From: an uncultured Thermoanaerobaculia bacterium
Lineage (GTDB): Bacteria; Acidobacteriota; Thermoanaerobaculia; Multivoradales; Multivoraceae
Reading direction: 5' to 3'
Assembly (NCBI GenBank): GCA_951813015.1
Contig: CATOTG010000002.1
Coordinates: 402,101 to 466,100 of the forward strand
Length of the DNA: 64,000 nucleotides
Below are positions 1-64,000 of the stretch, piece by piece (within the stretch, counting starts at the first letter, position 1; each line of letters begins with the position of its first letter). Below the pieces are notes generated by a model. The model saw only the letters and a list, made by a program, of their open reading frames with translations, ran no database searches and had not been told where the DNA came from. Both the position numbers and the translations under genes were made by a program.

Positions 1-641
1 GCAATCACGTTCTTGGCCGCGGCGGCGATCTCCACCCCGATCACGTCGGTCGAGGTGTAGAGCCGCAGCGCCCCGCCCGAGAGCAGCGACTGCAGTCGCT
101 CGGCCGCCGCCCTGGACTCCGACGCAACGACGCAGGCCGTCGGCAGCCCGGCGGCGAGTTCGGCGGCGAACGAGGGTCCGCTGATCGTGGCGAACAGGGC
201 GTCTGCGCCGGCCGAGACCGCCTCTTCCCGGCAGATGTCGCTCATGCGGCGGAAGCCGCCGCGATGGTCGGATTCGATGCCCTTCGCGCCGGAAACGAAG
301 GTCACCCGCTCCGGCAACAAGGCGCCGTCGCCGACACCGCCCCGCGCCTCGAGAAACGAACGCACGACGGCACGGAAGCCGTGCGACGGCACGACGACCA
401 GCACCGTGTCGCAGGCCGCCGCCTGCCGCAGGTCCCAGGTCACGCGAAGCTCCGCCGGCAACTCGACGCCAGGCAGGTAACGCTCGTTCACCCGCTCCTC
501 CGCCAGAACCGCGCCGAACTCCGGAGAACGGGCCCAGAGGGTGACCGGTGAACCCGCCCGGGCGGCATGGACCGCGAGCGCCGTGCCCCAGGCGCCGGCG
601 CCCAGCACGGCGACGCCGCTGCCTGCGGCCCCGTTCGTCAC
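1..641 (-). CDS. gpsA: NAD(P)H-dependent glycerol-3-phosphate dehydrogenase, N-terminal part (C-terminus lies beyond window start)
   Basis: Reverse-strand translation gives AAGSGVAVLGAGAWGTALAVHAA...KGIE...GPSFAAE...AAAKNVIA, the classic GpsA Rossmann and signature motifs. GTG start near 639-641 overlaps the plsY stop. Confidence 0.85.
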   Translation of the reverse strand, partial: MTNGAAGSGVAVLGAGAWGTALAVHAARAGSPVTLWARSPEFGAVLAEERVNERYLPGVELPAELRVTWDLRQAAACDTVLVVVPSHGFRAVVRSFLEARGGVGDGALLPERVTFVSGAKGIESDHRGGFRRMSDICREEAVSAGADALFATISGPSFAAELAAGLPTACVVASESRAAAERLQSLLSGGALRLYTSTDVIGVEIAAAAKNVI

Positions 642-1291
642 TCGGCAGCCTCGAACACCTGCGGTTTCTGCCCCAGCCGGGACTCCGTGCCCGCGCGCAA
701 CCGGACCAGGTTGGCCCGATGCTTCACGATCACCAGGACAGCGATCGCGGACACGGCAGCCAGCAGTGCCGGGCCGTGGTCCAGGCCGTCCGTCTCCCTG
801 AAGGCGCCGCTCGACCAACGGGCGCCGACTTGAACCGGCAGCGAAGCCGCCGCCGAAATCGAGCCAAGCGAGACATGGCGCTTCCAGGCCACGAGCAGGA
901 TGAACACCGCCAGCGCGCCGAGCCCGGCCCAGGGCGCCAGCACCGCCAGCACACCCGCGGCCGTCGCCACGCCCTTGCCGCCGCGAAAGACGAGGAACAG
1001 GGGAAACACATGCCCCGCCACCGCCGCGACCGCGGCCGCCGCGAGCCACCAGCTCCCGAGGTCGAGCGTTCCCGCCAGGACGACAGCCGCCGCCCCCTTC
1101 GCCACATCAAGCAGCAGCGCGAGCAGCGCCGCCCACTTGCCCGAGGCGCGCAGCACGTTCGTCGCGCCGGCGCTCCGGCTGCCGATCGTGCGCACGTCGA
1201 TGCCCCGGTGGAGCCGCACGATCAGATAGCTGAACGGCACGGACCCGAGGACGTACGCCAGAAGGACGGCGACCGGACCGGTCGCGGTCAC
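638..1291 (-). CDS. plsY: glycerol-3-phosphate acyltransferase PlsY
   Basis: 217-aa membrane protein with GSRSAGATNVLR (PlsY G-x-G-N-x-GATN motif) and multiple TM helices. The 4-nt overlap with gpsA gives the canonical plsY-gpsA pair. Confidence 0.85.
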   Translation of the reverse strand: MTATGPVAVLLAYVLGSVPFSYLIVRLHRGIDVRTIGSRSAGATNVLRASGKWAALLALLLDVAKGAAAVVLAGTLDLGSWWLAAAAVAAVAGHVFPLFLVFRGGKGVATAAGVLAVLAPWAGLGALAVFILLVAWKRHVSLGSISAAASLPVQVGARWSSGAFRETDGLDHGPALLAAVSAIAVLVIVKHRANLVRLRAGTESRLGQKPQVFEAAE

Positions 1292-2612
1292 GACGCCGCC
1301 TCGCCGGGCGGCGCCGCCCAGGGCAACAGGTCTCGCCCGGTCTGACGCGGCAACAGCATCCGCCGCAGCAGCTCGAGGGCGAACTGGGTCGAGAGTTGCC
1401 GCACCCGCGCCCGGTCACCCGGGAATCGCGCCTCGAAGTGCGAACAAGCGGCAGCCGGTCCGGCGACCGCGATGTGAACCGTACCCACCGGTCGCGTCCG
1501 GGTGCCGCCGCCCGGACCCGCAACGCCCGTGATCCCGACGCCGTAGTCGCTGCCGCAGCGTTCCCGGGCGCCCGCGGCCATCGCCAGGGCCGTCGGTTTC
1601 GACACCGCGCCGTGTTCCACCAGGGTTTCGCGCGGCACGCCGAGAAGGCGCATCTTCAGTTTGTTCGAGTAGGTCAGCAAGCCGCCCAGGAAGTACGCGC
1701 TGCTGCCCGCGGTGGCGGTGAACCGCTGGCCGAGCAGGCCGCCCGTACAGGACTCGGCGACCGCCACCGTCTCGCCGCGGCCCGCCAGCAGGTCGCCGAC
1801 CGCGGCCTCGAACTCGATGCCGTCCTCGATCGCGCCGACATAGAAGACCGCCTCGCCCAACGCCTTCCGGACCGCTGCTTCCATCTGCGCGAGACGCGGC
1901 GCCCTGCCCGCCACCGACCCTCCAGCCCGCAACCGCAGCCGGATCTCGCCCGGTCGCGCCAGGACGGACACGTCCTCGTCACCGAAACGCTCGTAGACCG
2001 GCGCGATGCGCTCCTCGACCACCGACTCCGGCAGGCAGGCCACCCGCACCTCGACCTGATCGAACCCTGCGCCGTCCTCGGACCGCGCCGCCAGCCATGG
2101 ATCCAGAGCGTCGTCCACCAGAGCCTTGAGCTCCCGCGGCACGCCGGGAAACAGAAAGTACGTCGTCCCTCGAGGCGAGGGCGCGGCATCCTCGATCCGC
2201 TGGCCGGGCGCCACACCGGCCCGGTTCGGCAGCATCTCCGCTCCCTCGACCCGCTCCGCCTGCTTGCGGTTGACCCGCGGAATGCGCCGCCCGAGCTTGC
2301 GAAACCCGCGTTCGATCTGGTCCCACAACGCCTCGTCCACCGCGACCGACCGCCCCAGCAGCCGAGCCAGGCCCTCCCGGGTCAGATCGTCCCGCGTCGG
2401 GCCCAACCCGCCGGTGACCAGCAGCAGCTCCGCGCGCTGCCGAAGCGCATCGAGTGTCTCGGCGATCGAGGCGACGTCGTCCGCGACGACCGCCTTGGAA
2501 ACCAGGTCCACTCCCCGCCGTCTCAGCACCTCCGTCAGCACCAGAGAGTTCGTGTCGAGGCGGTCCGTGCCGAGCAGCTCGCCGCCCACCGCGAGAATCG
2601 AAGCCTTCACCG
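1288..2612 (-). CDS. cinA: CinA-family competence/damage-inducible protein (NMN amidohydrolase PncC-like C-terminal domain)
   Basis: VKASILAVGGELLGTDRLDTNS MoCF-biosynthesis N-domain plus AVAESCTGGLLG CinA C-domain. A GTG at about 2610 is the likely start; the track ORF extends to 2739. Confidence 0.8.
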
Positions 2613-2750
2613 GCCGCAGTGTAGCGAGGCGTCCAAAGCACCGTCGGTCGCTTCGATCGCCACCGCGCCGTCGACCTTGCCCCCGGGCGCCGTCCGCCTG
2701 GGCGCTGAGGGTCGCTTCGACAGTCTGGCCGGGGTGCATCCTCGGACGGC

Positions 2751-4016
2751 CTACTCCGCCACAGTCGGAGGAGCCTCGGTCTGCTTCCCGATCACGAGCG
2801 CGGCCGCGACCTCGCGCTGCAGGACTTCCGGGTCGCGCCGGACGTACAACCGCACGAGTTCCTGGCCGCGTTCGATCTTCTGCCCCAAGCGGACGTCGTA
2901 GCGGAGCGCGACAGCGTGGTCGATCCTGCTCGGGTCGCGGTCGGGGCGGCAGGCGTCGGCGAACGCGTTGCCGATGCGCCGGCAGTCGACGGCCTCGAGG
3001 AAACCCGACTCGGCGGCGGTGACCACGGCTTCGACCGGCGCGAGGTCGAGGGCGTCGATCCAGCCGGGTTCGGCGCCCTGGGCGTCGGCCCAGTCGACAA
3101 GCTTCTGGCAGGCGGCGCCGGAGGCGATCACGGCCTCGACGTCCTTGCGAGACATCTCCTTGCCGCCCAGGCGGGCGGCCTTCCGGCAGACCGCGGCGAC
3201 GACTTCGAACAATCGCGGGTCGCCGTCCCCGCCGAGGAAGTCCAGTGCCTCCCTCACTTCGGCGGCGTGGCCGACCCAGCGGCCGAGAGGCTGACTCATG
3301 TCGCTCAGGACACAGTCCGCCGGCGTGCCGCAGGCGGCGCTGATCGAAACCAGGCCGGACGCGAGCGTGCGCGTGTCCTCGGCGTCGGGGAAAAAACCCC
3401 CGTTGCCGGTCTTCACGTCGAACACGATGCCGGACGCGCCCAGGGCGAGCTTCTTCGAGAGGATGCTGCCGACGACGAGCGGAATGGAGCTCACGGTCGA
3501 GGTCCGGTCCCTCAGGCCGTAGAGGCGCCGGTCGGCCGGCGCGATGCCCGCCGTCGCAATGCCGATTGCCATGCCGAAGCGCTCAAGCAGGCCGAGGGTC
3601 CTGTCCCGGTCCAGTTCGAGCCGCAGGCCGGGGATGCTCTCCAGCTTGTCCGCGGTGCCGCCGCTGTGGCCCAGGGAGCGGCCGGTGAGCTTGGCGGCGG
3701 GCACGCCAAACGAGGCGAGCACGGGCAGAACGATCAGGCTGACCGTGTCGCCGACTCCGCCGGTCGAGTGCTTGTCGACGAGCGGGCCGAACTCCGCGGC
3801 GAGCGCCCACCGGTCGCCGGACTCGAGCATCGCCAGGGTCAACTCTCGCGTCTCGTCGGAATCGAGACCCCGCATCGCGGCGGCCATGAGGAAGGCGGCA
3901 AGGTGCACGTCCGTCCAGCTCCCGTCGGCCGCTCCCGCGACGACGGACCACACCTCGTCGCGGGTCAGCTTCCGCCCCTGACGCATCCGGTTCAGAATGC
4001 CGTAGGGCGTAGCCAT
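2751..4016 (-). CDS. deoA: thymidine / pyrimidine-nucleoside phosphorylase
   Basis: 421 aa with the DKHSTGGVGD signature, the glycosyl-transferase family 3 fold and a C-terminal PYNP domain. Confidence 0.85.
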   Translation of the reverse strand: MATPYGILNRMRQGRKLTRDEVWSVVAGAADGSWTDVHLAAFLMAAAMRGLDSDETRELTLAMLESGDRWALAAEFGPLVDKHSTGGVGDTVSLIVLPVLASFGVPAAKLTGRSLGHSGGTADKLESIPGLRLELDRDRTLGLLERFGMAIGIATAGIAPADRRLYGLRDRTSTVSSIPLVVGSILSKKLALGASGIVFDVKTGNGGFFPDAEDTRTLASGLVSISAACGTPADCVLSDMSQPLGRWVGHAAEVREALDFLGGDGDPRLFEVVAAVCRKAARLGGKEMSRKDVEAVIASGAACQKLVDWADAQGAEPGWIDALDLAPVEAVVTAAESGFLEAVDCRRIGNAFADACRPDRDPSRIDHAVALRYDVRLGQKIERGQELVRLYVRRDPEVLQREVAAALVIGKQTEAPPTVAE

Positions 4017-4093
4017 GGGGCGGGATGCCGGCCGTGCCGTATCAGCGTGCGCCGCGGAACATCGGGCCCGCCGTCTTCCTGCCGCGCACGCTG

Positions 4094-4942
4094 CTAGCCG
4101 CCGAAACTGAACGGACTCGCGGCGGCGGGTTCCGGCCCGAGCTGCTGCCGGGCCCTGATCGCGTAGCCGCTGTCCGGGTACTCGTCGACAATGCGCCGGA
4201 AGGTCTCCCGAGCGCCCTCCTCGTCGCCGAGCTGCTCCAGGGTCGAGGCGAGCTCGAACAGAAGGACATCCTTCGGCAGGTTGGACGTTTCCGTCGCCAC
4301 CGCGCCACGGAGCTCGGCCGCAAGGTCCTCTCCCCGACCCTCGGCGCGGTCGAGGCTGTACAGGTTCAACTGCAGGCTCACGGCCAGCGCATGGTCTCCG
4401 CCGCTCGTCTCGAGATAGCCGGTCCAGAGCTCACGCGCCGTCGCGGCGTCGCCCTCGTCCGCGGCGATCTGGCCCAGATAGACGGAAGCCAATCGACCGG
4501 AAGCGGTTGAACCGTAGCTTTCCCGCACCGCCTCGAGCGCGGCGCGCGCCGCGACCCGCCGCTGCGCCTCGGAAGCGAAGCTGAGGACGTCGTCGCCATC
4601 CCCTTGCGCTACGGGTTCCTGCGGTCCCGCTTCGGCGCTCTCGTCCTGTTCCTCGCCGGGCGCGCTGTCCGGCGGCGTACCGAAGAGGTCGTCGATCGCG
4701 TCCGTCTCCGGCTCGTCGATCTCTGCCCGGTAGACCTTGAGGGCTTCACTGAGCTGGAAGCTCGCGTCGGCCTCCCGGCGATCCTGGTAGTTGAGGAACA
4801 GCACGACGCCCAGGACAACGGCGATCACTGCTGCGATCCCGATCAGAATCTGCCGAACGTGCTCGGCAAACCACGCGGAAGCCGAGAAAACCGCTTCGCG
4901 CACCTCGTCGCGCCGAATCTCCTCTCGTGTCAGACGGCTCAT
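4094..4942 (-). CDS. membrane-anchored TPR-like repeat protein (hypothetical)
   Basis: Start MSRLTREE (ATG at 4940-4942). Single N-terminal TM helix, an acidic linker and C-terminal TPR-like helical repeats. Confidence 0.55.
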   Translation of the reverse strand: MSRLTREEIRRDEVREAVFSASAWFAEHVRQILIGIAAVIAVVLGVVLFLNYQDRREADASFQLSEALKVYRAEIDEPETDAIDDLFGTPPDSAPGEEQDESAEAGPQEPVAQGDGDDVLSFASEAQRRVAARAALEAVRESYGSTASGRLASVYLGQIAADEGDAATARELWTGYLETSGGDHALAVSLQLNLYSLDRAEGRGEDLAAELRGAVATETSNLPKDVLLFELASTLEQLGDEEGARETFRRIVDEYPDSGYAIRARQQLGPEPAAASPFSFGG

Positions 4943-5086
4943 TGCAAGACCCTCCTCAGGCGGCGCAAACCATAGCAGCCCATGGCAGAAGTCGCGCTGC
5001 ATTCGAGCGGCCATGCATCCCGCCCAGCATCGTTGCTCCTCGGTCGAAGATGCCCCGATATGCTCCCTCGTCGCGCCTTGCCGGGC

Positions 5087-5140
5087 GGGCGCCTGGCCAC
5101 TCTCGGTGCGACACGGACTTCTGCCACGGGCTGCTAGCAG
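5087..5140. repeat. about 50-bp intergenic repeat (copy 1), homologous to 37013..37066
   Basis: GGGCGCCTGGCCACTCTCGGTGCGACACGGACTTCTGCCACGGGCT matches GGGCGCCTGACCGCTCTCGGTGCGACGCGGACTTTCACCACGGGCT with about 6 mismatches. Confidence 0.7.
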
Positions 5141-5265
5141 CCCTTGACTCCCGGCAAACCGGAAAGGGGCGCAAAGTGCGCCGCTGTGGCAGACTTGAAC
5201 TCAGGCGTCCTCGCTGGAGGACCCGGTCATCCGGCAACGCCACTCAACCACCTGGAGCACCCAAG

Positions 5266-5451
5266 ATGCCTACCCTGGGAATTGGCGAAATGCTGATCGT
5301 CTTCGCGATCATCGTCCTGATCTTCGGCGCCAGCCGCATTCCCAAGCTGGCGGGAGGCCTCGGCGCTGGCATCCGGAACTTCAAGCGCGGCCTGAACGAG
5401 CCCGGCGAAGACGAGACCGAGGACAAGCCGAAGCGCGAAATCGAAGATTAG
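5266..5451 (+). CDS. tatA: twin-arginine translocase subunit TatA/E
   Basis: MPTLGIGEMLIVFAIIVLIFGASRIPKLAGGLGAGIRNFKRG... is a textbook TatA. GGAG lies 8-12 nt upstream of the ATG at 5266. Confidence 0.9.
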   Translation: MPTLGIGEMLIVFAIIVLIFGASRIPKLAGGLGAGIRNFKRGLNEPGEDETEDKPKREIED

Positions 5452-5607
5452 TGGTGCGCCTGGAGGGACTCGAACCTCCGATGCCTGTTGATTCGGAATC
5501 CCTACCGCGCCATTCCCTGAGGTCCGGCGTGGTGCGCCTGGAGGGACTCGAACCTCCCTAGCCTGTGGATTGGGAATCCCTACCGCGCCATTCCCTGAGC
5601 TGCTGCG
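5452..5607 (-). repeat. two tandem ~78-nt degenerate tRNA-Arg-derived pseudo-tRNA copies (5452-5529, 5530-5607)
   Basis: Both units share the 3' half (…GGTTCGAGTCCCTCCAGGCGCACCA) with the intact tRNA. They lack a complementary 5' acceptor strand and have mismatched anticodon stems (loops TTCCGAA and TTCCCAA). Confidence 0.7.
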
Positions 5608-5684
5608 TGGTGCGCCTGGAGGGACTCGAACCCCCGACCTGTGGATTAGGAATCCACCGCTCTATCCCGCTGAGCTACAGGCGC
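5608..5684 (-). tRNA. tRNA-Arg (anticodon CCT)
   Basis: Reverse complement GCGCCTGTAGCTCAGCGGGATAGAGCGGTGGATTCCTAATCCACAGGTCGGGGGTTCGAGTCCCTCCAGGCGCACCA folds as a cloverleaf. It has a 7-bp acceptor stem, GCTC/GAGC D stem, GTGGA/TCCAC anticodon stem with loop TTCCTAA, a T-arm and an encoded CCA. Confidence 0.85.
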
Positions 5685-5715
5685 AAGCAGCGCCGGCCCC
5701 GAGCCGCCAAGGATC

Positions 5716-6249
5716 TCAGTAACGGACGAGCGATTCAACCACGTCGTAGCCTTCGAGGCGTCGCCTGCCTTCAAGGCTGGTCAGTTCGACGACGAATCCG
5801 ACGGCCTCGACCCGGGCGCCAACCGACTCGACCAGGTCGGCGGCCGCTCTCGCCGTGCCTCCGGTAGCCAGCAGATCGTCGACCAGGGCCACCCGGTCGC
5901 CGGCGGCGAGACCGTCCACGTGCATCTCGAGCGCGTCGCTGCCGTACTCGAGTTCGTAGCTGCAAGCCGCCGTCGCTGCGGGCAGCTTTCCGGGCTTCCT
6001 CACCGGCACGAAGCCGACGTTCAGTCGATACGCGACGAGCGGCGCGAAGATGAAGCCCCGCGCTTCGATGCCGACGACCTGGTCGACGCCCCGGTCGGCA
6101 AACCGCGCTGCCAGAAGGTCGGCCGCCTCGCGCAATGCGGCCGGCTCCTTGAGCAGCGTCGTGATGTCCTTGAACAGGATGCCCGGCTTCGGGAAGTCGG
6201 GCACTTCGCGAATCCAGTTCTTCAGTCGGTTCCCGCTGCCTGGTTTCAT
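5716..6249 (-). CDS. apt: adenine phosphoribosyltransferase
   Basis: [18 protein letters not shown]...[11 protein letters not shown]...[16 protein letters not shown]-binding motif. Confidence 0.9.
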
Positions 6250-6280
6250 CGCGTCTGATTCCATCGCAGCCTTCTCCAGG

Positions 6281-6913
6281 TCAGGGCGTAGCCTCCTTCG
6301 TCTTCCAGCCGTGCCGCCCGATCAGGGGCACGAAACGCACCGCTTCGCCGATGTGGCGTGCGACGACGCCGTTCTGGTGCTTCCGGTAGGCGATCAGCCG
6401 TTGCTCGTGCCGGTCTCCCACCGGAATGACCAGACGGCCACCCGGCGACAGTTGATCGAGAAGCGCGTCCGGAACCCGGGGCGCCGCCGCGGCAACCAGA
6501 ATGCGATCGAACGGCGCGGCGCTGCTCCAGCCGACCGTGCCGTCGAAGACCTGGATCTTCACGTTGGGAAGCCCAAGTGCCTGGATTCGGCCGATCGCCT
6601 GCCGGGCCAACTGACCCACCCTCTCGATGCTGTAGACGCGACGCGCCAGCGTCGCCAGGATCGCCGTCTGGTAGCCCGATCCGGTACCGATCTCGAGGAC
6701 CGAATCCTCGTCCCTCACATCGAGCTCCGCCGTCATCCGCGCCACGATGTAGGGCTGGGAAATCGTCTGCTCGCAACCGATCGGCAGCGCCCGGTCGCTG
6801 TAGGCGTCGTTGACCAGGTGCTCCGGCACGAACAGGTGCCTCGGCACCCGTTCCAGAGCCGCGAGCACCCGCTCATCCCGCAGGCCGTACTCCTTGACGA
6901 GCTTCGTCACCAT
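6281..6913 (-). CDS. pcm: protein-L-isoaspartate O-methyltransferase
   Basis: VLEIGTGSGYQTAILA SAM-binding motif. Its length (about 210 aa) and position downstream of surE match the canonical surE-pcm pair. Confidence 0.85.
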   Translation of the reverse strand: MVTKLVKEYGLRDERVLAALERVPRHLFVPEHLVNDAYSDRALPIGCEQTISQPYIVARMTAELDVRDEDSVLEIGTGSGYQTAILATLARRVYSIERVGQLARQAIGRIQALGLPNVKIQVFDGTVGWSSAAPFDRILVAAAAPRVPDALLDQLSPGGRLVIPVGDRHEQRLIAYRKHQNGVVARHIGEAVRFVPLIGRHGWKTKEATP

Positions 6914-6963
6914 ACGCCCGCGAGGAAAGCGGTAGGCGCCGTCCGCCCTCCCCCCGGCCGGCT

Positions 6964-7740
6964 TCAACGAAGCGCTCCGAGCAGACCCGGCAAGACGCCG
7001 TCCCCCTCCGAGATCGCCTCCCGGTCGGTCAGGTCGGCGCTGAGCGGTGTGATCGAGATGTACCCGTCGCGAACCGCCGCGGCGTCCGTGTCGTCACGGC
7101 GTTCCGGTTCCGGCTTCCCGACCAGCCAGTACATCGATCCGCCGCGGGGATCGTCCTGCTGCACCACCGAGTTGCGATACGGACGGCGGCCGAGCCTCGC
7201 GATCCTGACGCCGCGCGGAGGATCGAACGGAAAGTTCACGTTGAGGAGCATCCGGTCCGGGATCCCCTGCTCGAGCAGGGACACGATCGCGCGCGCCGCG
7301 AGACCCGCGGCGCGTTTCATGTCCGCGGGTTGGGCCTTGCGGTACTCCTGCGAGAAAGCGATCGCCGGTATGCCGAGCAGCCTGCCCTCGAGGGCGGCGC
7401 CGACCGTGCCGCTGTGGGTCACGTCGTCGCCAAGGTTGACGCCGTAGTTGACGCCCGAAACGAGCAGATCGGGGGGCCGGTCAAGCAGCGCGTGGACGCC
7501 GACGTTGACGCAGTCGGACGGCGTACCGTCGACCGAGAACCACCCCTCCCGAACCGTCCTGGCGCGCAGCGGCCGGAACAGCGTCAGGGCTTGTCCGCAT
7601 CCGCTCTGTTCAACCAGGGGCGCCACGACCTGGTAGTCGACCGGCCCCTGAGTCGTCGCGGCCCGGTCGAGCGCCGCCGCCAGACAGGTCAGTCCCGCGG
7701 CGCCCACGCCGTCGTCGTTCGTCAGCAGCAGTCGCGTCAC
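6964..7740 (-). CDS. surE: 5'/3'-nucleotidase SurE
   Basis: MTRLLLTNDDGVGAAGL...GTPSDCV...SGVNYGVNLGDDVTHSGTVGAA matches SurE. Confidence 0.9.
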   Translation of the reverse strand: MTRLLLTNDDGVGAAGLTCLAAALDRAATTQGPVDYQVVAPLVEQSGCGQALTLFRPLRARTVREGWFSVDGTPSDCVNVGVHALLDRPPDLLVSGVNYGVNLGDDVTHSGTVGAALEGRLLGIPAIAFSQEYRKAQPADMKRAAGLAARAIVSLLEQGIPDRMLLNVNFPFDPPRGVRIARLGRRPYRNSVVQQDDPRGGSMYWLVGKPEPERRDDTDAAAVRDGYISITPLSADLTDREAISEGDGVLPGLLGALR

Positions 7741-7836
7741 TTCGGGTCCCGCTTCCTGCCGGTCAGGGGGCGGCGTCTCGTCGGCGGTCGAGCGGATGAC
7801 TCAGGTCGCTTCACTTCGGATCCCGCTTCTTGCCGG

Positions 7837-8730
7837 TCAGGTGTTGTCGCCTCGGCGCAGGACCCGGCCGACGATCGGTTCCAGGTCGCGCAACACCGAG
7901 GGCGGGATCGCCGACGGATCGGTGATGATCGCGTGTTCCAACGCATTGGCGCAGGGACACGATCCCTCCTGCCGTTCCTCCGGCAGCGCCGCGACGATCC
8001 GGACCACCGCGGCTTGCGCCGTGCGCGCGTTCTGCTGCAGCACGGCGAGCACTGCGTCGACGGTGACGTCCTCTTCCTCCTCGTGCCAGCAGTCGTAGTC
8101 GGCGACCAGGGCGAGGGTCGCATAGCAGATCTCCGCCTCCCGCGCGAGCTTGGCCTCCTGGAGGTTGGTCATGCCGATCACGTCCGCGCCCCAACCGCGG
8201 TGCATGAAGGCCTCGGCGCGGGTCGAGAACTGGGGACCCTCCATGCACACGTAGGTCCCGCCGCGATGGACCACGGCCCCGGCCGCGGCCGACTGCTCGG
8301 CGCAGATCGAAAGCAGCGCCGGACAGATCGGGTCGCCGAACGCCACGTGGGCCGCCAGCCCGTTGCCGAAGAAGGTGTCCGGCCGATGCCGCGTCCGGTC
8401 GATGAACTGGTCCGGAACGACGATGTCCGTCGGCCGGTAGCGGCGCCGGAGCGAGCCGACGGCCGACAGCGAGATCAACCTCTCCGCCCCCAGCGTCTTG
8501 AAGGCATAGATGTTGGCGCGAAAGTTCAACTCGCTGGGAAGGATGCGGTGGCCGCGCCCGTGGCGGGCCAGGAAAAGCGACCCGACGCCCACTCAACTCG
8601 CCCAGCACGAAGACCTCGGAGGGGCTGCCGAACGGTGTCGAGATCGCGCGTTCCTCGTGGACCTCGAGCTCCGCCATGCCGTAGAGGCCCGAGCCGCCGA
8701 TGACGCCCGTCCGGTATGCCTCCGGGCTCA
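7837..8730 (-). pseudogene. mtnP: S-methyl-5'-thioadenosine phosphorylase (MTAP) with an apparent +1 frameshift near 8570
   Basis: The N-terminus [19 protein letters not shown]...[12 protein letters not shown] is in one frame. The remainder [30 protein letters not shown]...[16 protein letters not shown] is in another. An extra C in GCTTTTCCTGGCC breaks the conserved [11 protein letters not shown]. Confidence 0.7.
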
Positions 8731-9837
8731 TCTTCCACCCCCGGCGATCGCCGAGTTGACGCGCAGCGCCGTTTCGAGTGCCCGCCGGCCCGCCTGACCG
8801 TCGACGTACGCGGCCGATCGGCCGCCGCAGCGGTCGAGAAACGCCTCCAGCTCCCGGCGCAGCGGCTCGCCGCGCTCCACCTCGAGGTCGGCCGGCAGGA
8901 TGCGCCCGGCCGGGCCGCCGGCCGAGGCAGACGGCGCCGTCACCGGCCTGCCGGCCGAGGCAGACACAGACGGCGCCGTCGCGGCGCCGCCCGCCGTGGC
9001 AGACGCAGACGGCGCCGTGGCCGCGCCGCCGGCGGCATCGGCGCCCACTCTGCGAAACCCCCGCACCGTCTGCTCCCGGTAGTCCAGGGAGTGGTACCGG
9101 TCCTCGAAGAACACCCGCAACTGCCGCACCCGCTCGGTCGACACGCGCGACGCGGTGAGGTTCGCGACACACCCCGACTCGAGTTCGATCCGGGCGTCCG
9201 CGATGTCTACCCGGTCGGACAAGACGTCGATTCCGACCGCCCGCACTTCACGCACCGGACTCGGATCGAGGGCATGGAGGATCTGCAGGTCGTGAATCAT
9301 CAGGTCGAGCACCACGTCCACGTCCAGGCTGCGGGGACTGAAGGGCGACAGCCGTTCGACCTCGACGAAGCGCGGCCCGTGACCCGAGGCCAGGAGTTCC
9401 TGAACGGCAGGATTGTAGAATTCGACATGGCCCACCGCCAGAAGCACTCCCCGCGCCGCCGCAGCCGCGACGAGCGCGTCCGCCTGCGCGAGGTCGACCG
9501 CGATCGGCTTTTCCACCAGGACGTGGACTCCCGCCGCGATCAGGCGTCCCGCCACGTCCAGGTGATCGACCGTCGGCACGGCGACCACGGCTGCGTCGAC
9601 GGTCCGCGCCAGCTCCTGGAGTCCACCGGCCACCCGGGCGCCGTGCTCGCCGGCAACGTCTCGGGCCCGGGCCGCGTCCGCGTCGAGCACGAACACCGAC
9701 TCGGGAACCAGCAGGTCGGCAAGGAGACGAACGTGATGGCGGCCCATCGCGCCGGCGCCGACCACCCCCGCGCGGAACCCGGACGGCGCGATCCGCGCTG
9801 CCCGTAAACCATCCCCTCCGACCGTCATCGGGCGCAC
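8728..9837 (-). CDS. Gfo/Idh/MocA-family NAD(P)-dependent oxidoreductase (candidate GnnA-like) with an internal Ala/Pro/Ser-rich tandem repeat
   Basis: N-terminal Rossmann [16 protein letters not shown], a central EKP motif and a GHVEFYNP dimerisation domain. A C-terminal insertion [44 protein letters not shown] is encoded by about 3 direct ~36-nt repeats (about 8930-9060). Confidence 0.75.
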
Positions 9838-10014
9838 CGATGCACCGCTGCCGCGACCCGGCCTGGTCGAACCGGCTCGCCGACTCCCGCCGTCAGGACG
9901 GACTCCCGCTCTCCCGGGCGCCGGGCGCCGGCGCCGCGCAACATCGCGCAGCGACTGGCGCCGCGCAAGGCTCGGGCGAGTTGAAGGCAGGAGCCCAACA
10001 TGGAGTCCGGGACA

Positions 10015-10827
10015 CTAGGAACCGGCGCCCCGCGAGCCGCGGCGCGCCGAGCGGATGAAGCCTCTGGAGGAGCCGCGAACAAAGGCGATCAGCGCGTCCA
10101 CGTCGGCGTGCCCGGCATGCCCGGCGTCGAGCTCCTCCAGGGCCTGGGTCCGGTTCCGCCGCGAACGCGTGAGGACCCTCACGGCGCGCTCGATCGCCCG
10201 CATGTCATCCGCCGACTTCCCCTTGCGCTCCAGGCCGATGCGGTTGACGCCCATGCACGCCGGTTTGATTCCGACCGTGGTGCAGAACGGCAGTGCGTCC
10301 ATCGTGATCACGGAGTAGGCCCCGATGTAGGCGTGCCTGCCCACCCGGCAGAACTGATGAACGGCCGAGAAGGCGCCGATCACCGCATCGTCCTCCACCA
10401 CCACGTGTCCGGCCAGAGTGCCGGCGTTCGTGAACACGGTGCGGCTGCCGACCTCGCTGTCGTGGCCGACATGGCTCTGGGTCATGAACAGGTTGTCATC
10501 GCCGATGCGGGTTTCGCCGCCGCCGAACGCCGTTCCCCGATTGATCGTGCAGAACTCCCGGAACTGGTTCCGGGCGCCGATCACCAGCCGGCTGTTCTCC
10601 CCCTTGTACTTGAGGTCCTGCGGGTCGAAGCCGATCGCGGCATGAGGGAAGACGCTGTTCTCCCGACCGAGCACGGTGGCGCCGTAGATCGTCGCGTGGG
10701 CGCCGACCCTCGTGCCGGCGCCGACCCGGACACCGGCGCCGATCACTGCAAAGGGACCCACGACGACGCCGTCGCCCAACTCGGCGCCCTGGTCGACGAT
10801 GGCAGTCGGGTGGAGTTCGGTCGTCAT
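10015..10827 (-). CDS. lpxA: acyl-ACP--UDP-N-acetylglucosamine O-acyltransferase
   Basis: MTTELHPTAIVDQGAELGDGVVVGPFAVIG hexapeptide repeats plus the LpxA C-terminal helical domain. Confidence 0.9.
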   Translation of the reverse strand: MTTELHPTAIVDQGAELGDGVVVGPFAVIGAGVRVGAGTRVGAHATIYGATVLGRENSVFPHAAIGFDPQDLKYKGENSRLVIGARNQFREFCTINRGTAFGGGETRIGDDNLFMTQSHVGHDSEVGSRTVFTNAGTLAGHVVVEDDAVIGAFSAVHQFCRVGRHAYIGAYSVITMDALPFCTTVGIKPACMGVNRIGLERKGKSADDMRAIERAVRVLTRSRRNRTQALEELDAGHAGHADVDALIAFVRGSSRGFIRSARRGSRGAGS

Positions 10828-10861
10828 GGCAACCGCCGCGGCATCTGCAGCCGCCGAGCGT

Positions 10862-11328
10862 TCACGCCGGGGCCATCGCGGAGGTGCAGATCGCCTCTAC
10901 CGCCAGTTCGCCGTCCACGGTCGCCCGGCCCCGGAAGCGTGAATGCCAGGTCCGCAGGCGCAACGACTCGACCTCCATCCGCAGCTGATCGCCAGGGACG
11001 ACGGGCCTGCGGAAGCGAGCCTTCTCGATGCCGGTGAAGAAGAGCACCTTCCGATCCCGGTCCTCCATTTCGTGCAGCAGGAGCAGCGCCGCCGTCTGCG
11101 CCATCGCCTCGATCACCAGGACTCCGGGCATGATCGGATTGCCCGGAAAGTGACCGTCGAAGAAGGGCTCGTTCCGGGTCACGTTCTTGACCGCCACAAC
11201 CCGCCGGCCCGGTACCAGCTCCAGCACCCGATCGACCAGCAGCAAGGGATAGCGGTGCGGCAGCACGGCCGCGATCCAGCGCGAGTCGAAGGGGCCCAGG
11301 GGCGCGCCGTTCCCGCTCTGCTCTTCGC

Positions 11329-11332
<4 letters not shown>
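10862..11332 (-). CDS. fabZ: 3-hydroxyacyl-ACP dehydratase
   Basis: [13 protein letters not shown]...[19 protein letters not shown] hot-dog fold motif. Confidence 0.9.
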
Positions 11333-12438
<1,106 letters not shown>

Positions 12439-12647
12439 GAAACGAGCCTACCGGAAGCGCAGACGGCCGCAGGACCGGACCGGGCCCCAGTGCGCTCAGC
12501 CGATCGCCGCGATGCGCGGGCCGGAAGTGAACGAGGACGCCGCGCTTTGCCACGAACGCGATCACGGTCCCTGCGGGCGGACCGGATACGATGTGCATTC
12601 CCGCATTCAGCCCGACGCGCCTTGAACCACCTGGAGCTCTACCTGCG

Positions 12648-14030
12648 ATGAAACCTCCGACCGCGGTCCGACTTCGCCGCCACGCCCTTCCCGCCGCTGC
12701 CTCGCTGGCACTCGCCGTCGCGGCTCTCAGCCTCGCCGCACCAGCCCAGGCCTCGGACAACTGGCCCCAGTTCCGCGGCCCCGGCGCGAACCCGGCGGTC
12801 GAGGACAACCCGAACCTGCCGGACCGCTGGAGCCAGACGGAGAACGTCGAGTGGGTGACCGAGGTCCCGGGCCTCGGCTGGTCAAGTCCGATCGTCTGGG
12901 GAGACCGGGTCTTCCTCACGGCCGCGGTCGCCGAGGGCGACTTCGAACGCCCGCAGGCCGGGCTCTACGCCCCACGCGGCCGCAGCGAACCGCCCCAGGC
13001 GACCCACGACTGGCGGGTCCACTGCCTGGACCTGACGACCGGCGAGATCGTCTGGAGCCGCTCCGTCAAGACGGGAATTCCCGACTTCCCCCGCCACCAG
13101 AAGCATACGTACGCCTCTGAAACTCCAGCCACCGACGGCGAGCGGGTCTACGTCCGCTTCGGCGACCTCGGCGTCTACGCCTTCACGATGGACGGGACCC
13201 CGGTGTGGAGTTTCGACACGCCGTACCGGGAGACGATGTGGGACTACGGTTCCGCCTCCTCGCCGGTCGTGCACGACGATCAGGTGATCATCCTCTACGA
13301 CAACGAGGAAGAGTCCTGGATCGCCGCTCTCGACAAGGTCACCGGCGAACAGCGATGGCGCACCGACCGCGACGAGGTCTCGAGCTGGGCCACGCCGCTG
13401 GTGTGGACCAACGAGGCACGCACCGAGATCGTGACCAACGGCAAGAACCGCATCCGCTCCTACAGTCTCGACGGGGAACTCCTGTGGGAGATGGACGGCC
13501 GCATGTCGTGGGCAGCGATCGCGACTCCCTTTGCCGCCCACGACATGGTCTACGTGAACTCGGGCTACTTCCAGGACCAGCGCCGGCCGGTGTTCGCCAT
13601 CCGTCCGGGCGCCCTGGGCGACATCACCCTCGAAGGGGACGCGACCGAGAGCGAGTTCGTCGCCTGGCACCAGCCAAAGGCCGGCAACTACAACACCTCG
13701 CCCCTGGTCTACAAGGGCGTCTACTACAGCCTGCTGGACCGCGGCTTCTTCGAAGCGTACGACGCGTTGACGGGTGAGCCGGTGTACGGTCGCCAGCGGG
13801 TCGCTCCGCGCGGCGGCGCCAGCTTCACCTCATCGCCGTGGGCCTACAACGACCGTGTCTTTGCGCTGAGCGAGCAGGGCGACACCTACGTCATCCGGGC
13901 CGGCGCCGAGTACGAGGTCCTGCACATGAACAGCCTCGACGAGATGGTCATGGCGTCTCCCGCGGTCGCGGGCGACAGGCTGCTGATCCGCACCCGGTCG
14001 AAGCTCTACAGCATCAGAAACACCGACTAG
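12648..14030 (+). CDS. secreted PQQ-like beta-propeller repeat protein (BamB/PQQ-enzyme-repeat family)
   Basis: ATG at 12648 and a signal peptide LALAVAALSLAAPAQA. Repeated W/A-x-D-x-x-TG-x-x-x-W propeller blades (LDLTTGEIVWSR, LDKVTGEQRWR, YDALTGEPVYG). Confidence 0.75.
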   Translation: MKPPTAVRLRRHALPAAASLALAVAALSLAAPAQASDNWPQFRGPGANPAVEDNPNLPDRWSQTENVEWVTEVPGLGWSSPIVWGDRVFLTAAVAEGDFERPQAGLYAPRGRSEPPQATHDWRVHCLDLTTGEIVWSRSVKTGIPDFPRHQKHTYASETPATDGERVYVRFGDLGVYAFTMDGTPVWSFDTPYRETMWDYGSASSPVVHDDQVIILYDNEEESWIAALDKVTGEQRWRTDRDEVSSWATPLVWTNEARTEIVTNGKNRIRSYSLDGELLWEMDGRMSWAAIATPFAAHDMVYVNSGYFQDQRRPVFAIRPGALGDITLEGDATESEFVAWHQPKAGNYNTSPLVYKGVYYSLLDRGFFEAYDALTGEPVYGRQRVAPRGGASFTSSPWAYNDRVFALSEQGDTYVIRAGAEYEVLHMNSLDEMVMASPAVAGDRLLIRTRSKLYSIRNTD

Positions 14031-14039
14031 CAGCGGCAA

Positions 14040-14591
14040 CTACTCGCCGGGCGTCGCGGGATGGGCCGCGTTGTAGCGCTCGATGATCAGGTTCGTGATG
14101 TCGGCCGCATCGGCGGAGTACAGCAAGCCCCCCTGGAACTTGTTGAAGATCGCCGTGTAACCGAACTCCCGGCCCACCTGGGCGATGATCGGCAGGACGG
14201 CCTGTTCGATCTCGCCGAATCTCTCCGCCTGCACCTTCTGCATCTCGCGGTTCGCGTCGTCCTGGGAGCGTTGCAGCCCGATCGTCATGTCCTCGAGCTG
14301 CTTCTCCATCTCCGCCAGGCGGTCCTCCGCCAGGGTCAGGCGGCCGTCGTTGTACTGCTTCTGCAGCGCCGCCAACTGTTCCTGCCGACCCTGAAGTTCC
14401 GTCTGCTTCTGGTCTCTGAGCCTGGTCAGTTCCTGGACCGCGACCTGGCCACGGCCCGACTCCTGCAGCAGTCGCTCGACCTCGATCACCGCGATCTTGC
14501 TCTGGGCGAGGACCGGTCCCGAGGCCAGAGCCCCCAGGAGGACGGCCCCCGCGACGAATGCGGCGCGAGTACTGGGTATCTTGGCTTTCAT
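14040..14591 (-). CDS. skp: periplasmic chaperone Skp/OmpH
   Basis: 183 aa with a signal peptide and a coiled-coil-rich OmpH-family sequence, directly downstream of bamA. Confidence 0.8.
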   Translation of the reverse strand: MKAKIPSTRAAFVAGAVLLGALASGPVLAQSKIAVIEVERLLQESGRGQVAVQELTRLRDQKQTELQGRQEQLAALQKQYNDGRLTLAEDRLAEMEKQLEDMTIGLQRSQDDANREMQKVQAERFGEIEQAVLPIIAQVGREFGYTAIFNKFQGGLLYSADAADITNLIIERYNAAHPATPGE

Positions 14592-14620
14592 GCGGTGTTC
14601 TCCGTTGAAGCTGGGGACCC

Positions 14621-17038
14621 TTAGAAGCTGGTCCCGATGCTGAAGTCGAAGCTGTCGAAGCGCTCGCGGTCGAAACCGCCGAGGTCGTCGAGGGGATTCA
14701 GGTTCGTAGCGTAGATGAACCGGAGCGGCGCGCCAAGGATCGGCACGTTCACCCGCAGCTCGATTCCGGCGGACATCCTCATGTGGCTGAAGTCGACATC
14801 CTGATCGTCGCCGTACACGTTGCCGGCGTCGAGGAAGGCGACCACCCGGAAGGGGCCGTTGACCAGAGTGTGGTGCTCGAGGTTGATCACGACGCTCTTG
14901 TTGCCGCCCTGGGGGAAGCCGTTCTGGTCGAGCAGCGTCCGCCCGGTTTCCGGATCACGCACCCAGATCGACCGGAAGGCGTAGCCCCGAAGGCTGTTCT
15001 CCCCGCCGAGCAGATACCGGTCAAGGAAGAACAACTGACGGAGGTTGCCCGTCCCGTCCGTGCCGAACGGCTCGATGTAGCCGAGCTGGATGTTGGCCCG
15101 GCCGACCGTGCGCCAGGCGCCCCGGGTCAGCGGCGTGGTGAAGGCCGCGGTCAGCGACGGCCTGATGAAGAACGACTCGCCGCCCAAGGGTCCGCCCGCG
15201 TACTCGAGCGAAGCGATCAGGCGTCGGCCGCGCGTCGGTTCGAGTCGGTGGTCGTGGCTGTCGTACTGGTACGTCGCGGTGAGCGATCGCCGGTTGAACT
15301 GAAACGCCTGCTCGATCGTGTCGCTCGTCGTCTCGTCCCGTTCCTCCGGGTCCACGAAGAAGAAGAACGTCTGCGACTGGAAACTCTCGATGTCCATGTT
15401 GCTGTACGCCAACTGGACGAGTTCCCATCGCCGGAACGACCGGCCGAAGGAGACGACGCCGCCCGCCTCCTTGCTGCGATAGCGCTGGTCGACGAGCAGG
15501 TCGAAGTCCGTGTCGCGGTTGAACAACTGGACGCCGATGTTCTGCGGCCGGTCCTTGATCCAGGGCATGTAGTAGGAGACGTCGAAGATGTCGCGGTAGC
15601 GGCCGGTCTGGATTGACACGCCGACGGTCTCGCCGCGGCCAAGGAAGTTCCGCGTACGGAGAGCCGACTGGACGAAGAAGCCGTCCAGTTCGCTGTAGCC
15701 GCCGCCGAACTGGACCTCGGTCTGCCCCGTTTCCGTCCCCTGGACGATCAGATCGACCTGCTGGTCATCCGTGTCGTAGTTCACCTCGACCGGATCGTCG
15801 TCGTTCACCACGTAGTACTCGAGTTGACTGAGGCGCAGCAGGCTGGTGCGGAGCATGCCCGAGTTGAAGACATCGCCCTCCTTCAGCAGCATCTGGCGCC
15901 GGAGCACGCGATCCCGCGTGCGGTCGTTGCCGGTGAACTCGAGTCGACCCACCCGGAACTGATCGTTCTCGTCGACCGTCACCAGCACGTCCGCGACCAG
16001 ATCGTCGCGTTCGATGATCTCCATCTTCACGTCCGCGAAGATGTAGCCGCTGTTGCGGTAGAGCTCGCCGATCTGCTCGACTCCCTCGTCGATCACGTCC
16101 GAGCGCAGCCAGCCGCCCTGGGGATCCTTGAACGCCCGGCGCAACAGCCCTTCCGGCAACACCTCGGCGCCCTCGATATCGATCTCCCCCAGCCTCCAGC
16201 GCGGCCCTTCCTCGATCGGCACGACCAGGCCGAGCTGCCTCTTGCGGTCCTCGAGCCGGTCCGCGTTCGGCTTGCGCTCGATCACGTCGAGCTCCGGCTC
16301 GCCGACCTCGACATCCTTGTAGCCGAAGCGGCGATAGATGTCCTTGACCTTGTCGAGGTCCTCCTCGACCGTGGCCGAGTTGAAGACATCGCGCTTGCGA
16401 ATCCGGGTCAGCAGGTTCGACTTCTTCGTCTTCTCCATCTGGCGGCGCAGCTTGCCGGCGGAGAAGACCTCGTTGCCTTCGAAGTCGACCTGGCCGATCT
16501 TGACCCGGCCGCCCTCGTCTACCGTGATGAGAACGCGCTTCTCGCCCAGGCCCGCGTCCTGCACCTCGACATGCACTCCGGCGAAGCGGAAGCCCCGCTC
16601 TTCGTAGAGCTTCCTGATTGCCTGCTCGAGGCGAGCCAGTTCGCCGAGGTCGAGCGGCAGATCCTCGTACACCGAGATGCGCTCCCGATCCGTCATGTCG
16701 CCGATGTCGCTGCGCTTGAGCTTCTTCAGCCCGTCGTATTCGAGCGAGGTCAGAAGGGGCCGCTCGGTGATCGTCACCCTCACGCCCACGCCTTCTCCCG
16801 CCGCCTCGGACTCCACCTGGATGTCGTCGATCAGTTCACGCTCCCAGAGCTCCTTGATCCGGTCGTTCAGCCGACCCGGATCCCAGGGCTTTCCCGGCTC
16901 GAGATCGAGGTAGTAGCTCAGGCTCTCTTCGCTCAGCGTCTCCACGCCGGTGTACTCGACCGACACGATCGGCCGACCGACCAGGAGCTGCGCCGCCACG
17001 GGGGACACGACCAGAAGCACGGTCAGCAGAGCACCCAT
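14621..17038 (-). CDS. bamA: outer membrane protein assembly factor BamA
   Basis: Signal peptide MGALLTVLLVVSPVAA (ATG at 17036-17038), POTRA repeats and a C-terminal 16-strand beta-barrel ending in ...FDFSIGTSF. The track ORF over-extends N-terminally. Confidence 0.9.
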   Translation of the reverse strand: MGALLTVLLVVSPVAAQLLVGRPIVSVEYTGVETLSEESLSYYLDLEPGKPWDPGRLNDRIKELWERELIDDIQVESEAAGEGVGVRVTITERPLLTSLEYDGLKKLKRSDIGDMTDRERISVYEDLPLDLGELARLEQAIRKLYEERGFRFAGVHVEVQDAGLGEKRVLITVDEGGRVKIGQVDFEGNEVFSAGKLRRQMEKTKKSNLLTRIRKRDVFNSATVEEDLDKVKDIYRRFGYKDVEVGEPELDVIERKPNADRLEDRKRQLGLVVPIEEGPRWRLGEIDIEGAEVLPEGLLRRAFKDPQGGWLRSDVIDEGVEQIGELYRNSGYIFADVKMEIIERDDLVADVLVTVDENDQFRVGRLEFTGNDRTRDRVLRRQMLLKEGDVFNSGMLRTSLLRLSQLEYYVVNDDDPVEVNYDTDDQQVDLIVQGTETGQTEVQFGGGYSELDGFFVQSALRTRNFLGRGETVGVSIQTGRYRDIFDVSYYMPWIKDRPQNIGVQLFNRDTDFDLLVDQRYRSKEAGGVVSFGRSFRRWELVQLAYSNMDIESFQSQTFFFFVDPEERDETTSDTIEQAFQFNRRSLTATYQYDSHDHRLEPTRGRRLIASLEYAGGPLGGESFFIRPSLTAAFTTPLTRGAWRTVGRANIQLGYIEPFGTDGTGNLRQLFFLDRYLLGGENSLRGYAFRSIWVRDPETGRTLLDQNGFPQGGNKSVVINLEHHTLVNGPFRVVAFLDAGNVYGDDQDVDFSHMRMSAGIELRVNVPILGAPLRFIYATNLNPLDDLGGFDRERFDSFDFSIGTSF

Positions 17039-17129
17039 CCGCACCGCGAGGGAGAGACGGCGCAACTCCGGTTTCCGTACGAATCGATCGGTCCTCCGCG
17101 AGATCAGCTCGGGGTTCCGCAAGACTTGA

Positions 17130-19646
17130 TCAGGTTTCCGCAAGAGCAGGTTCCTCCTCATGCGCTGCCGGTTCGCCCGCCGGGGGTCGTTCTTCGCTGG
17201 CCGGGGACACGTCCAGGACCAGATCGCTGCCTTCCGGCGAGCCGTCGCCGTCCACGTCACGCCGCCGGGTCGGCCCCAGGTCGACCTGGATCCGGCGGAT
17301 CTCGGCGCCGGTGAGCTGGATCAGCAGGTCGGACACCGCATCCTGAACGTAACGCTGAATCGTCCGGCGGAGCGGCCGGGCGCCGGTTGACGGGTCGATC
17401 CCCGCCTGCTCGAGCAGCCATTCCCGTGCGGCGGGAGTCACGTCCACCGCCAGACCACGGTCGGCGAGCGTTTCGTTCACGTCCGACAGCAGCAGATCGA
17501 CGATCGCCCGCAACTCCGCCCGCCCCAGCGGATTGAACACGATCGTCTCGTCGATCCGGTTGATGAACTCGGGGCTGAAGAAACGCCGGAGTTCGGCAAG
17601 GGTCTCCTCCCGTATCCGGGCGAAGTCGTCATCCGAGGAGGCGCCGCCGAAACCCATCCGCCCCCCCTTGAGGACGAGTTGGCTGCCCAGGTTCGACGTC
17701 AGCAGCACGATCGAGTGGCGGAAGTCGACGTGGTTTCCGTAAGCGTCCGTCAGGGTGCCCTCCTCCAGGATCTGCAACAACAGGCCCGAGATGTCCGGAT
17801 GCGCCTTTTCGATCTCGTCGAAGAGGATCAGCGAGTACGGCTGACGCCGCACCCGCTCGGTCAGCTGACCGCCCTCCTCGTAGCCGACATAGCCCGGCGG
17901 AGAACCGATCAGCCTGGACGCCGCGTGCTTCTCCATGTACTCGCTCATGTCGAATCGCAGCAGGGCGTTCTGGCTGCCGAAGAGGAACTCGGCGAGTCGC
18001 CGCGCCACCTCCGTCTTGCCGACACCGCTCGGCCCCAGGAAGATGAAGGAGCCCACCGGCCGCCGGGGATCGGAGACACCGAGCCGGGACCTGCGGATCG
18101 CGCGGCTGATCGCGCGGACGGCCCGTTCCTGGCCCACGATCCGCTGCCGCAGCACGTCCTCCATGTTCATCAGCCGCCGTGCCTCGTCACCGCGCAGAGC
18201 GGCCACGGGCACGCCGGTCCAGGAGGCAATCACCTCCTCCACATCCTGGGCAGTCACGACTTGATCTCCAAGGCCTCCGTCGTGCAACCGCTCCATGCTC
18301 TCCAGATCTTCCCGCAATTCGATTTCCCGCTCCCGGTAGCGGACCGCGCAGTCGAAGTCCTTGTCGGAAATCGCCGCCTTCATCTCGGCGACAACCTGCC
18401 GGATCTCGGTCTCGATCCGGCGCGTCTGCGTCGTGTCTCTCACGCGGCGAAGCTTGACCCTGGCGCCAGCCTCGTCCATCACGTCGATTGACTTGTCCGG
18501 CTGGAAGCGGTCGGGGATGTAGCGGTTCGACCCGGCCACCGCGGCCCGGAGCGCCCCATCCTCGTACGCCACCTTGTGGAAGCCCTGGTAACGCTCTCTA
18601 AGGCCCACCAGGATGTCGTACGTCTCGTCGGCGGTCGGCGGATCGACCTGGACCGCCTGGAACCGCCGCAGCAGCGAGCGGTCCTTTTCGACGTACCGCC
18701 GGTACTCGCGGCCCGTCGTGGCGCCGATGCAGGCGATATCGCCCCTCGACAGGGCCGGCTTGAGGATGTTCGCCGCGTCGAGCGAGCCCTCGGCCGAGCC
18801 CGCCCCAACCAATGCGTGGATCTCGTCGATGAAGACGAGCACGTCCTCTCCCTCCTCCAGTTCCTTCAGGATGCCCTTCAGGCGTTCTTCGAACTGCCCC
18901 CGGTACTTCGTCCCCGCGACGATCAGCGACAGGTCGAGGGCGATGAGGCGCTTGTCCGCCAGGAACCGCGGCACCCGGCCCAGCACCACCCTCTGAGCCA
19001 GCCCTTCCACGATCGCCGTCTTCCCTACCCCCGGCTCGCCGAGGAGGATCGGGTTGTTCTTCGTGCGCCGGGCAAGAATCTGGACGATCCTGCCGACTTC
19101 ATCCTCGCGCCCGATGAGCGGATCGAACTGATCCTGCCGGGCGAGCGCGGTCAGGTCGCGGCCGAACTCGCCAAGAAAGGGCAGTTCCTGCTTCTCTCGC
19201 CGTTTGGCGCGCTCCCGCGTGACTTGCGCGACCTCTTCGCGCACGCTTGCGACCTCGAACCCGTACTGCACCAGAATCCGCTGCGCCAGGCAGCCATCGA
19301 CCCGAAGCACGCCGATCAGCAGGTGCTCCGAACCGACCGAAGAGTGGACCATGCTCTCCGCCTCGTGCGAGGCGTACGCGAGGATCTTCTTCGACTCCTC
19401 GGAGAGCGGCAGCTCGGCGGTCGACGAAATGCGCTCGACGAACACCCGTTCGCCCTCGATCTCGCGCCGCAGGTCCTCCGGCTTGACCCCGAGCCGCTGG
19501 AGCAGTTCGACGATCGAGTCCTCCCCTTCCCGCAGGACGCCGAGCAGGATGTGCTCCGACTCGATGACGCGGCTACCCAGCTTGCTCGCCTCGTAGCGGG
19601 CGAAGAACAGCGCACGACGCGCCTTTTCGTTGTACTTCTCGAACAC
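17130..19646 (-). CDS. clpC: ATP-dependent Clp protease ATP-binding subunit ClpC/ClpA-type (two AAA+ modules)
   Basis: Clp-N repeats and Walker A GEPGVGKT and GPSGVGKT. The UVR-like middle region makes it ClpC-type. The acidic C-terminal tail is an extension. GTG start at about 19646. Confidence 0.85.
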
Positions 19647-19690
19647 GGAGTTACCTGCTTTCGACGCTACGCGCCCGCTCGGGCCGCAGT

Positions 19691-20395
19691 CTATCGACGC
19701 TGCCGGTTCAGCGGGCGCCCCGGCGCCTGGTGGCGCGCCAGCCGCCCTCCGTCGAGCAGCAGGGTCCTGCCGCATCGACTCGCCACCGCCGGGTTGTGCG
19801 TCACCAGCACCAACGTGGTTGCCCGCCGCTGCCTGAGGTCGTTCAACAGCTCCAGCACCCGCGCCCCGCTGGTCGCGTCCAGATTGCCGGTCGGTTCGTC
19901 GGCGAGCAGAACCGGCGGTTCCAGCATCAGCGCCCGGCAGATCGCCACGCGCTGCCGCTCGCCGCCGGAGAGCTGCTGGGGAAAGTCGCCGGCACGGTCC
20001 CTGAGCCCGACCTGCCCGAGCAGTTCCAGCCCCTCGGTCACAAGCGACGCTGCCGAGCGACCCGCAATCCGCCCCGGCATGGTCACGTTCTCGAGCGCGG
20101 TGAAGTCGGGCAGCAACTGGTGAAACTGAAACACGAAGCCGAGGGAGCGGTTGCGGAACCCGGCCAGCGCCGCCGGCCTCGCGGCCGAGAGTTCGACCCC
20201 GTCTATCCGCACCGTGCCGGCGTCCGGCGTGTCGAGCGCCCCGAGGATGTTCAGCAAGGTCGACTTCCCTGAACCCGAGGGGCCGACGATGGCGACCGTC
20301 TCGCCGCGGCCGACCTCGAGGTCGACACCGCGCAGCACCTCGCGCCGGGCCTCGCCGTCCCGGTAGGCCTTGGTCACTCCGGCGACGAAGATCAC
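19691..20395 (-). CDS. lolD: lipoprotein-releasing ABC transporter ATP-binding protein (LolD/MacB-type ATPase)
   Basis: GPSGSGKSTLLN Walker A, LSGGERQRVAICRAL signature and a 4-nt overlap with the upstream FtsX-type permease. Confidence 0.8.
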   Translation of the reverse strand: MIFVAGVTKAYRDGEARREVLRGVDLEVGRGETVAIVGPSGSGKSTLLNILGALDTPDAGTVRIDGVELSAARPAALAGFRNRSLGFVFQFHQLLPDFTALENVTMPGRIAGRSAASLVTEGLELLGQVGLRDRAGDFPQQLSGGERQRVAICRALMLEPPVLLADEPTGNLDATSGARVLELLNDLRQRRATTLVLVTHNPAVASRCGRTLLLDGGRLARHQAPGRPLNRQRR

Positions 20396-21633
20396 GTGCG
20401 GGCGCTCCGCATCGCCTCGACCGGGTCCAGCCGGCTCGCCTTGCGCGCGCTCAGCAGCGAGGCCGCGCCCGTGAACAGGATCGTGGAGAAAGCGACGACG
20501 AACAGATCCTCTTCCCTGACCAGAAACGGCACGTAGTCGACGATGTACACGTCCGACGGCAGCGAGAGCACGCGGAAGGAGTCCAGGAGCAACGCGATGC
20601 CGGCCCCGACCAGAACGCCGACACCCGCGCCGCCGACGGAGAGCAGCACGCCCAGCGTCAGGAAGATGCCCCGCAGGCGCGCGGGAGGCACGCCCATCGC
20701 CGCGAGCACGCCAACTTCGGAACGCTTGCTGGACAGCACCAGGGACAGGGAAGCCAGCAGTGCAAAGGCCGCCACCGCGACGATCAGCGCCACCGCCGAG
20801 AACACCAGGCCCTTCTCCAGCCGCAGGACGAACAGCAGCGCCCGATTGGCCTGCCGCCAGGTCGCCACCGAGCCCTCGGCCGGAGCAATCGCCGCGCGCA
20901 GGTCGGCGGCCACCTCTTCGGGGTCGGCGGCCGGTGCCAGGGTGAGATCAAGCCGCCGGTCACCGCCCGCGAAGAGCGCGGCCGCCTGCTCCAGCGGCAG
21001 CAGCACCGGCAGGTCCTCGTACCCCGCACGTTCGGCGTCGTAGATCGCGGCTACCGGGAGGGTCCGAACGCGGGGCCGGGGGCCGACCGGAGTCAGCGAA
21101 GACCGGGGGGACGCCACCCGAGCCGAACCGCCGACCGTCAGCCCCATCCGCTGGGCAACCTGAAGCGGCACGATCAGACCTGGAACCGCCGCGGCCTCCA
21201 CCGGAATCCAGGCTGGCGGCGCCTGTTCGTAGCCCACCACCTCGACCGCCGCCACACCCCTCCTGTCGACCAGCCAACCGCGGGCGTAGAGCAACTCCTG
21301 GGCGGCGACGACGCCTTCCGCAGCCGTCACCCGGTCGACAATCGAGGCGGCCGATCCGACGCCACCGGTCGCCGAGTCCACTCGACCTCCCAGTTCCACC
21401 TGCAGGGCCGGCGTGTGCAGCGCCAGATCCCGGAGCAGGTGGTTCTGGAAGCCCGAGAGGGCCGCCAGGGCGAGGACCAGGGCCGCCGTGCCCACCGCCA
21501 GACCGCCGGCGGTCAGCGAAGACAGCACGCGAATGTGCGCATCCGCGCGGGTCGAGCGGAAGTACCTCAGCGCGACATGCCAGACGAAGCCCACGGCACG
21601 CGAGGCTATCCGCAGCACTTGACCTGAGCCCAA
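20392..21633 (-). CDS. lolC: lipoprotein-releasing system permease (LolC/E, FtsX family)
   Basis: N-terminal TM, a large periplasmic domain and C-terminal FtsX-like 3-TM bundle. Start is uncertain (possibly a GTG a few codons in). Confidence 0.75.
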   Translation of the reverse strand: MGSGQVLRIASRAVGFVWHVALRYFRSTRADAHIRVLSSLTAGGLAVGTAALVLALAALSGFQNHLLRDLALHTPALQVELGGRVDSATGGVGSAASIVDRVTAAEGVVAAQELLYARGWLVDRRGVAAVEVVGYEQAPPAWIPVEAAAVPGLIVPLQVAQRMGLTVGGSARVASPRSSLTPVGPRPRVRTLPVAAIYDAERAGYEDLPVLLPLEQAAALFAGGDRRLDLTLAPAADPEEVAADLRAAIAPAEGSVATWRQANRALLFVLRLEKGLVFSAVALIVAVAAFALLASLSLVLSSKRSEVGVLAAMGVPPARLRGIFLTLGVLLSVGGAGVGVLVGAGIALLLDSFRVLSLPSDVYIVDYVPFLVREEDLFVVAFSTILFTGAASLLSARKASRLDPVEAMRSART

Positions 21634-21678
21634 TGCCCCTTTGAGGACAGAGACGGTCGCCGGGCCGACCGAGCGGCG

Positions 21679-22227
21679 CTACTCCTCCTCTACCTCCACT
21701 TCGTCCAGCACGCCGATGTAGGGCAGGTTGCGGTAGCGATCGTTGTAGTCGAGGCCGTAGCCGACGACGAACACGTCGTCGACCTCGAAGCCGCGGTAGT
21801 GAATCTGGACTGAGGTCTCCCGCTTGCACGCCTTGTCCAGCAACACGCAGAGGCGCACCGAACGGGCGCCCCGGAAGCCCATCAGCGCCATGATCGTGCG
21901 CATCGTGTAACCCGTGTCGACGATGTCCTCGATCAGCAGCACGTCCCGTCCTGCCAGGGAGTGGTCCAGGTCGCGCCGGATCCGCACCTCGCCGGGTGAG
22001 GTTGTCTCACCGCGATAGCTCGAGGTCTGAAAGAAGTCGACGACCAGGGGCCGCGACAGGCGCTGCACCAGATCGGCGAGGAAGAAGACCGAGCCCTTGA
22101 GCACGCCCACACAGAGGAGGTCTCTGCTGTCGGCGTAGTCGCTCTCGATCTCGGCCGCGAGTTCGTCGATCCGGCGCTGCAGCGTCTCCGCCGAAATGAG
22201 CTCCCTGGGCTTCTCGTTCTCGGTCAT
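21679..22227 (-). CDS. hpt: hypoxanthine-guanine phosphoribosyltransferase
   Basis: 182 aa starting MTENEKPRE (ATG at 22225-22227). VLLIEDIVDTGYT PRPP motif. The 648-aa track ORF is an artefactual extension. Confidence 0.9.
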   Translation of the reverse strand: MTENEKPRELISAETLQRRIDELAAEIESDYADSRDLLCVGVLKGSVFFLADLVQRLSRPLVVDFFQTSSYRGETTSPGEVRIRRDLDHSLAGRDVLLIEDIVDTGYTMRTIMALMGFRGARSVRLCVLLDKACKRETSVQIHYRGFEVDDVFVVGYGLDYNDRYRNLPYIGVLDEVEVEEE

Positions 22228-22305
22228 GGTTACCTCGAGCGCCGGCGCCTGGCGACGTTCCGGTCGTGTATCGTCCACCGCACTCCGCGGCGGGGGATCG
22301 AGGGG

Positions 22306-23178
22306 TTGAATCTGCTCAAGAATACAGGGCCGGACACGGGTCTCGCCGTTGAACTCGAAGAAAGCCGGAAGCGCTGGCTCGACGCCGGGCGGCCACTGCC
22401 CGAAGCTCTCCTGGTCACCGGTTCCGGCCTGAGCCTCGACCTTGGCGCGCCGGCGGCCGGCCGTTGGCCGTTTGAGGACCTGCTTCCGTTCGATGTCGAG
22501 GCGGTCGAAGGGCACGAGGCGACGATCGAACTGGTCGAAGCGCCTGACGGCCGGTTCCTGCTCTACTGCCGCGGCCGGCTCCACGCTTACCAGGGCTACA
22601 CGCCGGCGCAGGTCGTGTACCTGGTGCGCCTGGCGGCCCTGCTCGGCGCTGGCTCGCTCGTCATCACGAACGCCGCCGGCTCGCTGCGGCGGGACTTGCC
22701 GCCGGGGTCGATCGCGACAATCTCCGATCACGTGAACCTGACCGGTCTGAACCCCCTTCGCGGCCGCATGCCGGCAAGCTGGGGGGCGCGGTTCCCGGAC
22801 CTGGCCGGCGCCTACGACCCCGCCCTCCGCTGCCGGTTCGCCGAACTCGGCCGCAATGCGGGGATTCCCGTGGGCGACGGGGTCTATCTCGGCCTTCTCG
22901 GGCCCTCCTACGAGACACCGGCCGAGATCCGGGCCTGGCAGGCACTCGGCGTCGACCTGGTCGGCATGTCGACGGTGCTCGAGGTGATCGCGGCCCGCCA
23001 CATGGGCCTGCGGGTGCTCGGCTTCTCCCTGGTCACGAACATGGGCGTCGGCCTCGACGACGGTCCCGTTGATCACGAGGACGTGCTCAGGATCGGCCGC
23101 GGCGCCACCCGCGACCTCGCCCGCCTGACCTCCGACCTGATCGCCGATGGCGTTCTCTGGAACGACGGGTCGAACTGA
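22306..23178 (+). CDS. pnp: purine nucleoside phosphorylase (PNP/MTAP family I)
   Basis: LVTGSGLS...GLLGPSYETPAEIRAWQALGVDLVGMSTVLEVIAARHMG conserved phosphorylase motifs. TTG/GTG start is uncertain. Confidence 0.8.
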   Translation: MNLLKNTGPDTGLAVELEESRKRWLDAGRPLPEALLVTGSGLSLDLGAPAAGRWPFEDLLPFDVEAVEGHEATIELVEAPDGRFLLYCRGRLHAYQGYTPAQVVYLVRLAALLGAGSLVITNAAGSLRRDLPPGSIATISDHVNLTGLNPLRGRMPASWGARFPDLAGAYDPALRCRFAELGRNAGIPVGDGVYLGLLGPSYETPAEIRAWQALGVDLVGMSTVLEVIAARHMGLRVLGFSLVTNMGVGLDDGPVDHEDVLRIGRGATRDLARLTSDLIADGVLWNDGSN

Positions 23179-23181
23179 GCC

Positions 23182-24666
<1,485 letters not shown>

Positions 24667-24684
24667 TGTGTGAACTCAAGAACG

Positions 24685-26046
24685 ATGCCCAACGAGAGCC
24701 ATCACAGCACAACGCGGAGGCCTGGTCCTCGCCAGCCGCCAGCAGTCAAGCGAAAGGATGATCGCCTGGTCTTCACGAAGAGCGTCAATCCTTACGCGCA
24801 CCGTCAGTTCATGTGGTGTCTGAGCGACTGCCTGGAGCGAGGGTATCAAGACATCATGCTCGATTTTTCGCTTTGTCAACGCGCGTTTCCGAACGGTGTT
24901 CTGCCAGTAATAGCTGGCGTTGACGCGCTCCGTCGAGACGGAATCGCCGTGTACGTCATCTTGCCGGCAAACGAGGATCTCCATCGCCTCTTCGTCAACA
25001 CGAACTGGGCCCACCTACTTGAACCCGAAAGCTACTCTGAGAGCAGCACGGTTCATCCACGTCACGTGCCGGCACGCCGTTTTCGGGACGCTGAACAGCA
25101 GCACACACTGGTGGGAGAGGCCTTGGAAGTCCTCTTGGGCGGAATTACTTCTCTACAGAGGGACGACCTCGGTGCCCTGGAGTGGTCCATGAACGAGATC
25201 ACGGACAACGTACTCACTCACGCCGACTGCGACCTGGGCGGGATCCTGCAGGTCAGCACTTTCGAGAATGCCGGCAAGGTGGCCGTGGGCGTTACGGACT
25301 CAGGCCGCGGCATCCTCGAATCCCTCCGGGAGAGCCACCGGGAACTGACGGACGACGCCGACGCGATCTACAAGGCTCTCGAAGCGGGCGTTACCCGGCA
25401 TTCTGATATCGGCCAAGGCAATGGTATGGCCGGCGCGCTCCGAATTGCCATGATGTCGGGCGGCTCAATCGAAATCACGTCTGGTCGAGCCCAAGTCCTG
25501 TACCGGGACGGCCAGTCGACTCCCTTCAGGCGCAGCCCGCGGCAAACTTTCCACGGCACCTTCGTCTACTTCGACATCGATCTGGACACCCGCTTCGATC
25601 TCTCCGAGGCCCTCGACTTTGGAGGCGGACCTCACCGCCCAGTAGACGTAGTGGAGGCACTCTACGAAACAGACGATGGACGAGCCCTCAACCTTCGCCT
25701 CCGCGACGAGGAGGTGGGATTCGGGTCCCGAATGGCCGGAAGACAGATACGTACCAAGGCTCTGAACCTGCTGAACGCAGAGCCGGAGAAGCCTCTTCTC
25801 CTGGACTGGGCCGGCGTGCCCTTGATCTCAAGCAGTTTCGCCGACGAACTTGTCGGCAAACTGTTCGCAACACTCGGCCCACTTACGTTCAGTCTTCGAG
25901 TGCGGAACACCGGAATGCGTCCCGTCGTCCACGGGTTGATCGACAAGGCCATTATGCAACGCGCGGGCCAGACGCTCGCCCGAGCCCGAGAAAATTCCGA
26001 ACTTGTTCCTGGCCACGTTAACGCCACTGAAGACCCTCAAAGCTAA
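24685..26046 (+). CDS. STAS-like / GHKL (HATPase_c) ATPase / DUF4325 STAS-like fusion protein (hypothetical, compositionally foreign)
   Basis: G1 box VTDSGRGI and G2 box GQGNGMAG...ITSG of a histidine-kinase-like ATPase. An N-terminal alpha/beta module (DIMLDFS...VLPVIAGV) and a C-terminal LLLDWAGVPLISSSFADELVG match the DUF4325/STAS pattern. Codon usage and GC are clearly lower than in neighbouring genes. Confidence 0.7.
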   Translation: MPNESHHSTTRRPGPRQPPAVKRKDDRLVFTKSVNPYAHRQFMWCLSDCLERGYQDIMLDFSLCQRAFPNGVLPVIAGVDALRRDGIAVYVILPANEDLHRLFVNTNWAHLLEPESYSESSTVHPRHVPARRFRDAEQQHTLVGEALEVLLGGITSLQRDDLGALEWSMNEITDNVLTHADCDLGGILQVSTFENAGKVAVGVTDSGRGILESLRESHRELTDDADAIYKALEAGVTRHSDIGQGNGMAGALRIAMMSGGSIEITSGRAQVLYRDGQSTPFRRSPRQTFHGTFVYFDIDLDTRFDLSEALDFGGGPHRPVDVVEALYETDDGRALNLRLRDEEVGFGSRMAGRQIRTKALNLLNAEPEKPLLLDWAGVPLISSSFADELVGKLFATLGPLTFSLRVRNTGMRPVVHGLIDKAIMQRAGQTLARARENSELVPGHVNATEDPQS

Positions 26047-26274
26047 GCACGGCGACCCCAGGCGTACGCGGCGACCAGGGTGACGAACTCCCTCCTGACG
26101 GAGGAGTGAGGTTGGGATCGATCGCCTTCGATCCAGTCGCTGTCCGTCTGGCGCCGATACCCGGACCAGTCCCCGCCGACATCGATCTTCAGTGCGTTCC
26201 TGATCGCCTGGGCGTAGAGGATCCCGTCGAACCTCGGATTCGACGAACGTTCCGTCGACGTCGAAGACGACCAT
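26043..26274 (-). pseudogene. short remnant with HAD-hydrolase motif I (MVVFDVDGTFVESE), frameshifted, about 77 codons
   Basis: ATG at 26272-26274 is preceded by a GGAGG-containing repeat. DVDGT motif I of the HAD superfamily, then a frame change and a stop at 26043-26045 overlapping the converging stop of the GHKL gene. Too short for a functional HAD enzyme. Confidence 0.4.
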
Positions 26275-26355
26275 GCGGCTTCAACCGCCCCCGTGCTTGG
26301 CCAGCTCACGACCGAGAGGATGAAGCCCGAGGCGCCATCGAAGGTGCACGCGGCT

Positions 26356-27363
26356 TCAACCGCCTCCGAGCCTGGCCAGCCATGCCTCCACCGCCACTCT
26401 GGCCGGGGCCTCCAGCCAGGGCAGCACGCCAAGGTTGCCTTCCCGGGCGGCGGCATCGATGTCGACCTCGTTGCGGTCGAGGAAACGGGCGGCGCGGTAG
26501 TAGGCGTCGCCGTGGGTGGCGGCGGCATCGCCGAGTTCGATCAGGTGGCCGGCGAGTTCGCGGGAGCGCCGCAGCCTGGATGGCAGCGGCAGGGCCGGCA
26601 GGGGCCTGGGCAGGCGATGCTCGACGCCGGCTGCCTCGGCAGCACAGCGGAAGGCCGAGTGGTCCGGGCGCGAGTCGTCGCCGTGAAACAGCGCGTCGAA
26701 GGCCTCGGGCCAGGAGGAGTGCAGCCGTTCAAAGAGCAGCCGGCGTTCCCGGGCATCGAGCTGCAACGCGCGGGGGACGACGCGGCGGGCCCCGGCGGCA
26801 GCGAGTCGGGCCATTGCCGGCGCCAGCAAGCCCGGCTCGTCGGTCCAGTCGGCAACGAGCGGCCAGACCAGGGTTGCGCCCGCCAGCGGACCCGGTTCGA
26901 ACGGAAGGCCGGGCTGGCGGCGCTCCCTGAGTTCTTCTCGCAGCGCGGCAGCGTGGCGGACCAGCGCGTCGAGCAGGTCGACCGCGATGACGATGTTGGC
27001 GGGCAGGTCGGCCAGCCCTGGCGCGGCCAGCTCGCGCAGACTCGACCCGCCGACGGCGATGCGCCCGATTACCTGAATCAGGAGAGGCACTCCCGCCGCC
27101 GCCGCGGCCTCGACGATGCGCAAGCGGAGGTGCGCGTCGTCCTCCGGCAGCGGCGGTACGTATACGACGTCGGTTGCCGGGAGCACCCCTTCGGCGGCAT
27201 CGGAGGCGGCCGGCAACGGTCCCGAGGTCGACGGCGGCAAGCCGCCAGTGGCAAGGTCGCACCAGAGATCGTCGCTGTTGCTGACCGGCCACCGCGAGAA
27301 GCTGTGACGGATCCAGAGGTTCGCCGGTTCGGCGACGTGCTCCCGGAACGTGAGTGGAGTCAC
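26356..27363 (-). CDS. hypothetical protein (335 aa, no recognisable domain)
   Basis: Long ORF with native high-GC codon usage. GTG start sits inside a direct repeat. No motif recognised by eye. Confidence 0.55.
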   Translation of the reverse strand: MTPLTFREHVAEPANLWIRHSFSRWPVSNSDDLWCDLATGGLPPSTSGPLPAASDAAEGVLPATDVVYVPPLPEDDAHLRLRIVEAAAAAGVPLLIQVIGRIAVGGSSLRELAAPGLADLPANIVIAVDLLDALVRHAAALREELRERRQPGLPFEPGPLAGATLVWPLVADWTDEPGLLAPAMARLAAAGARRVVPRALQLDARERRLLFERLHSSWPEAFDALFHGDDSRPDHSAFRCAAEAAGVEHRLPRPLPALPLPSRLRRSRELAGHLIELGDAAATHGDAYYRAARFLDRNEVDIDAAAREGNLGVLPWLEAPARVAVEAWLARLGGG

Positions 27364-27494
27364 AACGCGACGATCTCAACCGGATGCAAACAAGATGAAG
27401 CGGCTGGGCGACGGGTGCGCACGGGCGGGAGTCACAACGCGACGATCCTCAACCGGATGCGAGCAGGATTCCCGCGCTCCCAAAGGCGGCGGCG

Positions 27495-28166
27495 TCAACG
27501 GCCGCCCGACTTGAGGGCGGCGGCGACGGCCGCCTCGACCGACTTCCGGACGTACCTGGCGAGGACATCGCCCTCGACGTTGACCTCGTCGCCGGGCTTC
27601 AGCTCCGACAGGGTGGTGACCTTGAGCGTGTGCGGAATGAGCGCCACATCGAAGGCCTCTTCGTCCAGAGCCGAGATCGTCAGGCTGACGCCGTCGATCG
27701 TCACGCTGCCCTTCTCGACCATCTCCGTCGCGAGTTCCCGAGGCGCCTCGAACGTGATGACCCGGTTCTCTCCAAGTTCCTCGACCTTCGCCACCCGGGT
27801 CGTCGTGTCGACGTGTCCCTGGACGAGATGACCGCCAAGAGGGTCGCCGGCGGCCAGCGGCGGCTCCAGGTTGACCCGGTCGCCGGCCTGAAGCGCGCCC
27901 AGCGTCGTCCGGCTCAGGGTTTCCGGAGACAGGTCGAAGGCCGACCAGGCCGGAAACGCGCTGTCCGCGCCGATACCCGAATCGCCGCTCGCGCCGCCCA
28001 GCCCCACGACGGTCAGGCAAACGCCGGCAACCGAGAGGCTGGCGCCCGAAGCGAGTCGCGACCCGAGCTCCACCGAGTGCCCGACGACCACGCGGGCGCC
28101 GTGGCTTCGCCAAGCTCCGGGGCCCTCGACTACCCGGCCACGCTCCTGGACAATTCCGGTAAACAT
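27495..28166 (-). CDS. ribE: riboflavin synthase alpha subunit
   Basis: MFTGIVQERG start, two lumazine-binding repeats and the GHLVQGHVDT motif. Confidence 0.9.
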   Translation of the reverse strand: MFTGIVQERGRVVEGPGAWRSHGARVVVGHSVELGSRLASGASLSVAGVCLTVVGLGGASGDSGIGADSAFPAWSAFDLSPETLSRTTLGALQAGDRVNLEPPLAAGDPLGGHLVQGHVDTTTRVAKVEELGENRVITFEAPRELATEMVEKGSVTIDGVSLTISALDEEAFDVALIPHTLKVTTLSELKPGDEVNVEGDVLARYVRKSVEAAVAAALKSGGR

Positions 28167-29314
28167 CCCTGCCTGTAGCCTACGAGAATCACGTCCGACG
28201 CGCGCCGGCGCACCCGCAGCCGGTCAAGGCGCCATCCATCCGCCAGCTTCTCCGCGCCAGCACCGCCGAGCGGACCCGGGGCCTCCGCACCGCCGATCAG
28301 GACGGGCGCACAACACACGGCGGCCCGGTCCCAGACGCCGGAGAACGCGAACGCCTCCAGCACCGCGGCGCCTCCCTCGACGAGAACGTTCGCCACCCCA
28401 CGACCCGCCAGGTCCGCCACCACCGCCGCCGGCGCCACGACCTCGAGCACGACGACCTCGGCGCCCGCCTCGCCCAGACGGTCGCGTCGATCGACCCATT
28501 TCGGCGTCGCCGCCGCCTGGCCGCCCCGCGGCGCCTCCGTATAGACGACGACCGGCCCATCGACTTCGAACATCCGCGCCCGCGGCGACAGCCGCAACCG
28601 CCGATCGAGCACCACGCGCACGATCGGCCCCTCCGCCCGGTCGAGCCTGCGGTCGAGACGCGGATCGTCGGCCAGGGCGGTGCCGCTGCCCACCACGATC
28701 GCCTGGTGCTCTTCGCGCAGTTCCAGGGCCCACTGCCGGCCGCGCGGCGAGGAGATCCACTGGCTGTCGCCGCTGGCCGTCGCGATCCGGCCGTCCAGGC
28801 TCATCGCCCACTTCAGCGTCACGGCCGGACGCCGATGCAGGACACCGGTCAGGAAGGCGACGTTCATCTCGATCGCCTGCTCCGCCAGGAGCCCGCCCTC
28901 GACGCGAAGGCCGGCGGCCCGCAGGCGTTCGGCGCCGCCTCCGGTCACCTCCGGGTTCGGATCGCCATGCGCGAAGACCACGCGCTCCACCCCGGCCTCC
29001 AGGATGCCCCGCGCGCAGGGCGGCGTGCGACCGTGATGGTTGCAGGGCTCAAGCGTCACGTAGACGGTGGCGCCGACCGCCAGGTCTCCCGCCGCGGACA
29101 GCGCCATCGCCTCGGCATGCTCGCCACCGGCACGGCGGTGCCAGCCCGACCCGACGATCTCGCCGGCGCGCACGACCACCGCCCCGACCATCGGGTTCGG
29201 CGCCGTTGTGAAGCGTCCGCGGCGCGCCAGGGCCAGCGCGCGGGCCATCGCCGTTCGATCCGCCTCGTCGAAGCGATCGACCGCCCGAAAGGCTCCATCG
29301 GCCATCGCGCTCAC
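28130..29314 (-). CDS. ribD: bifunctional diaminohydroxyphosphoribosylaminopyrimidine deaminase / 5-amino-6-(5-phosphoribosylamino)uracil reductase
   Basis: CMP/dCMP-deaminase zinc motif HAEAMAL...TLEPCNHHGRTPPC plus a C-terminal RibG reductase domain. Confidence 0.9.
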   Translation of the reverse strand: MSAMADGAFRAVDRFDEADRTAMARALALARRGRFTTAPNPMVGAVVVRAGEIVGSGWHRRAGGEHAEAMALSAAGDLAVGATVYVTLEPCNHHGRTPPCARGILEAGVERVVFAHGDPNPEVTGGGAERLRAAGLRVEGGLLAEQAIEMNVAFLTGVLHRRPAVTLKWAMSLDGRIATASGDSQWISSPRGRQWALELREEHQAIVVGSGTALADDPRLDRRLDRAEGPIVRVVLDRRLRLSPRARMFEVDGPVVVYTEAPRGGQAAATPKWVDRRDRLGEAGAEVVVLEVVAPAAVVADLAGRGVANVLVEGGAAVLEAFAFSGVWDRAAVCCAPVLIGGAEAPGPLGGAGAEKLADGWRLDRLRVRRRASDVILVGYRQGCLPELSRSVAG

Positions 29315-30296
29315 CCGAACAGGGCGGCCGCGAAGGGGCGCGGCTTGTAGTCGACGACGTCCCCGACTCCCTCGCCCACGCCCAGGTAGGCGACCGGCAG
29401 ACGCAGCTCGCGGGCGATCGCCACCGCCATGCCGCCCTTGGCCGTACCGTCGAGCTTGGCCAGGAACACGGCGTCAATCGGTACCGTCGCTCCGAACTCG
29501 CGCGCCTGCACCAACGCGTTGTGACCGTTGCCGGCGTCGACCACGAGGAGGGTGAAGACGTTCCAGGCGTCGCCGGCGGTCCGCCGCGCGACGCGGTGGA
29601 CCTTCGACAGTTCGTCCATCAGCTGGCCGCGGGTGTGGAGGCGACCCGCCGTGTCGACGATCAGATGATCCACGCCGCGCGCTCCGGCGGCCTGCACGGC
29701 GTCGAACACGAGCGCCGCCGGGTCACCTCCCGACGGGCGACGGACGACCTCGATCCCCAGCCGCTCGCCCCACACTTCGAGCTGTTCCGCGGCCGCGGCC
29801 CGAAAGGTGTCGCCTGCCGCCAGGAGGACCTTCTCGCCCCGGGCCAGCGAGGCCCCAGCCAGCTTGGCGGCGGAGGTCGTCTTGCCCGAGCCGTTCACCC
29901 CCACCAGCAGGGTGATGCGCGGTGTGGCTGGCAGCGCCGCGGGCGGCGCGTCGAGAAGCAGCACGGCCACCTCGTCGACCAGCAGTTGCCGCAAGGCGAA
30001 CTCGTCGCCGGCGGCGATCTGCCCCGAATCTCCCGCCTGACGCAACCGCTCGACAAGCTCGAGCGAGGTCTCGACGCCCAGGTCCGATTCGATCAGGGTT
30101 TCCTCGAGCCGCTCCAGCACGTCTTCATCGATCCGCGCGGCGCCTCCGAGTGCGGTGCTGATGCGGCCGACCAGTCCCTTGCGGGTGCGGCCCAGACCGC
30201 GCCGCAGACGCTTCCAGAGGCCACGCTTCCCGGATTGCCGCGATTCGCCCGACCTGCCCTCCGCCGCGGCCGCGTGGCCGCCGGTCGCCGCGCTCA
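29311..30296 (-). CDS. ftsY: signal recognition particle receptor FtsY
   Basis: NG domain with LLVGVNGSGKTTSAAKLA, DTAGRLH and a GKLDGTAKGG-type motif. The track ORF has a 427-aa N-extension; the start is probably the GTG near 30296 (uncertain). Confidence 0.8.
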
Positions 30297-30421
30297 CCCC
30301 GTGGCTCCCGACGACCCGGCGCGGGCGTCGTCGAACAAGCCCCGCCGTCCTGCTTCCCGAGGGTCGCGCGACTCGTCCTCGACCGGCGGCGCGGCCATGC
30401 CGACGCCTTCCGTCTCCACGG

Positions 30422-31597
30422 TCACCGCGCGCCCCCGGACGACGCGGCTCGGGAGTCTTCGAGAAAGGCCCGGAGTTCGGTCCGCACGACCGCCGGATCG
30501 AGGTCGGCAACGATCTCGCCCCGGCCCGGGGCCGCCGGCAGAATCCACACCAGCCCGCTTTCTCGCGCCTTCTTGTCCCGCCCCATCGCGGCAATCAGGC
30601 GGTCGACTTCCAGGTGAACACCCACGCCGCGCTCCACGGCGGCAAGATCGGGCGGCCCCATCCGATCGATCAGCCGCCTGATGCGCTCCGCAAACTGCGG
30701 ATCCAGACCTCGCCGAAGCGCCAGGCGCAACACGAACCTCATGCCGTGAGCCACCGCGTCGCCGTGACGCAGGCCCCGATAACCGAACTCCGCTTCGATC
30801 GCGTGCCCCAGGGTGTGGCCGAAGTTGAGCAGCCGACGGCGGTCGCCCTCTTCCAGATCGGCTTCGACGACGTCGAGCTTGGCCTTGATCGACGCCGCGA
30901 CGACCGGCGTCAGCGCCTCCGCGTCGCCCCCGAGCAGCCGCTCGAGCGACTCCTCCGCCCGATCCAGCAGATCGAGATCAAGCAACGCCGCCATCTTGAC
31001 CACCTCGAACAGCCCGGCCCTCAGTTCGCCGACCGCCAGCGTCCGCAAGCTGTCGATGTCTGCAAGCACGAAGCGCGGATGGTGGAAGGCGCCGACCGTG
31101 TTCTTGCCGCCGGGCAGGTCGACCCCGGTCTTGCCGCCGACCGACGCGTCGACCTGGGCCAGCAGCGTGGTCGGAATCTGGATGTAGTCGATGCCGCGCA
31201 GGAAGCAGGCGGCGACGAAGCCGCCCAGATCGCCTACCGAACCGCCGCCGAGCGTGACCAGCCGGCTGTCCCGTTTGCCGCCGAGCGCGAGCATCTGCCG
31301 CCAGACCGAGGCGGCGCACTCGAGCGTCTTCGCCGCCTCGCCGTCAGGCGCCTCGATCGTCTCGATCCGGGCCGCGCCGGCGGTCTCGAGCAAGTGCCGT
31401 GCCGCGGCGCCGCAGTAACGATCGGGCGCCTCGCTCGTGAGCAGGAACACGACCCGGCCCCGGCACCACGCCGCCACGCCGCCAAGCTCGCCCTGAGCGC
31501 CCGCGGCCAGCAGACCCGGGCCGACGAGAATCTCGCTCACCCCCCGGGGATGCGCGAGCGTCAGACGGTGCGGTTCGCCCCCGGCGTGCCCGGTCAA
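30422..31597 (-). CDS. aroB: 3-dehydroquinate synthase
   Basis: GGGSVGDLGGFVAA...QIPTTLLAQVDASVGGKTGVDLPGGKNTVGAFHHP...HTLGHAIE metal and NAD site motifs. Confidence 0.85.
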   Translation of the reverse strand: MTGHAGGEPHRLTLAHPRGVSEILVGPGLLAAGAQGELGGVAAWCRGRVVFLLTSEAPDRYCGAAARHLLETAGAARIETIEAPDGEAAKTLECAASVWRQMLALGGKRDSRLVTLGGGSVGDLGGFVAACFLRGIDYIQIPTTLLAQVDASVGGKTGVDLPGGKNTVGAFHHPRFVLADIDSLRTLAVGELRAGLFEVVKMAALLDLDLLDRAEESLERLLGGDAEALTPVVAASIKAKLDVVEADLEEGDRRRLLNFGHTLGHAIEAEFGYRGLRHGDAVAHGMRFVLRLALRRGLDPQFAERIRRLIDRMGPPDLAAVERGVGVHLEVDRLIAAMGRDKKARESGLVWILPAAPGRGEIVADLDPAVVRTELRAFLEDSRAASSGGAR

Positions 31598-31715
31598 GGC
31601 AGCCTCCCTGGCGCCTGCTCCGCAGACGCACCGCCGCGAGCGGCGCAGCGCGGGGTCGCGGCGAGGCTGGGGCTGCTGGGGCCAAACATGGAGGCCTGCG
31701 ACAAGGTTGGCGGCT

Positions 31716-33482
31716 CTAGCCGCCCGCGGGCCGCGGGCGCAGGCGCAGCCCCAGGTCGAGCAACTGCTCCTGGTCGACCGTCGACGGCGCTTCGGTCATC
31801 AGGCACAACGCCGACGCGGTCTTCGGGAAGGCGATCACGTCGCGCAGCGAACCGGCCCCTGCCATCAGCATGACGATCCGGTCGACGCCAAGGGCGATGC
31901 CGCCGTGCGGCGGCGCGCCGTAGCTCAGCGCCTCGAACAGGAACCCGAAACGCCGCTCCGCCTCCTCGGCGTCGATCCCGAGCAGCGCGAGCACCCGCTT
32001 CTGCAGTTCCCGCTGGTGAATCCGGATCGAGCCGCCGCCGATCTCGTTGCCGTTGAGCACGACATCGTAGGCGCGCGAGCGAACCGAGCCCGGATCACTC
32101 TCCAGACGGTCCAGGTCGGACATGCGCGGCGAGGTGAACGGATGATGGGTCGCGTTCCAGCGCCCCTCGTCGCCGTTCCAGTCGACCAGGGGAAAATCGT
32201 GCACCCACAGGAACTCGTGGGCATCCTCGCGCATGTGGCCGAAGCGCCGGCCGACTTCTTCTCGCAACGCGCCAAGCGCGGCCGCCGCGGTCGGCGCCGG
32301 GCCGGCGACCAAAAGACCCATCCCGCCCTCCTCGACGCCCAGCCGGTCGGCGAGGGTCTCGACCTGCGCCGGAGTCAGCGCGTTCCTGACCAAAAACGAC
32401 GGCACGCCGTTCTCGCGCTTGACCCAAAGGACGCCCTGGGCGCCGTGGCGGCGGGCAATGTCGGCGTACTCGTCGACCTGCCGCCGGCTCGACCCGGCGG
32501 CCCCCGGTATGTGAACGCCACGCACGACTCCGCCGGCGCCAATCGCCGCCTGAAAGGCGCGGAACTCCGTCTCCCGCAGACAGTCCGTCACGTCCGCGAT
32601 CTCGAGGTCGACCCGCAGGTCGGGACGGTCCGAGCCGTAGCGCGACATCGCGTCGTCGTACGAGAGGCGCGGGTACGAGGCCGGCGGCGTGATCCCGGCG
32701 AGCGGAAACACACGCGAGAACAGGCCCTCGACGAGGCTGTAGACATCCTCCTCGTCGACGAAGGACATCTCCACGTCGATTTGCGTGAACTCGGGCTGAC
32801 GGTCGGCTCGCAGGTCCTCGTCGCGGAAGCAACGCGCGAACTGGACGTAGCGCTCCAGGCCGCTGACCATCAGGATCTGCTTGAACAGCTGCGGCGACTG
32901 GGGCAGGGCGTAGAAGCTGCCGTGGTTCAGGCGGCTCGGGACCAGGTAGTCGCGGGCCCCCTCCGGGGTCGAACGGGTGAGCATCGGCGTCTCGACGTTG
33001 ACGAAGCCCTGCTCGCGGAAGTAGGCGAGCGACTCGATCGTGAAGTCGGACCGCAGCCGCAGGTTGCGCTGCAGGCCTTCCCGCCGCAGATCGAGGAAGC
33101 GGTACTTGAGGCGCGTCTCCTCGCTCGCGTCCTGCGCGCCCTCCATCGCGAAGGGCATCGGCGCCGAGCGAGCCACGATCCTCCCCTCCCGAACCTGCAC
33201 CTCGATCTCGCCGGTCGCCATCTTCGGGTTGACCTTGTCCGGGTCGCGCCGCACGACCGAACCCTCGACCTCGACGACGTACTCGAGACGCGCGGGGTGC
33301 AGGGCCTCCGCCACCTCCGGCGTGCTCTCGGGGTGGACGACGGCCTGGACGACGCCGCTCCGGTCGCGGATGTCGAGGAAGATCACGCCGCCGTGATCGC
33401 GCCGCCGATGGACCCACCCCTGGACCTTCGCCTGTTCGCCGACCTGGTCGGTCGTCAGTGTTCCTGCCCTGGTTCTCTTCAC
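31716..33482 (-). CDS. aspS: aspartyl-tRNA synthetase
   Basis: OB-fold N-domain (VQGWVHRRRDHGGVIFLDIRDRSG), a GAD insertion and class II motifs (FRDEDLRADRQPEFTQID, GGGSIRIHQ, GIALGVDR). GTG start at about 33482. Confidence 0.9.
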   Translation of the reverse strand: MKRTRAGTLTTDQVGEQAKVQGWVHRRRDHGGVIFLDIRDRSGVVQAVVHPESTPEVAEALHPARLEYVVEVEGSVVRRDPDKVNPKMATGEIEVQVREGRIVARSAPMPFAMEGAQDASEETRLKYRFLDLRREGLQRNLRLRSDFTIESLAYFREQGFVNVETPMLTRSTPEGARDYLVPSRLNHGSFYALPQSPQLFKQILMVSGLERYVQFARCFRDEDLRADRQPEFTQIDVEMSFVDEEDVYSLVEGLFSRVFPLAGITPPASYPRLSYDDAMSRYGSDRPDLRVDLEIADVTDCLRETEFRAFQAAIGAGGVVRGVHIPGAAGSSRRQVDEYADIARRHGAQGVLWVKRENGVPSFLVRNALTPAQVETLADRLGVEEGGMGLLVAGPAPTAAAALGALREEVGRRFGHMREDAHEFLWVHDFPLVDWNGDEGRWNATHHPFTSPRMSDLDRLESDPGSVRSRAYDVVLNGNEIGGGSIRIHQRELQKRVLALLGIDAEEAERRFGFLFEALSYGAPPHGGIALGVDRIVMLMAGAGSLRDVIAFPKTASALCLMTEAPSTVDQEQLLDLGLRLRPRPAGG

Positions 33483-33570
33483 TTGCTGATCCGATGTGCC
33501 GTGTTGTTGGCCGGGCCCGCTTTCCGCGCAAGTCGGAGGCGGGTCCGCGAAGCTCCCGATCCTCGCACAA

Positions 33571-34875
33571 CTACCGCTCTTCGTGGGCGGCGATCCTCTC
33601 GGCGACGGCCGCCGCAAAACCGTCCCGCGGAATCGGCGCCTGGGTACGCTCCCAAAAGTCCCTCAAGAGGACCTCTCCCTTCCTCTCTTCGTCCTCGCCA
33701 AACAGCACGATCCACCGGCACTCGTGGCGGGCCGCCTGCTTCAGTCGAGCCTTGAGAGGCCGGAGTGAATCGAACTCGCAGATCGCAGGAATGCCGACAT
33801 CGCGCAGCTCCTGCGCCAGCGTCATGCCGTGCCGGCGGTACGCGCTGCCGATCGGTATCACGCACACGGGCTTGCGGCGATCGGCCTCGGCCTTGAGTCG
33901 CGCAAGGGCGCCGGGGATCTGCAGAACCAGGTCGACCAGCCGGTCCTCGCCGATCGCGAAACCGATTCCGGGCACACTCGGACCACCGAGTTCGGCGATC
34001 AGACCGTCGTAGCGGCCCCCGCCCAGGATCGCATTCTGAGCGCCCAGGCCCGCGGACGTGATCTCGAACACGGTCCGGGTGTAGTAGTCGAGGCCACGCA
34101 CGAGCCTGTCCTCAACCCGGTGAGCGACACCGGCCTGGACCAGTTGCTCGCGCACCTCCTGGAAGTGGTCGTGAGCCCGGCCGCCCAGGTCATCGAACAA
34201 CCGCGGCGCGTTCTCAAGCAACTCCCGCTCCCCGGGCGCCTTCGTGTCGAGTATGCGAAGGGGATTCGTCTCCAGCCTTCGGCGGCTGTCCGCGCCCAGT
34301 TCCTCCCGGTACGGTTCGAGGAACTCCCGCAGACGCTTCGAGTAGCGCTGCCGGCATTCCACATCGCCGACCGAGTTGAGGCCCACCTCGAGGTCGTCGA
34401 AGCCGAGTTCCTCCAGGAAGCGCACCAGCATGACCAGAAGCTCGACATCGCTGCAGGGCCCCGGATCATCGATCAGCTCGGCGCCGATCTGGTGAAACTG
34501 ACGGTAGCGGCCTTCCTGGGGGCGCTCGTAGCGAAAGTAAGGCCCCATGTAGAAGACCTTGACCGGCTGCGGCCCCGACGCCCAGTTGTTCTGCAGGTAG
34601 GCGCGGGCCACCGGCGCCGTGCCTTCCGGGCGGAGCGTCAGGCTGCGCCCCTTCTTGTCGTCGAAGGTGTACATCTGCTTGCCGACGATCTCGCTGCCCT
34701 CGCCCACACCGCGCACGAACAGTTCCGTCTCCTCGACGACCGGCGTACGCACCTCGCGGTAGCCGTAGAGCGAGAACACCTCTCGCGCCTTCGCCTCGAC
34801 GTACGCAAAGACAGGGGCCTTGCCGACCACGTCGTGCATCCCCTTGACGGTCTGAAATCGTCGCTTCGCAGTCAT
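33571..34875 (-). CDS. hisS: histidyl-tRNA synthetase
   Basis: 434 aa from MTAKRRFQTVKGMHD (ATG 34873-34875). Class II motifs and a C-terminal anticodon-binding domain. The track ORF has a spurious 238-aa extension. Confidence 0.9.
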   Translation of the reverse strand: MTAKRRFQTVKGMHDVVGKAPVFAYVEAKAREVFSLYGYREVRTPVVEETELFVRGVGEGSEIVGKQMYTFDDKKGRSLTLRPEGTAPVARAYLQNNWASGPQPVKVFYMGPYFRYERPQEGRYRQFHQIGAELIDDPGPCSDVELLVMLVRFLEELGFDDLEVGLNSVGDVECRQRYSKRLREFLEPYREELGADSRRRLETNPLRILDTKAPGERELLENAPRLFDDLGGRAHDHFQEVREQLVQAGVAHRVEDRLVRGLDYYTRTVFEITSAGLGAQNAILGGGRYDGLIAELGGPSVPGIGFAIGEDRLVDLVLQIPGALARLKAEADRRKPVCVIPIGSAYRRHGMTLAQELRDVGIPAICEFDSLRPLKARLKQAARHECRWIVLFGEDEERKGEVLLRDFWERTQAPIPRDGFAAAVAERIAAHEER

Positions 34876-35090
34876 GGGGCCGATCGTATCCACCCCGCGT
34901 GCGGCGGCGCCGCGTTCCCCGGTCGCATCGTCCGAAGCCGCCGTCTTTTCCCGCGTCCGGCGCATCGCCGGATCTGCAGGTGCTCTACAGCGTTCGCAGT
35001 GACCGGCAGTTGACGGAACGCCTGGCGCTCCACCTGCCATCAAATCACCGCGGTGGATCCCTGCCGCGGGACGAGCTCCGCCGGAAGCCG

Positions 35091-35687
35091 CTAGGCCTTC
35101 CGGAACACCCGGTCCACGACCGCCCAAAGCGCGTCCATGTCGAGTTCGATCTCGGGAACCGCGGCGGACCGGTAGCTCGACCCGTCCGGCGTCCGCTCGA
35201 CGAAGTCCTCGTCCTCGCGAACCAGGAAGCTGATCCGGCGCTGTTTCGGATCGACCACCCAGTACTCGCCGACCCCGTGCTCGCGGTAGAGGTTCAGCTT
35301 GTAGACCCGATCGCGTGAGGCAGTGCCGGGGGACAGCACCTCGACGAGCAGGTCGGGCGGCCCCTCCACCCAACTCTCGATCAAGTCGCGCCGTTGCTTC
35401 GAGATGAAGATCACATCCGGTTGCACCACGGAGTGATCGACGAGGTGGACGTCCATCGGCGCCACCAACGTCACGCCGGCCGTGCGCTCGGCAACGTCGT
35501 AGAACAACCGGTGCAGGTAGCCCACGACGATCTGATGGACGGCGAGCGGGCTCGGACTCAGGTAGAACCTCCCATAGAGGAGTTCGCAACGCGGTTCGTC
35601 GGGAAGGGTCACGTAGTCGCGGCGGCGGTACGGACCCAGGCTGCGCGGCAAGGTCCGCGGCGGCTGGTCGAGCAACGTCACGGTCAT
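35091..35687 (-). CDS. Uma2-family (DUF820) PD-(D/E)xK-like endonuclease
   Basis: MTVTLLDQP..., EYWVVDP and PDLLVEVLSP signature blocks of the Uma2 / putative restriction endonuclease family. Confidence 0.75.
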   Translation of the reverse strand: MTVTLLDQPPRTLPRSLGPYRRRDYVTLPDEPRCELLYGRFYLSPSPLAVHQIVVGYLHRLFYDVAERTAGVTLVAPMDVHLVDHSVVQPDVIFISKQRRDLIESWVEGPPDLLVEVLSPGTASRDRVYKLNLYREHGVGEYWVVDPKQRRISFLVREDEDFVERTPDGSSYRSAAVPEIELDMDALWAVVDRVFRKA

Positions 35688-35846
35688 GCAGGGGAGTATA
35701 CGGAGCGGTGTCGGCGGCCGCCCAGGCAGCGGCGAAACGGACAGGAACCGTTGACGCATGGACGAGGCGGCGACCGCGGGCCGTTCGCCAGGCCAGGCAG
35801 ACGTCGTCCGACTCGGTGGTAGCGTTTCGGCAGGGACGAATCGACG

Positions 35847-36977
35847 GTGCAGATCGAACTCTCCGAACGCCAGCGCGCCACGGTCGCCGCCGCCGCGACG
35901 ATTGCCGCGGCCGCCGTCATCCTGGCCGCGGTCGTTGCCTTGTTCTGGGCCATCGGCAGCTTCTTCGCCGCCTTCTCGAACGTCTTCCTGCCGCTGGCGG
36001 TCGCGGCGGTGCTCGCGTTCGTGCTCAGGCCCTACTACGAACTGCTGAACGAACGGCTGCGGTTCCCGAGAATCCTCGCCGTGGCGGCCGTGCTGCTGTC
36101 CCTGCTTCTGCCGCTCGTCGGCTTCGCCTGGTTCTTCGGCGCGATGGCGGCGTCACAGATCGACGAGCTGTTCGAGGCGCTCCCTGAGGCGTGGGAGCGC
36201 CTCGTCGCCTGGACGGCCGATATCTCGCCCGTCGTGACCGACTTCCTGGAAACGAACCCGGTCGCGATCAGGGTCCAGGAGGCATTCGAGGGCGGAGATT
36301 CGAACCTGTTGGCGAGCTTCGGCATCGTCGGCGACGGGGCCCTGGGGGTCCTCCGGAGCATCGGCGCCGGCCTCGCCTCGCTCTTCGCCTGGGCCGTGCT
36401 GCCGGTCTATCTGTGCTTCTTCCTGATCGTCGAACCGGACCGGTTCCGCAAGCTCGATCACCTCTTCCCGTTCCTCAAGCCGAGGACGCGCAAGGACGTG
36501 ATCTACCTGATCCGGGAGTTCATCGACATCCTGGTCGCGTTCTTCCGCGGCCAGCTCGTCATCGCCTTTCTCCAGGGCGCGCTCTTCGCAATCGGTTTCC
36601 AGGTGGCCGGCCTGCGCTACGGCCTGGTCCTGGGCCTGATGCTCGGCTTCCTCAACATCATTCCCTACCTGGGCAGCATCGTCGGCCTGGCGGTGGCGCT
36701 GCCGATCGGCTACTGGCAGCGGGACGGCGGGCTGGACCTCGTGATCTGGGTCGTCGTCGTGTTCGCCCTCGTCCAGCTGATCGAGGCCTACGTGCTGACG
36801 CCGCGGATCATGGGCGACCGAACCGGCCTCCACCCGATGGCGATCATCGTCGCCGTGTTCTTCTGGGGCTCGGCCCTCAACGGCATCGCCGGCATGATCC
36901 TGGCCATCCCGCTGACGGCCTTCCTGGTCGTCTTCTGGCGGTTGGCCCGGGAGCGTTACATCGGCGAGGTGCTGTAG
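35847..36977 (+). CDS. AI-2E family transporter (PerM/YhhT-like permease)
   Basis: 8-TM protein with the conserved LGLMLGFLNIIPYLGSIVG region. GTG start at 35847. Confidence 0.8.
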   Translation: MQIELSERQRATVAAAATIAAAAVILAAVVALFWAIGSFFAAFSNVFLPLAVAAVLAFVLRPYYELLNERLRFPRILAVAAVLLSLLLPLVGFAWFFGAMAASQIDELFEALPEAWERLVAWTADISPVVTDFLETNPVAIRVQEAFEGGDSNLLASFGIVGDGALGVLRSIGAGLASLFAWAVLPVYLCFFLIVEPDRFRKLDHLFPFLKPRTRKDVIYLIREFIDILVAFFRGQLVIAFLQGALFAIGFQVAGLRYGLVLGLMLGFLNIIPYLGSIVGLAVALPIGYWQRDGGLDLVIWVVVVFALVQLIEAYVLTPRIMGDRTGLHPMAIIVAVFFWGSALNGIAGMILAIPLTAFLVVFWRLARERYIGEVL

Positions 36978-37012
36978 GCGTCCGGCAAGAGCAAGAGGCC
37001 GCCTGCGGGACG

Positions 37013-37066
37013 GGCGCCTGACCGCTCTCGGTGCGACGCGGACTTTCACCACGGGCTCTCAAGGCC
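37013..37066. repeat. about 50-bp intergenic repeat (copy 2) between the convergent AI-2E transporter gene and addA
   Basis: See copy 1. It lies in a convergent (terminator-side) gap, whereas copy 1 lies in a divergent promoter gap. Confidence 0.7.
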
Positions 37067-37157
37067 GCGGCTGCAGGCGCCCGTTCATCCGTCAGCTTCG
37101 GAGAAGCTCTTCGAGAGGCGGGTCGGGCGGCGCCGGGACCTCCCGAGCCCGCGCGGG

Positions 37158-40100
37158 CTACAACAGCACCAGGCGGCCCGACGCCGGCGCGCCGGTCAGT
37201 TGCTCCAGGGCGTAGCAGTACCAACGCACCTGCCGGCGATACAGGTCGCCGCGGGTCATGCCGTTCGCGCCGGAATCGCCAGCGGCCGGCGCCTCGAGAT
37301 CGCCGAGATCCGTCTTCCAGTCGACGACGATCCACTTGCCGCCGTCCTCCAGGTAGGCGAGGTCGATCGCGCCCTCGACGATCCGGCGCTCCCCGTCGCC
37401 GGCCAAAGGGAGGAGAAAGGGCGTCTCGCGCAGGACCCGCCGCGAGGCTCGGGCCGCTTCCGCCGCCGGGCTCGCGAGGGCCGCGGCCACCACGGTTTCG
37501 GCGACTTCGATCTCCGGCCCGGTCGCGCCCAGCAGGGCGCCGTGAAGGCGGGCCAGTTCGCGGATTCGCTGCCGCTCGCCGCCAAGCGGCGCGTCGCGAA
37601 GCACAGTGTGGACCAGACTGCCGAAGCGCCTGCCTCCTGGCCGATCGCGGACACGCTCCAGTTCTTCCACCCTCACCTCGGCCGAACCGGGCGGTTCAAA
37701 GTCCAGGTCGGTCACCGCCTCGGGACTCACCGTTGGACGGCTGCCCCGCTCGAGCAGTTCCCCCGTCCGGTCACGCCAGCGCTCGAACCGTTCGCGGCTC
37801 GCCTCGGCGACAGCGCCTCCGCCGGCGACCAGGAGATCCTCGCCCAGCAGCCCGTACCTGGAGGGCGGCTGCTGGTCCACGAGCGCGGCGTCCCACCAGA
37901 CGACATCGTAAGCCGGCGCCTCGTCGCCCGCCCCGTCGGCACTGGCGGCTGCGGGAAACCGGTAGCGACCGGGCCTGACCGACTTCTCGGGCCCGCGGTC
38001 GTCGTCCGACGGGCGCACCGCCACCGATCGATCGCCGAACTCGGGGCACCCCGCGGCGGGTTCGGACCGCCGCCAGTTCTTTGACCCCGGATACACCGCG
38101 TCGTTCAGGCACTCGATCCACCCCGGGCGCTTCTCGTCGCCGACGGCCGGCACGACGAGCAGGTCGCGGGCCCGCGTTGCCGCCACGTAGGCGACGCGGA
38201 CGCCCTCCGCTTCCTCCCGCCTGTCCTCGACGTCCGCCGCCTCGACCAGCTCCTGCGGCGCCAGCCCGAGCAGTTTCGCCGCGCACAGGCCTTCTTCGCT
38301 CTTCAACGTCCGCTCGGCCCCGCGCGACAGCCTGGCGGTCATGTCCGCAAGGATGACGACCGGGAACTCCAGGCCCTTCGCCGTGTGGACGGTCATCACG
38401 CGGACGCCGTCCGCGTCTTCCTCGACCACCGGCGCCTGCGTGCTTCCGACCCGCTCCGCCTCCTCGTCCAACTGCTCCACGAAACCGCGGAACGAGCGGC
38501 CACCGGCGACTTCGTAGCGGCGCGCCAGATCGCAGACGCGCTGCGCGTTGCCCAGCACCTGGTTGCCCGCGGGCCGGAGCGCCATCGCCGCCTGCGCGCG
38601 CGGCTTGGCAAGGATCTCCTGCACGGTCTGCACGATCGGCCGATAGTTCCGTCGGCGGTGAAGCGTGCCGAGGAAGTCGAGGACATCGACCAGGGAGGCG
38701 AACTCGGGCGGCGACTCGCCGTCCTCCCGGACTTTGCGCGGCGAGTAGAGGGGATGCCAGTTGCCGTAGCGCGTCTTGAACCGCAGCAGCAGATCGTCGT
38801 CAAAGGCGAAGAGGGATCCCCGAAGCGTCGCGTACACACTGAGGCGGTCGTCGGGCCACTCGACCGCCGTCAGCGCGGACCGAAGCGCCTCGACTTCCTC
38901 CCGTTCGTGGAAGGAACGGGCGCCGATCAGAAGATGCGGAATGCCGAAGGCCTCCAGGCCGCGGACATAGTCGCGGGCCGTGTCCTGGTTCCAGCTCAGG
39001 AAGCGCCGGAACAGCAGGCACACGTGCCGCGCCTCGACCGGTATCCGCTTCAGCCGGCCCGGATTCGCCGGATCGGGGACCTCGACCTTCCAGCCGCTCT
39101 CCTCGATCAGCCAGCGCACGAACGCGACCGTCGCGTACGGCTGGCACGCCTCGATGCTCTTCTGGGCGACGTTGCGGTACCCGTAAGGCCTGGGCGGCGG
39201 CAGCACGACAACCTGGGGCTGGCCAGGAATCGCCTCGCGGTGTTCTCCCAGGGGTATGTAGTCGGCGCTTCCGGCCGTCTTGTCGCCGGTCATCAACGGA
39301 GCGAACGCCGCGTTGACCAGCCGCTGAATGGGCGCCGCGGAACGGAAGCTGGTCGCAAGCTGCAGGACCTCGACGCCGCGTTCCGCGAGCCTCTCCTTGA
39401 CCTCCTGATAAAGCACGACATCCGCCCGGCGGAAGCGGTAGATCGACTGCTTCGGATCGCCGACCAGGAACAACTTGCCGGGGGCCGGCGTCACCCGCCG
39501 CCAATCGTCCTGATCCGGGTCGTCGGCCGCCAGCAGGAGCAGGATCTCGGCTTGCAGAGGGTCCGTATCCTGGAACTCGTCGACGAACAGGTGGGTATAG
39601 CGTGCCTGCAGATGGCGCCGCACGTCCCGGTCGCGCCGCAGGAGATCGCGAGCCTTGATCAGCAGGTCGTGGAAATCGAGCTTGCCGAGCAGTGTCTTCG
39701 CCTCCTCGTAACGCTCGACGGCGCCCGACAGTTCTTCCTTCAGCAGCGCCGCCAGGTCGGCGTTCGCGTCGCGACTGAACTCGCGCAGCCGATCGGCCAG
39801 CCGGCGCCAGAGTTCGAAGACCTGGTCGCGCCCCACGCCTTCCGCGAAGCGGCCCCTTCCCTTGCGCGGACTCTGGAAGCCGCTCAGGTCGCGCAGCAAC
39901 AGGGCGAGCCGCGCTTCCAACTGGTCAAGGAACGCCTCCCGATCGCCGGCCAGGCCCCCGGCGTTCGGGTCCGTTGGCGGCCCGCCGAGTTGCCTGCTGC
40001 GGACGATCCAGTTCGACAGCTCGACAACGGGCGCCAGACCCCGTCGCAGCAGATCGCCCTTCCGGCCGTGCTGAACCAGTGCGGCCAGCCGCTCGACACG

Positions 40101-40766
40101 GTTGGAGAGCTCGTAGAGCGCCGCCTCCCGATCGAAGTCCGGGCGCCGCCAGGGCGCAGCGAAGTCACGCCAGTCGACGAGGCGCCAGGCGGCCTCACGC
40201 AGCCGGTCGAGCGCCGACTCATTCGGCGACCACCGTCGGACGACAAGGCGCGCCAGTTCCCGTCGCAGTCCCGGCCGCATCGCCTCGAGCTGCTCCTCGA
40301 TCCAGCGCCGGAAGCTGCGGGCGAACAGGCGAGGCGCCTCGTCTTCCGCCAGTTCGCCGAACCCCGGATCGACTCCCGCTTCCACCGGCCGCTCGCGCAG
40401 GATGTCGGCGCACAGGGAGTGGATGGTGCCGATCGCCGCCTGCTCCAGCCGCGAAATCGCGTTCTCCAGCCGTTCCTGCCGCTCGACCGCGGCGCCGGCG
40501 CTTCGCAGCTCGAGCAGACGCGCATCGAGGGCCTGCCGCAGCCGCAGCTTGAGTTCGCCCGCCGCCTTGCGGGTGAAGGTCACCGCCGCCAGCCCATCGA
40601 CCGTGCCGCGGCCCTGCTCCAGGATCGCCACCAGGCGCTCCACCAGCACCGTCGTCTTTCCGGTGCCGGCAGCCGCCTCGACCAGCTGGCTCTCGTCCAG
40701 CGCTTCGCGGATCCGCGCGCGGGCGGCTTCGTCGGCCGGCAGCGTCCGCGCGTCGACGACGCTCAT
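37158..40766 (-). CDS. addA: ATP-dependent helicase/nuclease subunit A (UvrD-family helicase plus C-terminal PD-(D/E)xK nuclease)
   Basis: Walker A AAAGTGKTTVLVERL, UvrD motifs (VDEFQDTDP, TVHTAKGLEFPVVI, VAYVAATRARDLL) and a C-terminal nuclease block GAIDLAYLEDGGKWIVVDWKTD. The ATG at 40764-40766 overlaps the addB TGA (ATGA). Confidence 0.85.
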   Translation of the reverse strand: MSVVDARTLPADEAARARIREALDESQLVEAAAGTGKTTVLVERLVAILEQGRGTVDGLAAVTFTRKAAGELKLRLRQALDARLLELRSAGAAVERQERLENAISRLEQAAIGTIHSLCADILRERPVEAGVDPGFGELAEDEAPRLFARSFRRWIEEQLEAMRPGLRRELARLVVRRWSPNESALDRLREAAWRLVDWRDFAAPWRRPDFDREAALYELSNRVERLAALVQHGRKGDLLRRGLAPVVELSNWIVRSRQLGGPPTDPNAGGLAGDREAFLDQLEARLALLLRDLSGFQSPRKGRGRFAEGVGRDQVFELWRRLADRLREFSRDANADLAALLKEELSGAVERYEEAKTLLGKLDFHDLLIKARDLLRRDRDVRRHLQARYTHLFVDEFQDTDPLQAEILLLLAADDPDQDDWRRVTPAPGKLFLVGDPKQSIYRFRRADVVLYQEVKERLAERGVEVLQLATSFRSAAPIQRLVNAAFAPLMTGDKTAGSADYIPLGEHREAIPGQPQVVVLPPPRPYGYRNVAQKSIEACQPYATVAFVRWLIEESGWKVEVPDPANPGRLKRIPVEARHVCLLFRRFLSWNQDTARDYVRGLEAFGIPHLLIGARSFHEREEVEALRSALTAVEWPDDRLSVYATLRGSLFAFDDDLLLRFKTRYGNWHPLYSPRKVREDGESPPEFASLVDVLDFLGTLHRRRNYRPIVQTVQEILAKPRAQAAMALRPAGNQVLGNAQRVCDLARRYEVAGGRSFRGFVEQLDEEAERVGSTQAPVVEEDADGVRVMTVHTAKGLEFPVVILADMTARLSRGAERTLKSEEGLCAAKLLGLAPQELVEAADVEDRREEAEGVRVAYVAATRARDLLVVPAVGDEKRPGWIECLNDAVYPGSKNWRRSEPAAGCPEFGDRSVAVRPSDDDRGPEKSVRPGRYRFPAAASADGAGDEAPAYDVVWWDAALVDQQPPSRYGLLGEDLLVAGGGAVAEASRERFERWRDRTGELLERGSRPTVSPEAVTDLDFEPPGSAEVRVEELERVRDRPGGRRFGSLVHTVLRDAPLGGERQRIRELARLHGALLGATGPEIEVAETVVAAALASPAAEAARASRRVLRETPFLLPLAGDGERRIVEGAIDLAYLEDGGKWIVVDWKTDLGDLEAPAAGDSGANGMTRGDLYRRQVRWYCYALEQLTGAPASGRLVLL

Positions 40767-43700
40767 CGTTCGCTCCGCAGCGCGTTGAGTTCTTCCAACC
40801 GGGTCCGGTCCTTGCGCTTGACCCGCAGTTCCTCGTACGGGCCGCACACCCGCCGGTAGTCGCAGTAGCGGCATGCGTTCTTCGCGGGCGCCGCGGGCAG
40901 GAAGCCGGTTTCCAGCGCTTCGTCCACCTTGAGCAGCAGCCTGCGCGCGGCGCCGCGGCTGCGTTGGTCGAGCGGCACGGAGACGGCGCTGTAGTCGCCG
41001 CGCTGAGTGCAGTAGAAAAGCCGGCCCGAAACGACTTCCCGCTCGAGAACGCGCTCCGCGGCCAGGCTGTAGAGAACCGGCTGCAGAACCTTGCCGCCGC
41101 CGATCACGAGACCGCCGCCGGCGTGGACCGCGCGCCCCGTCTTGTGGTCCGTCACCCGGAGCTGGCCGTTCGCGTCCTCCTCGACGAGGTCGATCGATCC
41201 GCGCAGTCGCGCGACGTCGAGCACTTCCGCCGGCGCCGGACAACCATGGGGATCCCGGTCCCGGGAGCGTCTCAAGCCGAAGGAGAGTTCGGCATGGATC
41301 GGCTTCCACTGGCCGCCCTCATCCGCCACCTGTCGCAACCAGCCCCGAAGATCGGCCCGCAGTCCTTCGAACTCTGCCTTCCACACCCGTTCGATCGGCG
41401 GCGCGAGTTGCTCCCGGTAGTCGCGCTCGCTCGTGACCAGCACGTCGTCGAGCCGCTCGAAGACCGCCTCCAGGTTGTCCGCCACGACCGGCAGGAGGTC
41501 GGCCTCCTTCAGCGCGCCGAACAGGCGGAACTGGATCTCGTGGAAGATGCTGCCGCGGGTCATCGGGTCCAACTGCTCCAGTTGGACGAGTTCGTCTCGC
41601 GGGTACAAACGCAGCACCGCCTGGAGGAAGAACCGGTAGGGACAGGCGGCATAGTGCTGAAGCGCCGTCGGCGAGTAGGAGCGGGCGCCGATGCGCTGGG
41701 CGACCAACGCCTGGAGAGCCTCGGGACTCGCGTCCACGAGACCGTCGACCGGGAACCAGGGCCGCCGCCAACGACGACCGCGCGCCTGAAGCGCCCGCTT
41801 CAGATGCTCGTTCGACTCGAGCAGGAAGCGTGCCCGGCCGCGGCGCTGCGCGACCGGAGCTTGAGCGCCGAGGTACGGCCGCAGGAGAGCCAGGTCGAAC
41901 TCGGCCTCGTCGACCGCGTCCTCCGGCGCCTCGGGGGCCGGCCAGCCAACCACCGCGGCGCCGCCCGCCTCCGCCCGGCGGCCGAGCTCCTCCAGGTCCG
42001 GCAGCCTTCCCTCGGCGCCGCGGAGCACGTCGAGCGCGTACAGCGACGGCACCCGGGCGCGCCCCTGCACCAGGTCGACCCGCGGATAGGACACGACCAG
42101 CCGACGACTCGCCGCGCCGAGCGCAAGACGGAGCAGCAGTTGCTCCCTCCAGGTGCGGCGCTGGTTTCCGGTCAGGCGATAACCGGACTGCCGGAGCGCC
42201 TCGCGGCGCTCGTCGAGCAGCAGCGGGTCTTCGCCCGTGCGCCGAGGGAACACGCCTTCCGCCAGGCCCGGAACGAACACCAGATCGAAGCTTCGCCCAG
42301 CCGCTTCCTCGACGCCGCCCACGAAGACGCGGCCGAACCGCCTCCTCGGCGGCTGGTTGCGGCCGAAACGCAGCCGCTCAGCGAGGATCCGCTCCACTTC
42401 GGCAAGTCCGACTTCGTCGACCTGCGCCAGGGGTCTGAGCTCGGCCAGCACCTCGAGCACAGTCTCCGGGCGCCGCAGCGCCATCGTCGCGAGTTCGCCG
42501 AGGCGTTCGAGCCACAGGGCCCAGTCGGCCCGCTCCGGCAGGGCGTCCAGGAACCGGATCAGGGGCAGCGCGAAGGCCTGAAGCGTCTCCAGGCGGTCGA
42601 TCTGGCGCTTGAGGTAAGCCCGGTGTCCGTCGTCCTCATCCCCCGCCTCGCGCAACCGCAACCGGAACTCCGCGCCCAGACCCTCGAGACGCTCCGTCCA
42701 GCGCTCGGCGCCGCCGACCACGGCGGCATCGACCAGGAGGCGCTCCCACTGAGCCGGGACACGCAGCGCACCGGCCGGGGCGGCGTCTTCCCCGACACCG
42801 ACGTCGGCCTCGGCTGGCGGTGCGCCGTCGCCGCCAGAGCCCGCGCCATCTTCGGATCCGGCGACCTCTTCCGATCCGGAGGGCTCGTCGGGTGACTTGA
42901 GCACGAGTTGATCGCCGGCCGGCTCGACCCACGGCGTCTCGCGCCGCGGCGGCGCGCCGCCGGCAGCCGGCTCGGGAGTCTGCCCCAGGGAGAGATACTC
43001 GGCGAAGCGAGTCGCGGACAGTCTCTCCGCCGCACACGCAAGAAGCGACAGAAACGCGCGCCCGGCGGGATTCGGACGCAGCGTTCCCTGCGTGATGCAG
43101 GCCGGAATGCCCGCTCGGGCAAGCGCATCCTCGATCAGGGGCAGGTACGCAGCCGGCTGGCGCACCAGAATCGCGATGCGATCGAACGCCAGGCCCGCAG
43201 CGGCCGCGCGGTGGATGCGCCGGGCGATCTCGACGCACTCCTGCCCCTCACCGGCGGCCGAGAACAGGTCGACGGACTCGTCGGCGGGCGCGGCCCCGTC
43301 ACCTGCCGGAGATACGTCCGCGCCCGTCTCGAAGACGAACCGCTGCACTCGATCCAGCCGTCGCCCGGCCAAGGCCCCGCCGTCGGCCGGCTCTTCCCGG
43401 TCAAGGTCGATCACCGCCCGATCATCGAGCACGGAACCCAGCCACTCGAGGGCCTCGTCGTCGCCCGCGGCCACGGTCGCGAGCACGTCCCCGCTTCGCC
43501 CGGCCAACTTCTGCAGCAGCTCCGCCTGGCTGGCGCTTCGAAGCGGCAGGTCGAGCCACAGCGACGCCGGCGGAACCGCGACGCCCGGCTTCGCGACAGC
43601 GATGCCGGCGAGTCGCAGCACGGTTGTTCGATCGGCAAGGCGGAAGCGGTCCATCTCCTCGTCGAATCGACGAAGCAGCCGCTCCAGGTCGCGCGTCCTT

Positions 43701-44140
43701 TCGTCGACCTGCAGTTCGGCTGGCGGAACGCCCGCCGCTCGCAGCTCGCCGATCGTCGCGGCCAGGGAGCGCGCAAAACCGGGCATTCCCGCCACCGGCG
43801 ACAACCGCTCCAGCTCCCCTGCCGTCTGTGCCATGCGGGCCACACGGGCGGCCATTGCCTCGGTTCCGAGCGCCGTGACCGGGTTGAGGTCACGGGCAGC
43901 CAGTTCAAGCGCCGCGGTCTGGAGCGCCCACTGGTCCAGCGAGGCGCGGTGGACCCCAAGAACTCCGTGGCCGTTCGCAGACAGGCCGCGAACCAGATCG
44001 TCGGCGGCGCCCCGGGACGCCGCCAGCAGCAACGTCTCCCCGTCGTCGCGGCCGCGGTCTCGCAGCCAGTTGCCGGCGGCCGCAAGCCGGCGGGCGCCCG
44101 AGCAAGAGACGAAGATCGCAGCGTGAGCCAGCGGCGTTAC
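40763..44140 (-). CDS. addB: helicase/nuclease subunit B (AddB-type, no Walker A, C-terminal nuclease with Fe-S cysteines)
   Basis: About 1120 aa. C-terminal RecB-like nuclease with HAELSFG...DLVE...TDHKTG and a terminal CRYCDYRRVC cysteine cluster. No GKT motif, so it is the inactive-helicase AddB type. The true start is uncertain (the ORF upstream of about 44140 overlaps the neighbouring gene). Confidence 0.75.
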   Translation of the reverse strand, partial: VTPLAHAAIFVSCSGARRLAAAGNWLRDRGRDDGETLLLAASRGAADDLVRGLSANGHGVLGVHRASLDQWALQTAALELAARDLNPVTALGTEAMAARVARMAQTAGELERLSPVAGMPGFARSLAATIGELRAAGVPPAELQVDERTRDLERLLRRFDEEMDRFRLADRTTVLRLAGIAVAKPGVAVPPASLWLDLPLRSASQAELLQKLAGRSGDVLATVAAGDDEALEWLGSVLDDRAVIDLDREEPADGGALAGRRLDRVQRFVFETGADVSPAGDGAAPADESVDLFSAAGEGQECVEIARRIHRAAAAGLAFDRIAILVRQPAAYLPLIEDALARAGIPACITQGTLRPNPAGRAFLSLLACAAERLSATRFAEYLSLGQTPEPAAGGAPPRRETPWVEPAGDQLVLKSPDEPSGSEEVAGSEDGAGSGGDGAPPAEADVGVGEDAAPAGALRVPAQWERLLVDAAVVGGAERWTERLEGLGAEFRLRLREAGDEDDGHRAYLKRQIDRLETLQAFALPLIRFLDALPERADWALWLERLGELATMALRRPETVLEVLAELRPLAQVDEVGLAEVERILAERLRFGRNQPPRRRFGRVFVGGVEEAAGRSFDLVFVPGLAEGVFPRRTGEDPLLLDERREALRQSGYRLTGNQRRTWREQLLLRLALGAASRRLVVSYPRVDLVQGRARVPSLYALDVLRGAEGRLPDLEELGRRAEAGGAAVVGWPAPEAPEDAVDEAEFDLALLRPYLGAQAPVAQRRGRARFLLESNEHLKRALQARGRRWRRPWFPVDGLVDASPEALQALVAQRIGARSYSPTALQHYAACPYRFFLQAVLRLYPRDELVQLEQLDPMTRGSIFHEIQFRLFGALKEADLLPVVADNLEAVFERLDDVLVTSERDYREQLAPPIERVWKAEFEGLRADLRGWLRQVADEGGQWKPIHAELSFGLRRSRDRDPHGCPAPAEVLDVARLRGSIDLVEEDANGQLRVTDHKTGRAVHAGGGLVIGGGKVLQPVLYSLAAERVLEREVVSGRLFYCTQRGDYSAVSVPLDQRSRGAARRLLLKVDEALETGFLPAAPAKNACRYCDYRRVCGPYEELRVKRKDRTRLEELNALRSER

Positions 44141-45558
44141 TCCGGTGGCGGAATGAGTTCCAGAGCGGCCAGACGTCCGCGGCCGCGCACGTACAGGACG
44201 CCGTGAGCCAGCACCGGCGCCGCCCAGGCCGGGTAGCGCAGCAGGTCGACCGTCCGGCCGTTGACGTCGACCCGGAGACGAAGTTCCGCTACCAGCTGGT
44301 AACTCTCCGGAGTGGCCCGCACCAGCAGCAGATCGCCGCCCTCGCTCTGCACCACGAAATGGCCGTCGACGTAGAGCAACTGGGTGCGGCCGAGGCGGGG
44401 CTGGCTCCAGTGGACCTCGCCGGTCGCCCATTCGACGGCCCGGAGTTCGGCGTTGGGCGACTTCTCGCCGCTCGAGACGTAGACCGCGCCCTCGTGGTAC
44501 ACCGGCGTGTTCCAGTGGGCGGCAATCGCCTGATCGCGCGGACCGTCCTGCCAGACCGGCGAGAAGCCGGTGGCGCCACGTTCCGGGTCGCCGTCGTACT
44601 CGAGCAGGACCGCGCCCTTCTCGTACGACTCGGTGAGCAGGACCTGGGCGCCGACCACGACGGGATTCGCCGCGTTCACGCTGCTCAGTCGGCGCGCCCG
44701 CCAGCCGAAGCCGTCGAGCTGCCGGCCATCCTTCGGGTCGAAGACGATCAGTCCCGAACGGGCGAAGTGGAAGCCGCGCCGCCTGCCGCCGACGTCCCGG
44801 ACCACCGGACTCGCGTAGCTGGCGAGGTCGTCGCCGAGGCGATAGCGCTCCTCCCCCGTCCGCTTGTCGAAGGCGACCAGCGCCGTGCCGTTCGGCTTCA
44901 ACCTTCCGCTATGAATGTTCGGCGAGCCCGGCGGACTCCCGCCGACCGCCACGATCAGCAGGTCGTCCTCGATCCAGGGCGCGCTGGCGACGCCGAAGAA
45001 GTTCTGCTGCACTCCGTACTCGGCATGCAGGTCACGCTCCCACAGAACCTCGCCGTCAAGCACCCGGTGGCAGCGGAGCAGGCCGTCGGCGCCGACCGCG
45101 TAGACCCGCGGTCCGTCGACCAGGGGCGCCGTGCGCGGGCCGCCGTCGTAGCCGTAGTAGTCCTCGTAGTCCGTCCGAACCTCGGAACGCCAGAGCTCCT
45201 CGCCGGTCTCGGAACGGACCGCGACCAACCGCGCCTGGTCACGGAAGCGGGTGAAGTAGAAGAGCCGGCCTCGGGCCACGGAGGGCGCCGCGTAGCCCTC
45301 GCCCAGTTCGAGGCGCCAGATCAGCGGCGGCGGATCGGTCGCCCAGTCCGTGCGGATGCCGGTCTCGGGCGACTTCGAATCGCGGTTCGGGCCGAGAAAG
45401 CCCGGCCAGTCGATGCCGTCCGTCCGCGTGCGGAGGTCGGGCGGTGGAGCGTCAGCGCCGCCCCGCGCCAAGGCGGACGAAGTCTGAATCGCAACGTTCG
45501 CGGCCAACAGAACGACGGTCGCTCCCGCCGCGGCCGCGGGACAGCGGCGCCTGTTCAC
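44137..45558 (-). CDS. secreted PQQ-like beta-propeller repeat protein (paralogue of 12648..14030)
   Basis: Signal peptide; WPGFLGPNRD, LVAVRSETGEELWRSEV, RVLDGEVLWERDL and LRAVEWATGEVHW blades. Same architecture as the other PQQ-propeller protein. Confidence 0.7.
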   Translation of the reverse strand: MNRRRCPAAAAGATVVLLAANVAIQTSSALARGGADAPPPDLRTRTDGIDWPGFLGPNRDSKSPETGIRTDWATDPPPLIWRLELGEGYAAPSVARGRLFYFTRFRDQARLVAVRSETGEELWRSEVRTDYEDYYGYDGGPRTAPLVDGPRVYAVGADGLLRCHRVLDGEVLWERDLHAEYGVQQNFFGVASAPWIEDDLLIVAVGGSPPGSPNIHSGRLKPNGTALVAFDKRTGEERYRLGDDLASYASPVVRDVGGRRRGFHFARSGLIVFDPKDGRQLDGFGWRARRLSSVNAANPVVVGAQVLLTESYEKGAVLLEYDGDPERGATGFSPVWQDGPRDQAIAAHWNTPVYHEGAVYVSSGEKSPNAELRAVEWATGEVHWSQPRLGRTQLLYVDGHFVVQSEGGDLLLVRATPESYQLVAELRLRVDVNGRTVDLLRYPAWAAPVLAHGVLYVRGRGRLAALELIPPPE

Positions 45559-45947
45559 TCTCCCGAGACCAGATCGATCCGGTCCGGCCGGTTCGGCACC
45601 AGGCACAGGAACTCGAACGGCGCCTCGATCACTTCGTAGGAGTGCGCCAGACCCGCGGGGATCAGCAGCACGTCATCCGCGCCGACCTCGACCGTCTCCT
45701 CGCCCAACACGATCCGCGCCCGGCCCTGAAGCACGTACTGCTCATGCTCGACCTGGTTCGTGTGCAGCGGCATCCCGCCGCCGTCCTCCATCCGGAACCG
45801 CCGCATCGCGAAGTGCGGCGCGTCGTCATCGGCGCCGAGCAAGACCTGGGTCGTCGTCGCGGCGCCGAGTTCAACGCGGTTCGCGGGCGCGTCGTCGGCG
45901 CGGCGAACGACGGCCGTGCGGGTCGATGGAGGCGAGACACGAGTCAC
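45555..45947 (-). CDS. cupin-domain protein
   Basis: C-terminal MPLHTNQVEHEQYVLQGRARIVLGEETVEVGADDVLLIPAGLAHSYEV is a two-motif cupin barrel. GTG at 45945-45947. The 328-aa track ORF N-extension looks spurious. Confidence 0.6.
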   Translation of the reverse strand: MTRVSPPSTRTAVVRRADDAPANRVELGAATTTQVLLGADDDAPHFAMRRFRMEDGGGMPLHTNQVEHEQYVLQGRARIVLGEETVEVGADDVLLIPAGLAHSYEVIEAPFEFLCLVPNRPDRIDLVSGE

Positions 45948-45990
45948 GGCCTCGGACTCTACCGCGCCGAGGCGGCGGGGCAACGGAGCC

Positions 45991-46851
45991 TCAGGGAGAG
46001 GGAGCGATGCTGGAACCCGCCCTGATCGCCCACCGACCGTCCTCCTCGGTGACCAGGTAGACCGTGTCGAAGCTGTGGATCCTGGCATCGCCGGCGCCGT
46101 AACGGGTGATCCTGACCGCGACGTTGACGCCCCGGGCGCCGACCTGGATTGCCTCCATCGAGTCCGCTTCCGAACGCTCCCAGCCGAGCCGCTCCGCAAA
46201 GGCGTCGAAGTCGAACCCCTGCAGGTACTCCGCGGCGGACTCCCACACTCCGGCTCTTGCGACTCCCACCCGAACGTGGGGGAACTGGAGGGCGCCAACC
46301 ATCGCCTCCTCGTCGCGGGCGTTGAACGCCGCGAGGTAGCGGTCCACTGCGGCCAGGCCCTCCGCGGCGGTCGCCTCGCGGTCGGCCTCCGACAGATCGT
46401 CGAAGCCTGCCGCGAGCCGCGCCTGGATGCCGACCGAGCCGTCCGTCTCGGTGACGACGTAGGTGACCTGGTTGCTCCAGATGGCCGAGCCGTCCGCGCG
46501 CAGCCGCGTGTACCGCCCGGCGACGTGAGCCTGGCCGTCACCGGCCTGGACGACGGTCGCCGAATCCAGGCGGCTCCGGTCCCATCCCGTCGCCAGCACC
46601 TGATCGAAGTCGACGGTCGCGGCGTAGGCCCCGGCGTCGGCGAACACCCGGCCGTCGAAGGCCGCTGCCGGTCGCGCGTGCGGGTATCGAAGCGTCGCCG
46701 CGAAGGCAGCGGAGTCGCGCGTGTTCCAGGCTTCGATGAAGCGGTGGACGGCCTGGACGGCCTGCTCCTCGGTCAAGGCGGCTGCCGCGCCGGCGCAGAC
46801 CAGGAGGAGAACCAGCAGTCGGAGGAGGTGATGAACGACCTTGCGCAAAGT
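45991..46851 (-). CDS. secreted protein with two tandem NTF2/SnoaL-like (DUF4440-type) domains
   Basis: Signal peptide LLRLLVLLLVCAGAAAA, then two copies of an ...AVxRFIEAWNTRD...(Y/F)PH(A/V)R... module. Start is approximate. Confidence 0.5.
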   Translation of the reverse strand, partial: TLRKVVHHLLRLLVLLLVCAGAAAALTEEQAVQAVHRFIEAWNTRDSAAFAATLRYPHARPAAAFDGRVFADAGAYAATVDFDQVLATGWDRSRLDSATVVQAGDGQAHVAGRYTRLRADGSAIWSNQVTYVVTETDGSVGIQARLAAGFDDLSEADREATAAEGLAAVDRYLAAFNARDEEAMVGALQFPHVRVGVARAGVWESAAEYLQGFDFDAFAERLGWERSEADSMEAIQVGARGVNVAVRITRYGAGDARIHSFDTVYLVTEEDGRWAIRAGSSIAPSP

Positions 46852-46856
46852 GACTC

Positions 46857-47681
46857 CTAGCGACCAAGGGTTCGGGCGACTCGGAAGCCGACGATCTCCA
46901 TTCTGAACGACCCGGGCCACCTGCCTCGAATCGGGGCGCCCGGCGGTCCTCCCGTCATCCAGCCGCCGCCACGGACAACGCGCTCCTCGCAATCTCCTTC
47001 GATCCTTGCGGCGCCATCAGACGGAGCCCCGACATGGTTGCCGTTCCAGCAGTCCTGCACCCATTCGGAGACGTTGCCGAGCATGTCGTGGAGGCCCCAG
47101 GAATTGGCCGGGAAGGATCCGGTCGGCGCGCTCTGTTTCGCATCCCAACGACTCCCGCAACGCCCGCAGTTCGCCTTGTTGTCGGCCCAATCCATTCTCC
47201 CCGTTGAGCCCGCGCGTGCCGCGTACTCCCACTCGGCCTCGCTCAAGAGGCGGTAAGCCTCTCCCGTCTCGTTCGACAACCACTCCGTGTAGGCTTGGGC
47301 CTCCGGCCAGGACAGGTTGATCGCGGGCCGGCGACCGCGGCCCCATCCGTAATCGTCCGCCCGCTCGGTCGCACCGGTGAAGCGGTCGTAGTCCTTGAAC
47401 GTCACTTCGTACTTCGATACGGCGAACGGTCGCGGAATCTTCACCCGATGCACTGGTTCTTCGCTGGGATGGCAGTCCACACCCGGCAGCGGCGGGGGCG
47501 TGCCGAAACACCCCATCTTGAACTCGCCCGACGCGATGACGACCATCTCGGGGCCGCGCTCGCCGGAGCCGAGCAAATCCGAGAAAACCTCGCCGGGTTG
47601 CGGCAGGATGACCGCGCTGCACTGAATCAGCAAGAGCGGCAGGAACGGGGAGAACCAGAGCTTCCGGAACGTCGTTCTCAC
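46857..47681 (-). CDS. formylglycine-generating-enzyme family protein (SUMF1/FGE-sulfatase domain), secreted
   Basis: Signal peptide. RLLSEAEWEYAARAG, GNVSEWVQDCW and RVVRGGGW are FGE-domain hallmarks. Confidence 0.8.
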   Translation of the reverse strand: MRTTFRKLWFSPFLPLLLIQCSAVILPQPGEVFSDLLGSGERGPEMVVIASGEFKMGCFGTPPPLPGVDCHPSEEPVHRVKIPRPFAVSKYEVTFKDYDRFTGATERADDYGWGRGRRPAINLSWPEAQAYTEWLSNETGEAYRLLSEAEWEYAARAGSTGRMDWADNKANCGRCGSRWDAKQSAPTGSFPANSWGLHDMLGNVSEWVQDCWNGNHVGAPSDGAARIEGDCEERVVRGGGWMTGGPPGAPIRGRWPGSFRMEIVGFRVARTLGR

Positions 47682-48083
47682 AACTCGTACCTACCGAGAG
47701 AGACTTGCAACGCCATGCGAACCAGAGCCTCGCGGCCACTCACTGTTCGTCCCCTTCCGGTTGGTGGAATGAACGCTGCGGACGAACAACCGTCCGGCTT
47801 CGCCAACCGCAGTGTCGGCGAAGTCGCCGAACACGACGCGGTCAAACGCCCGCGGCGCAAGTGCGACCTGATCGCTCCGCCTCGACCTCAACGACACGCC
47901 GGGCGGGAACGGATCGTCCATGGCCCCCGGACATCACGACATACTACCTGCCCCGCAGCGCCTTGCGCTCCCGCTCAATGCGGAACGCCGGGCGGCGAGC
48001 CCGAGCAGCCGGGCCGCTAGAGTCGCCGGCTCCATGCCCGCCCGAGCCCCCTCTTCCCCTGAAGGACCCGGCCCCGGAACCGA

Positions 48084-48851
48084 ATGCGACAGCGACGCCT
48101 GAGCGGCATCGTCAGCGGCCTGGGGCCGTTCGCCCATCTGGACTTCGAGCGCAAGCTGCTTGAGGCAGCGAGCGAGTTGGTCGGCGCCCGGCGCGACCAG
48201 GACTTCCCGCAGTGGGTGCTGTCAAGCATCCCGCGGACGCCGGACCGGACCGAGGCGTTTCTGGGCCGGGCGGAGGACCCGACGCCGGCGCTGCTGCGCA
48301 GCCTGGAACGTGTCCGGCGAGCCGGCGCGGACTTCGCGGTCGTCGCCTGCAACACGGCGCACCTGTTCCTGGATCGGCTGCGCGAGGAAAACCCGCCGCC
48401 GATCCTCAGCCTGATCGAGGTGACGGCCGACGAGGCGGCCCGGATCGCGCCGGGCGGTTCGGCGGGGTTGCTCGCTACATCCGGAACGCTCCGGTCGCGC
48501 CTCTACCACGATCCGCTGGAGGCGCGCGGGCTGCGGCCGGTGAGCCCGTTCGACCTCGAGAGCGGCGAGGAGCTGCAGCGCCGCGCAGTGATGGAGCCGA
48601 TCTACGGACTTTGGATCGACGGGCGCCACCAAGGCGGCGGAATCAAGACGGATGGCGGGTCGGCGGAGGCGCGTGAGCTTCTGGAGAAGGCGGCGCGCCG
48701 GTTGGTCGACGAAGGCGGCGTGGCGGTGCTGGTGGCTGGATGCACGGAGATTCCACTGGCGCTCGAGGGGCCGACGATTGCTGAACGGCCACTGCTGGAT
48801 CCGGCGAAGTTGCTGGCCACGGCCGCCATTCGGCACGCGTACGGGCTCTGA
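48084..48851 (+). CDS. Asp/Glu/hydantoin racemase family protein (aspartate racemase-like)
   Basis: GIVSGLGPFAH, AVVACNTAH (catalytic Cys 1) and LVAGCTEIP (catalytic Cys 2). Confidence 0.85.
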   Translation: MRQRRLSGIVSGLGPFAHLDFERKLLEAASELVGARRDQDFPQWVLSSIPRTPDRTEAFLGRAEDPTPALLRSLERVRRAGADFAVVACNTAHLFLDRLREENPPPILSLIEVTADEAARIAPGGSAGLLATSGTLRSRLYHDPLEARGLRPVSPFDLESGEELQRRAVMEPIYGLWIDGRHQGGGIKTDGGSAEARELLEKAARRLVDEGGVAVLVAGCTEIPLALEGPTIAERPLLDPAKLLATAAIRHAYGL

Positions 48852-49109
48852 CGGGACCGCTGTTCAGGCGCCGTCGCTTTGCGGCGGTTGAGTCCGCCGA
48901 AGAACGGGGCGCGACGCAGCCTCTGATCAATCAACCCGATTGGATGCCGGCAAGTCGATCCGATACGTGGCGGCAACGGTCTGGAGACGAATCGACCCTC
49001 GCGTCGTGCCGAACCCCGGAGCATCTACTGCGAACCGATACTCTCCGACTGGAAGCCGACCGGTCGATACCGTTCCTGCCACTGCTGTCCCATAGAATCG
49101 GTTGAAAAA

Positions 49110-49214
49110 CAGCCTAGTCCCATACAGAGATGAGCCTGAACGGGGGTCTCATCGGCAGTGATGGCGAGAGGGGTGTGGGGTGTTTGTTTCAGGTCTGCTG
49201 ATTGGAGCGAAGCG
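49110..49214 (-). repeat. 105-bp segment identical to 57218..57322 (inverted orientation); presumed terminal/subterminal segment of an IS481/rve-like element
   Basis: Exact match by eye: CCGCTTCGCTCCAATCAGCAGACCTGAAACAAACACCCCACACCCCTCTCGCCATCACTGCCGATGAGACCCCCGTTCAGGCTCATCTCTGTATGGGACTAGGCT. Confidence 0.8.
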
Positions 49215-49308
49215 GAGATCAGCACCAGGGACCAACGGTAGCGCGGGGACCGCGAGGCCGCGGCCGACGTGCACTGAAGGCGAGATGCGCAGCGGTTCGC
49301 GGTTCCGC

Positions 49309-50136
49309 TCATGCGACGGTTGCATCGCGGCGTCGGATTTCGGCGAAGAGCGCGACCAGCGCCTCGTTGACGGTGCCCGCCGCGGCGAGGTCGTCGAGCG
49401 CCAGGGCCTCCTGGTCGAGCTGCTCGAAGGTGACGCCGGGGCGCAGGTGCTGGTCGGCGGCGTCGAGCGACTTGAGCTTGAGGTAGGGCGTGGTGACCTT
49501 GTCGAAGGGGTAGGTCTTGCGGATGCGTCCCTTGGCGTTGGTCTTCTCGACCGGGAAGTGGCAGGGCCGGTGGTAGTTGAGGTAGGGAGCGAGGACGTCG
49601 CGCAGGAAGTCGTTGACGAGGGCGGCGTGATGGCGGGGAATGTGGTCGTAGCCGAGGTAGCGCCGGACCACCGAGGCATTCTTGCTCTCGACCAGGGCGT
49701 TGTCGTTGCAGCGTCTCGGGCGGGACTTGGTGAACTCCTCGACATGGAGCTTGCGCAGCAGCGCGGCGACCCGGTGGTTGATGTACTCGGAGCCGTTGTC
49801 GGCGTGGAAACCCCGGACGACAAAGGGGAAAGCCTCGATCGACCCTTGAAGGGCCGGAACCAGGAAACGCTCCGAAATGCCCTCTACGGCGGCCACAAAC
49901 TCGTACTGCGTGACCTCGTCCACGAGGTTGATCTCGTACAGACCCTTCTCCCCGTCGAGGTCGCCCTGGTGGACGGAATCCACTCGCAGAAAGCCCGCCC
50001 GTCCGGCCGGATGGGGCTTCCGCCGCTCTCCGATGCTCACCTGCGTCGCCCGGGTCCTGGTCACCGTCAGCCGGCGCCGGCGGTAGGTCACCGACTGGCG
50101 AAGACTGGGGTTGACCCGGTTCCGTGGACACCTCAT
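49309..50136 (-). mobile_element. 5'-truncated transposase (rve integrase-core, IS481/ISNCY-like), copy A
   Basis: FLRVDSVHQGD...VRGFHADNGSEYIN...NALVESKN DDE core. About 55 % identical to the 57661..58542 copy. The N-terminus is cut by the IS3 insertion at about 50111. Confidence 0.75.
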
Positions 50137-52661
50137 TCTTGGAGGAGGAGGAGTTCACGATGTCACGATCAAGAGCCCGGTACGCCCCGGAGTACCGGCA
50201 GCAGATGGTAGATCTGGTCCGGTCCGGGCGTAGCCCGGACCAACTGGCTCGCGAGTTCGAGCCGTCAGCGCAGTCGATCCGGAACTGGGTGGCCCAGGCG
50301 GACCGGGACGAGGGCCGCCGGAGCGACGGCAGCACGACGGCGGAGCGCGAGGAGTTGCGGCGGCTGCGCCGGGAGAACCGCCGGTTGCGGGAAGAGCGGG
50401 CAATCCTGGCAAAAGCAACGGCCTGGTTCGCTCGGGAGACGGGACCGAAGGGGTCTTCCGGTTCATGAGAGCGCACCAGGCCGAGTTCCACGTCACGACG
50501 ATGGCCCGCGTGCTCGGCGTCTCCACGAGCGGGTACTACGCCTGGCTTGGGCGGCCACGCTCGGCCAGGGAAAAGTCGAACCGTCTTCTCGCCGCGCGTG
50601 TGCGGGCGATCCACGAGCGAAGCCGCGGGACCTATGGCGCGCCGCGGATTCAGGCCGAGCTGGCCGACGAGGGAGTTTCTGTGAGCCGCAAACGGATCGC
50701 AAGGCTGATGCAAGAGTCCGGCTTGGCCGGCGTAAGCCGGCGCAAGAAGCCGGGGACGACCCGCCGCGATCGGAAGGCTCGACCGGCGCCGGACCTCGTG
50801 GACCGGGAGTTCACGGCCGAGGCTCCTGACCGCCTGTGGGTCGCGGACATCACCTATGTGCCAACGCTGGCCGGGTTCCTGTATCTGGCCGTCGTGCTGG
50901 ACGTCTTCAGCCGCCGGATCGTCGGCTGGGCGATGGCCTCCAGCCTTCAGACGGACCTCGTGATCGATGCTCTGAACATGGCCGTCGCCCAGCGCCGACC
51001 CGGTGAAAGTGTGATTCATCACTCGGATCAAGGCAGCCAGTACACTTCGCTGAAGTGGCTCTTCAGGGTTTCGTGTGGAACGTGAGTGAATCGGGGTAGA
51101 GGTCGAGTCCTCCGAGATGGAAGTAGATGGCGGTGCGGAAGCGGTCTCGGTTCCGGTAGCCGCGGGCGGACTTCTTGAGCCACTGAATGACGGAGTTGAT
51201 GCCCTCGAGGCGAGCGTTCGTGACGCCACGCTCGATGGCGTTCAGCACGCCGTCGAGATGGGCCTTGATCATTCGCGCGACCTGCTTCATCGGTTCCAGC
51301 CGGCTGCGGATTGCCCACGAGTACCAGCCCTGCAACACAGCCAGCGCCTCGGCGCGGTCCCGGGTCTCCCACATCATCATCGCCACCTCCTTCAAGTGCC
51401 AGCAGCGGGCTGTCTTCGTCGTGCCGTCGATCAACTCCTTGAAGCGAGGCCATCGGTGCGCCGGCACCCGATCCGGGTGGTACAGCCACAGGTAGCGCGT
51501 GTCGGTCAGGCCGTCGTCGCCCAAGCGAAGCAACTGCCGGTGCTCCTCACTGCGCACCGCGTTCACGGCGTCGCCGAGATGAGCCGCGACGTGGAACTTG
51601 TCGTACGCGATCTTGGCCCCGCCGTCCGGCAGACACGACACCGTCGCCGAGATGTACGCCGGCCACATGTCCATCGCCACCGTCTCGATCCTGGAACGCT
51701 CGGCATCCGACAACGACTCGTAGTACGAAGACAGAGCGTCCTTGCCGCGGCCGTCCGCCACGTGATGCACCCGCGGCTCGCCCTCGAGGTCGGCCACCAC
51801 CGTCACGTACTCGTGGCGCTTCTGAAACGACGTCTCGTCCACGCCCAGGACTCTCGATGCCGGCGCCGAGCCACGCCGCTTCAAGCCGCGCTTCACCGCA
51901 CGCTCCTGTACCCCGGACACCTGGTCCCAGCTCAGCTCCAGAAGCCGGGCCACCGCCGAAACGCTCGCCTCGCCCAGCCAGTCGATGACCAAGGCCTCGA
52001 ACAACGCCGTCAAACGCGAGCCCGCGTCCGACCAAGGCACGCCAATCGTCCGCACACCGTGCTCCGAGCACCGCACCCGAGGCACGTCGGCGGTCAGGAT
52101 CGTACGGTACTGGCAGGTCGGCAGATGCCGCCAGCGCCGACGACGCGAGTCGTGGCGGCTCGCCGCCGAGCCGCACTCGGGACAACGGTACGACTCGCCA
52201 CCGCCCCGAGCCACGAACACCTCCACCTCACCGGCCTCAAGCCGAAGCTCAACGCCCGTCACCTCCCACGGACTCTCGATGCCCAGAATCCGACCGTACA
52301 AGTCTGTGTCACGCATCGCGCCAGACTACGGCATCTCCACCATCAACCCTGAAGAGCCGCTGAAGTTCGGGAAACGTTGCCGCGAAGCCGGCATCGTGCT
52401 CTCGATGGGCTCCGTGGGAGACTGCTTCGACAACGCCATGGCCGAGAGCTTCTTCGCCAGCCTCGAATGCGAACTGCTTGACCGCACCGTCTTCAGCAAC
52501 CACGCGGAAGCCAGAGGCGAGATCTTCCGCTACATCGAGGGCTGGTACAACACGCGCCGGAGACACTCGTCCATCGGACACCAGTCCCCCGTCAACTTCG
52601 AAAAGGCGTACCAGGAAGCCGCCTGAATACCCAAACACTAACCGTCCACGAAACCGGGGCA
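50112..52661 (+). mobile_element. IS3-family insertion sequence (orfA 50160..50468; orfB 50465..51057 plus 52359..52626) interrupted by an ISL3 element
   Basis: Imperfect terminal IRs TGACCCGGTTCCGTGGAC / GTCCACGAAACCGGGGCA. OrfA has an HTH and leucine zipper (RRLRRENRRLREERAILAKA). OrfB has an rve core (LWVADITYVPT, HHSDQGSQYTS, ...GDCFDNAMAESFF) split exactly at the ISL3 target. Confidence 0.85.
51058..52358 (-). mobile_element. ISL3-family insertion sequence (transposase 51063..52316) nested in IS3 orfB
   Basis: 417-aa ISL3-type transposase. Terminal IRs GGCTCTTCAGGGTT / AACCCTGAAGAGCC. Perfect 8-bp target-site duplication GCTGAAGT at 51050-51057 and 52359-52366. Confidence 0.85.
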
Positions 52662-52770
52662 ACTCCATCTGTCATGGGACAAGGCTCTTCTGCCACGGGT
52701 TGCTATACTCACCGACCGAGGAGGCACCCAATTGGCTACAGAAGCAAGACTTGGGGGAGGTTGTAGAAGT

Positions 52771-53799
52771 ATGAGGCATGGTCTTCCACTTGTGACCAGC
52801 CTGCTGGCCGTGGTCCTGTTGGCGCCGCCAATGGAAGGACAGGGACCACCGGACGAGATCCCGGAACTGCTCTGGATCTCGGCGGCAAGGGCTCTTGACG
52901 AGGAGATTCCGGACAGTGTGCATCCGAGCGCGCGGAAGCTGATCAATGAGCAATCGGAGAAGTTCCGGGCGACGTTCGGTTCAGCCGCCAGCCACGATCT
53001 CCGCGAGGGGCATCTTGCACCCGAGGAGTTCTGCACCGTCAAGGGCATCGGTGCGGGAATCCTCTTCCTCGGTCCCGACACGGGTGGTGAGTTCGGAAGC
53101 GGGCTGCTTCTCGCCGAGGTGGCGGTCGTCGCGACCGTGGCGGACATCATCCCCGGTTTCGGCAGCGACGCCTGGATTGAGTCCCTCCTGGAGCTCAGCG
53201 ACGCGGTTCCGCTCCACGGTCGGTCCCCCATCCCCGACTATGTCCTTCTGCCGGTACAGAGGGTAGTCGCCGAAGACCGCGTGTTCTGTGGCGGTTATGG
53301 TGCAGAGTTCGACCCGGTCATCGGAACCCGCGTTGTCGTGATCGGCCCTTGGGTCGAGGGCGTGGTTCCTGTCGGTCCGGGACCGGGAAACTCGACCCTG
53401 TTCGCCATCGTGCGGAAAGACGGCGAGTCGCTGCGCTGGTCGCACGGCAGCACCGGCCCCGACAACCTCGTTGATCTGCAATGGCGTGTGGAAGAGGCTG
53501 TCCGCGGCAACCTCTTCAAGCTGACATCGCATCTGGCCCGGCTCAGAGAACGCGCGGAGGAACGCCAGCAGTTTGGGGATGAATGGTTGCGACGAACGAG
53601 GCGGGGCTGCCGCCTTGTCGCCGTCGACGAGGAAAGCGGAGAACAAACCGAGATATGCATCGGCTCCAACGCAACCGCAGCGGCGAAGGCGCGATTCCGG
53701 AAAGCCTGGCAGCAGCAATGCGCGGACGGTGGAGAAGACCCGTTCGTTGAAGTGTTGTCGGGCGACGAGCGGACCAAGGCGAGCATCTGCAACCGGTGA
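52771..53799 (+). CDS. hypothetical secreted protein (lower-GC cargo gene)
   Basis: GGGGGAGG 10 nt upstream of ATG 52771. Signal peptide LPLVTSLLAVVLLAPP. No recognisable domain. Stop overlaps the GTG start of the next gene. Confidence 0.55.
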   Translation: MRHGLPLVTSLLAVVLLAPPMEGQGPPDEIPELLWISAARALDEEIPDSVHPSARKLINEQSEKFRATFGSAASHDLREGHLAPEEFCTVKGIGAGILFLGPDTGGEFGSGLLLAEVAVVATVADIIPGFGSDAWIESLLELSDAVPLHGRSPIPDYVLLPVQRVVAEDRVFCGGYGAEFDPVIGTRVVVIGPWVEGVVPVGPGPGNSTLFAIVRKDGESLRWSHGSTGPDNLVDLQWRVEEAVRGNLFKLTSHLARLRERAEERQQFGDEWLRRTRRGCRLVAVDEESGEQTEICIGSNATAAAKARFRKAWQQQCADGGEDPFVEVLSGDERTKASICNR

Positions 53800-56092
53800 G
53801 AAGAGCAGTTGTCTTTCTCGCTCTCGTCACCGGTATTGCCCCTACAGCAGAAGCCCAGGAAGCCCCTGTCGATTGTACGCCGGGATCCATGTCCGCCGAG
53901 TACGGTGGCGCTCTCTCCCGCAATGGCATCTCTCTGATCAGCCCGTCAGGCGATCACTTCGTCAGTGACTCCGTGCGCAACGGCGCGATCGGCAAGTGGA
54001 CGGGGGAGAACGGCTGTGCAGAGAATCAACGGCCTCCGCTGTTCACCAGAGCCGTCAGTAACACGGAAACGTGGAAGGTCAGGCAAGGGCGATACACGGA
54101 TTTTCCAGACGTAGTCACGAATGTCGAGCGCTACAGAACCAGAACGTCTGCGGCGTAGCGCCACTGGGTACCAGCCGGACCATCTACATCTTCGACGAGA
54201 CGGGCTGCAAGAAAGAGTGGCGCAAGATCGAGATCCTGGCCCATGAACTGGGTCACGCAATGAGACTCGGTCATGCAGATCAGGATCGACAATGCAGTGA
54301 CCGGCTGATGTATCACACACGGAGTCTGAAGGATTCAACCACGGACAAGAGGAACCCCCACGTGGACGACTGCGAGGCGCTCAAGCGGGAGAAGGACCGT
54401 GACTCGGGTGACGACGACGACGACGACGACGACGACGGTGGCGGTGGCGGTGGCGGTGGCGGCGGTGGCCCCGACCGTGGCGAAGGGGTCGATTGCGCTG
54501 CAGATCCCTGGCGCCCGGAGTGCCGCCAGACATTGGTGGTTTGCCGCACTAAATGTACTGAGGTAGAAGGTGGCTCGGTTTGCAATGTCGTATGTACCGA
54601 ATACGCGTTCTCTCCGGGCACCAGCGGCGGTGGATCGACGACGCAAACCGGCGTAGGCAGGCGGAACTACACGATCAAGCTGTCTGCCGAAGCTTCGGTC
54701 AGTGTGTCGTTGACGGGCATGGACCGGGACGTCGACTGTCGGGTTGGGAGTTCACGCTGCACGAACCGGTGGGGCACGCTGGACGATTCGTGGAGCGGCA
54801 CCCTGGCAGCGGGCGAGCACACGGTGACGGTCTACCCTTACCAGGGCGGGACCGGCAGCTACACGCTGACAGTGACCGCGACCAGTACGGCGACGCCACC
54901 ACCGCCACCGCCGCCGCCGCTGGCAGTGCCGGCCGTTTCTGATTCCCGGTCTCCGTCAGGCGGCTCCTTCGACACGGTGCTCCCTGCTGCAACCGGAGGC
55001 GCCGCACCTTACGCATACAGCGTGTCGGGGCTGCCGGCGGGGATCACGTTCGTTGCGTCGACGCGGCGTGCTAGCGGGACGCTTCCGACCGTCACGACCG
55101 ATACGGACTACACGATCACGTACACCGCTACGGACAGTGCAAGCGCCTCTTCGTCCGTGACCTTCGTTGCTACCGTCGTTGCGCCGTCGGCGCCGTCGGC
55201 GCCGGCGTTGAACGGCTCGGTGTCGGGGCGGACGCAGACCCTGACCTGGACGGCGCCTGCCGGCGGCGGGATCACGCGCTACCAGTTGCAGACCAGAGCA
55301 TCGGCGGCCCACCCATGGCATTTTACGGGCGCAGGAACGCCGTCGCCGTCGTCCAACATCGGTTCGAGCGTGAGGTCATGGAGCGTGGTCACCCCCTGGA
55401 CCCTGGTTCGTCACTATCGGGTGCGGGCGACGAATGCGGTCGGAGACGGCGTTTGGTCCAATGTCGTCGAACTGACAACTCCGCCGGCGCCGCCGCCGCC
55501 GTTGTCAGTGCCGGGAATCCCCAACTTCCGGTTGCCGTCAGGCGGCTCCGTGAACACGGTGTTCCCGGCGGCAACCGGAGGGACGGTGCCTTACGCGTAC
55601 AGCATGTCGGGACTGCCGCCGGGGATTACGTTCGTCGCGTCGACGCGGCGTGCTAGCGGGACGCTTCCGACCGTCACGACCGAGACGGACTACACAATCA
55701 CGTACACCGCCACGGACAGCGCGAGCGCGTCTGCCAGCGTGACGTTCGTCGCAACGGTGAGAGCGCCTCCGCCCCCTCCGCCCCTTTTGCCACCGCCGTC
55801 AGCACCGCAGCTCAGCGGGTCGGTTCTGCGGCAGACTCAGTCCCTGTCCTGGACCGCTCCAGCTTCAACGAGCGCGATCACGCGCTATCAGATGCAGACG
55901 AGGAATTCGGCTGCTCACTCTTGGCGGTACACGACGGCGGGTTCGCCCTCGCCGTCGTCGAACTTCAGTTCGAGCGCCAGGTCATGGAGCGTGACCACGC
56001 CTTCGGGTCTTGTCCGCCATTATCGGGTCCGGGCGGCGAGTGCGAACGGGGACGGTGCGTGGTCCAACGTGGTCGAGTTGACCTCGAACTGA
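53796..56092 (+). pseudogene. secreted metzincin-type zinc metalloprotease with poly-Asp/poly-Gly linker and 2x(Ig-like + fibronectin-III-like) repeats; apparent frameshift near 54130-54160
   Basis: Signal peptide MRRAVVFLALVTGIAPTAEA. HELGHAMRLGHAD (HExxHxxGxxH). The D9-G11 linker is encoded by (GAC)9(GGY)11. Two about 190-aa repeats (...VSGLPAGITFVASTRRASGTLPTVTTDTDYTITYTATDSASAS... / ...ITRYQLQTR...WSNVVELT). The N-terminal segment ends at a stop at 54156-54158 while the downstream reading frame is open from 54071. Confidence 0.6.
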
Positions 56093-56327
56093 TGGACGGG
56101 GTTCGCCAGCCGTTCACTCCGTATCGGCTGGAGTCCGGGCGGCCTGTAGCGTGGGTGCGGCGGCGCACACCGGTCTGACGGCGCGCACGGCCGAGCGGCC
56201 GCCGGCCCGCAGCAATCGGGCGCGGGAGACGTAGGTGAAGGCTGTGGAGGCAACTCCCTCTCTGCCAACGTACGTGACACAGCGGGCGTCCCGTTGAATA
56301 GTGGAGGGCACACGTTGGTGAGGAGGA

Positions 56328-57241
56328 TTGATGGCAAGACGAGAGCAGAGACTTGACGGCGGCTCGGAGTTCCCGGCCCCGGGGGTTGAGGAGCGTAGCG
56401 ACGAGGCCCCCGGGGCCGGCGCGTCGTCTGCAGTAGCCGTTCCCGACCCGGAAGTGCTGGCGAAGCCGACCCGGCGGCAGTTCACGGCGGAGTACCGGCT
56501 TCGGATTCTGGAGGAGGCGGACCGGTGCACGGATCGAGGCGAGGTGGGGCGTCTGCTCCGGCGAGAGGGTTTGTACAGCTCCCATCTGGCCAACTGGCGC
56601 AAGGCACGGCGAGAAGGCGCGCTTTCGGCTCTGAGGCCGAAGAAGCGTGGCCGCAAGCCCACCGAAGCCAACCCTCTGGCGCCGAAGGTGAAGCGGCTGG
56701 AAACGAAGGTGAAGCGACTGGAACGAGAACTGGACGCCGCTCGCACCATCCTGGACGTCCAGGGAAAAGTTGCAGGGCTGCTGGGATTCAGCCTCAAGGA
56801 CGGGAAGGACTGCTGATGGCGGCCCGGTCCCTGGCAGAAAAGGTCGGCGTTCAGCCGGCCTGCCGGGCGCTGGGCGTCTCGCGATCCACGTTCTACCGTC
56901 GAGCCAGGCCAGCTCCCGGACCTCAGCAGCCCCGACCAACACCCGCCCGGGCCCTGAGCAAGGTCGAGCGGGAGCGTGTCGAGGAGACCCTGGCGTCTCC
57001 CCGATTCGTCGACCGCGCTCCGGCTGAAGTGGTGGCCACCATGCTCGACGAGGGACGGTACCTGTGCTCGGAACGCACCATGTACCGCATCCTGGCCGCA
57101 AACCAACCGGTCAAGGACCGCCGCAGCCAGCGCGTCCATCCGAAGTACGCCAAGCCGGAACTGGTCGCCGCCGCGCCCAACCAGGTCTGGTCCTGGGACA
57201 TCACCAGACTGCGCGGACCGCTTCGCTCCAATCAGCAGACC
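56328..57241 (+). mobile_element. second IS3-family element, 3'-truncated (orfA 56328..56816; orfB 56816..57241)
   Basis: OrfA has an HTH and coiled coil (KRLETKVKRLERELDAART). OrfB is N-terminal only (…NQVWSWDIT) and is cut at about 57215 by the neighbouring rve-type element. Confidence 0.75.
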
Positions 57242-58542
57242 TGAAACAAACACCCCACACCCCTCTCGCCATCACTGCCGATGAGACCCCCGTTCAGGCT
57301 CATCTCTGTATGGGACTAGGCTCCAGAAGAGCTGTCCAGCGAGAAATGAGCGTGAGCCGGTTGGGATCGGGGACCATCGGAGGATGATCTTGACTCTCCA
57401 GACCCACGGACATCAGACACTTGAGGAGGTTCGCCGTTTCGTGTCGGGCAACGAGGCGGTGGACTTCGTGCTTGCCGACCGCGTTTCGGCGTACTCGTTC
57501 ATTGTCGAGACGCTGGTCAAGTTCCGTTACCGCGCGCTGCCGCGGCGCGACAAGGGCTCGATCCGGGCATACCTGATGAAGATGACCGGGATATCGGAGT
57601 CGCAGGTGACGCGCCTGATCCGGCAGTACCTGGATACGGGCGGCCTCCGGGACCGCCGGGGTGCGCAGGCCCATGCCTTCCGCCAGCGGTACACGAAGGC
57701 CGACATTCGTCTTCTGGCCTGGGGTCGACGAGGCGCTTGGCCAACTGTGCGGGCACGCCACGCGCGCGGTGATGCGGCGGATGCTCGAGGAGTATGGCGA
57801 CGAGCGCTTCGAGCGTCTGGCCGGCATGTCGAACGGCCAGTTCTACGACCTGCGCAAGTCGACGACGTACCAGCGCCGCCGCACCACGTTCAAGAAGACA
57901 CGGGCCACTGCGGTTTCGGTCGGCGAGCGCCGCAAGCCCAGGCCGAAGGGGCGACCGGGCTTCCTGCGCGTCGACACGGTGCATCAGGGGGACAAGGACG
58001 GCGAGAAGGGCGTGTACCACGTCAATTTCGTGGACGAGGTGACGCAATGGGAGCATGTGGCCACGGTGCGTGCCATTTCGGAGCGCTGCCTCGTGCCCGT
58101 GCTCAAGGAGCTCATCGAGGCTTGTCCCTTCAAGGTACGGGGCTTCCACGCCGACAACGGCTCGGGGTACATCAACCACAGGGTGGTCGAGATGCTGAAA
58201 GGGCTCCACGTCCCGGAGTTCACCAGGTCGCGCGCCCGACGCAGCGATGACAACGCGCTGGTCGAGTCCAAGAACGGCAACGTGATCCGCCGGCACTTCG
58301 GCTACCGGCACATCCCCAGGCTCTTTGCCTCCGAGGTCAACGCCTTCGCCCGCGACACGCTTTCGCCCTTCCTCAACCCGCAACGACGCCGAGACGACCT
58401 TCGACTGGTTCCTCAGGACCTGCGATGCCAAGTATCCGAAGGCGACCCACTGCCTGCTCAAGGACCGGGACCTTCGCCACGATCCGCCACCGCACAGCCC
58501 GCGCCAAGGGCTGCGTCAGCCGCAACACCATGCTGGCAATGA
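57218..58542 (+). mobile_element. IS481/rve-like element copy B: 105-bp end segment plus transposase in two frames (57384..~57720 and 57661..58542)
   Basis: N-terminal HTH part (…IRAYLMKMTGISESQVTRLIRQYL…), then a frame change to the catalytic part (FLRVDTVHQGDKDGEKG…VRGFHADNGSGYIN…NALVESKN). Possible frameshifted pseudogene. Confidence 0.7.
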
Positions 58543-58756
58543 TCTTCAAGCTCCGTACCAGCGCCCAGCGACACTGGCGACGCCTGCGTGGCTTCCGCCA
58601 CATCGCCAAAGTCATCCGCGATGTCCGCTTCGTCGACGGCATCGAACAAGCCGAGGACGCCGACCACAGCAAGAACGACACCTGATGATCAACCGCCCAC
58701 ACACGAGATCTGACCATAGCTCCAGAGGGGCACCCTGAAGTTAGGATGATCCGCCT

Positions 58757-60301
58757 ATGCACCGCACCCGGCACTCAGCCTCTGTCGCCGCCCTCGCGGC
58801 AGTCGGGGCCTGCTTCGCCGCGACCGCGCTGTCGCCTGCACCTGCCCCGGCTCAGGACGCGCCTCCGAACATTCTGTTCGCCATCGCCGACGACTGGGGT
58901 TGGCCGCACGCATCGGCCTACGGCGACCCGGTGGTGAAGACTCCCGCGTTCGACCGCATTGCCCGCGAGGGCGCCCTGGCGCACCACGCCTACGTCTCCT
59001 CGCCTTCCTGCACGCCGTCGCGCGGAGCGATTCTCACCGGTCAGTGGCACTGGCGGCTCGAGGGCGCAGCGAACCTGTGGAGCGTCTTCCCCGACCGCTT
59101 CGAGACGTACCAGGAAACGCTGAAGGGCGCGGGCTACCGCACGGGCGCCGCCGGCAAGGCCTGGGGTCCCGGAAGTACCGAAACGGAAGGACGCCAGCTC
59201 GCCGGCCGTCGCTTCGGCAGCTTCGAAGAGTTCCTGGCCGGACAGGGAGAAAGCCAGCCCTTCGCCTTCTGGCTCGGAACGTCCGATCCACACCGCCCCT
59301 TCCGCCCCGGCTCGGGCGCACAGAGCGGCATGGAACTTGACGCAATCGAGCTTCCAGCCGCTTTTCCGGACCATCCCGAGGTCCGCGGGGATGTCGCCGA
59401 CTACTACTGGGAGGTCCAGCGGTTCGACGCCCTGGTCGGCGACGCCCTGCAGTTGCTCGACGAGCAGGGGCTCTCGGACAACACGATCGTGGTCATGACG
59501 AGCGATCATGGAATGCCCTTCCCCCGCTGCAAGAGCAACGTCTATGACTGCGGGGCGCGGGTACCGCTGGCAATTCGCTGGCCCGGCCGAGCCGAGCCCG
59601 GCCTCGAGGTCAACGCCTTCATCAGTCTGACGGACCTGGCGCCCACGTTCCTGGCCGCCGCCGGCCTTCCGCTGCCGGACGCGATGACGGGCAAGAGTCT
59701 CATTCCCCTGGTCGGCGCCGGCAATGACAGCGACTTCCTCCAGGCCGTCATCGTGGCCGACGGGCGCGACCATGTGCTGACCGGCAAGGAGCGGCACGTG
59801 CCCGCACAGGAGGCGCCCGATGTGGGCGGCTACCCGAGCCGGGCGATCCGCACCCACGACTACCTCTACATCCACAACTTCCGCCCCGACCGCTGGCCCA
59901 ACGGCACGCCGAACCACGAACAGGCCGCCTACCCCGGCGCCTGGTACGCGGACACGGACAACGGGCCGACGAAGACGTACATGATCGAGAACCGGGATCG
60001 CGACGCCGAGCACCGACGGCTCTACGACCTGTCCTTCGCCAAGCGGCCCGCGGTCGAGCTCTACGACCTGCGGAGCGACCCGGACCAGCAGGTGAACATC
60101 GCCGACGATCCGGACTACCGGGCGACCAGGGACGAACTTGCCGAACGGCTCCTGGAGCGGCTGCGGGAAACCGGCGACCCGCGCGCCTCCGGCGGCGGCG
60201 ATGTCTTCGACGACTACGAGTACCTGGGAGGAGCGCCGCGTCACCCGAGTCTGCCGCGACGGGCTCCAGGCGCTCTACGACCGCCGGCAGCGAGGCCCTG
60301 A
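58757..60301 (+). CDS. sulfatase (arylsulfatase family, formylglycine-dependent)
   Basis: Signal peptide. SSPSCTPSRGAILTGQ (C-x-P-x-R FGly motif), an N-terminal metal-binding DD motif and the alkaline-phosphatase-like fold. Confidence 0.85.
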   Translation: MHRTRHSASVAALAAVGACFAATALSPAPAPAQDAPPNILFAIADDWGWPHASAYGDPVVKTPAFDRIAREGALAHHAYVSSPSCTPSRGAILTGQWHWRLEGAANLWSVFPDRFETYQETLKGAGYRTGAAGKAWGPGSTETEGRQLAGRRFGSFEEFLAGQGESQPFAFWLGTSDPHRPFRPGSGAQSGMELDAIELPAAFPDHPEVRGDVADYYWEVQRFDALVGDALQLLDEQGLSDNTIVVMTSDHGMPFPRCKSNVYDCGARVPLAIRWPGRAEPGLEVNAFISLTDLAPTFLAAAGLPLPDAMTGKSLIPLVGAGNDSDFLQAVIVADGRDHVLTGKERHVPAQEAPDVGGYPSRAIRTHDYLYIHNFRPDRWPNGTPNHEQAAYPGAWYADTDNGPTKTYMIENRDRDAEHRRLYDLSFAKRPAVELYDLRSDPDQQVNIADDPDYRATRDELAERLLERLRETGDPRASGGGDVFDDYEYLGGAPRHPSLPRRAPGALRPPAARP

Positions 60302-60331
60302 GCCTCCAAGGTCCCGCGGCTGGCTGCGCGA

Positions 60332-60440
60332 ATGCAGCAGCGACGCCTGATCGGCATCGTCGGCGGCCTGGGACCGTTCGCGCATCTGGACTTCAAGCGG
60401 AAGCTGCTTGAGGCAGCGAGCGAGTTGGTCGAAACTGATT
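60332..60440 (+). pseudogene. 5' fragment (about 35 codons) of a second Asp/Glu racemase gene, about 92 % identical to 48084..48190
   Basis: ATGCAGCAGCGACGCCTGATCGGCATCGTCGGCGGCCTGGGACCGTTCGCGCATCTGGACTTCAAGCGGAAGCTGCTTGAGGCAGCGAGCGAGTTGGTCG aligns with the racemase start. The sequence then diverges into AT-richer DNA. Confidence 0.75.
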
Positions 60441-60463
60441 CTGGACCAGAGCCTCCCGGCCAC

Positions 60464-60811
60464 TTACTGTTCGTCGCCCTCCGGGTAGTGCAACTGAACA
60501 CAGCGGCGAAACAAACTTCCGGCCTCATAAAATGCACTGTTGATTTGGTCGCCGAACAGGATACGGTCAGTGTCCTGGCTAAAGGCCGCGACATGTGACT
60601 CTGGTGACCTTGACGGCGGGAGCGGATCTTTAATCCGTTGCCGAAGGGCGAGTGCATCGGCAAACCATGCCGTTTCGGCGGCGCATGGAATCGGCTCCAA
60701 GTCAGGCTCGCCGGCAGTCTGCGAGAAGCCGGCAGTCTGCGAGAACACCACGGCGACGGTGCCGACCAGAGCGATCGCGACCACAGAGGCGACAGTGTGG
60801 CGGCCGCTCAC
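60464..60811 (-). CDS. small hypothetical secreted/membrane protein with an internal FSQTAG duplication
   Basis: Signal-like MSGRHTVASVVAIALVGTVAVVFS. The 18-bp tandem duplication GCCGGCAGTCTGCGAGAA x2 (60718-60753) encodes FSQTAG FSQTAG. The 4-nt overlap with the upstream gene suggests an operon. Confidence 0.45.
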   Translation of the reverse strand: MSGRHTVASVVAIALVGTVAVVFSQTAGFSQTAGEPDLEPIPCAAETAWFADALALRQRIKDPLPPSRSPESHVAAFSQDTDRILFGDQINSAFYEAGSLFRRCVQLHYPEGDEQ

Positions 60812-62289
60812 AGTGCCTTCTTCCGGCGACCGGCTCGCTCATCGGTCTCGCGCTGCTCGGCCATCTGCTTGAGGAAGGCGTTGGCAGCCTTCGCCTCCTC
60901 CATGTCGACGGCGCCGTCCTTGTTCTGGTCCATCATCTCGAAGTACTGCTTCACCCCGCCGGGGGCCTCTTCGAGCTGCATCTTGCCGTCCCGGCTCTCG
61001 TCGGAAAAGGCGACGACCGCCGTCAGGTCAAGGCCGTCCCCGTCGCCGCTGAAGGCGACGTGGCCCTTGTTCTCGTCGTTGATGTACGACATGAAGCCGA
61101 AGCTCATCTCGTCGGTCGTCGGCTCGCCCCAGCGGACCGTCGCGGTCGGGTCGGGGTTGGCCGGGTTGTCCTCCGAGTTGTCGAACACCGTCGTCAGGAC
61201 CACCCGGGTGCCGGCCGGCACCTTCTTGCGCTCCTCGTACTTGTAGGTGGTCTGCCAGTTGAAGTCGTAGTTCGGCACGTCGAGCAGGACCTCGTGGCTA
61301 CCGTCCGGGTAGTGGGCCTCGTACTTCGCCGCCTTGCCGCGCAGGTGCATGTGCGGCAGGTAGCCGACGATCTCGGAGTCTGTCGGGAACGTCCACTCGG
61401 TCTGGATCGTGTAGTCCGAGGCGCCGGGCGGCACGGCGAAGTCGTACTTGCCCATGTCCGCGTTGAAGACTTCGTACTTCACGTCGTCTTCGCTGTCGTA
61501 GAACTTGAGCGCCACCTGCGACTGATCCCAGGATCCGGTGCCCTCGCCCGGCTCCTTGTGGTAGTGCATCTGCCAGGTCAGGTCGCGGCCCGCCTTCAGC
61601 ACGTCCGCCATGCCGTCCGTGTGGATCACCGGGTCGTTGCCGGGAGCGATGCCGCCCAGGCCGGGAACGATGATGTGGTGAACCGCCGGGCTGCCGGGCC
61701 GAAACTCGATCGCCTTGACGAAGCGGTCTTCCGGGATCATGTCCTCGGTCACCGTCGTCTTCCGGTAGATGTAGAGGTCGTCCACGTCGTCCTCGACCCA
61801 GAAGGGCTCGTCGAACTGCAGGACGAGGTCCGGCTCGCCGATCAGCCAGCCGCCGCTGCTCGGCCACTCGATGGGCGCCGGAGCGTCCGCCGGATCACCG
61901 GCCGGAGCGCCGGACTCCGCCCAGCGCACGATCAGGTCGATCTCTTCCTGAGTCAGGGTGCGTTCGTTGGAGAACACGCCGTTGTGTGCCGGGGAGGCAT
62001 CCCACGGAGGCATGGCCCGCGTGGCGACCTGGCGCGCGATCGAACGGGCCCAGGGCCGCGTCTCTTCGTAGGTGGTGAGGGCCATCGGCGCGACCATGCC
62101 GCCGAGGTTGGCGCCGTTCGGGCGGTGGCAGACCTGGCATTCCTGCTGCAGCACGGGCGCCACGTCGCGGTAGAAGGTGACCGCTTCGGGGTCGACCGCC
62201 GCGGCGGCGGCGAGGCCGGAAACCGCCAGGGCGCCGACGACGCTCAGGGCGAGTGTGCGGAAAGCGGATGGGCACTGGGCGCGAGTCAT
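60808..62289 (-). CDS. secreted fusion protein: c-type cytochrome (PSCyt-like) / PHM-DBH-like type-II copper monooxygenase / C-terminal EF-hand
   Basis: Signal peptide. A single CQVCH heme-c motif in a FYRDVAPVLQQECQVCHRPNG...MPPW context (the Planctomycete-type cytochrome domain). Candidate Cu ligands are VHH...H (CuH-like) and HMH...M (CuM-like). DQNKDGAVDMEE is an EF-hand loop. Confidence 0.55.
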   Translation of the reverse strand: MTRAQCPSAFRTLALSVVGALAVSGLAAAAAVDPEAVTFYRDVAPVLQQECQVCHRPNGANLGGMVAPMALTTYEETRPWARSIARQVATRAMPPWDASPAHNGVFSNERTLTQEEIDLIVRWAESGAPAGDPADAPAPIEWPSSGGWLIGEPDLVLQFDEPFWVEDDVDDLYIYRKTTVTEDMIPEDRFVKAIEFRPGSPAVHHIIVPGLGGIAPGNDPVIHTDGMADVLKAGRDLTWQMHYHKEPGEGTGSWDQSQVALKFYDSEDDVKYEVFNADMGKYDFAVPPGASDYTIQTEWTFPTDSEIVGYLPHMHLRGKAAKYEAHYPDGSHEVLLDVPNYDFNWQTTYKYEERKKVPAGTRVVLTTVFDNSEDNPANPDPTATVRWGEPTTDEMSFGFMSYINDENKGHVAFSGDGDGLDLTAVVAFSDESRDGKMQLEEAPGGVKQYFEMMDQNKDGAVDMEEAKAANAFLKQMAEQRETDERAGRRKKAL

Positions 62290-62591
62290 TCAGAACCTCC
62301 GTCTGAGGATTGCCGGGACGAGAACCGCCCGGAGTGTCCAGAGATGTTGTCGGAAACAAGGCTGCGGAGCGCATCCGCATACTATACGGACTTCTACGCG
62401 CACGACCGTCGCGGGTTTCGTATCAGGCCCGTGCGGGCGGGCCTGGCTTCGGCTCGCGGTGCAGAGCGCAACCAGAAGCGGCTCGCATCCGTATAAGAGG
62501 TTTCGGGAGGTAACGGCTTGAACAACACGGTGGCTCGCCACGGGGCCGGGATTGCTGGCCGCCGCCCGTCGCGGTTCCGGGAGGTAGCGAT

Positions 62592-63578
62592 TTGAGCACG
62601 ACAGTGGCCGCAAGCGGCCTGCGCCATGTGTACAAGGGCGGCACGGTTGCCCTTGACGGCGTCGACCTCGAGATCGGCGCCGGCCTGTTCGGCCTGCTGG
62701 GTCCCAATGGCGCCGGCAAGAGCACCCTGATGCGGATCGTCTGCACACTGCTCGCGCCGTCAGCCGGCGCCGTGAGCGTCTTCGGCCACGATGCCGTCAA
62801 GGAGCGCCGGGCCGTCCGTGCGCACCTGGGCTACCTGCCGCAGGAGTTCGGCGCCTGGCGTCTGCACCGCGTGGAAGAGGTGCTCGACACCCTGGCCGAA
62901 CTTTCCGGTCTCGACGAGCGCGCCACGCGGCGCGAGCGCGTCGACGCCGTCCTCGACAGTGTCGGCCTGGGCGACGTCGCCCATCGCAAGGTGAAGAAGC
63001 TCTCCGGCGGCATGAGGCGCCGCCTCGGCATCGCGCAGGCCCTGATCCACCAGCCCCGCCTGCTCGTCGTCGACGAACCGACCGTCGGCCTGGACCCGGA
63101 GGAGCGCATCCGCTTCCGTCAACTGATGGCGACCCTGGGGCGCGAGCGGACGATCATTCTCTCGACCCACATCGTCGCCGACCTGGGGACCGGCTGCAAT
63201 GACCTGGCCCTGCTCGACGCCGGCAAGATCGTCTTCCGCGGCTCGCCGACACAACTGCTCGAACGAGCCGCGGGACAGGTCTTCGAACTCGCTCTGCCCC
63301 TGTCCGCGCCGCAGCCCGAGGGAGACTTCGAGATCGTCTCGCGTACAGACAGCCTGAACGAGGCCGCGTACCGCGCCGTCGCCGCGCCGGGCGGCGTTCC
63401 GGACGGCGCGCGGATCGCCGCTTCGCCGACACTCGAGGAGGGCTACCTCGCCTTCATGGTCGCGCGCGGCCGCGCCGAGGCCCTGGTGAGCGACGAGCAC
63501 TTCGGACAGCACGACAAAGTCGACCTGGCCGAGCCCCCGTCCGCGACGGACGCCACCGGAAAGGAGGCGCACCCTTGA
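62592..63578 (+). CDS. ABC transporter ATP-binding protein
   Basis: GGGAGG 8 nt upstream of TTG 62592. Walker A GPNGAGKST, signature LSGGMRRRLGIAQAL and Walker B LLVVDEPT. Confidence 0.85.
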   Translation: MSTTVAASGLRHVYKGGTVALDGVDLEIGAGLFGLLGPNGAGKSTLMRIVCTLLAPSAGAVSVFGHDAVKERRAVRAHLGYLPQEFGAWRLHRVEEVLDTLAELSGLDERATRRERVDAVLDSVGLGDVAHRKVKKLSGGMRRRLGIAQALIHQPRLLVVDEPTVGLDPEERIRFRQLMATLGRERTIILSTHIVADLGTGCNDLALLDAGKIVFRGSPTQLLERAAGQVFELALPLSAPQPEGDFEIVSRTDSLNEAAYRAVAAPGGVPDGARIAASPTLEEGYLAFMVARGRAEALVSDEHFGQHDKVDLAEPPSATDATGKEAHP

Positions 63579-64000
63579 TCTCGTTTGCCAACGTCCGGTC
63601 GCTCGCCCGGGCGGAGATGCGCACCATCCGGCGGCTGTTCCGCTTCTGGCTGTTCTCGGCCGCGGCGATGCTGCTCGGCCTGCTGTTCTTCGGCCAGTAC
63701 TTGGTCATGCACGGCCTGGGCTCCGGTTTCTCGGCCTCCGCGGGCGCCTTCAGCCCCAAGTTCCTGCTCAGCCAGACCGCTCTCTGGCAGACAACGGTCC
63801 TCGGCATCGGCGTCGTCTTCCTGGCCTTCGACCTGCGCGCCCGCGACCGGCGCGACCGCGTGATCGAAGTGCTCGACAGCCGCCCCTACTCGAACGTCGA
63901 GCTCGTCCTTGGCCGCTTCCTCGGCGCCTTGTTCATGGTCTGGGGCGTGGCGTTCCTCGCGATGATCATCATCCAGGGCTTCGGCCACTCCGGGGTCGCG
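63575..64000 (+). CDS. ABC-2-type transporter permease, N-terminal part (runs off window end)
   Basis: TTG at 63575 overlaps the upstream stop. Hydrophobic TM segments (FRFWLFSAAAMLLGLLFFG..., VLGIGVVFLAF..., FMVWGVAFLAMIII). Not in the ORF track because no stop is reached. Confidence 0.55.
   Translation, partial: MISFANVRSLARAEMRTIRRLFRFWLFSAAAMLLGLLFFGQYLVMHGLGSGFSASAGAFSPKFLLSQTALWQTTVLGIGVVFLAFDLRARDRRDRVIEVLDSRPYSNVELVLGRFLGALFMVWGVAFLAMIIIQGFGHSGVA

What the first reader, a model, noticed from the sequence alone, without database searches (positions are those of the whole stretch)
24670..26046. Compositionally foreign single-gene module: STAS-like / GHKL ATPase / DUF4325-STAS fusion inserted directly after lysS
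Seen in sequence. The gene starts 19 nt after the lysS stop. Its stop overlaps (convergently) the stop of a roughly 77-codon HAD-motif remnant. Its base composition is clearly AT-richer than everything around it (by eye mid-50s % versus about 70 %), and its codon usage is not third-position-GC dominated. It carries the G1 (VTDSGRGI) and G2 (GQGNGMAG...ITSG) ATP-lid boxes of a Bergerat-fold kinase/ATPase. On the N-terminal side is an alpha/beta module (…DIMLDFS…VLPVIAGV…) and on the C-terminal side is a LLLDWAGVPLISSSFADELVG module, the DUF4325/STAS pattern. Established knowledge: RsbW/SpoIIAB-type GHKL kinases act on separate STAS antagonists in partner-switching cascades. Inference: here kinase and putative substrate domains are fused in one horizontally acquired polypeptide. 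There is no sigma factor, PP2C phosphatase or response regulator nearby. This makes it the best candidate in the window for an uncharacterised stand-alone sensor/switch (possibly stress- or phage-responsive). The truncated HAD remnant next door suggests the insertion destroyed a resident gene.
Basis: partly seen in the sequence, partly recalled or inferred. Interest (0 to 1): 0.6.

Follow-up and report, generated by a model that had tools for sequence, protein, structure and literature searches.

The report
Fused kinase–substrate switch in defence hotspot
A foreign-looking gene inserted just after lysS encodes, in one protein, a serine kinase and its likely target domain, resembling the recently described DNA-damage-sensing CapK/CapS and VapK/VapS immune switches, and it sits at a site where related bacteria keep other anti-phage genes.

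Summary
Window 24670/24685–26046(+) encodes a 458/453-aa protein with a canonical STAS domain, an RsbW/SpoIIAB-type GHKL serine-kinase domain and a DUF4325 STAS-like domain. GC3 is 0.68 against 0.84–0.91 in neighbours. A relative (L091) has the unoccupied site, lysS then an intact 239-aa HAD gene, and the window keeps only frameshifted HAD residues 3–86. So the insertion did truncate a resident gene.

It is not a recent private insertion. Five related Thermoanaerobaculia genomes carry the gene after lysS, with a gene tree that disagrees with the flanks. Other relatives carry HEC-04-like, PDC-M02B-like or methyltransferase cargo there, so the site is a defence hotspot.

The closest characterised systems are VapK/VapS/VapC and CapK/CapS (EMBO J 2026). 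VapS is a clear Pfam DUF4325 member. The proven phospho-serines of VapS and CapS align inside the family's near-invariant SSS motif (S388/S389), and all kinase catalytic residues are invariant.

Best reading: a single-chain, solitary VapK–VapS-like phospho-switch whose signal and output are unknown. It has no toxin, HTH domain or conserved partner. The family is large (at least 640 clusters at 50% identity), sporadic across phyla, and unnamed. It is a new variant of a known kind, of moderate interest.

The parts
23182..24666 (+). lysS (class II lysyl-tRNA synthetase), the core gene that forms the left border of the hotspot
   Evidence: Pfam tRNA-synt_2 E=2.6e-90. DNA identity to L091 ends exactly at the stop codon at 24666.
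24667..26069 (.). Inserted segment (about 1.4 kb, single gene) with no counterpart at the unoccupied site of L091. It replaced about 412 bp of the HAD 3' part.
   Evidence: blastn breakpoints: window 24300-24666 = L091 8122-8488, and window 26070-26273 = L091 8901-9133. GC 0.57-0.63.
24685..26046 (+). CDS of the STAS-GHKL-DUF4325 protein (453 aa from the ATG; the mechanical ORF starts at GTG 24670, 458 aa; residue numbers below use the 458-aa frame)
   Evidence: P0001, 453 aa, 96% identical. dN/dS 0.09-0.26 against orthologues.
24742..25029 (+). N-terminal canonical STAS domain (aa 25-120). It has no conserved Ser at the helix-alpha2 N-terminus (A-F/Y-P-N-G instead). Conserved P99, F108, N112-W113-A114-H115.
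25063..25581 (+). GHKL (Bergerat-fold) kinase domain, aa 132-304, of RsbW/SpoIIAB/VapK type
25195..25221 (+). N-box E176-x3-N180-x3-H184 (NEITDNVLTH)
   Evidence: E176, N180 and H184 are invariant in 128/128 diverse representatives. It aligns to CapK N218, whose N218A mutation abolishes kinase function.
25297..25311 (+). G1 box D210-S-G212-R-G214
   Evidence: D210 and G212 128/128, G214 121/128.
25414..25425 (+). G2 box Q249-G250-N251-G252 (ATP lid)
   Evidence: G250 and G252 128/128. The lid region aa 241-250 is the only low-pLDDT internal segment.
25582..25686 (+). Conserved structured linker (aa 305-339; L315, D326, E329, Y332 conserved)
25687..25917 (+). C-terminal DUF4325 STAS-like domain (aa 340-416), the putative phospho-acceptor
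   Evidence: Pfam PF14213 27.3-29.8 bits against cutoff 23. VapS is PF14213 at 62.7 bits. VapS and CapS align in register.
25828..25836 (+). S387-S388-S389, the predicted phosphorylation site at the start of helix alpha2, followed by F390-x-D392-E393
   Evidence: S388 123/128, S389 126/128, D392 and E393 127/128. VapS S48 aligns to S388 and CapS S54 to S389 (and the paper).
25918..26001 (+). Conserved C-terminal helix (aa 417-444; L423, A427, R431 near-invariant). It occupies the position of the VapS C-terminal inhibitory helix.
   Evidence: The VapS analogy comes and is an inference.
26052..26274 (-). Remnant of the resident HAD-family hydrolase gene (residues 3-86 of 239; one frameshift, a 9-aa deletion, 3' two-thirds missing)
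   Evidence: tblastn against the intact L091 HAD, E=4e-17. L091 gene table.
26272..26380 (.). Decayed 75-bp tandem duplication of the p335-stop / HAD-start junction (34-nt copies, 88% identical)
   Evidence: the repeat finder family D1. Sequence read.
26356..27363 (-). p335, a conserved lineage-specific gene of unknown function that forms the right border of the hotspot, followed by ribE
   Evidence: Orthologues at 60-81% identity in the same position in L025, L010, L008, L091, L092 and L093. No Pfam hit.

Best explanation
The gene encodes a single-chain version of the VapK/VapS (CapK/CapS) kinase-substrate switch. The N-terminal STAS domain plus the RsbW/SpoIIAB-type GHKL domain form a signal-activated serine kinase. 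The C-terminal DUF4325 STAS-like domain carries the acceptor serine (S388/S389) at the start of its second helix. On activation the kinase phosphorylates its own C-terminal domain, either in cis or across a dimer. By analogy with CapK and VapK, the activating signal could be single-stranded DNA bound between the STAS and GHKL domains. Phosphorylation would change what the DUF4325 domain and the conserved C-terminal helix bind: a partner encoded elsewhere, or the protein's own oligomeric state.

The gene is accessory cargo of a variable, defence-type hotspot between lysS and p335/ribE in a Thermoanaerobaculia ('Ca. Multivorans'-like) lineage. Its arrival truncated a resident HAD hydrolase gene. 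It is probably transcribed by read-through from lysS.

Shown: the domain folds, the intact catalytic and acceptor motifs, homology to VapK/VapS, purifying selection, the hotspot and the HAD truncation. Inferred: kinase activity, self-phosphorylation, the nature of the signal, the output and a defence role.

For: Catalytic and acceptor residues: E176, N180, H184, D210, G212, G250 and G252 are 128/128, S388 is 123/128 and S389 is 126/128 in representatives clustered at 50% identity.

Link to characterised systems: VapS is DUF4325 at 62.7 bits, and VapK has the same sub-threshold HATPase_c signature as this protein. The family profile detects VapK (p=4.6e-11), CapK (1.3e-7) and VapS (1.3e-5), with the proven phospho-sites falling inside the SSS motif. 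The experimental mechanism is in PMC13373217.

Module behaviour: a split two-gene form exists. The same STAS-GHKL-DUF4325 module forms the first ~400 positions of a PADLOC DrmA model.

Stand-alone status: no conserved neighbour in 73 loci.

Accessory and hotspot status: the unoccupied site has an intact HAD. Alternative cargo at the same site includes HEC-04-like, PDC-M02B-like, PD-Lambda-5_B/MTase-like, MTase-HNH and Mrr genes. The gene tree is incongruent with the flanks. GC is below the flanks in 74/77 loci, p=7e-14.

Functional gene: dN/dS 0.09-0.26.
Against: No biochemical data exist for this family. Similarity to VapK/VapS and CapK/CapS is remote: 27.5, 16, 9.6 and 1.6 bits in a targeted comparison, and hhalign probability is 59% for CapK and under 1% for CapS.

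No effector, toxin, HTH domain or phosphatase is fused or conserved nearby, so the output step is unknown. The PIN genes near two loci are on the opposite strand.

I could not inspect model coordinates, so I have not shown that the SSS motif can reach the active site in cis. VapK's ssDNA-contacting F54 aligns to a variable position (R71). The family's conserved aromatic F/Y73 lies two residues away, so ssDNA sensing is conjecture.

Only about 10% of immediate neighbours family-wide are defence-like. The family is rare on plasmids and phages.
Confidence: 0.6

Rival explanations
1. It is an ordinary partner-switching regulator. On this view the protein is a fused anti-sigma-factor kinase plus antagonist (RsbW-RsbV or SpoIIAB-SpoIIAA type, as in M. 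tuberculosis Rv1364c) that controls an alternative sigma factor encoded elsewhere. It would be part of the host's general stress response, not a conflict system.
For: The top structural neighbours are anti-sigma-factor kinases and their antagonists, including the multidomain Rv1364c. The split plasmid version in Alicyclobacillus follows a sigma-factor-like HTH gene.
Against: The gene is absent from close relatives such as L090, L091, L092 and L093. Its distribution across phyla is sporadic and it is AT-richer than the host almost everywhere. It sits in a variable hotspot next to RM, IS and defence cargo. No sigma factor or PP2C phosphatase is found near it in the window or among the top families of 136 neighbours. 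Sequence-wise it matches VapK/VapS (DUF4325-type STAS), not Pfam STAS/STAS_2 families.
Confidence: 0.12
2. It is a non-kinase GHKL ATPase. On this view the Bergerat domain acts as an ATP-driven dimerisation clamp or ATPase, like MutL, MORC or Hsp90, as seen in RM-associated paraMORC proteins. The two STAS-like domains would be ligand- or nucleic-acid-binding modules, with no phosphotransfer.
For: Foldseek also finds GyrB, Hsp90 and MutL N-domains. The E-x3-N N-box with a conserved Glu is shared with hydrolytic GHKL ATPases. The module is fused to a DrmA-type helicase in one PADLOC model.
Confidence: 0.1
3. It is an orphaned or degenerate remnant of a multi-gene system, for example vapKSC that lost its VapC toxin, or a DISARM-like system that lost its helicase. 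On this view it has no current function of its own.
For: There is no effector gene in the window. The locus shows decay (HAD pseudogene, junction duplication). Related modules occur with PIN toxins or fused to DrmA.
Against: Purifying selection is strong (dN/dS 0.09-0.26). Catalytic and acceptor residues are invariant across at least 128 divergent full-length representatives. The solitary three-domain form is the dominant architecture: the best 150 representatives are nearly all about 405-450 aa. It has no conserved partner across 73 loci. A systematic solitary state argues that it is functional on its own.
Confidence: 0.08

Closest known systems
VapK / VapS of the VapKSC toxin-antitoxin anti-phage system (Chambers et al., EMBO J 2026, PMC13373217)
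   Same: VapK is STAS + GHKL without an HTH, the same order as the first two domains here, and the family profile detects it across the whole GHKL domain (27.5 bits). VapS is a Pfam DUF4325 STAS protein with a functional C-terminal helix. Its phospho-site S48 aligns to S388. 36% of vapKSC loci lie near other defence genes, and here the hotspot carries defence cargo.
   Different: Here the kinase and the STAS substrate are one polypeptide. There is no VapC/PIN toxin gene in the window and no operonic PIN in the family. Sequence similarity is remote. The aromatic residue used by VapK for ssDNA (F54) is not positionally conserved. Activity is untested.
CapK / CapS, a DNA-damage (ssDNA)-activated kinase and its STAS-wHTH repressor (same paper)
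   Same: CapK has a STAS-GHKL core with the same N-box and G1 motifs. The CapS motif 'GIVATDSSFPRESV' aligns in register with 'GVPLISSSFADELV', placing S54 on S389. The kinase phosphorylates a STAS serine at the start of helix alpha2.
   Different: This protein has no N-terminal HTH and no wHTH output domain, so it cannot act as a DNA-binding repressor in the CapS manner. It is not placed upstream of an immune operon. CapS itself does not reach the Pfam DUF4325 threshold.
RsbW-RsbV and SpoIIAB-SpoIIAA partner-switching modules, and the fused Rv1364c of M. tuberculosis
   Different: There is no sigma-factor target, no PP2C phosphatase and no PAS or other known input domain. There are two STAS-type domains flanking the kinase. 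The gene is accessory and horizontally mobile rather than part of a core regulon.
PADLOC 'DrmA' model PDLC02567 (DISARM-type helicase variant)
   Same: Its first ~400 profile positions are a STAS-GHKL-DUF4325 module collinear with this protein (E=3e-36). CapK, VapK and both halves of the split pair map onto it in order.
   Different: The remaining ~1350 positions (helicase and the rest) have no counterpart here. No other DISARM genes are in the window.
Pfam PF14213 (DUF4325) proteins, named 'DUF4325 domain-containing protein' or 'STAS-like domain-containing protein' in RefSeq
   Same: The C-terminal domain is a member, scoring above the gathering cutoff. RefSeq gives this name to full-length homologues.
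   Different: The name carries no function. The literature has only three incidental mentions of DUF4325.

Membership tests
GHKL / Bergerat-fold ATP-binding superfamily | N-box (E/N), G1 (DxGxG) and G2 (GxxGxG-like) motifs on a Bergerat alpha/beta sandwich | tested here: met
RsbW/SpoIIAB-type anti-sigma-factor serine kinases | Compact GHKL domain structurally closest to SpoIIAB/RsbW | tested here: met
RsbW/SpoIIAB-type anti-sigma-factor serine kinases | Binds and inhibits a cognate sigma factor; encoded with the sigma factor, antagonist and phosphatase | tested here: not met
   No sigma factor or PP2C gene in the window neighbourhood, nor among the top Pfam families of 136 neighbours. Binding itself cannot be tested here.
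STAS domain superfamily (N-terminal domain) | Four-stranded beta-sheet with beta-beta-alpha-beta-alpha-beta-alpha-alpha topology, superposable on SpoIIAA, RsbV and SLC26 STAS | tested here: met
Pfam PF14213 DUF4325 (VapS-type STAS-like domain) | Score above the Pfam gathering threshold of 23 bits | tested here: met
   27.3 bits for the whole protein and 29.8 bits for the isolated domain.
VapK/VapS- and CapK/CapS-type kinase-substrate switch | STAS domain immediately N-terminal to the GHKL kinase | tested here: met
VapK/VapS- and CapK/CapS-type kinase-substrate switch | Conserved Ser/Thr at the start of helix alpha2 of the substrate STAS domain | tested here: met
   S388 123/128 and S389 126/128. 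They align to VapS S48 and CapS S54.
VapK/VapS- and CapK/CapS-type kinase-substrate switch | Kinase and substrate are separate, adjacent gene products | tested here: not met
   They are fused in one ORF here and in the best 150 family representatives. A split form exists elsewhere.
   No HTH or PIN in the protein. No co-oriented PIN neighbour.
VapK/VapS- and CapK/CapS-type kinase-substrate switch | Kinase activated by ssDNA; phosphotransfer to the STAS serine | not testable with these tools
   This needs biochemistry. The VapK F54 position is variable here, and a conserved F/Y73 lies two residues away.
DISARM DrmA | Helicase and DUF1998-type core, with the other drm genes alongside | tested here: not met
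   Only positions 137-397 of the 1750-position model match. No helicase is in the ORF or in the neighbourhood.
HAD-superfamily hydrolase (for the remnant at 26052-26274) | Motifs I-IV on an intact Rossmannoid core | tested here: not met
   Only motif I (DVDGT) and residues up to about 86 of 239 survive, with a frameshift. No Pfam hit. It is a pseudogene fragment.

The most novel reading that the evidence does not exclude
The solitary STAS-GHKL-DUF4325 protein is a complete one-gene immune or stress module. On this reading, a nucleic-acid or damage signal sensed between the STAS and kinase domains triggers self-phosphorylation of the built-in VapS-like domain. That releases either the kinase, to phosphorylate phage or host targets, or the C-terminal helix, to act on an unlinked target. 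The protein would then be a portable sensor hub that works without a dedicated toxin or transcription-factor partner. The same cassette would serve as the input module of helicase-based systems such as the DrmA variant.
Probability: 0.15. Interest if true: 0.75.

Novelty: new variant of a known kind. Interest (0 to 1): 0.5.

Why it matters
CapK/CapS and VapK/VapS were described only in 2026, as two-protein switches that turn on immune operons or a toxin when DNA damage produces ssDNA. This window shows that the same kinase-substrate pair also exists as one fused, solitary polypeptide. That form is a large family (at least 640 clusters at 50% identity, at least 314 species across many phyla), is under purifying selection, and sits in defence hotspots.

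The finding gives Pfam DUF4325 a concrete, testable role as a phospho-acceptor STAS domain of VapS type. It also explains the N-terminal region of a PADLOC DrmA model. The open question it raises is what a kinase-substrate switch controls when no effector is attached. For genome annotation, it identifies the lysS-p335 junction as a cargo hotspot in marine Thermoanaerobaculia.

Tried and rejected
(1) NCBIfam gave no hit for the protein.

(2) A sequence search of PDB chains with the family profile found nothing better than E=0.1.

(3) I looked for a conserved partner gene by clustering all flanking ORFs of at least 90 aa from 73 loci. None recurred beyond the syntenic Acidobacteriota group. ORFs under 90 aa were not examined.

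(4) I considered an operonic VapC-like PIN partner. PIN neighbours in L068 and L081 are on the opposite strand, 0.7-0.9 kb away, so I rejected this.

(5) I looked for att-like direct repeats flanking the insert. None was convincing. The only notable repeat (D1) lies wholly on the right side and is a junction duplication.

(6) The promoter and terminator scan found nothing above chance.

(7) Pfam on the conceptual HAD remnant found nothing. The remnant was confirmed only by comparison with the intact L091 gene.

(8) hhalign of the family against single CapK and CapS sequences gave weak statistics: 59% probability, E=9e-5 for CapK, and under 1%, E=0.075 for CapS. HMMER profile scores and the shared Pfam membership of VapS were more informative.

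(11) Plasmid and phage collections gave only three weak hits each, so the family is not a typical plasmid or phage gene.

(12) A literature search for DrmA together with 'histidine kinase-like ATPase' found nothing.
Full report
**1. What is in the sequence**

The ORF 24670..26046(+) is present. It is 458 aa from the first GTG. A 96%-identical, 453-aa database homologue (P0001) supports the ATG at 24685, which lies 18 nt after the lysS stop at 24666.

Its composition is atypical:
- GC is 0.598 against 0.685 for the window.
- GC3 is 0.684 against 0.84–0.91 in eight neighbouring genes.
- The 25–26 kb bin is the lowest-GC kilobase of the window.
The qualitative claim is correct.

Pfam finds DUF4325 above its cutoff (27.3 bits whole protein, 29.8 bits isolated domain, cutoff 23). 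HATPase_c is just below its cutoff (22.8–25.1 against 26.4). NCBIfam finds nothing.

**2. Domain anatomy**

These rank ahead of histidine kinases, topoisomerases and MutL.

In 128 full-length representatives clustered at 50% identity:
- N-box E176, N180 and H184, G1 D210 and G212, and G2 G250 and G252 are 128/128.
- In the C-terminal domain S388 is 123/128, S389 is 126/128, and D392 and E393 are 127/128.
- The N-terminal STAS has A-(F/Y)-P-N-G at the equivalent spot, with no conserved serine.

**3. Relation to characterised systems**

The literature on DUF4325 is almost empty. A 2026 EMBO J paper (PMC13373217) describes two related systems:
- **CapK and CapS.** CapK is HTH-STAS-GHKL and CapS is STAS-wHTH.
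- **VapK, VapS and VapC.** VapK is STAS-GHKL, VapS is a STAS domain plus a C-terminal helix, and VapC is a PIN toxin.

In both, ssDNA bound between the STAS and GHKL domains activates the kinase. The kinase then phosphorylates a conserved serine on helix α2 of the partner STAS protein (CapS S54, VapS S48). This releases a repressor from DNA, or an antitoxin from its toxin.

I took the four sequences from the paper's supplements and compared them with this family:
- VapS is an unambiguous Pfam DUF4325 member (62.7 bits). VapK has the same sub-threshold HATPase_c signature as this protein.
- The family profile scores VapK at 27.5 bits (p=4.6e-11, whole GHKL domain), CapK at 16.2 bits, VapS at 9.6 bits (p=1.3e-5) and CapS at 1.6 bits.
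- VapS S48 aligns to S388 and CapS S54 aligns to S389.
- hhalign against the single sequences is weak but in the same register.
- The paper does not mention fused forms or DUF4325.

The protein is therefore best described as a VapK-like kinase fused to a VapS-like acceptor domain. It lacks the HTH domains of CapK/CapS and the PIN toxin of VapKSC.

**4. The module occurs in other arrangements**
- A split two-gene form, a 297-aa kinase followed by a 102-aa 'STAS-like' protein, occurs on an Alicyclobacillus plasmid.
- The only PADLOC hit is a 'DrmA' model (E=3e-36). Its first ~400 positions are the same STAS-GHKL-DUF4325 module: CapK, VapK and both halves of the split pair map onto it in order. 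In some DISARM-type proteins the module is therefore the N-terminal part of a helicase.

**5. Family size and distribution**
- An exhaustive profile search finds 640 cluster representatives at E≤1e-30 and 2064 at E≤1e-10. Most of the best 150 are full-length proteins of about 400–450 aa.
- A pattern-based scan of species-representative genomes finds 314 species in Acidobacteriota, Bacteroidota, Pseudomonadota, Nitrospirota, Actinomycetota, Bacillota and Planctomycetota.
- The gene is AT-richer than its flanks in 74 of 77 loci (median −0.075, p=7e-14).
- No neighbour is conserved across loci.
- Roughly 10% of immediate neighbours are defence-type (GajA, PtuA/AriA/Old ATPases, DpdF, PsyrT, HEC-04, mad3, PIN). 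The rest are housekeeping genes.
- PIN neighbours are not operonic.
- The family is rare on plasmids (3 hits), phage genomes (3 hits) and viral contigs (13 loci).

**6. The locus**

The window belongs to a Thermoanaerobaculia / 'Ca. Multivorans'-like lineage. The flanks ABC-FtsX-hpt-pnp-lysS and p335-ribE-ribD-ftsY are conserved.

| Locus | lysS identity to window | What lies between lysS and p335 |
|---|---|---|
| L091 | 82% | Intact 239-aa HAD hydrolase only (unoccupied site) |
| L025 (=L001) | 95% | MTase-HNH, IS1595, the GHKL gene, Mrr |
| L009 (=L003) | 89% | GHKL gene, then DUF222 and IS elements |
| L010 (=L004) | 91% | GHKL gene |
| L008 | 83% | GHKL gene |
| L012 | 81% | GHKL gene about 1.8 kb after lysS; the contig ends inside it, so p335 is not seen |
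| L092 | 80% | HEC-04-like AAA_21/AAA_15 ATPase (E=1.9e-35) |
| L093 | 79% | PD-Lambda-5_B / type II MTase-like gene (E=1e-41) |
| L090 | 90% | NTase_sub_bind pair, DUF6978, a PDC-M02B-like gene (E=1.9e-115), DUF499 |

In the window, identity to L091 stops exactly at the lysS stop (24666) and resumes at about 26070 inside HAD. Window 26274–26052(−) matches HAD residues 3–86 with one frameshift and a 9-residue deletion (E=4e-17).

The site is a defence-type cargo hotspot.

**7. Evolutionary history at the hotspot**

The concatenated flank tree has two clades, with L093 outside them:
- clade A: window, L025, L010, L009, L090
- clade B: L008, L091, L012, L092

The GHKL gene is present in members of both clades and absent from others. 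This includes L091, which has the intact HAD and is sister to GHKL-bearing L012.

The GHKL tree is incongruent with the flanks. The window copy is 79–80% identical to L008 and L012 but only 69–71% to L010 and L009, although its flanks are closer to L010 and L009.

dS of the gene is 2–6 times that of the adjacent lysS for the same genome pairs. One caveat is that strong GC3 bias lowers dS in lysS. dN/dS is 0.09–0.26.

The gene is functional and under purifying selection. It has been gained, lost or exchanged repeatedly, probably by recombination in the conserved flanks. It does not meet the second half of that criterion ('with typical codon usage'): all orthologues have depressed GC3 (0.73–0.78 against 0.79–0.93).

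**8. Expression signals**

No promoter-like or terminator-like sites exceed chance. The gene follows the lysS stop by 17–20 nt in four of the genomes (window, L009, L010, L008), with purine-rich spacers. Read-through transcription from lysS is therefore likely. This is an inference.

**9. Mechanism and confidence**

Shown:
- three folded domains
- an intact RsbW/VapK-type active site
- a near-invariant serine pair at the experimentally defined acceptor position of VapS and CapS
- purifying selection
- accessory, hotspot-borne status

Inferred:
- The kinase phosphorylates its own C-terminal domain, in cis or in trans.
- The STAS-GHKL unit senses a signal. ssDNA is the obvious candidate, but VapK F54 is not positionally conserved here.
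- Phosphorylation alters the interactions of the DUF4325 domain and the conserved C-terminal helix.

The output is unknown. There is no toxin, HTH domain, phosphatase or conserved partner.

I put 0.6 on the fused kinase-substrate switch reading. The rivals are an ordinary sigma-factor partner-switch (0.12), a non-kinase GHKL ATPase (0.10) and a functionless orphan (0.08).

**10. Verdict**

The feature is a new architectural variant, fused and solitary, of a kinase-STAS switch that has only recently been characterised. It lies in a lineage-specific defence hotspot. Interest is moderate (0.5). It assigns a testable role to DUF4325 and raises a clear question about the output. It is not a new kind of system, and no function has been demonstrated.

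Noticed in passing
window 26272-26305 and 26347-26380: A decayed 75-bp tandem duplication (34-nt copies, 88% identical) of the junction formed by the p335 stop codon and the HAD start codon. The motif 'GGCGGTTGAAGCCGC(G/A)TG' occurs twice. It may be a scar of recombination at the right border of the hotspot.
   Followed up: partly
window 51063-52316 (-), within a lower-GC stretch at 51-55 kb: An ISL3-family transposase (DDE_Tnp_ISL3 E=5.6e-67, plus Zn-ribbon and HTH domains) lies in a second region of reduced GC (0.63-0.65). A 673-aa He_PIG Ig-domain protein follows at 54071-56092. This may be another mobile or variable region.
   Followed up: partly
window 26356-27363 (-): p335 is a 335-aa protein conserved at the right border of the hotspot in all relatives examined. 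It has no Pfam or PADLOC hit, only a weak C-terminal similarity to the Rv2578c radical-SAM family (E=0.004, far below the cutoff). Its function is unknown.
   Followed up: no
window 5608-5684 (-): tRNA-Arg(CCT) is the only RNA gene detected in the 64-kb window by ARAGORN and Rfam.
   Followed up: yes
L089 (Alicyclobacillus acidocaldarius plasmid pAACI02) 79-1748: A split version of the module: a 297-aa GHKL kinase followed by a 102-aa DUF4325 protein, directly downstream of a 'sigma factor-like HTH DNA-binding protein' gene and next to IS66 and IS1634 elements. It hints that some family members do connect to a transcription factor.
   Followed up: partly
L090 10347-15491 (relative with lysS 90% identical): The same lysS-downstream site holds a larger island: two NTase_sub_bind proteins, DUF6978, a PDC-M02B-like protein (E=1.9e-115) and a DUF499 protein of more than 1000 aa. 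This is a candidate multi-gene defence system in place of the GHKL gene.
   Followed up: partly
L011 and L028 (Ca. Multivorans / Thermoanaerobaculia, GHKL 70% identical): Two further relatives carry a copy of the gene at a different chromosomal location, with no lysS in the 20-kb locus and large ORFs (about 650-1260 aa) on either side. The gene is therefore not tied to the lysS site.
   Followed up: no
L098-L106 (IMG/VR contigs, mostly from sample 3300045988): Nine nearly identical viral contigs of 64-135 kb carry a 29%-identical full-length family member. This suggests that at least one phage or prophage group encodes the module.
   Followed up: no
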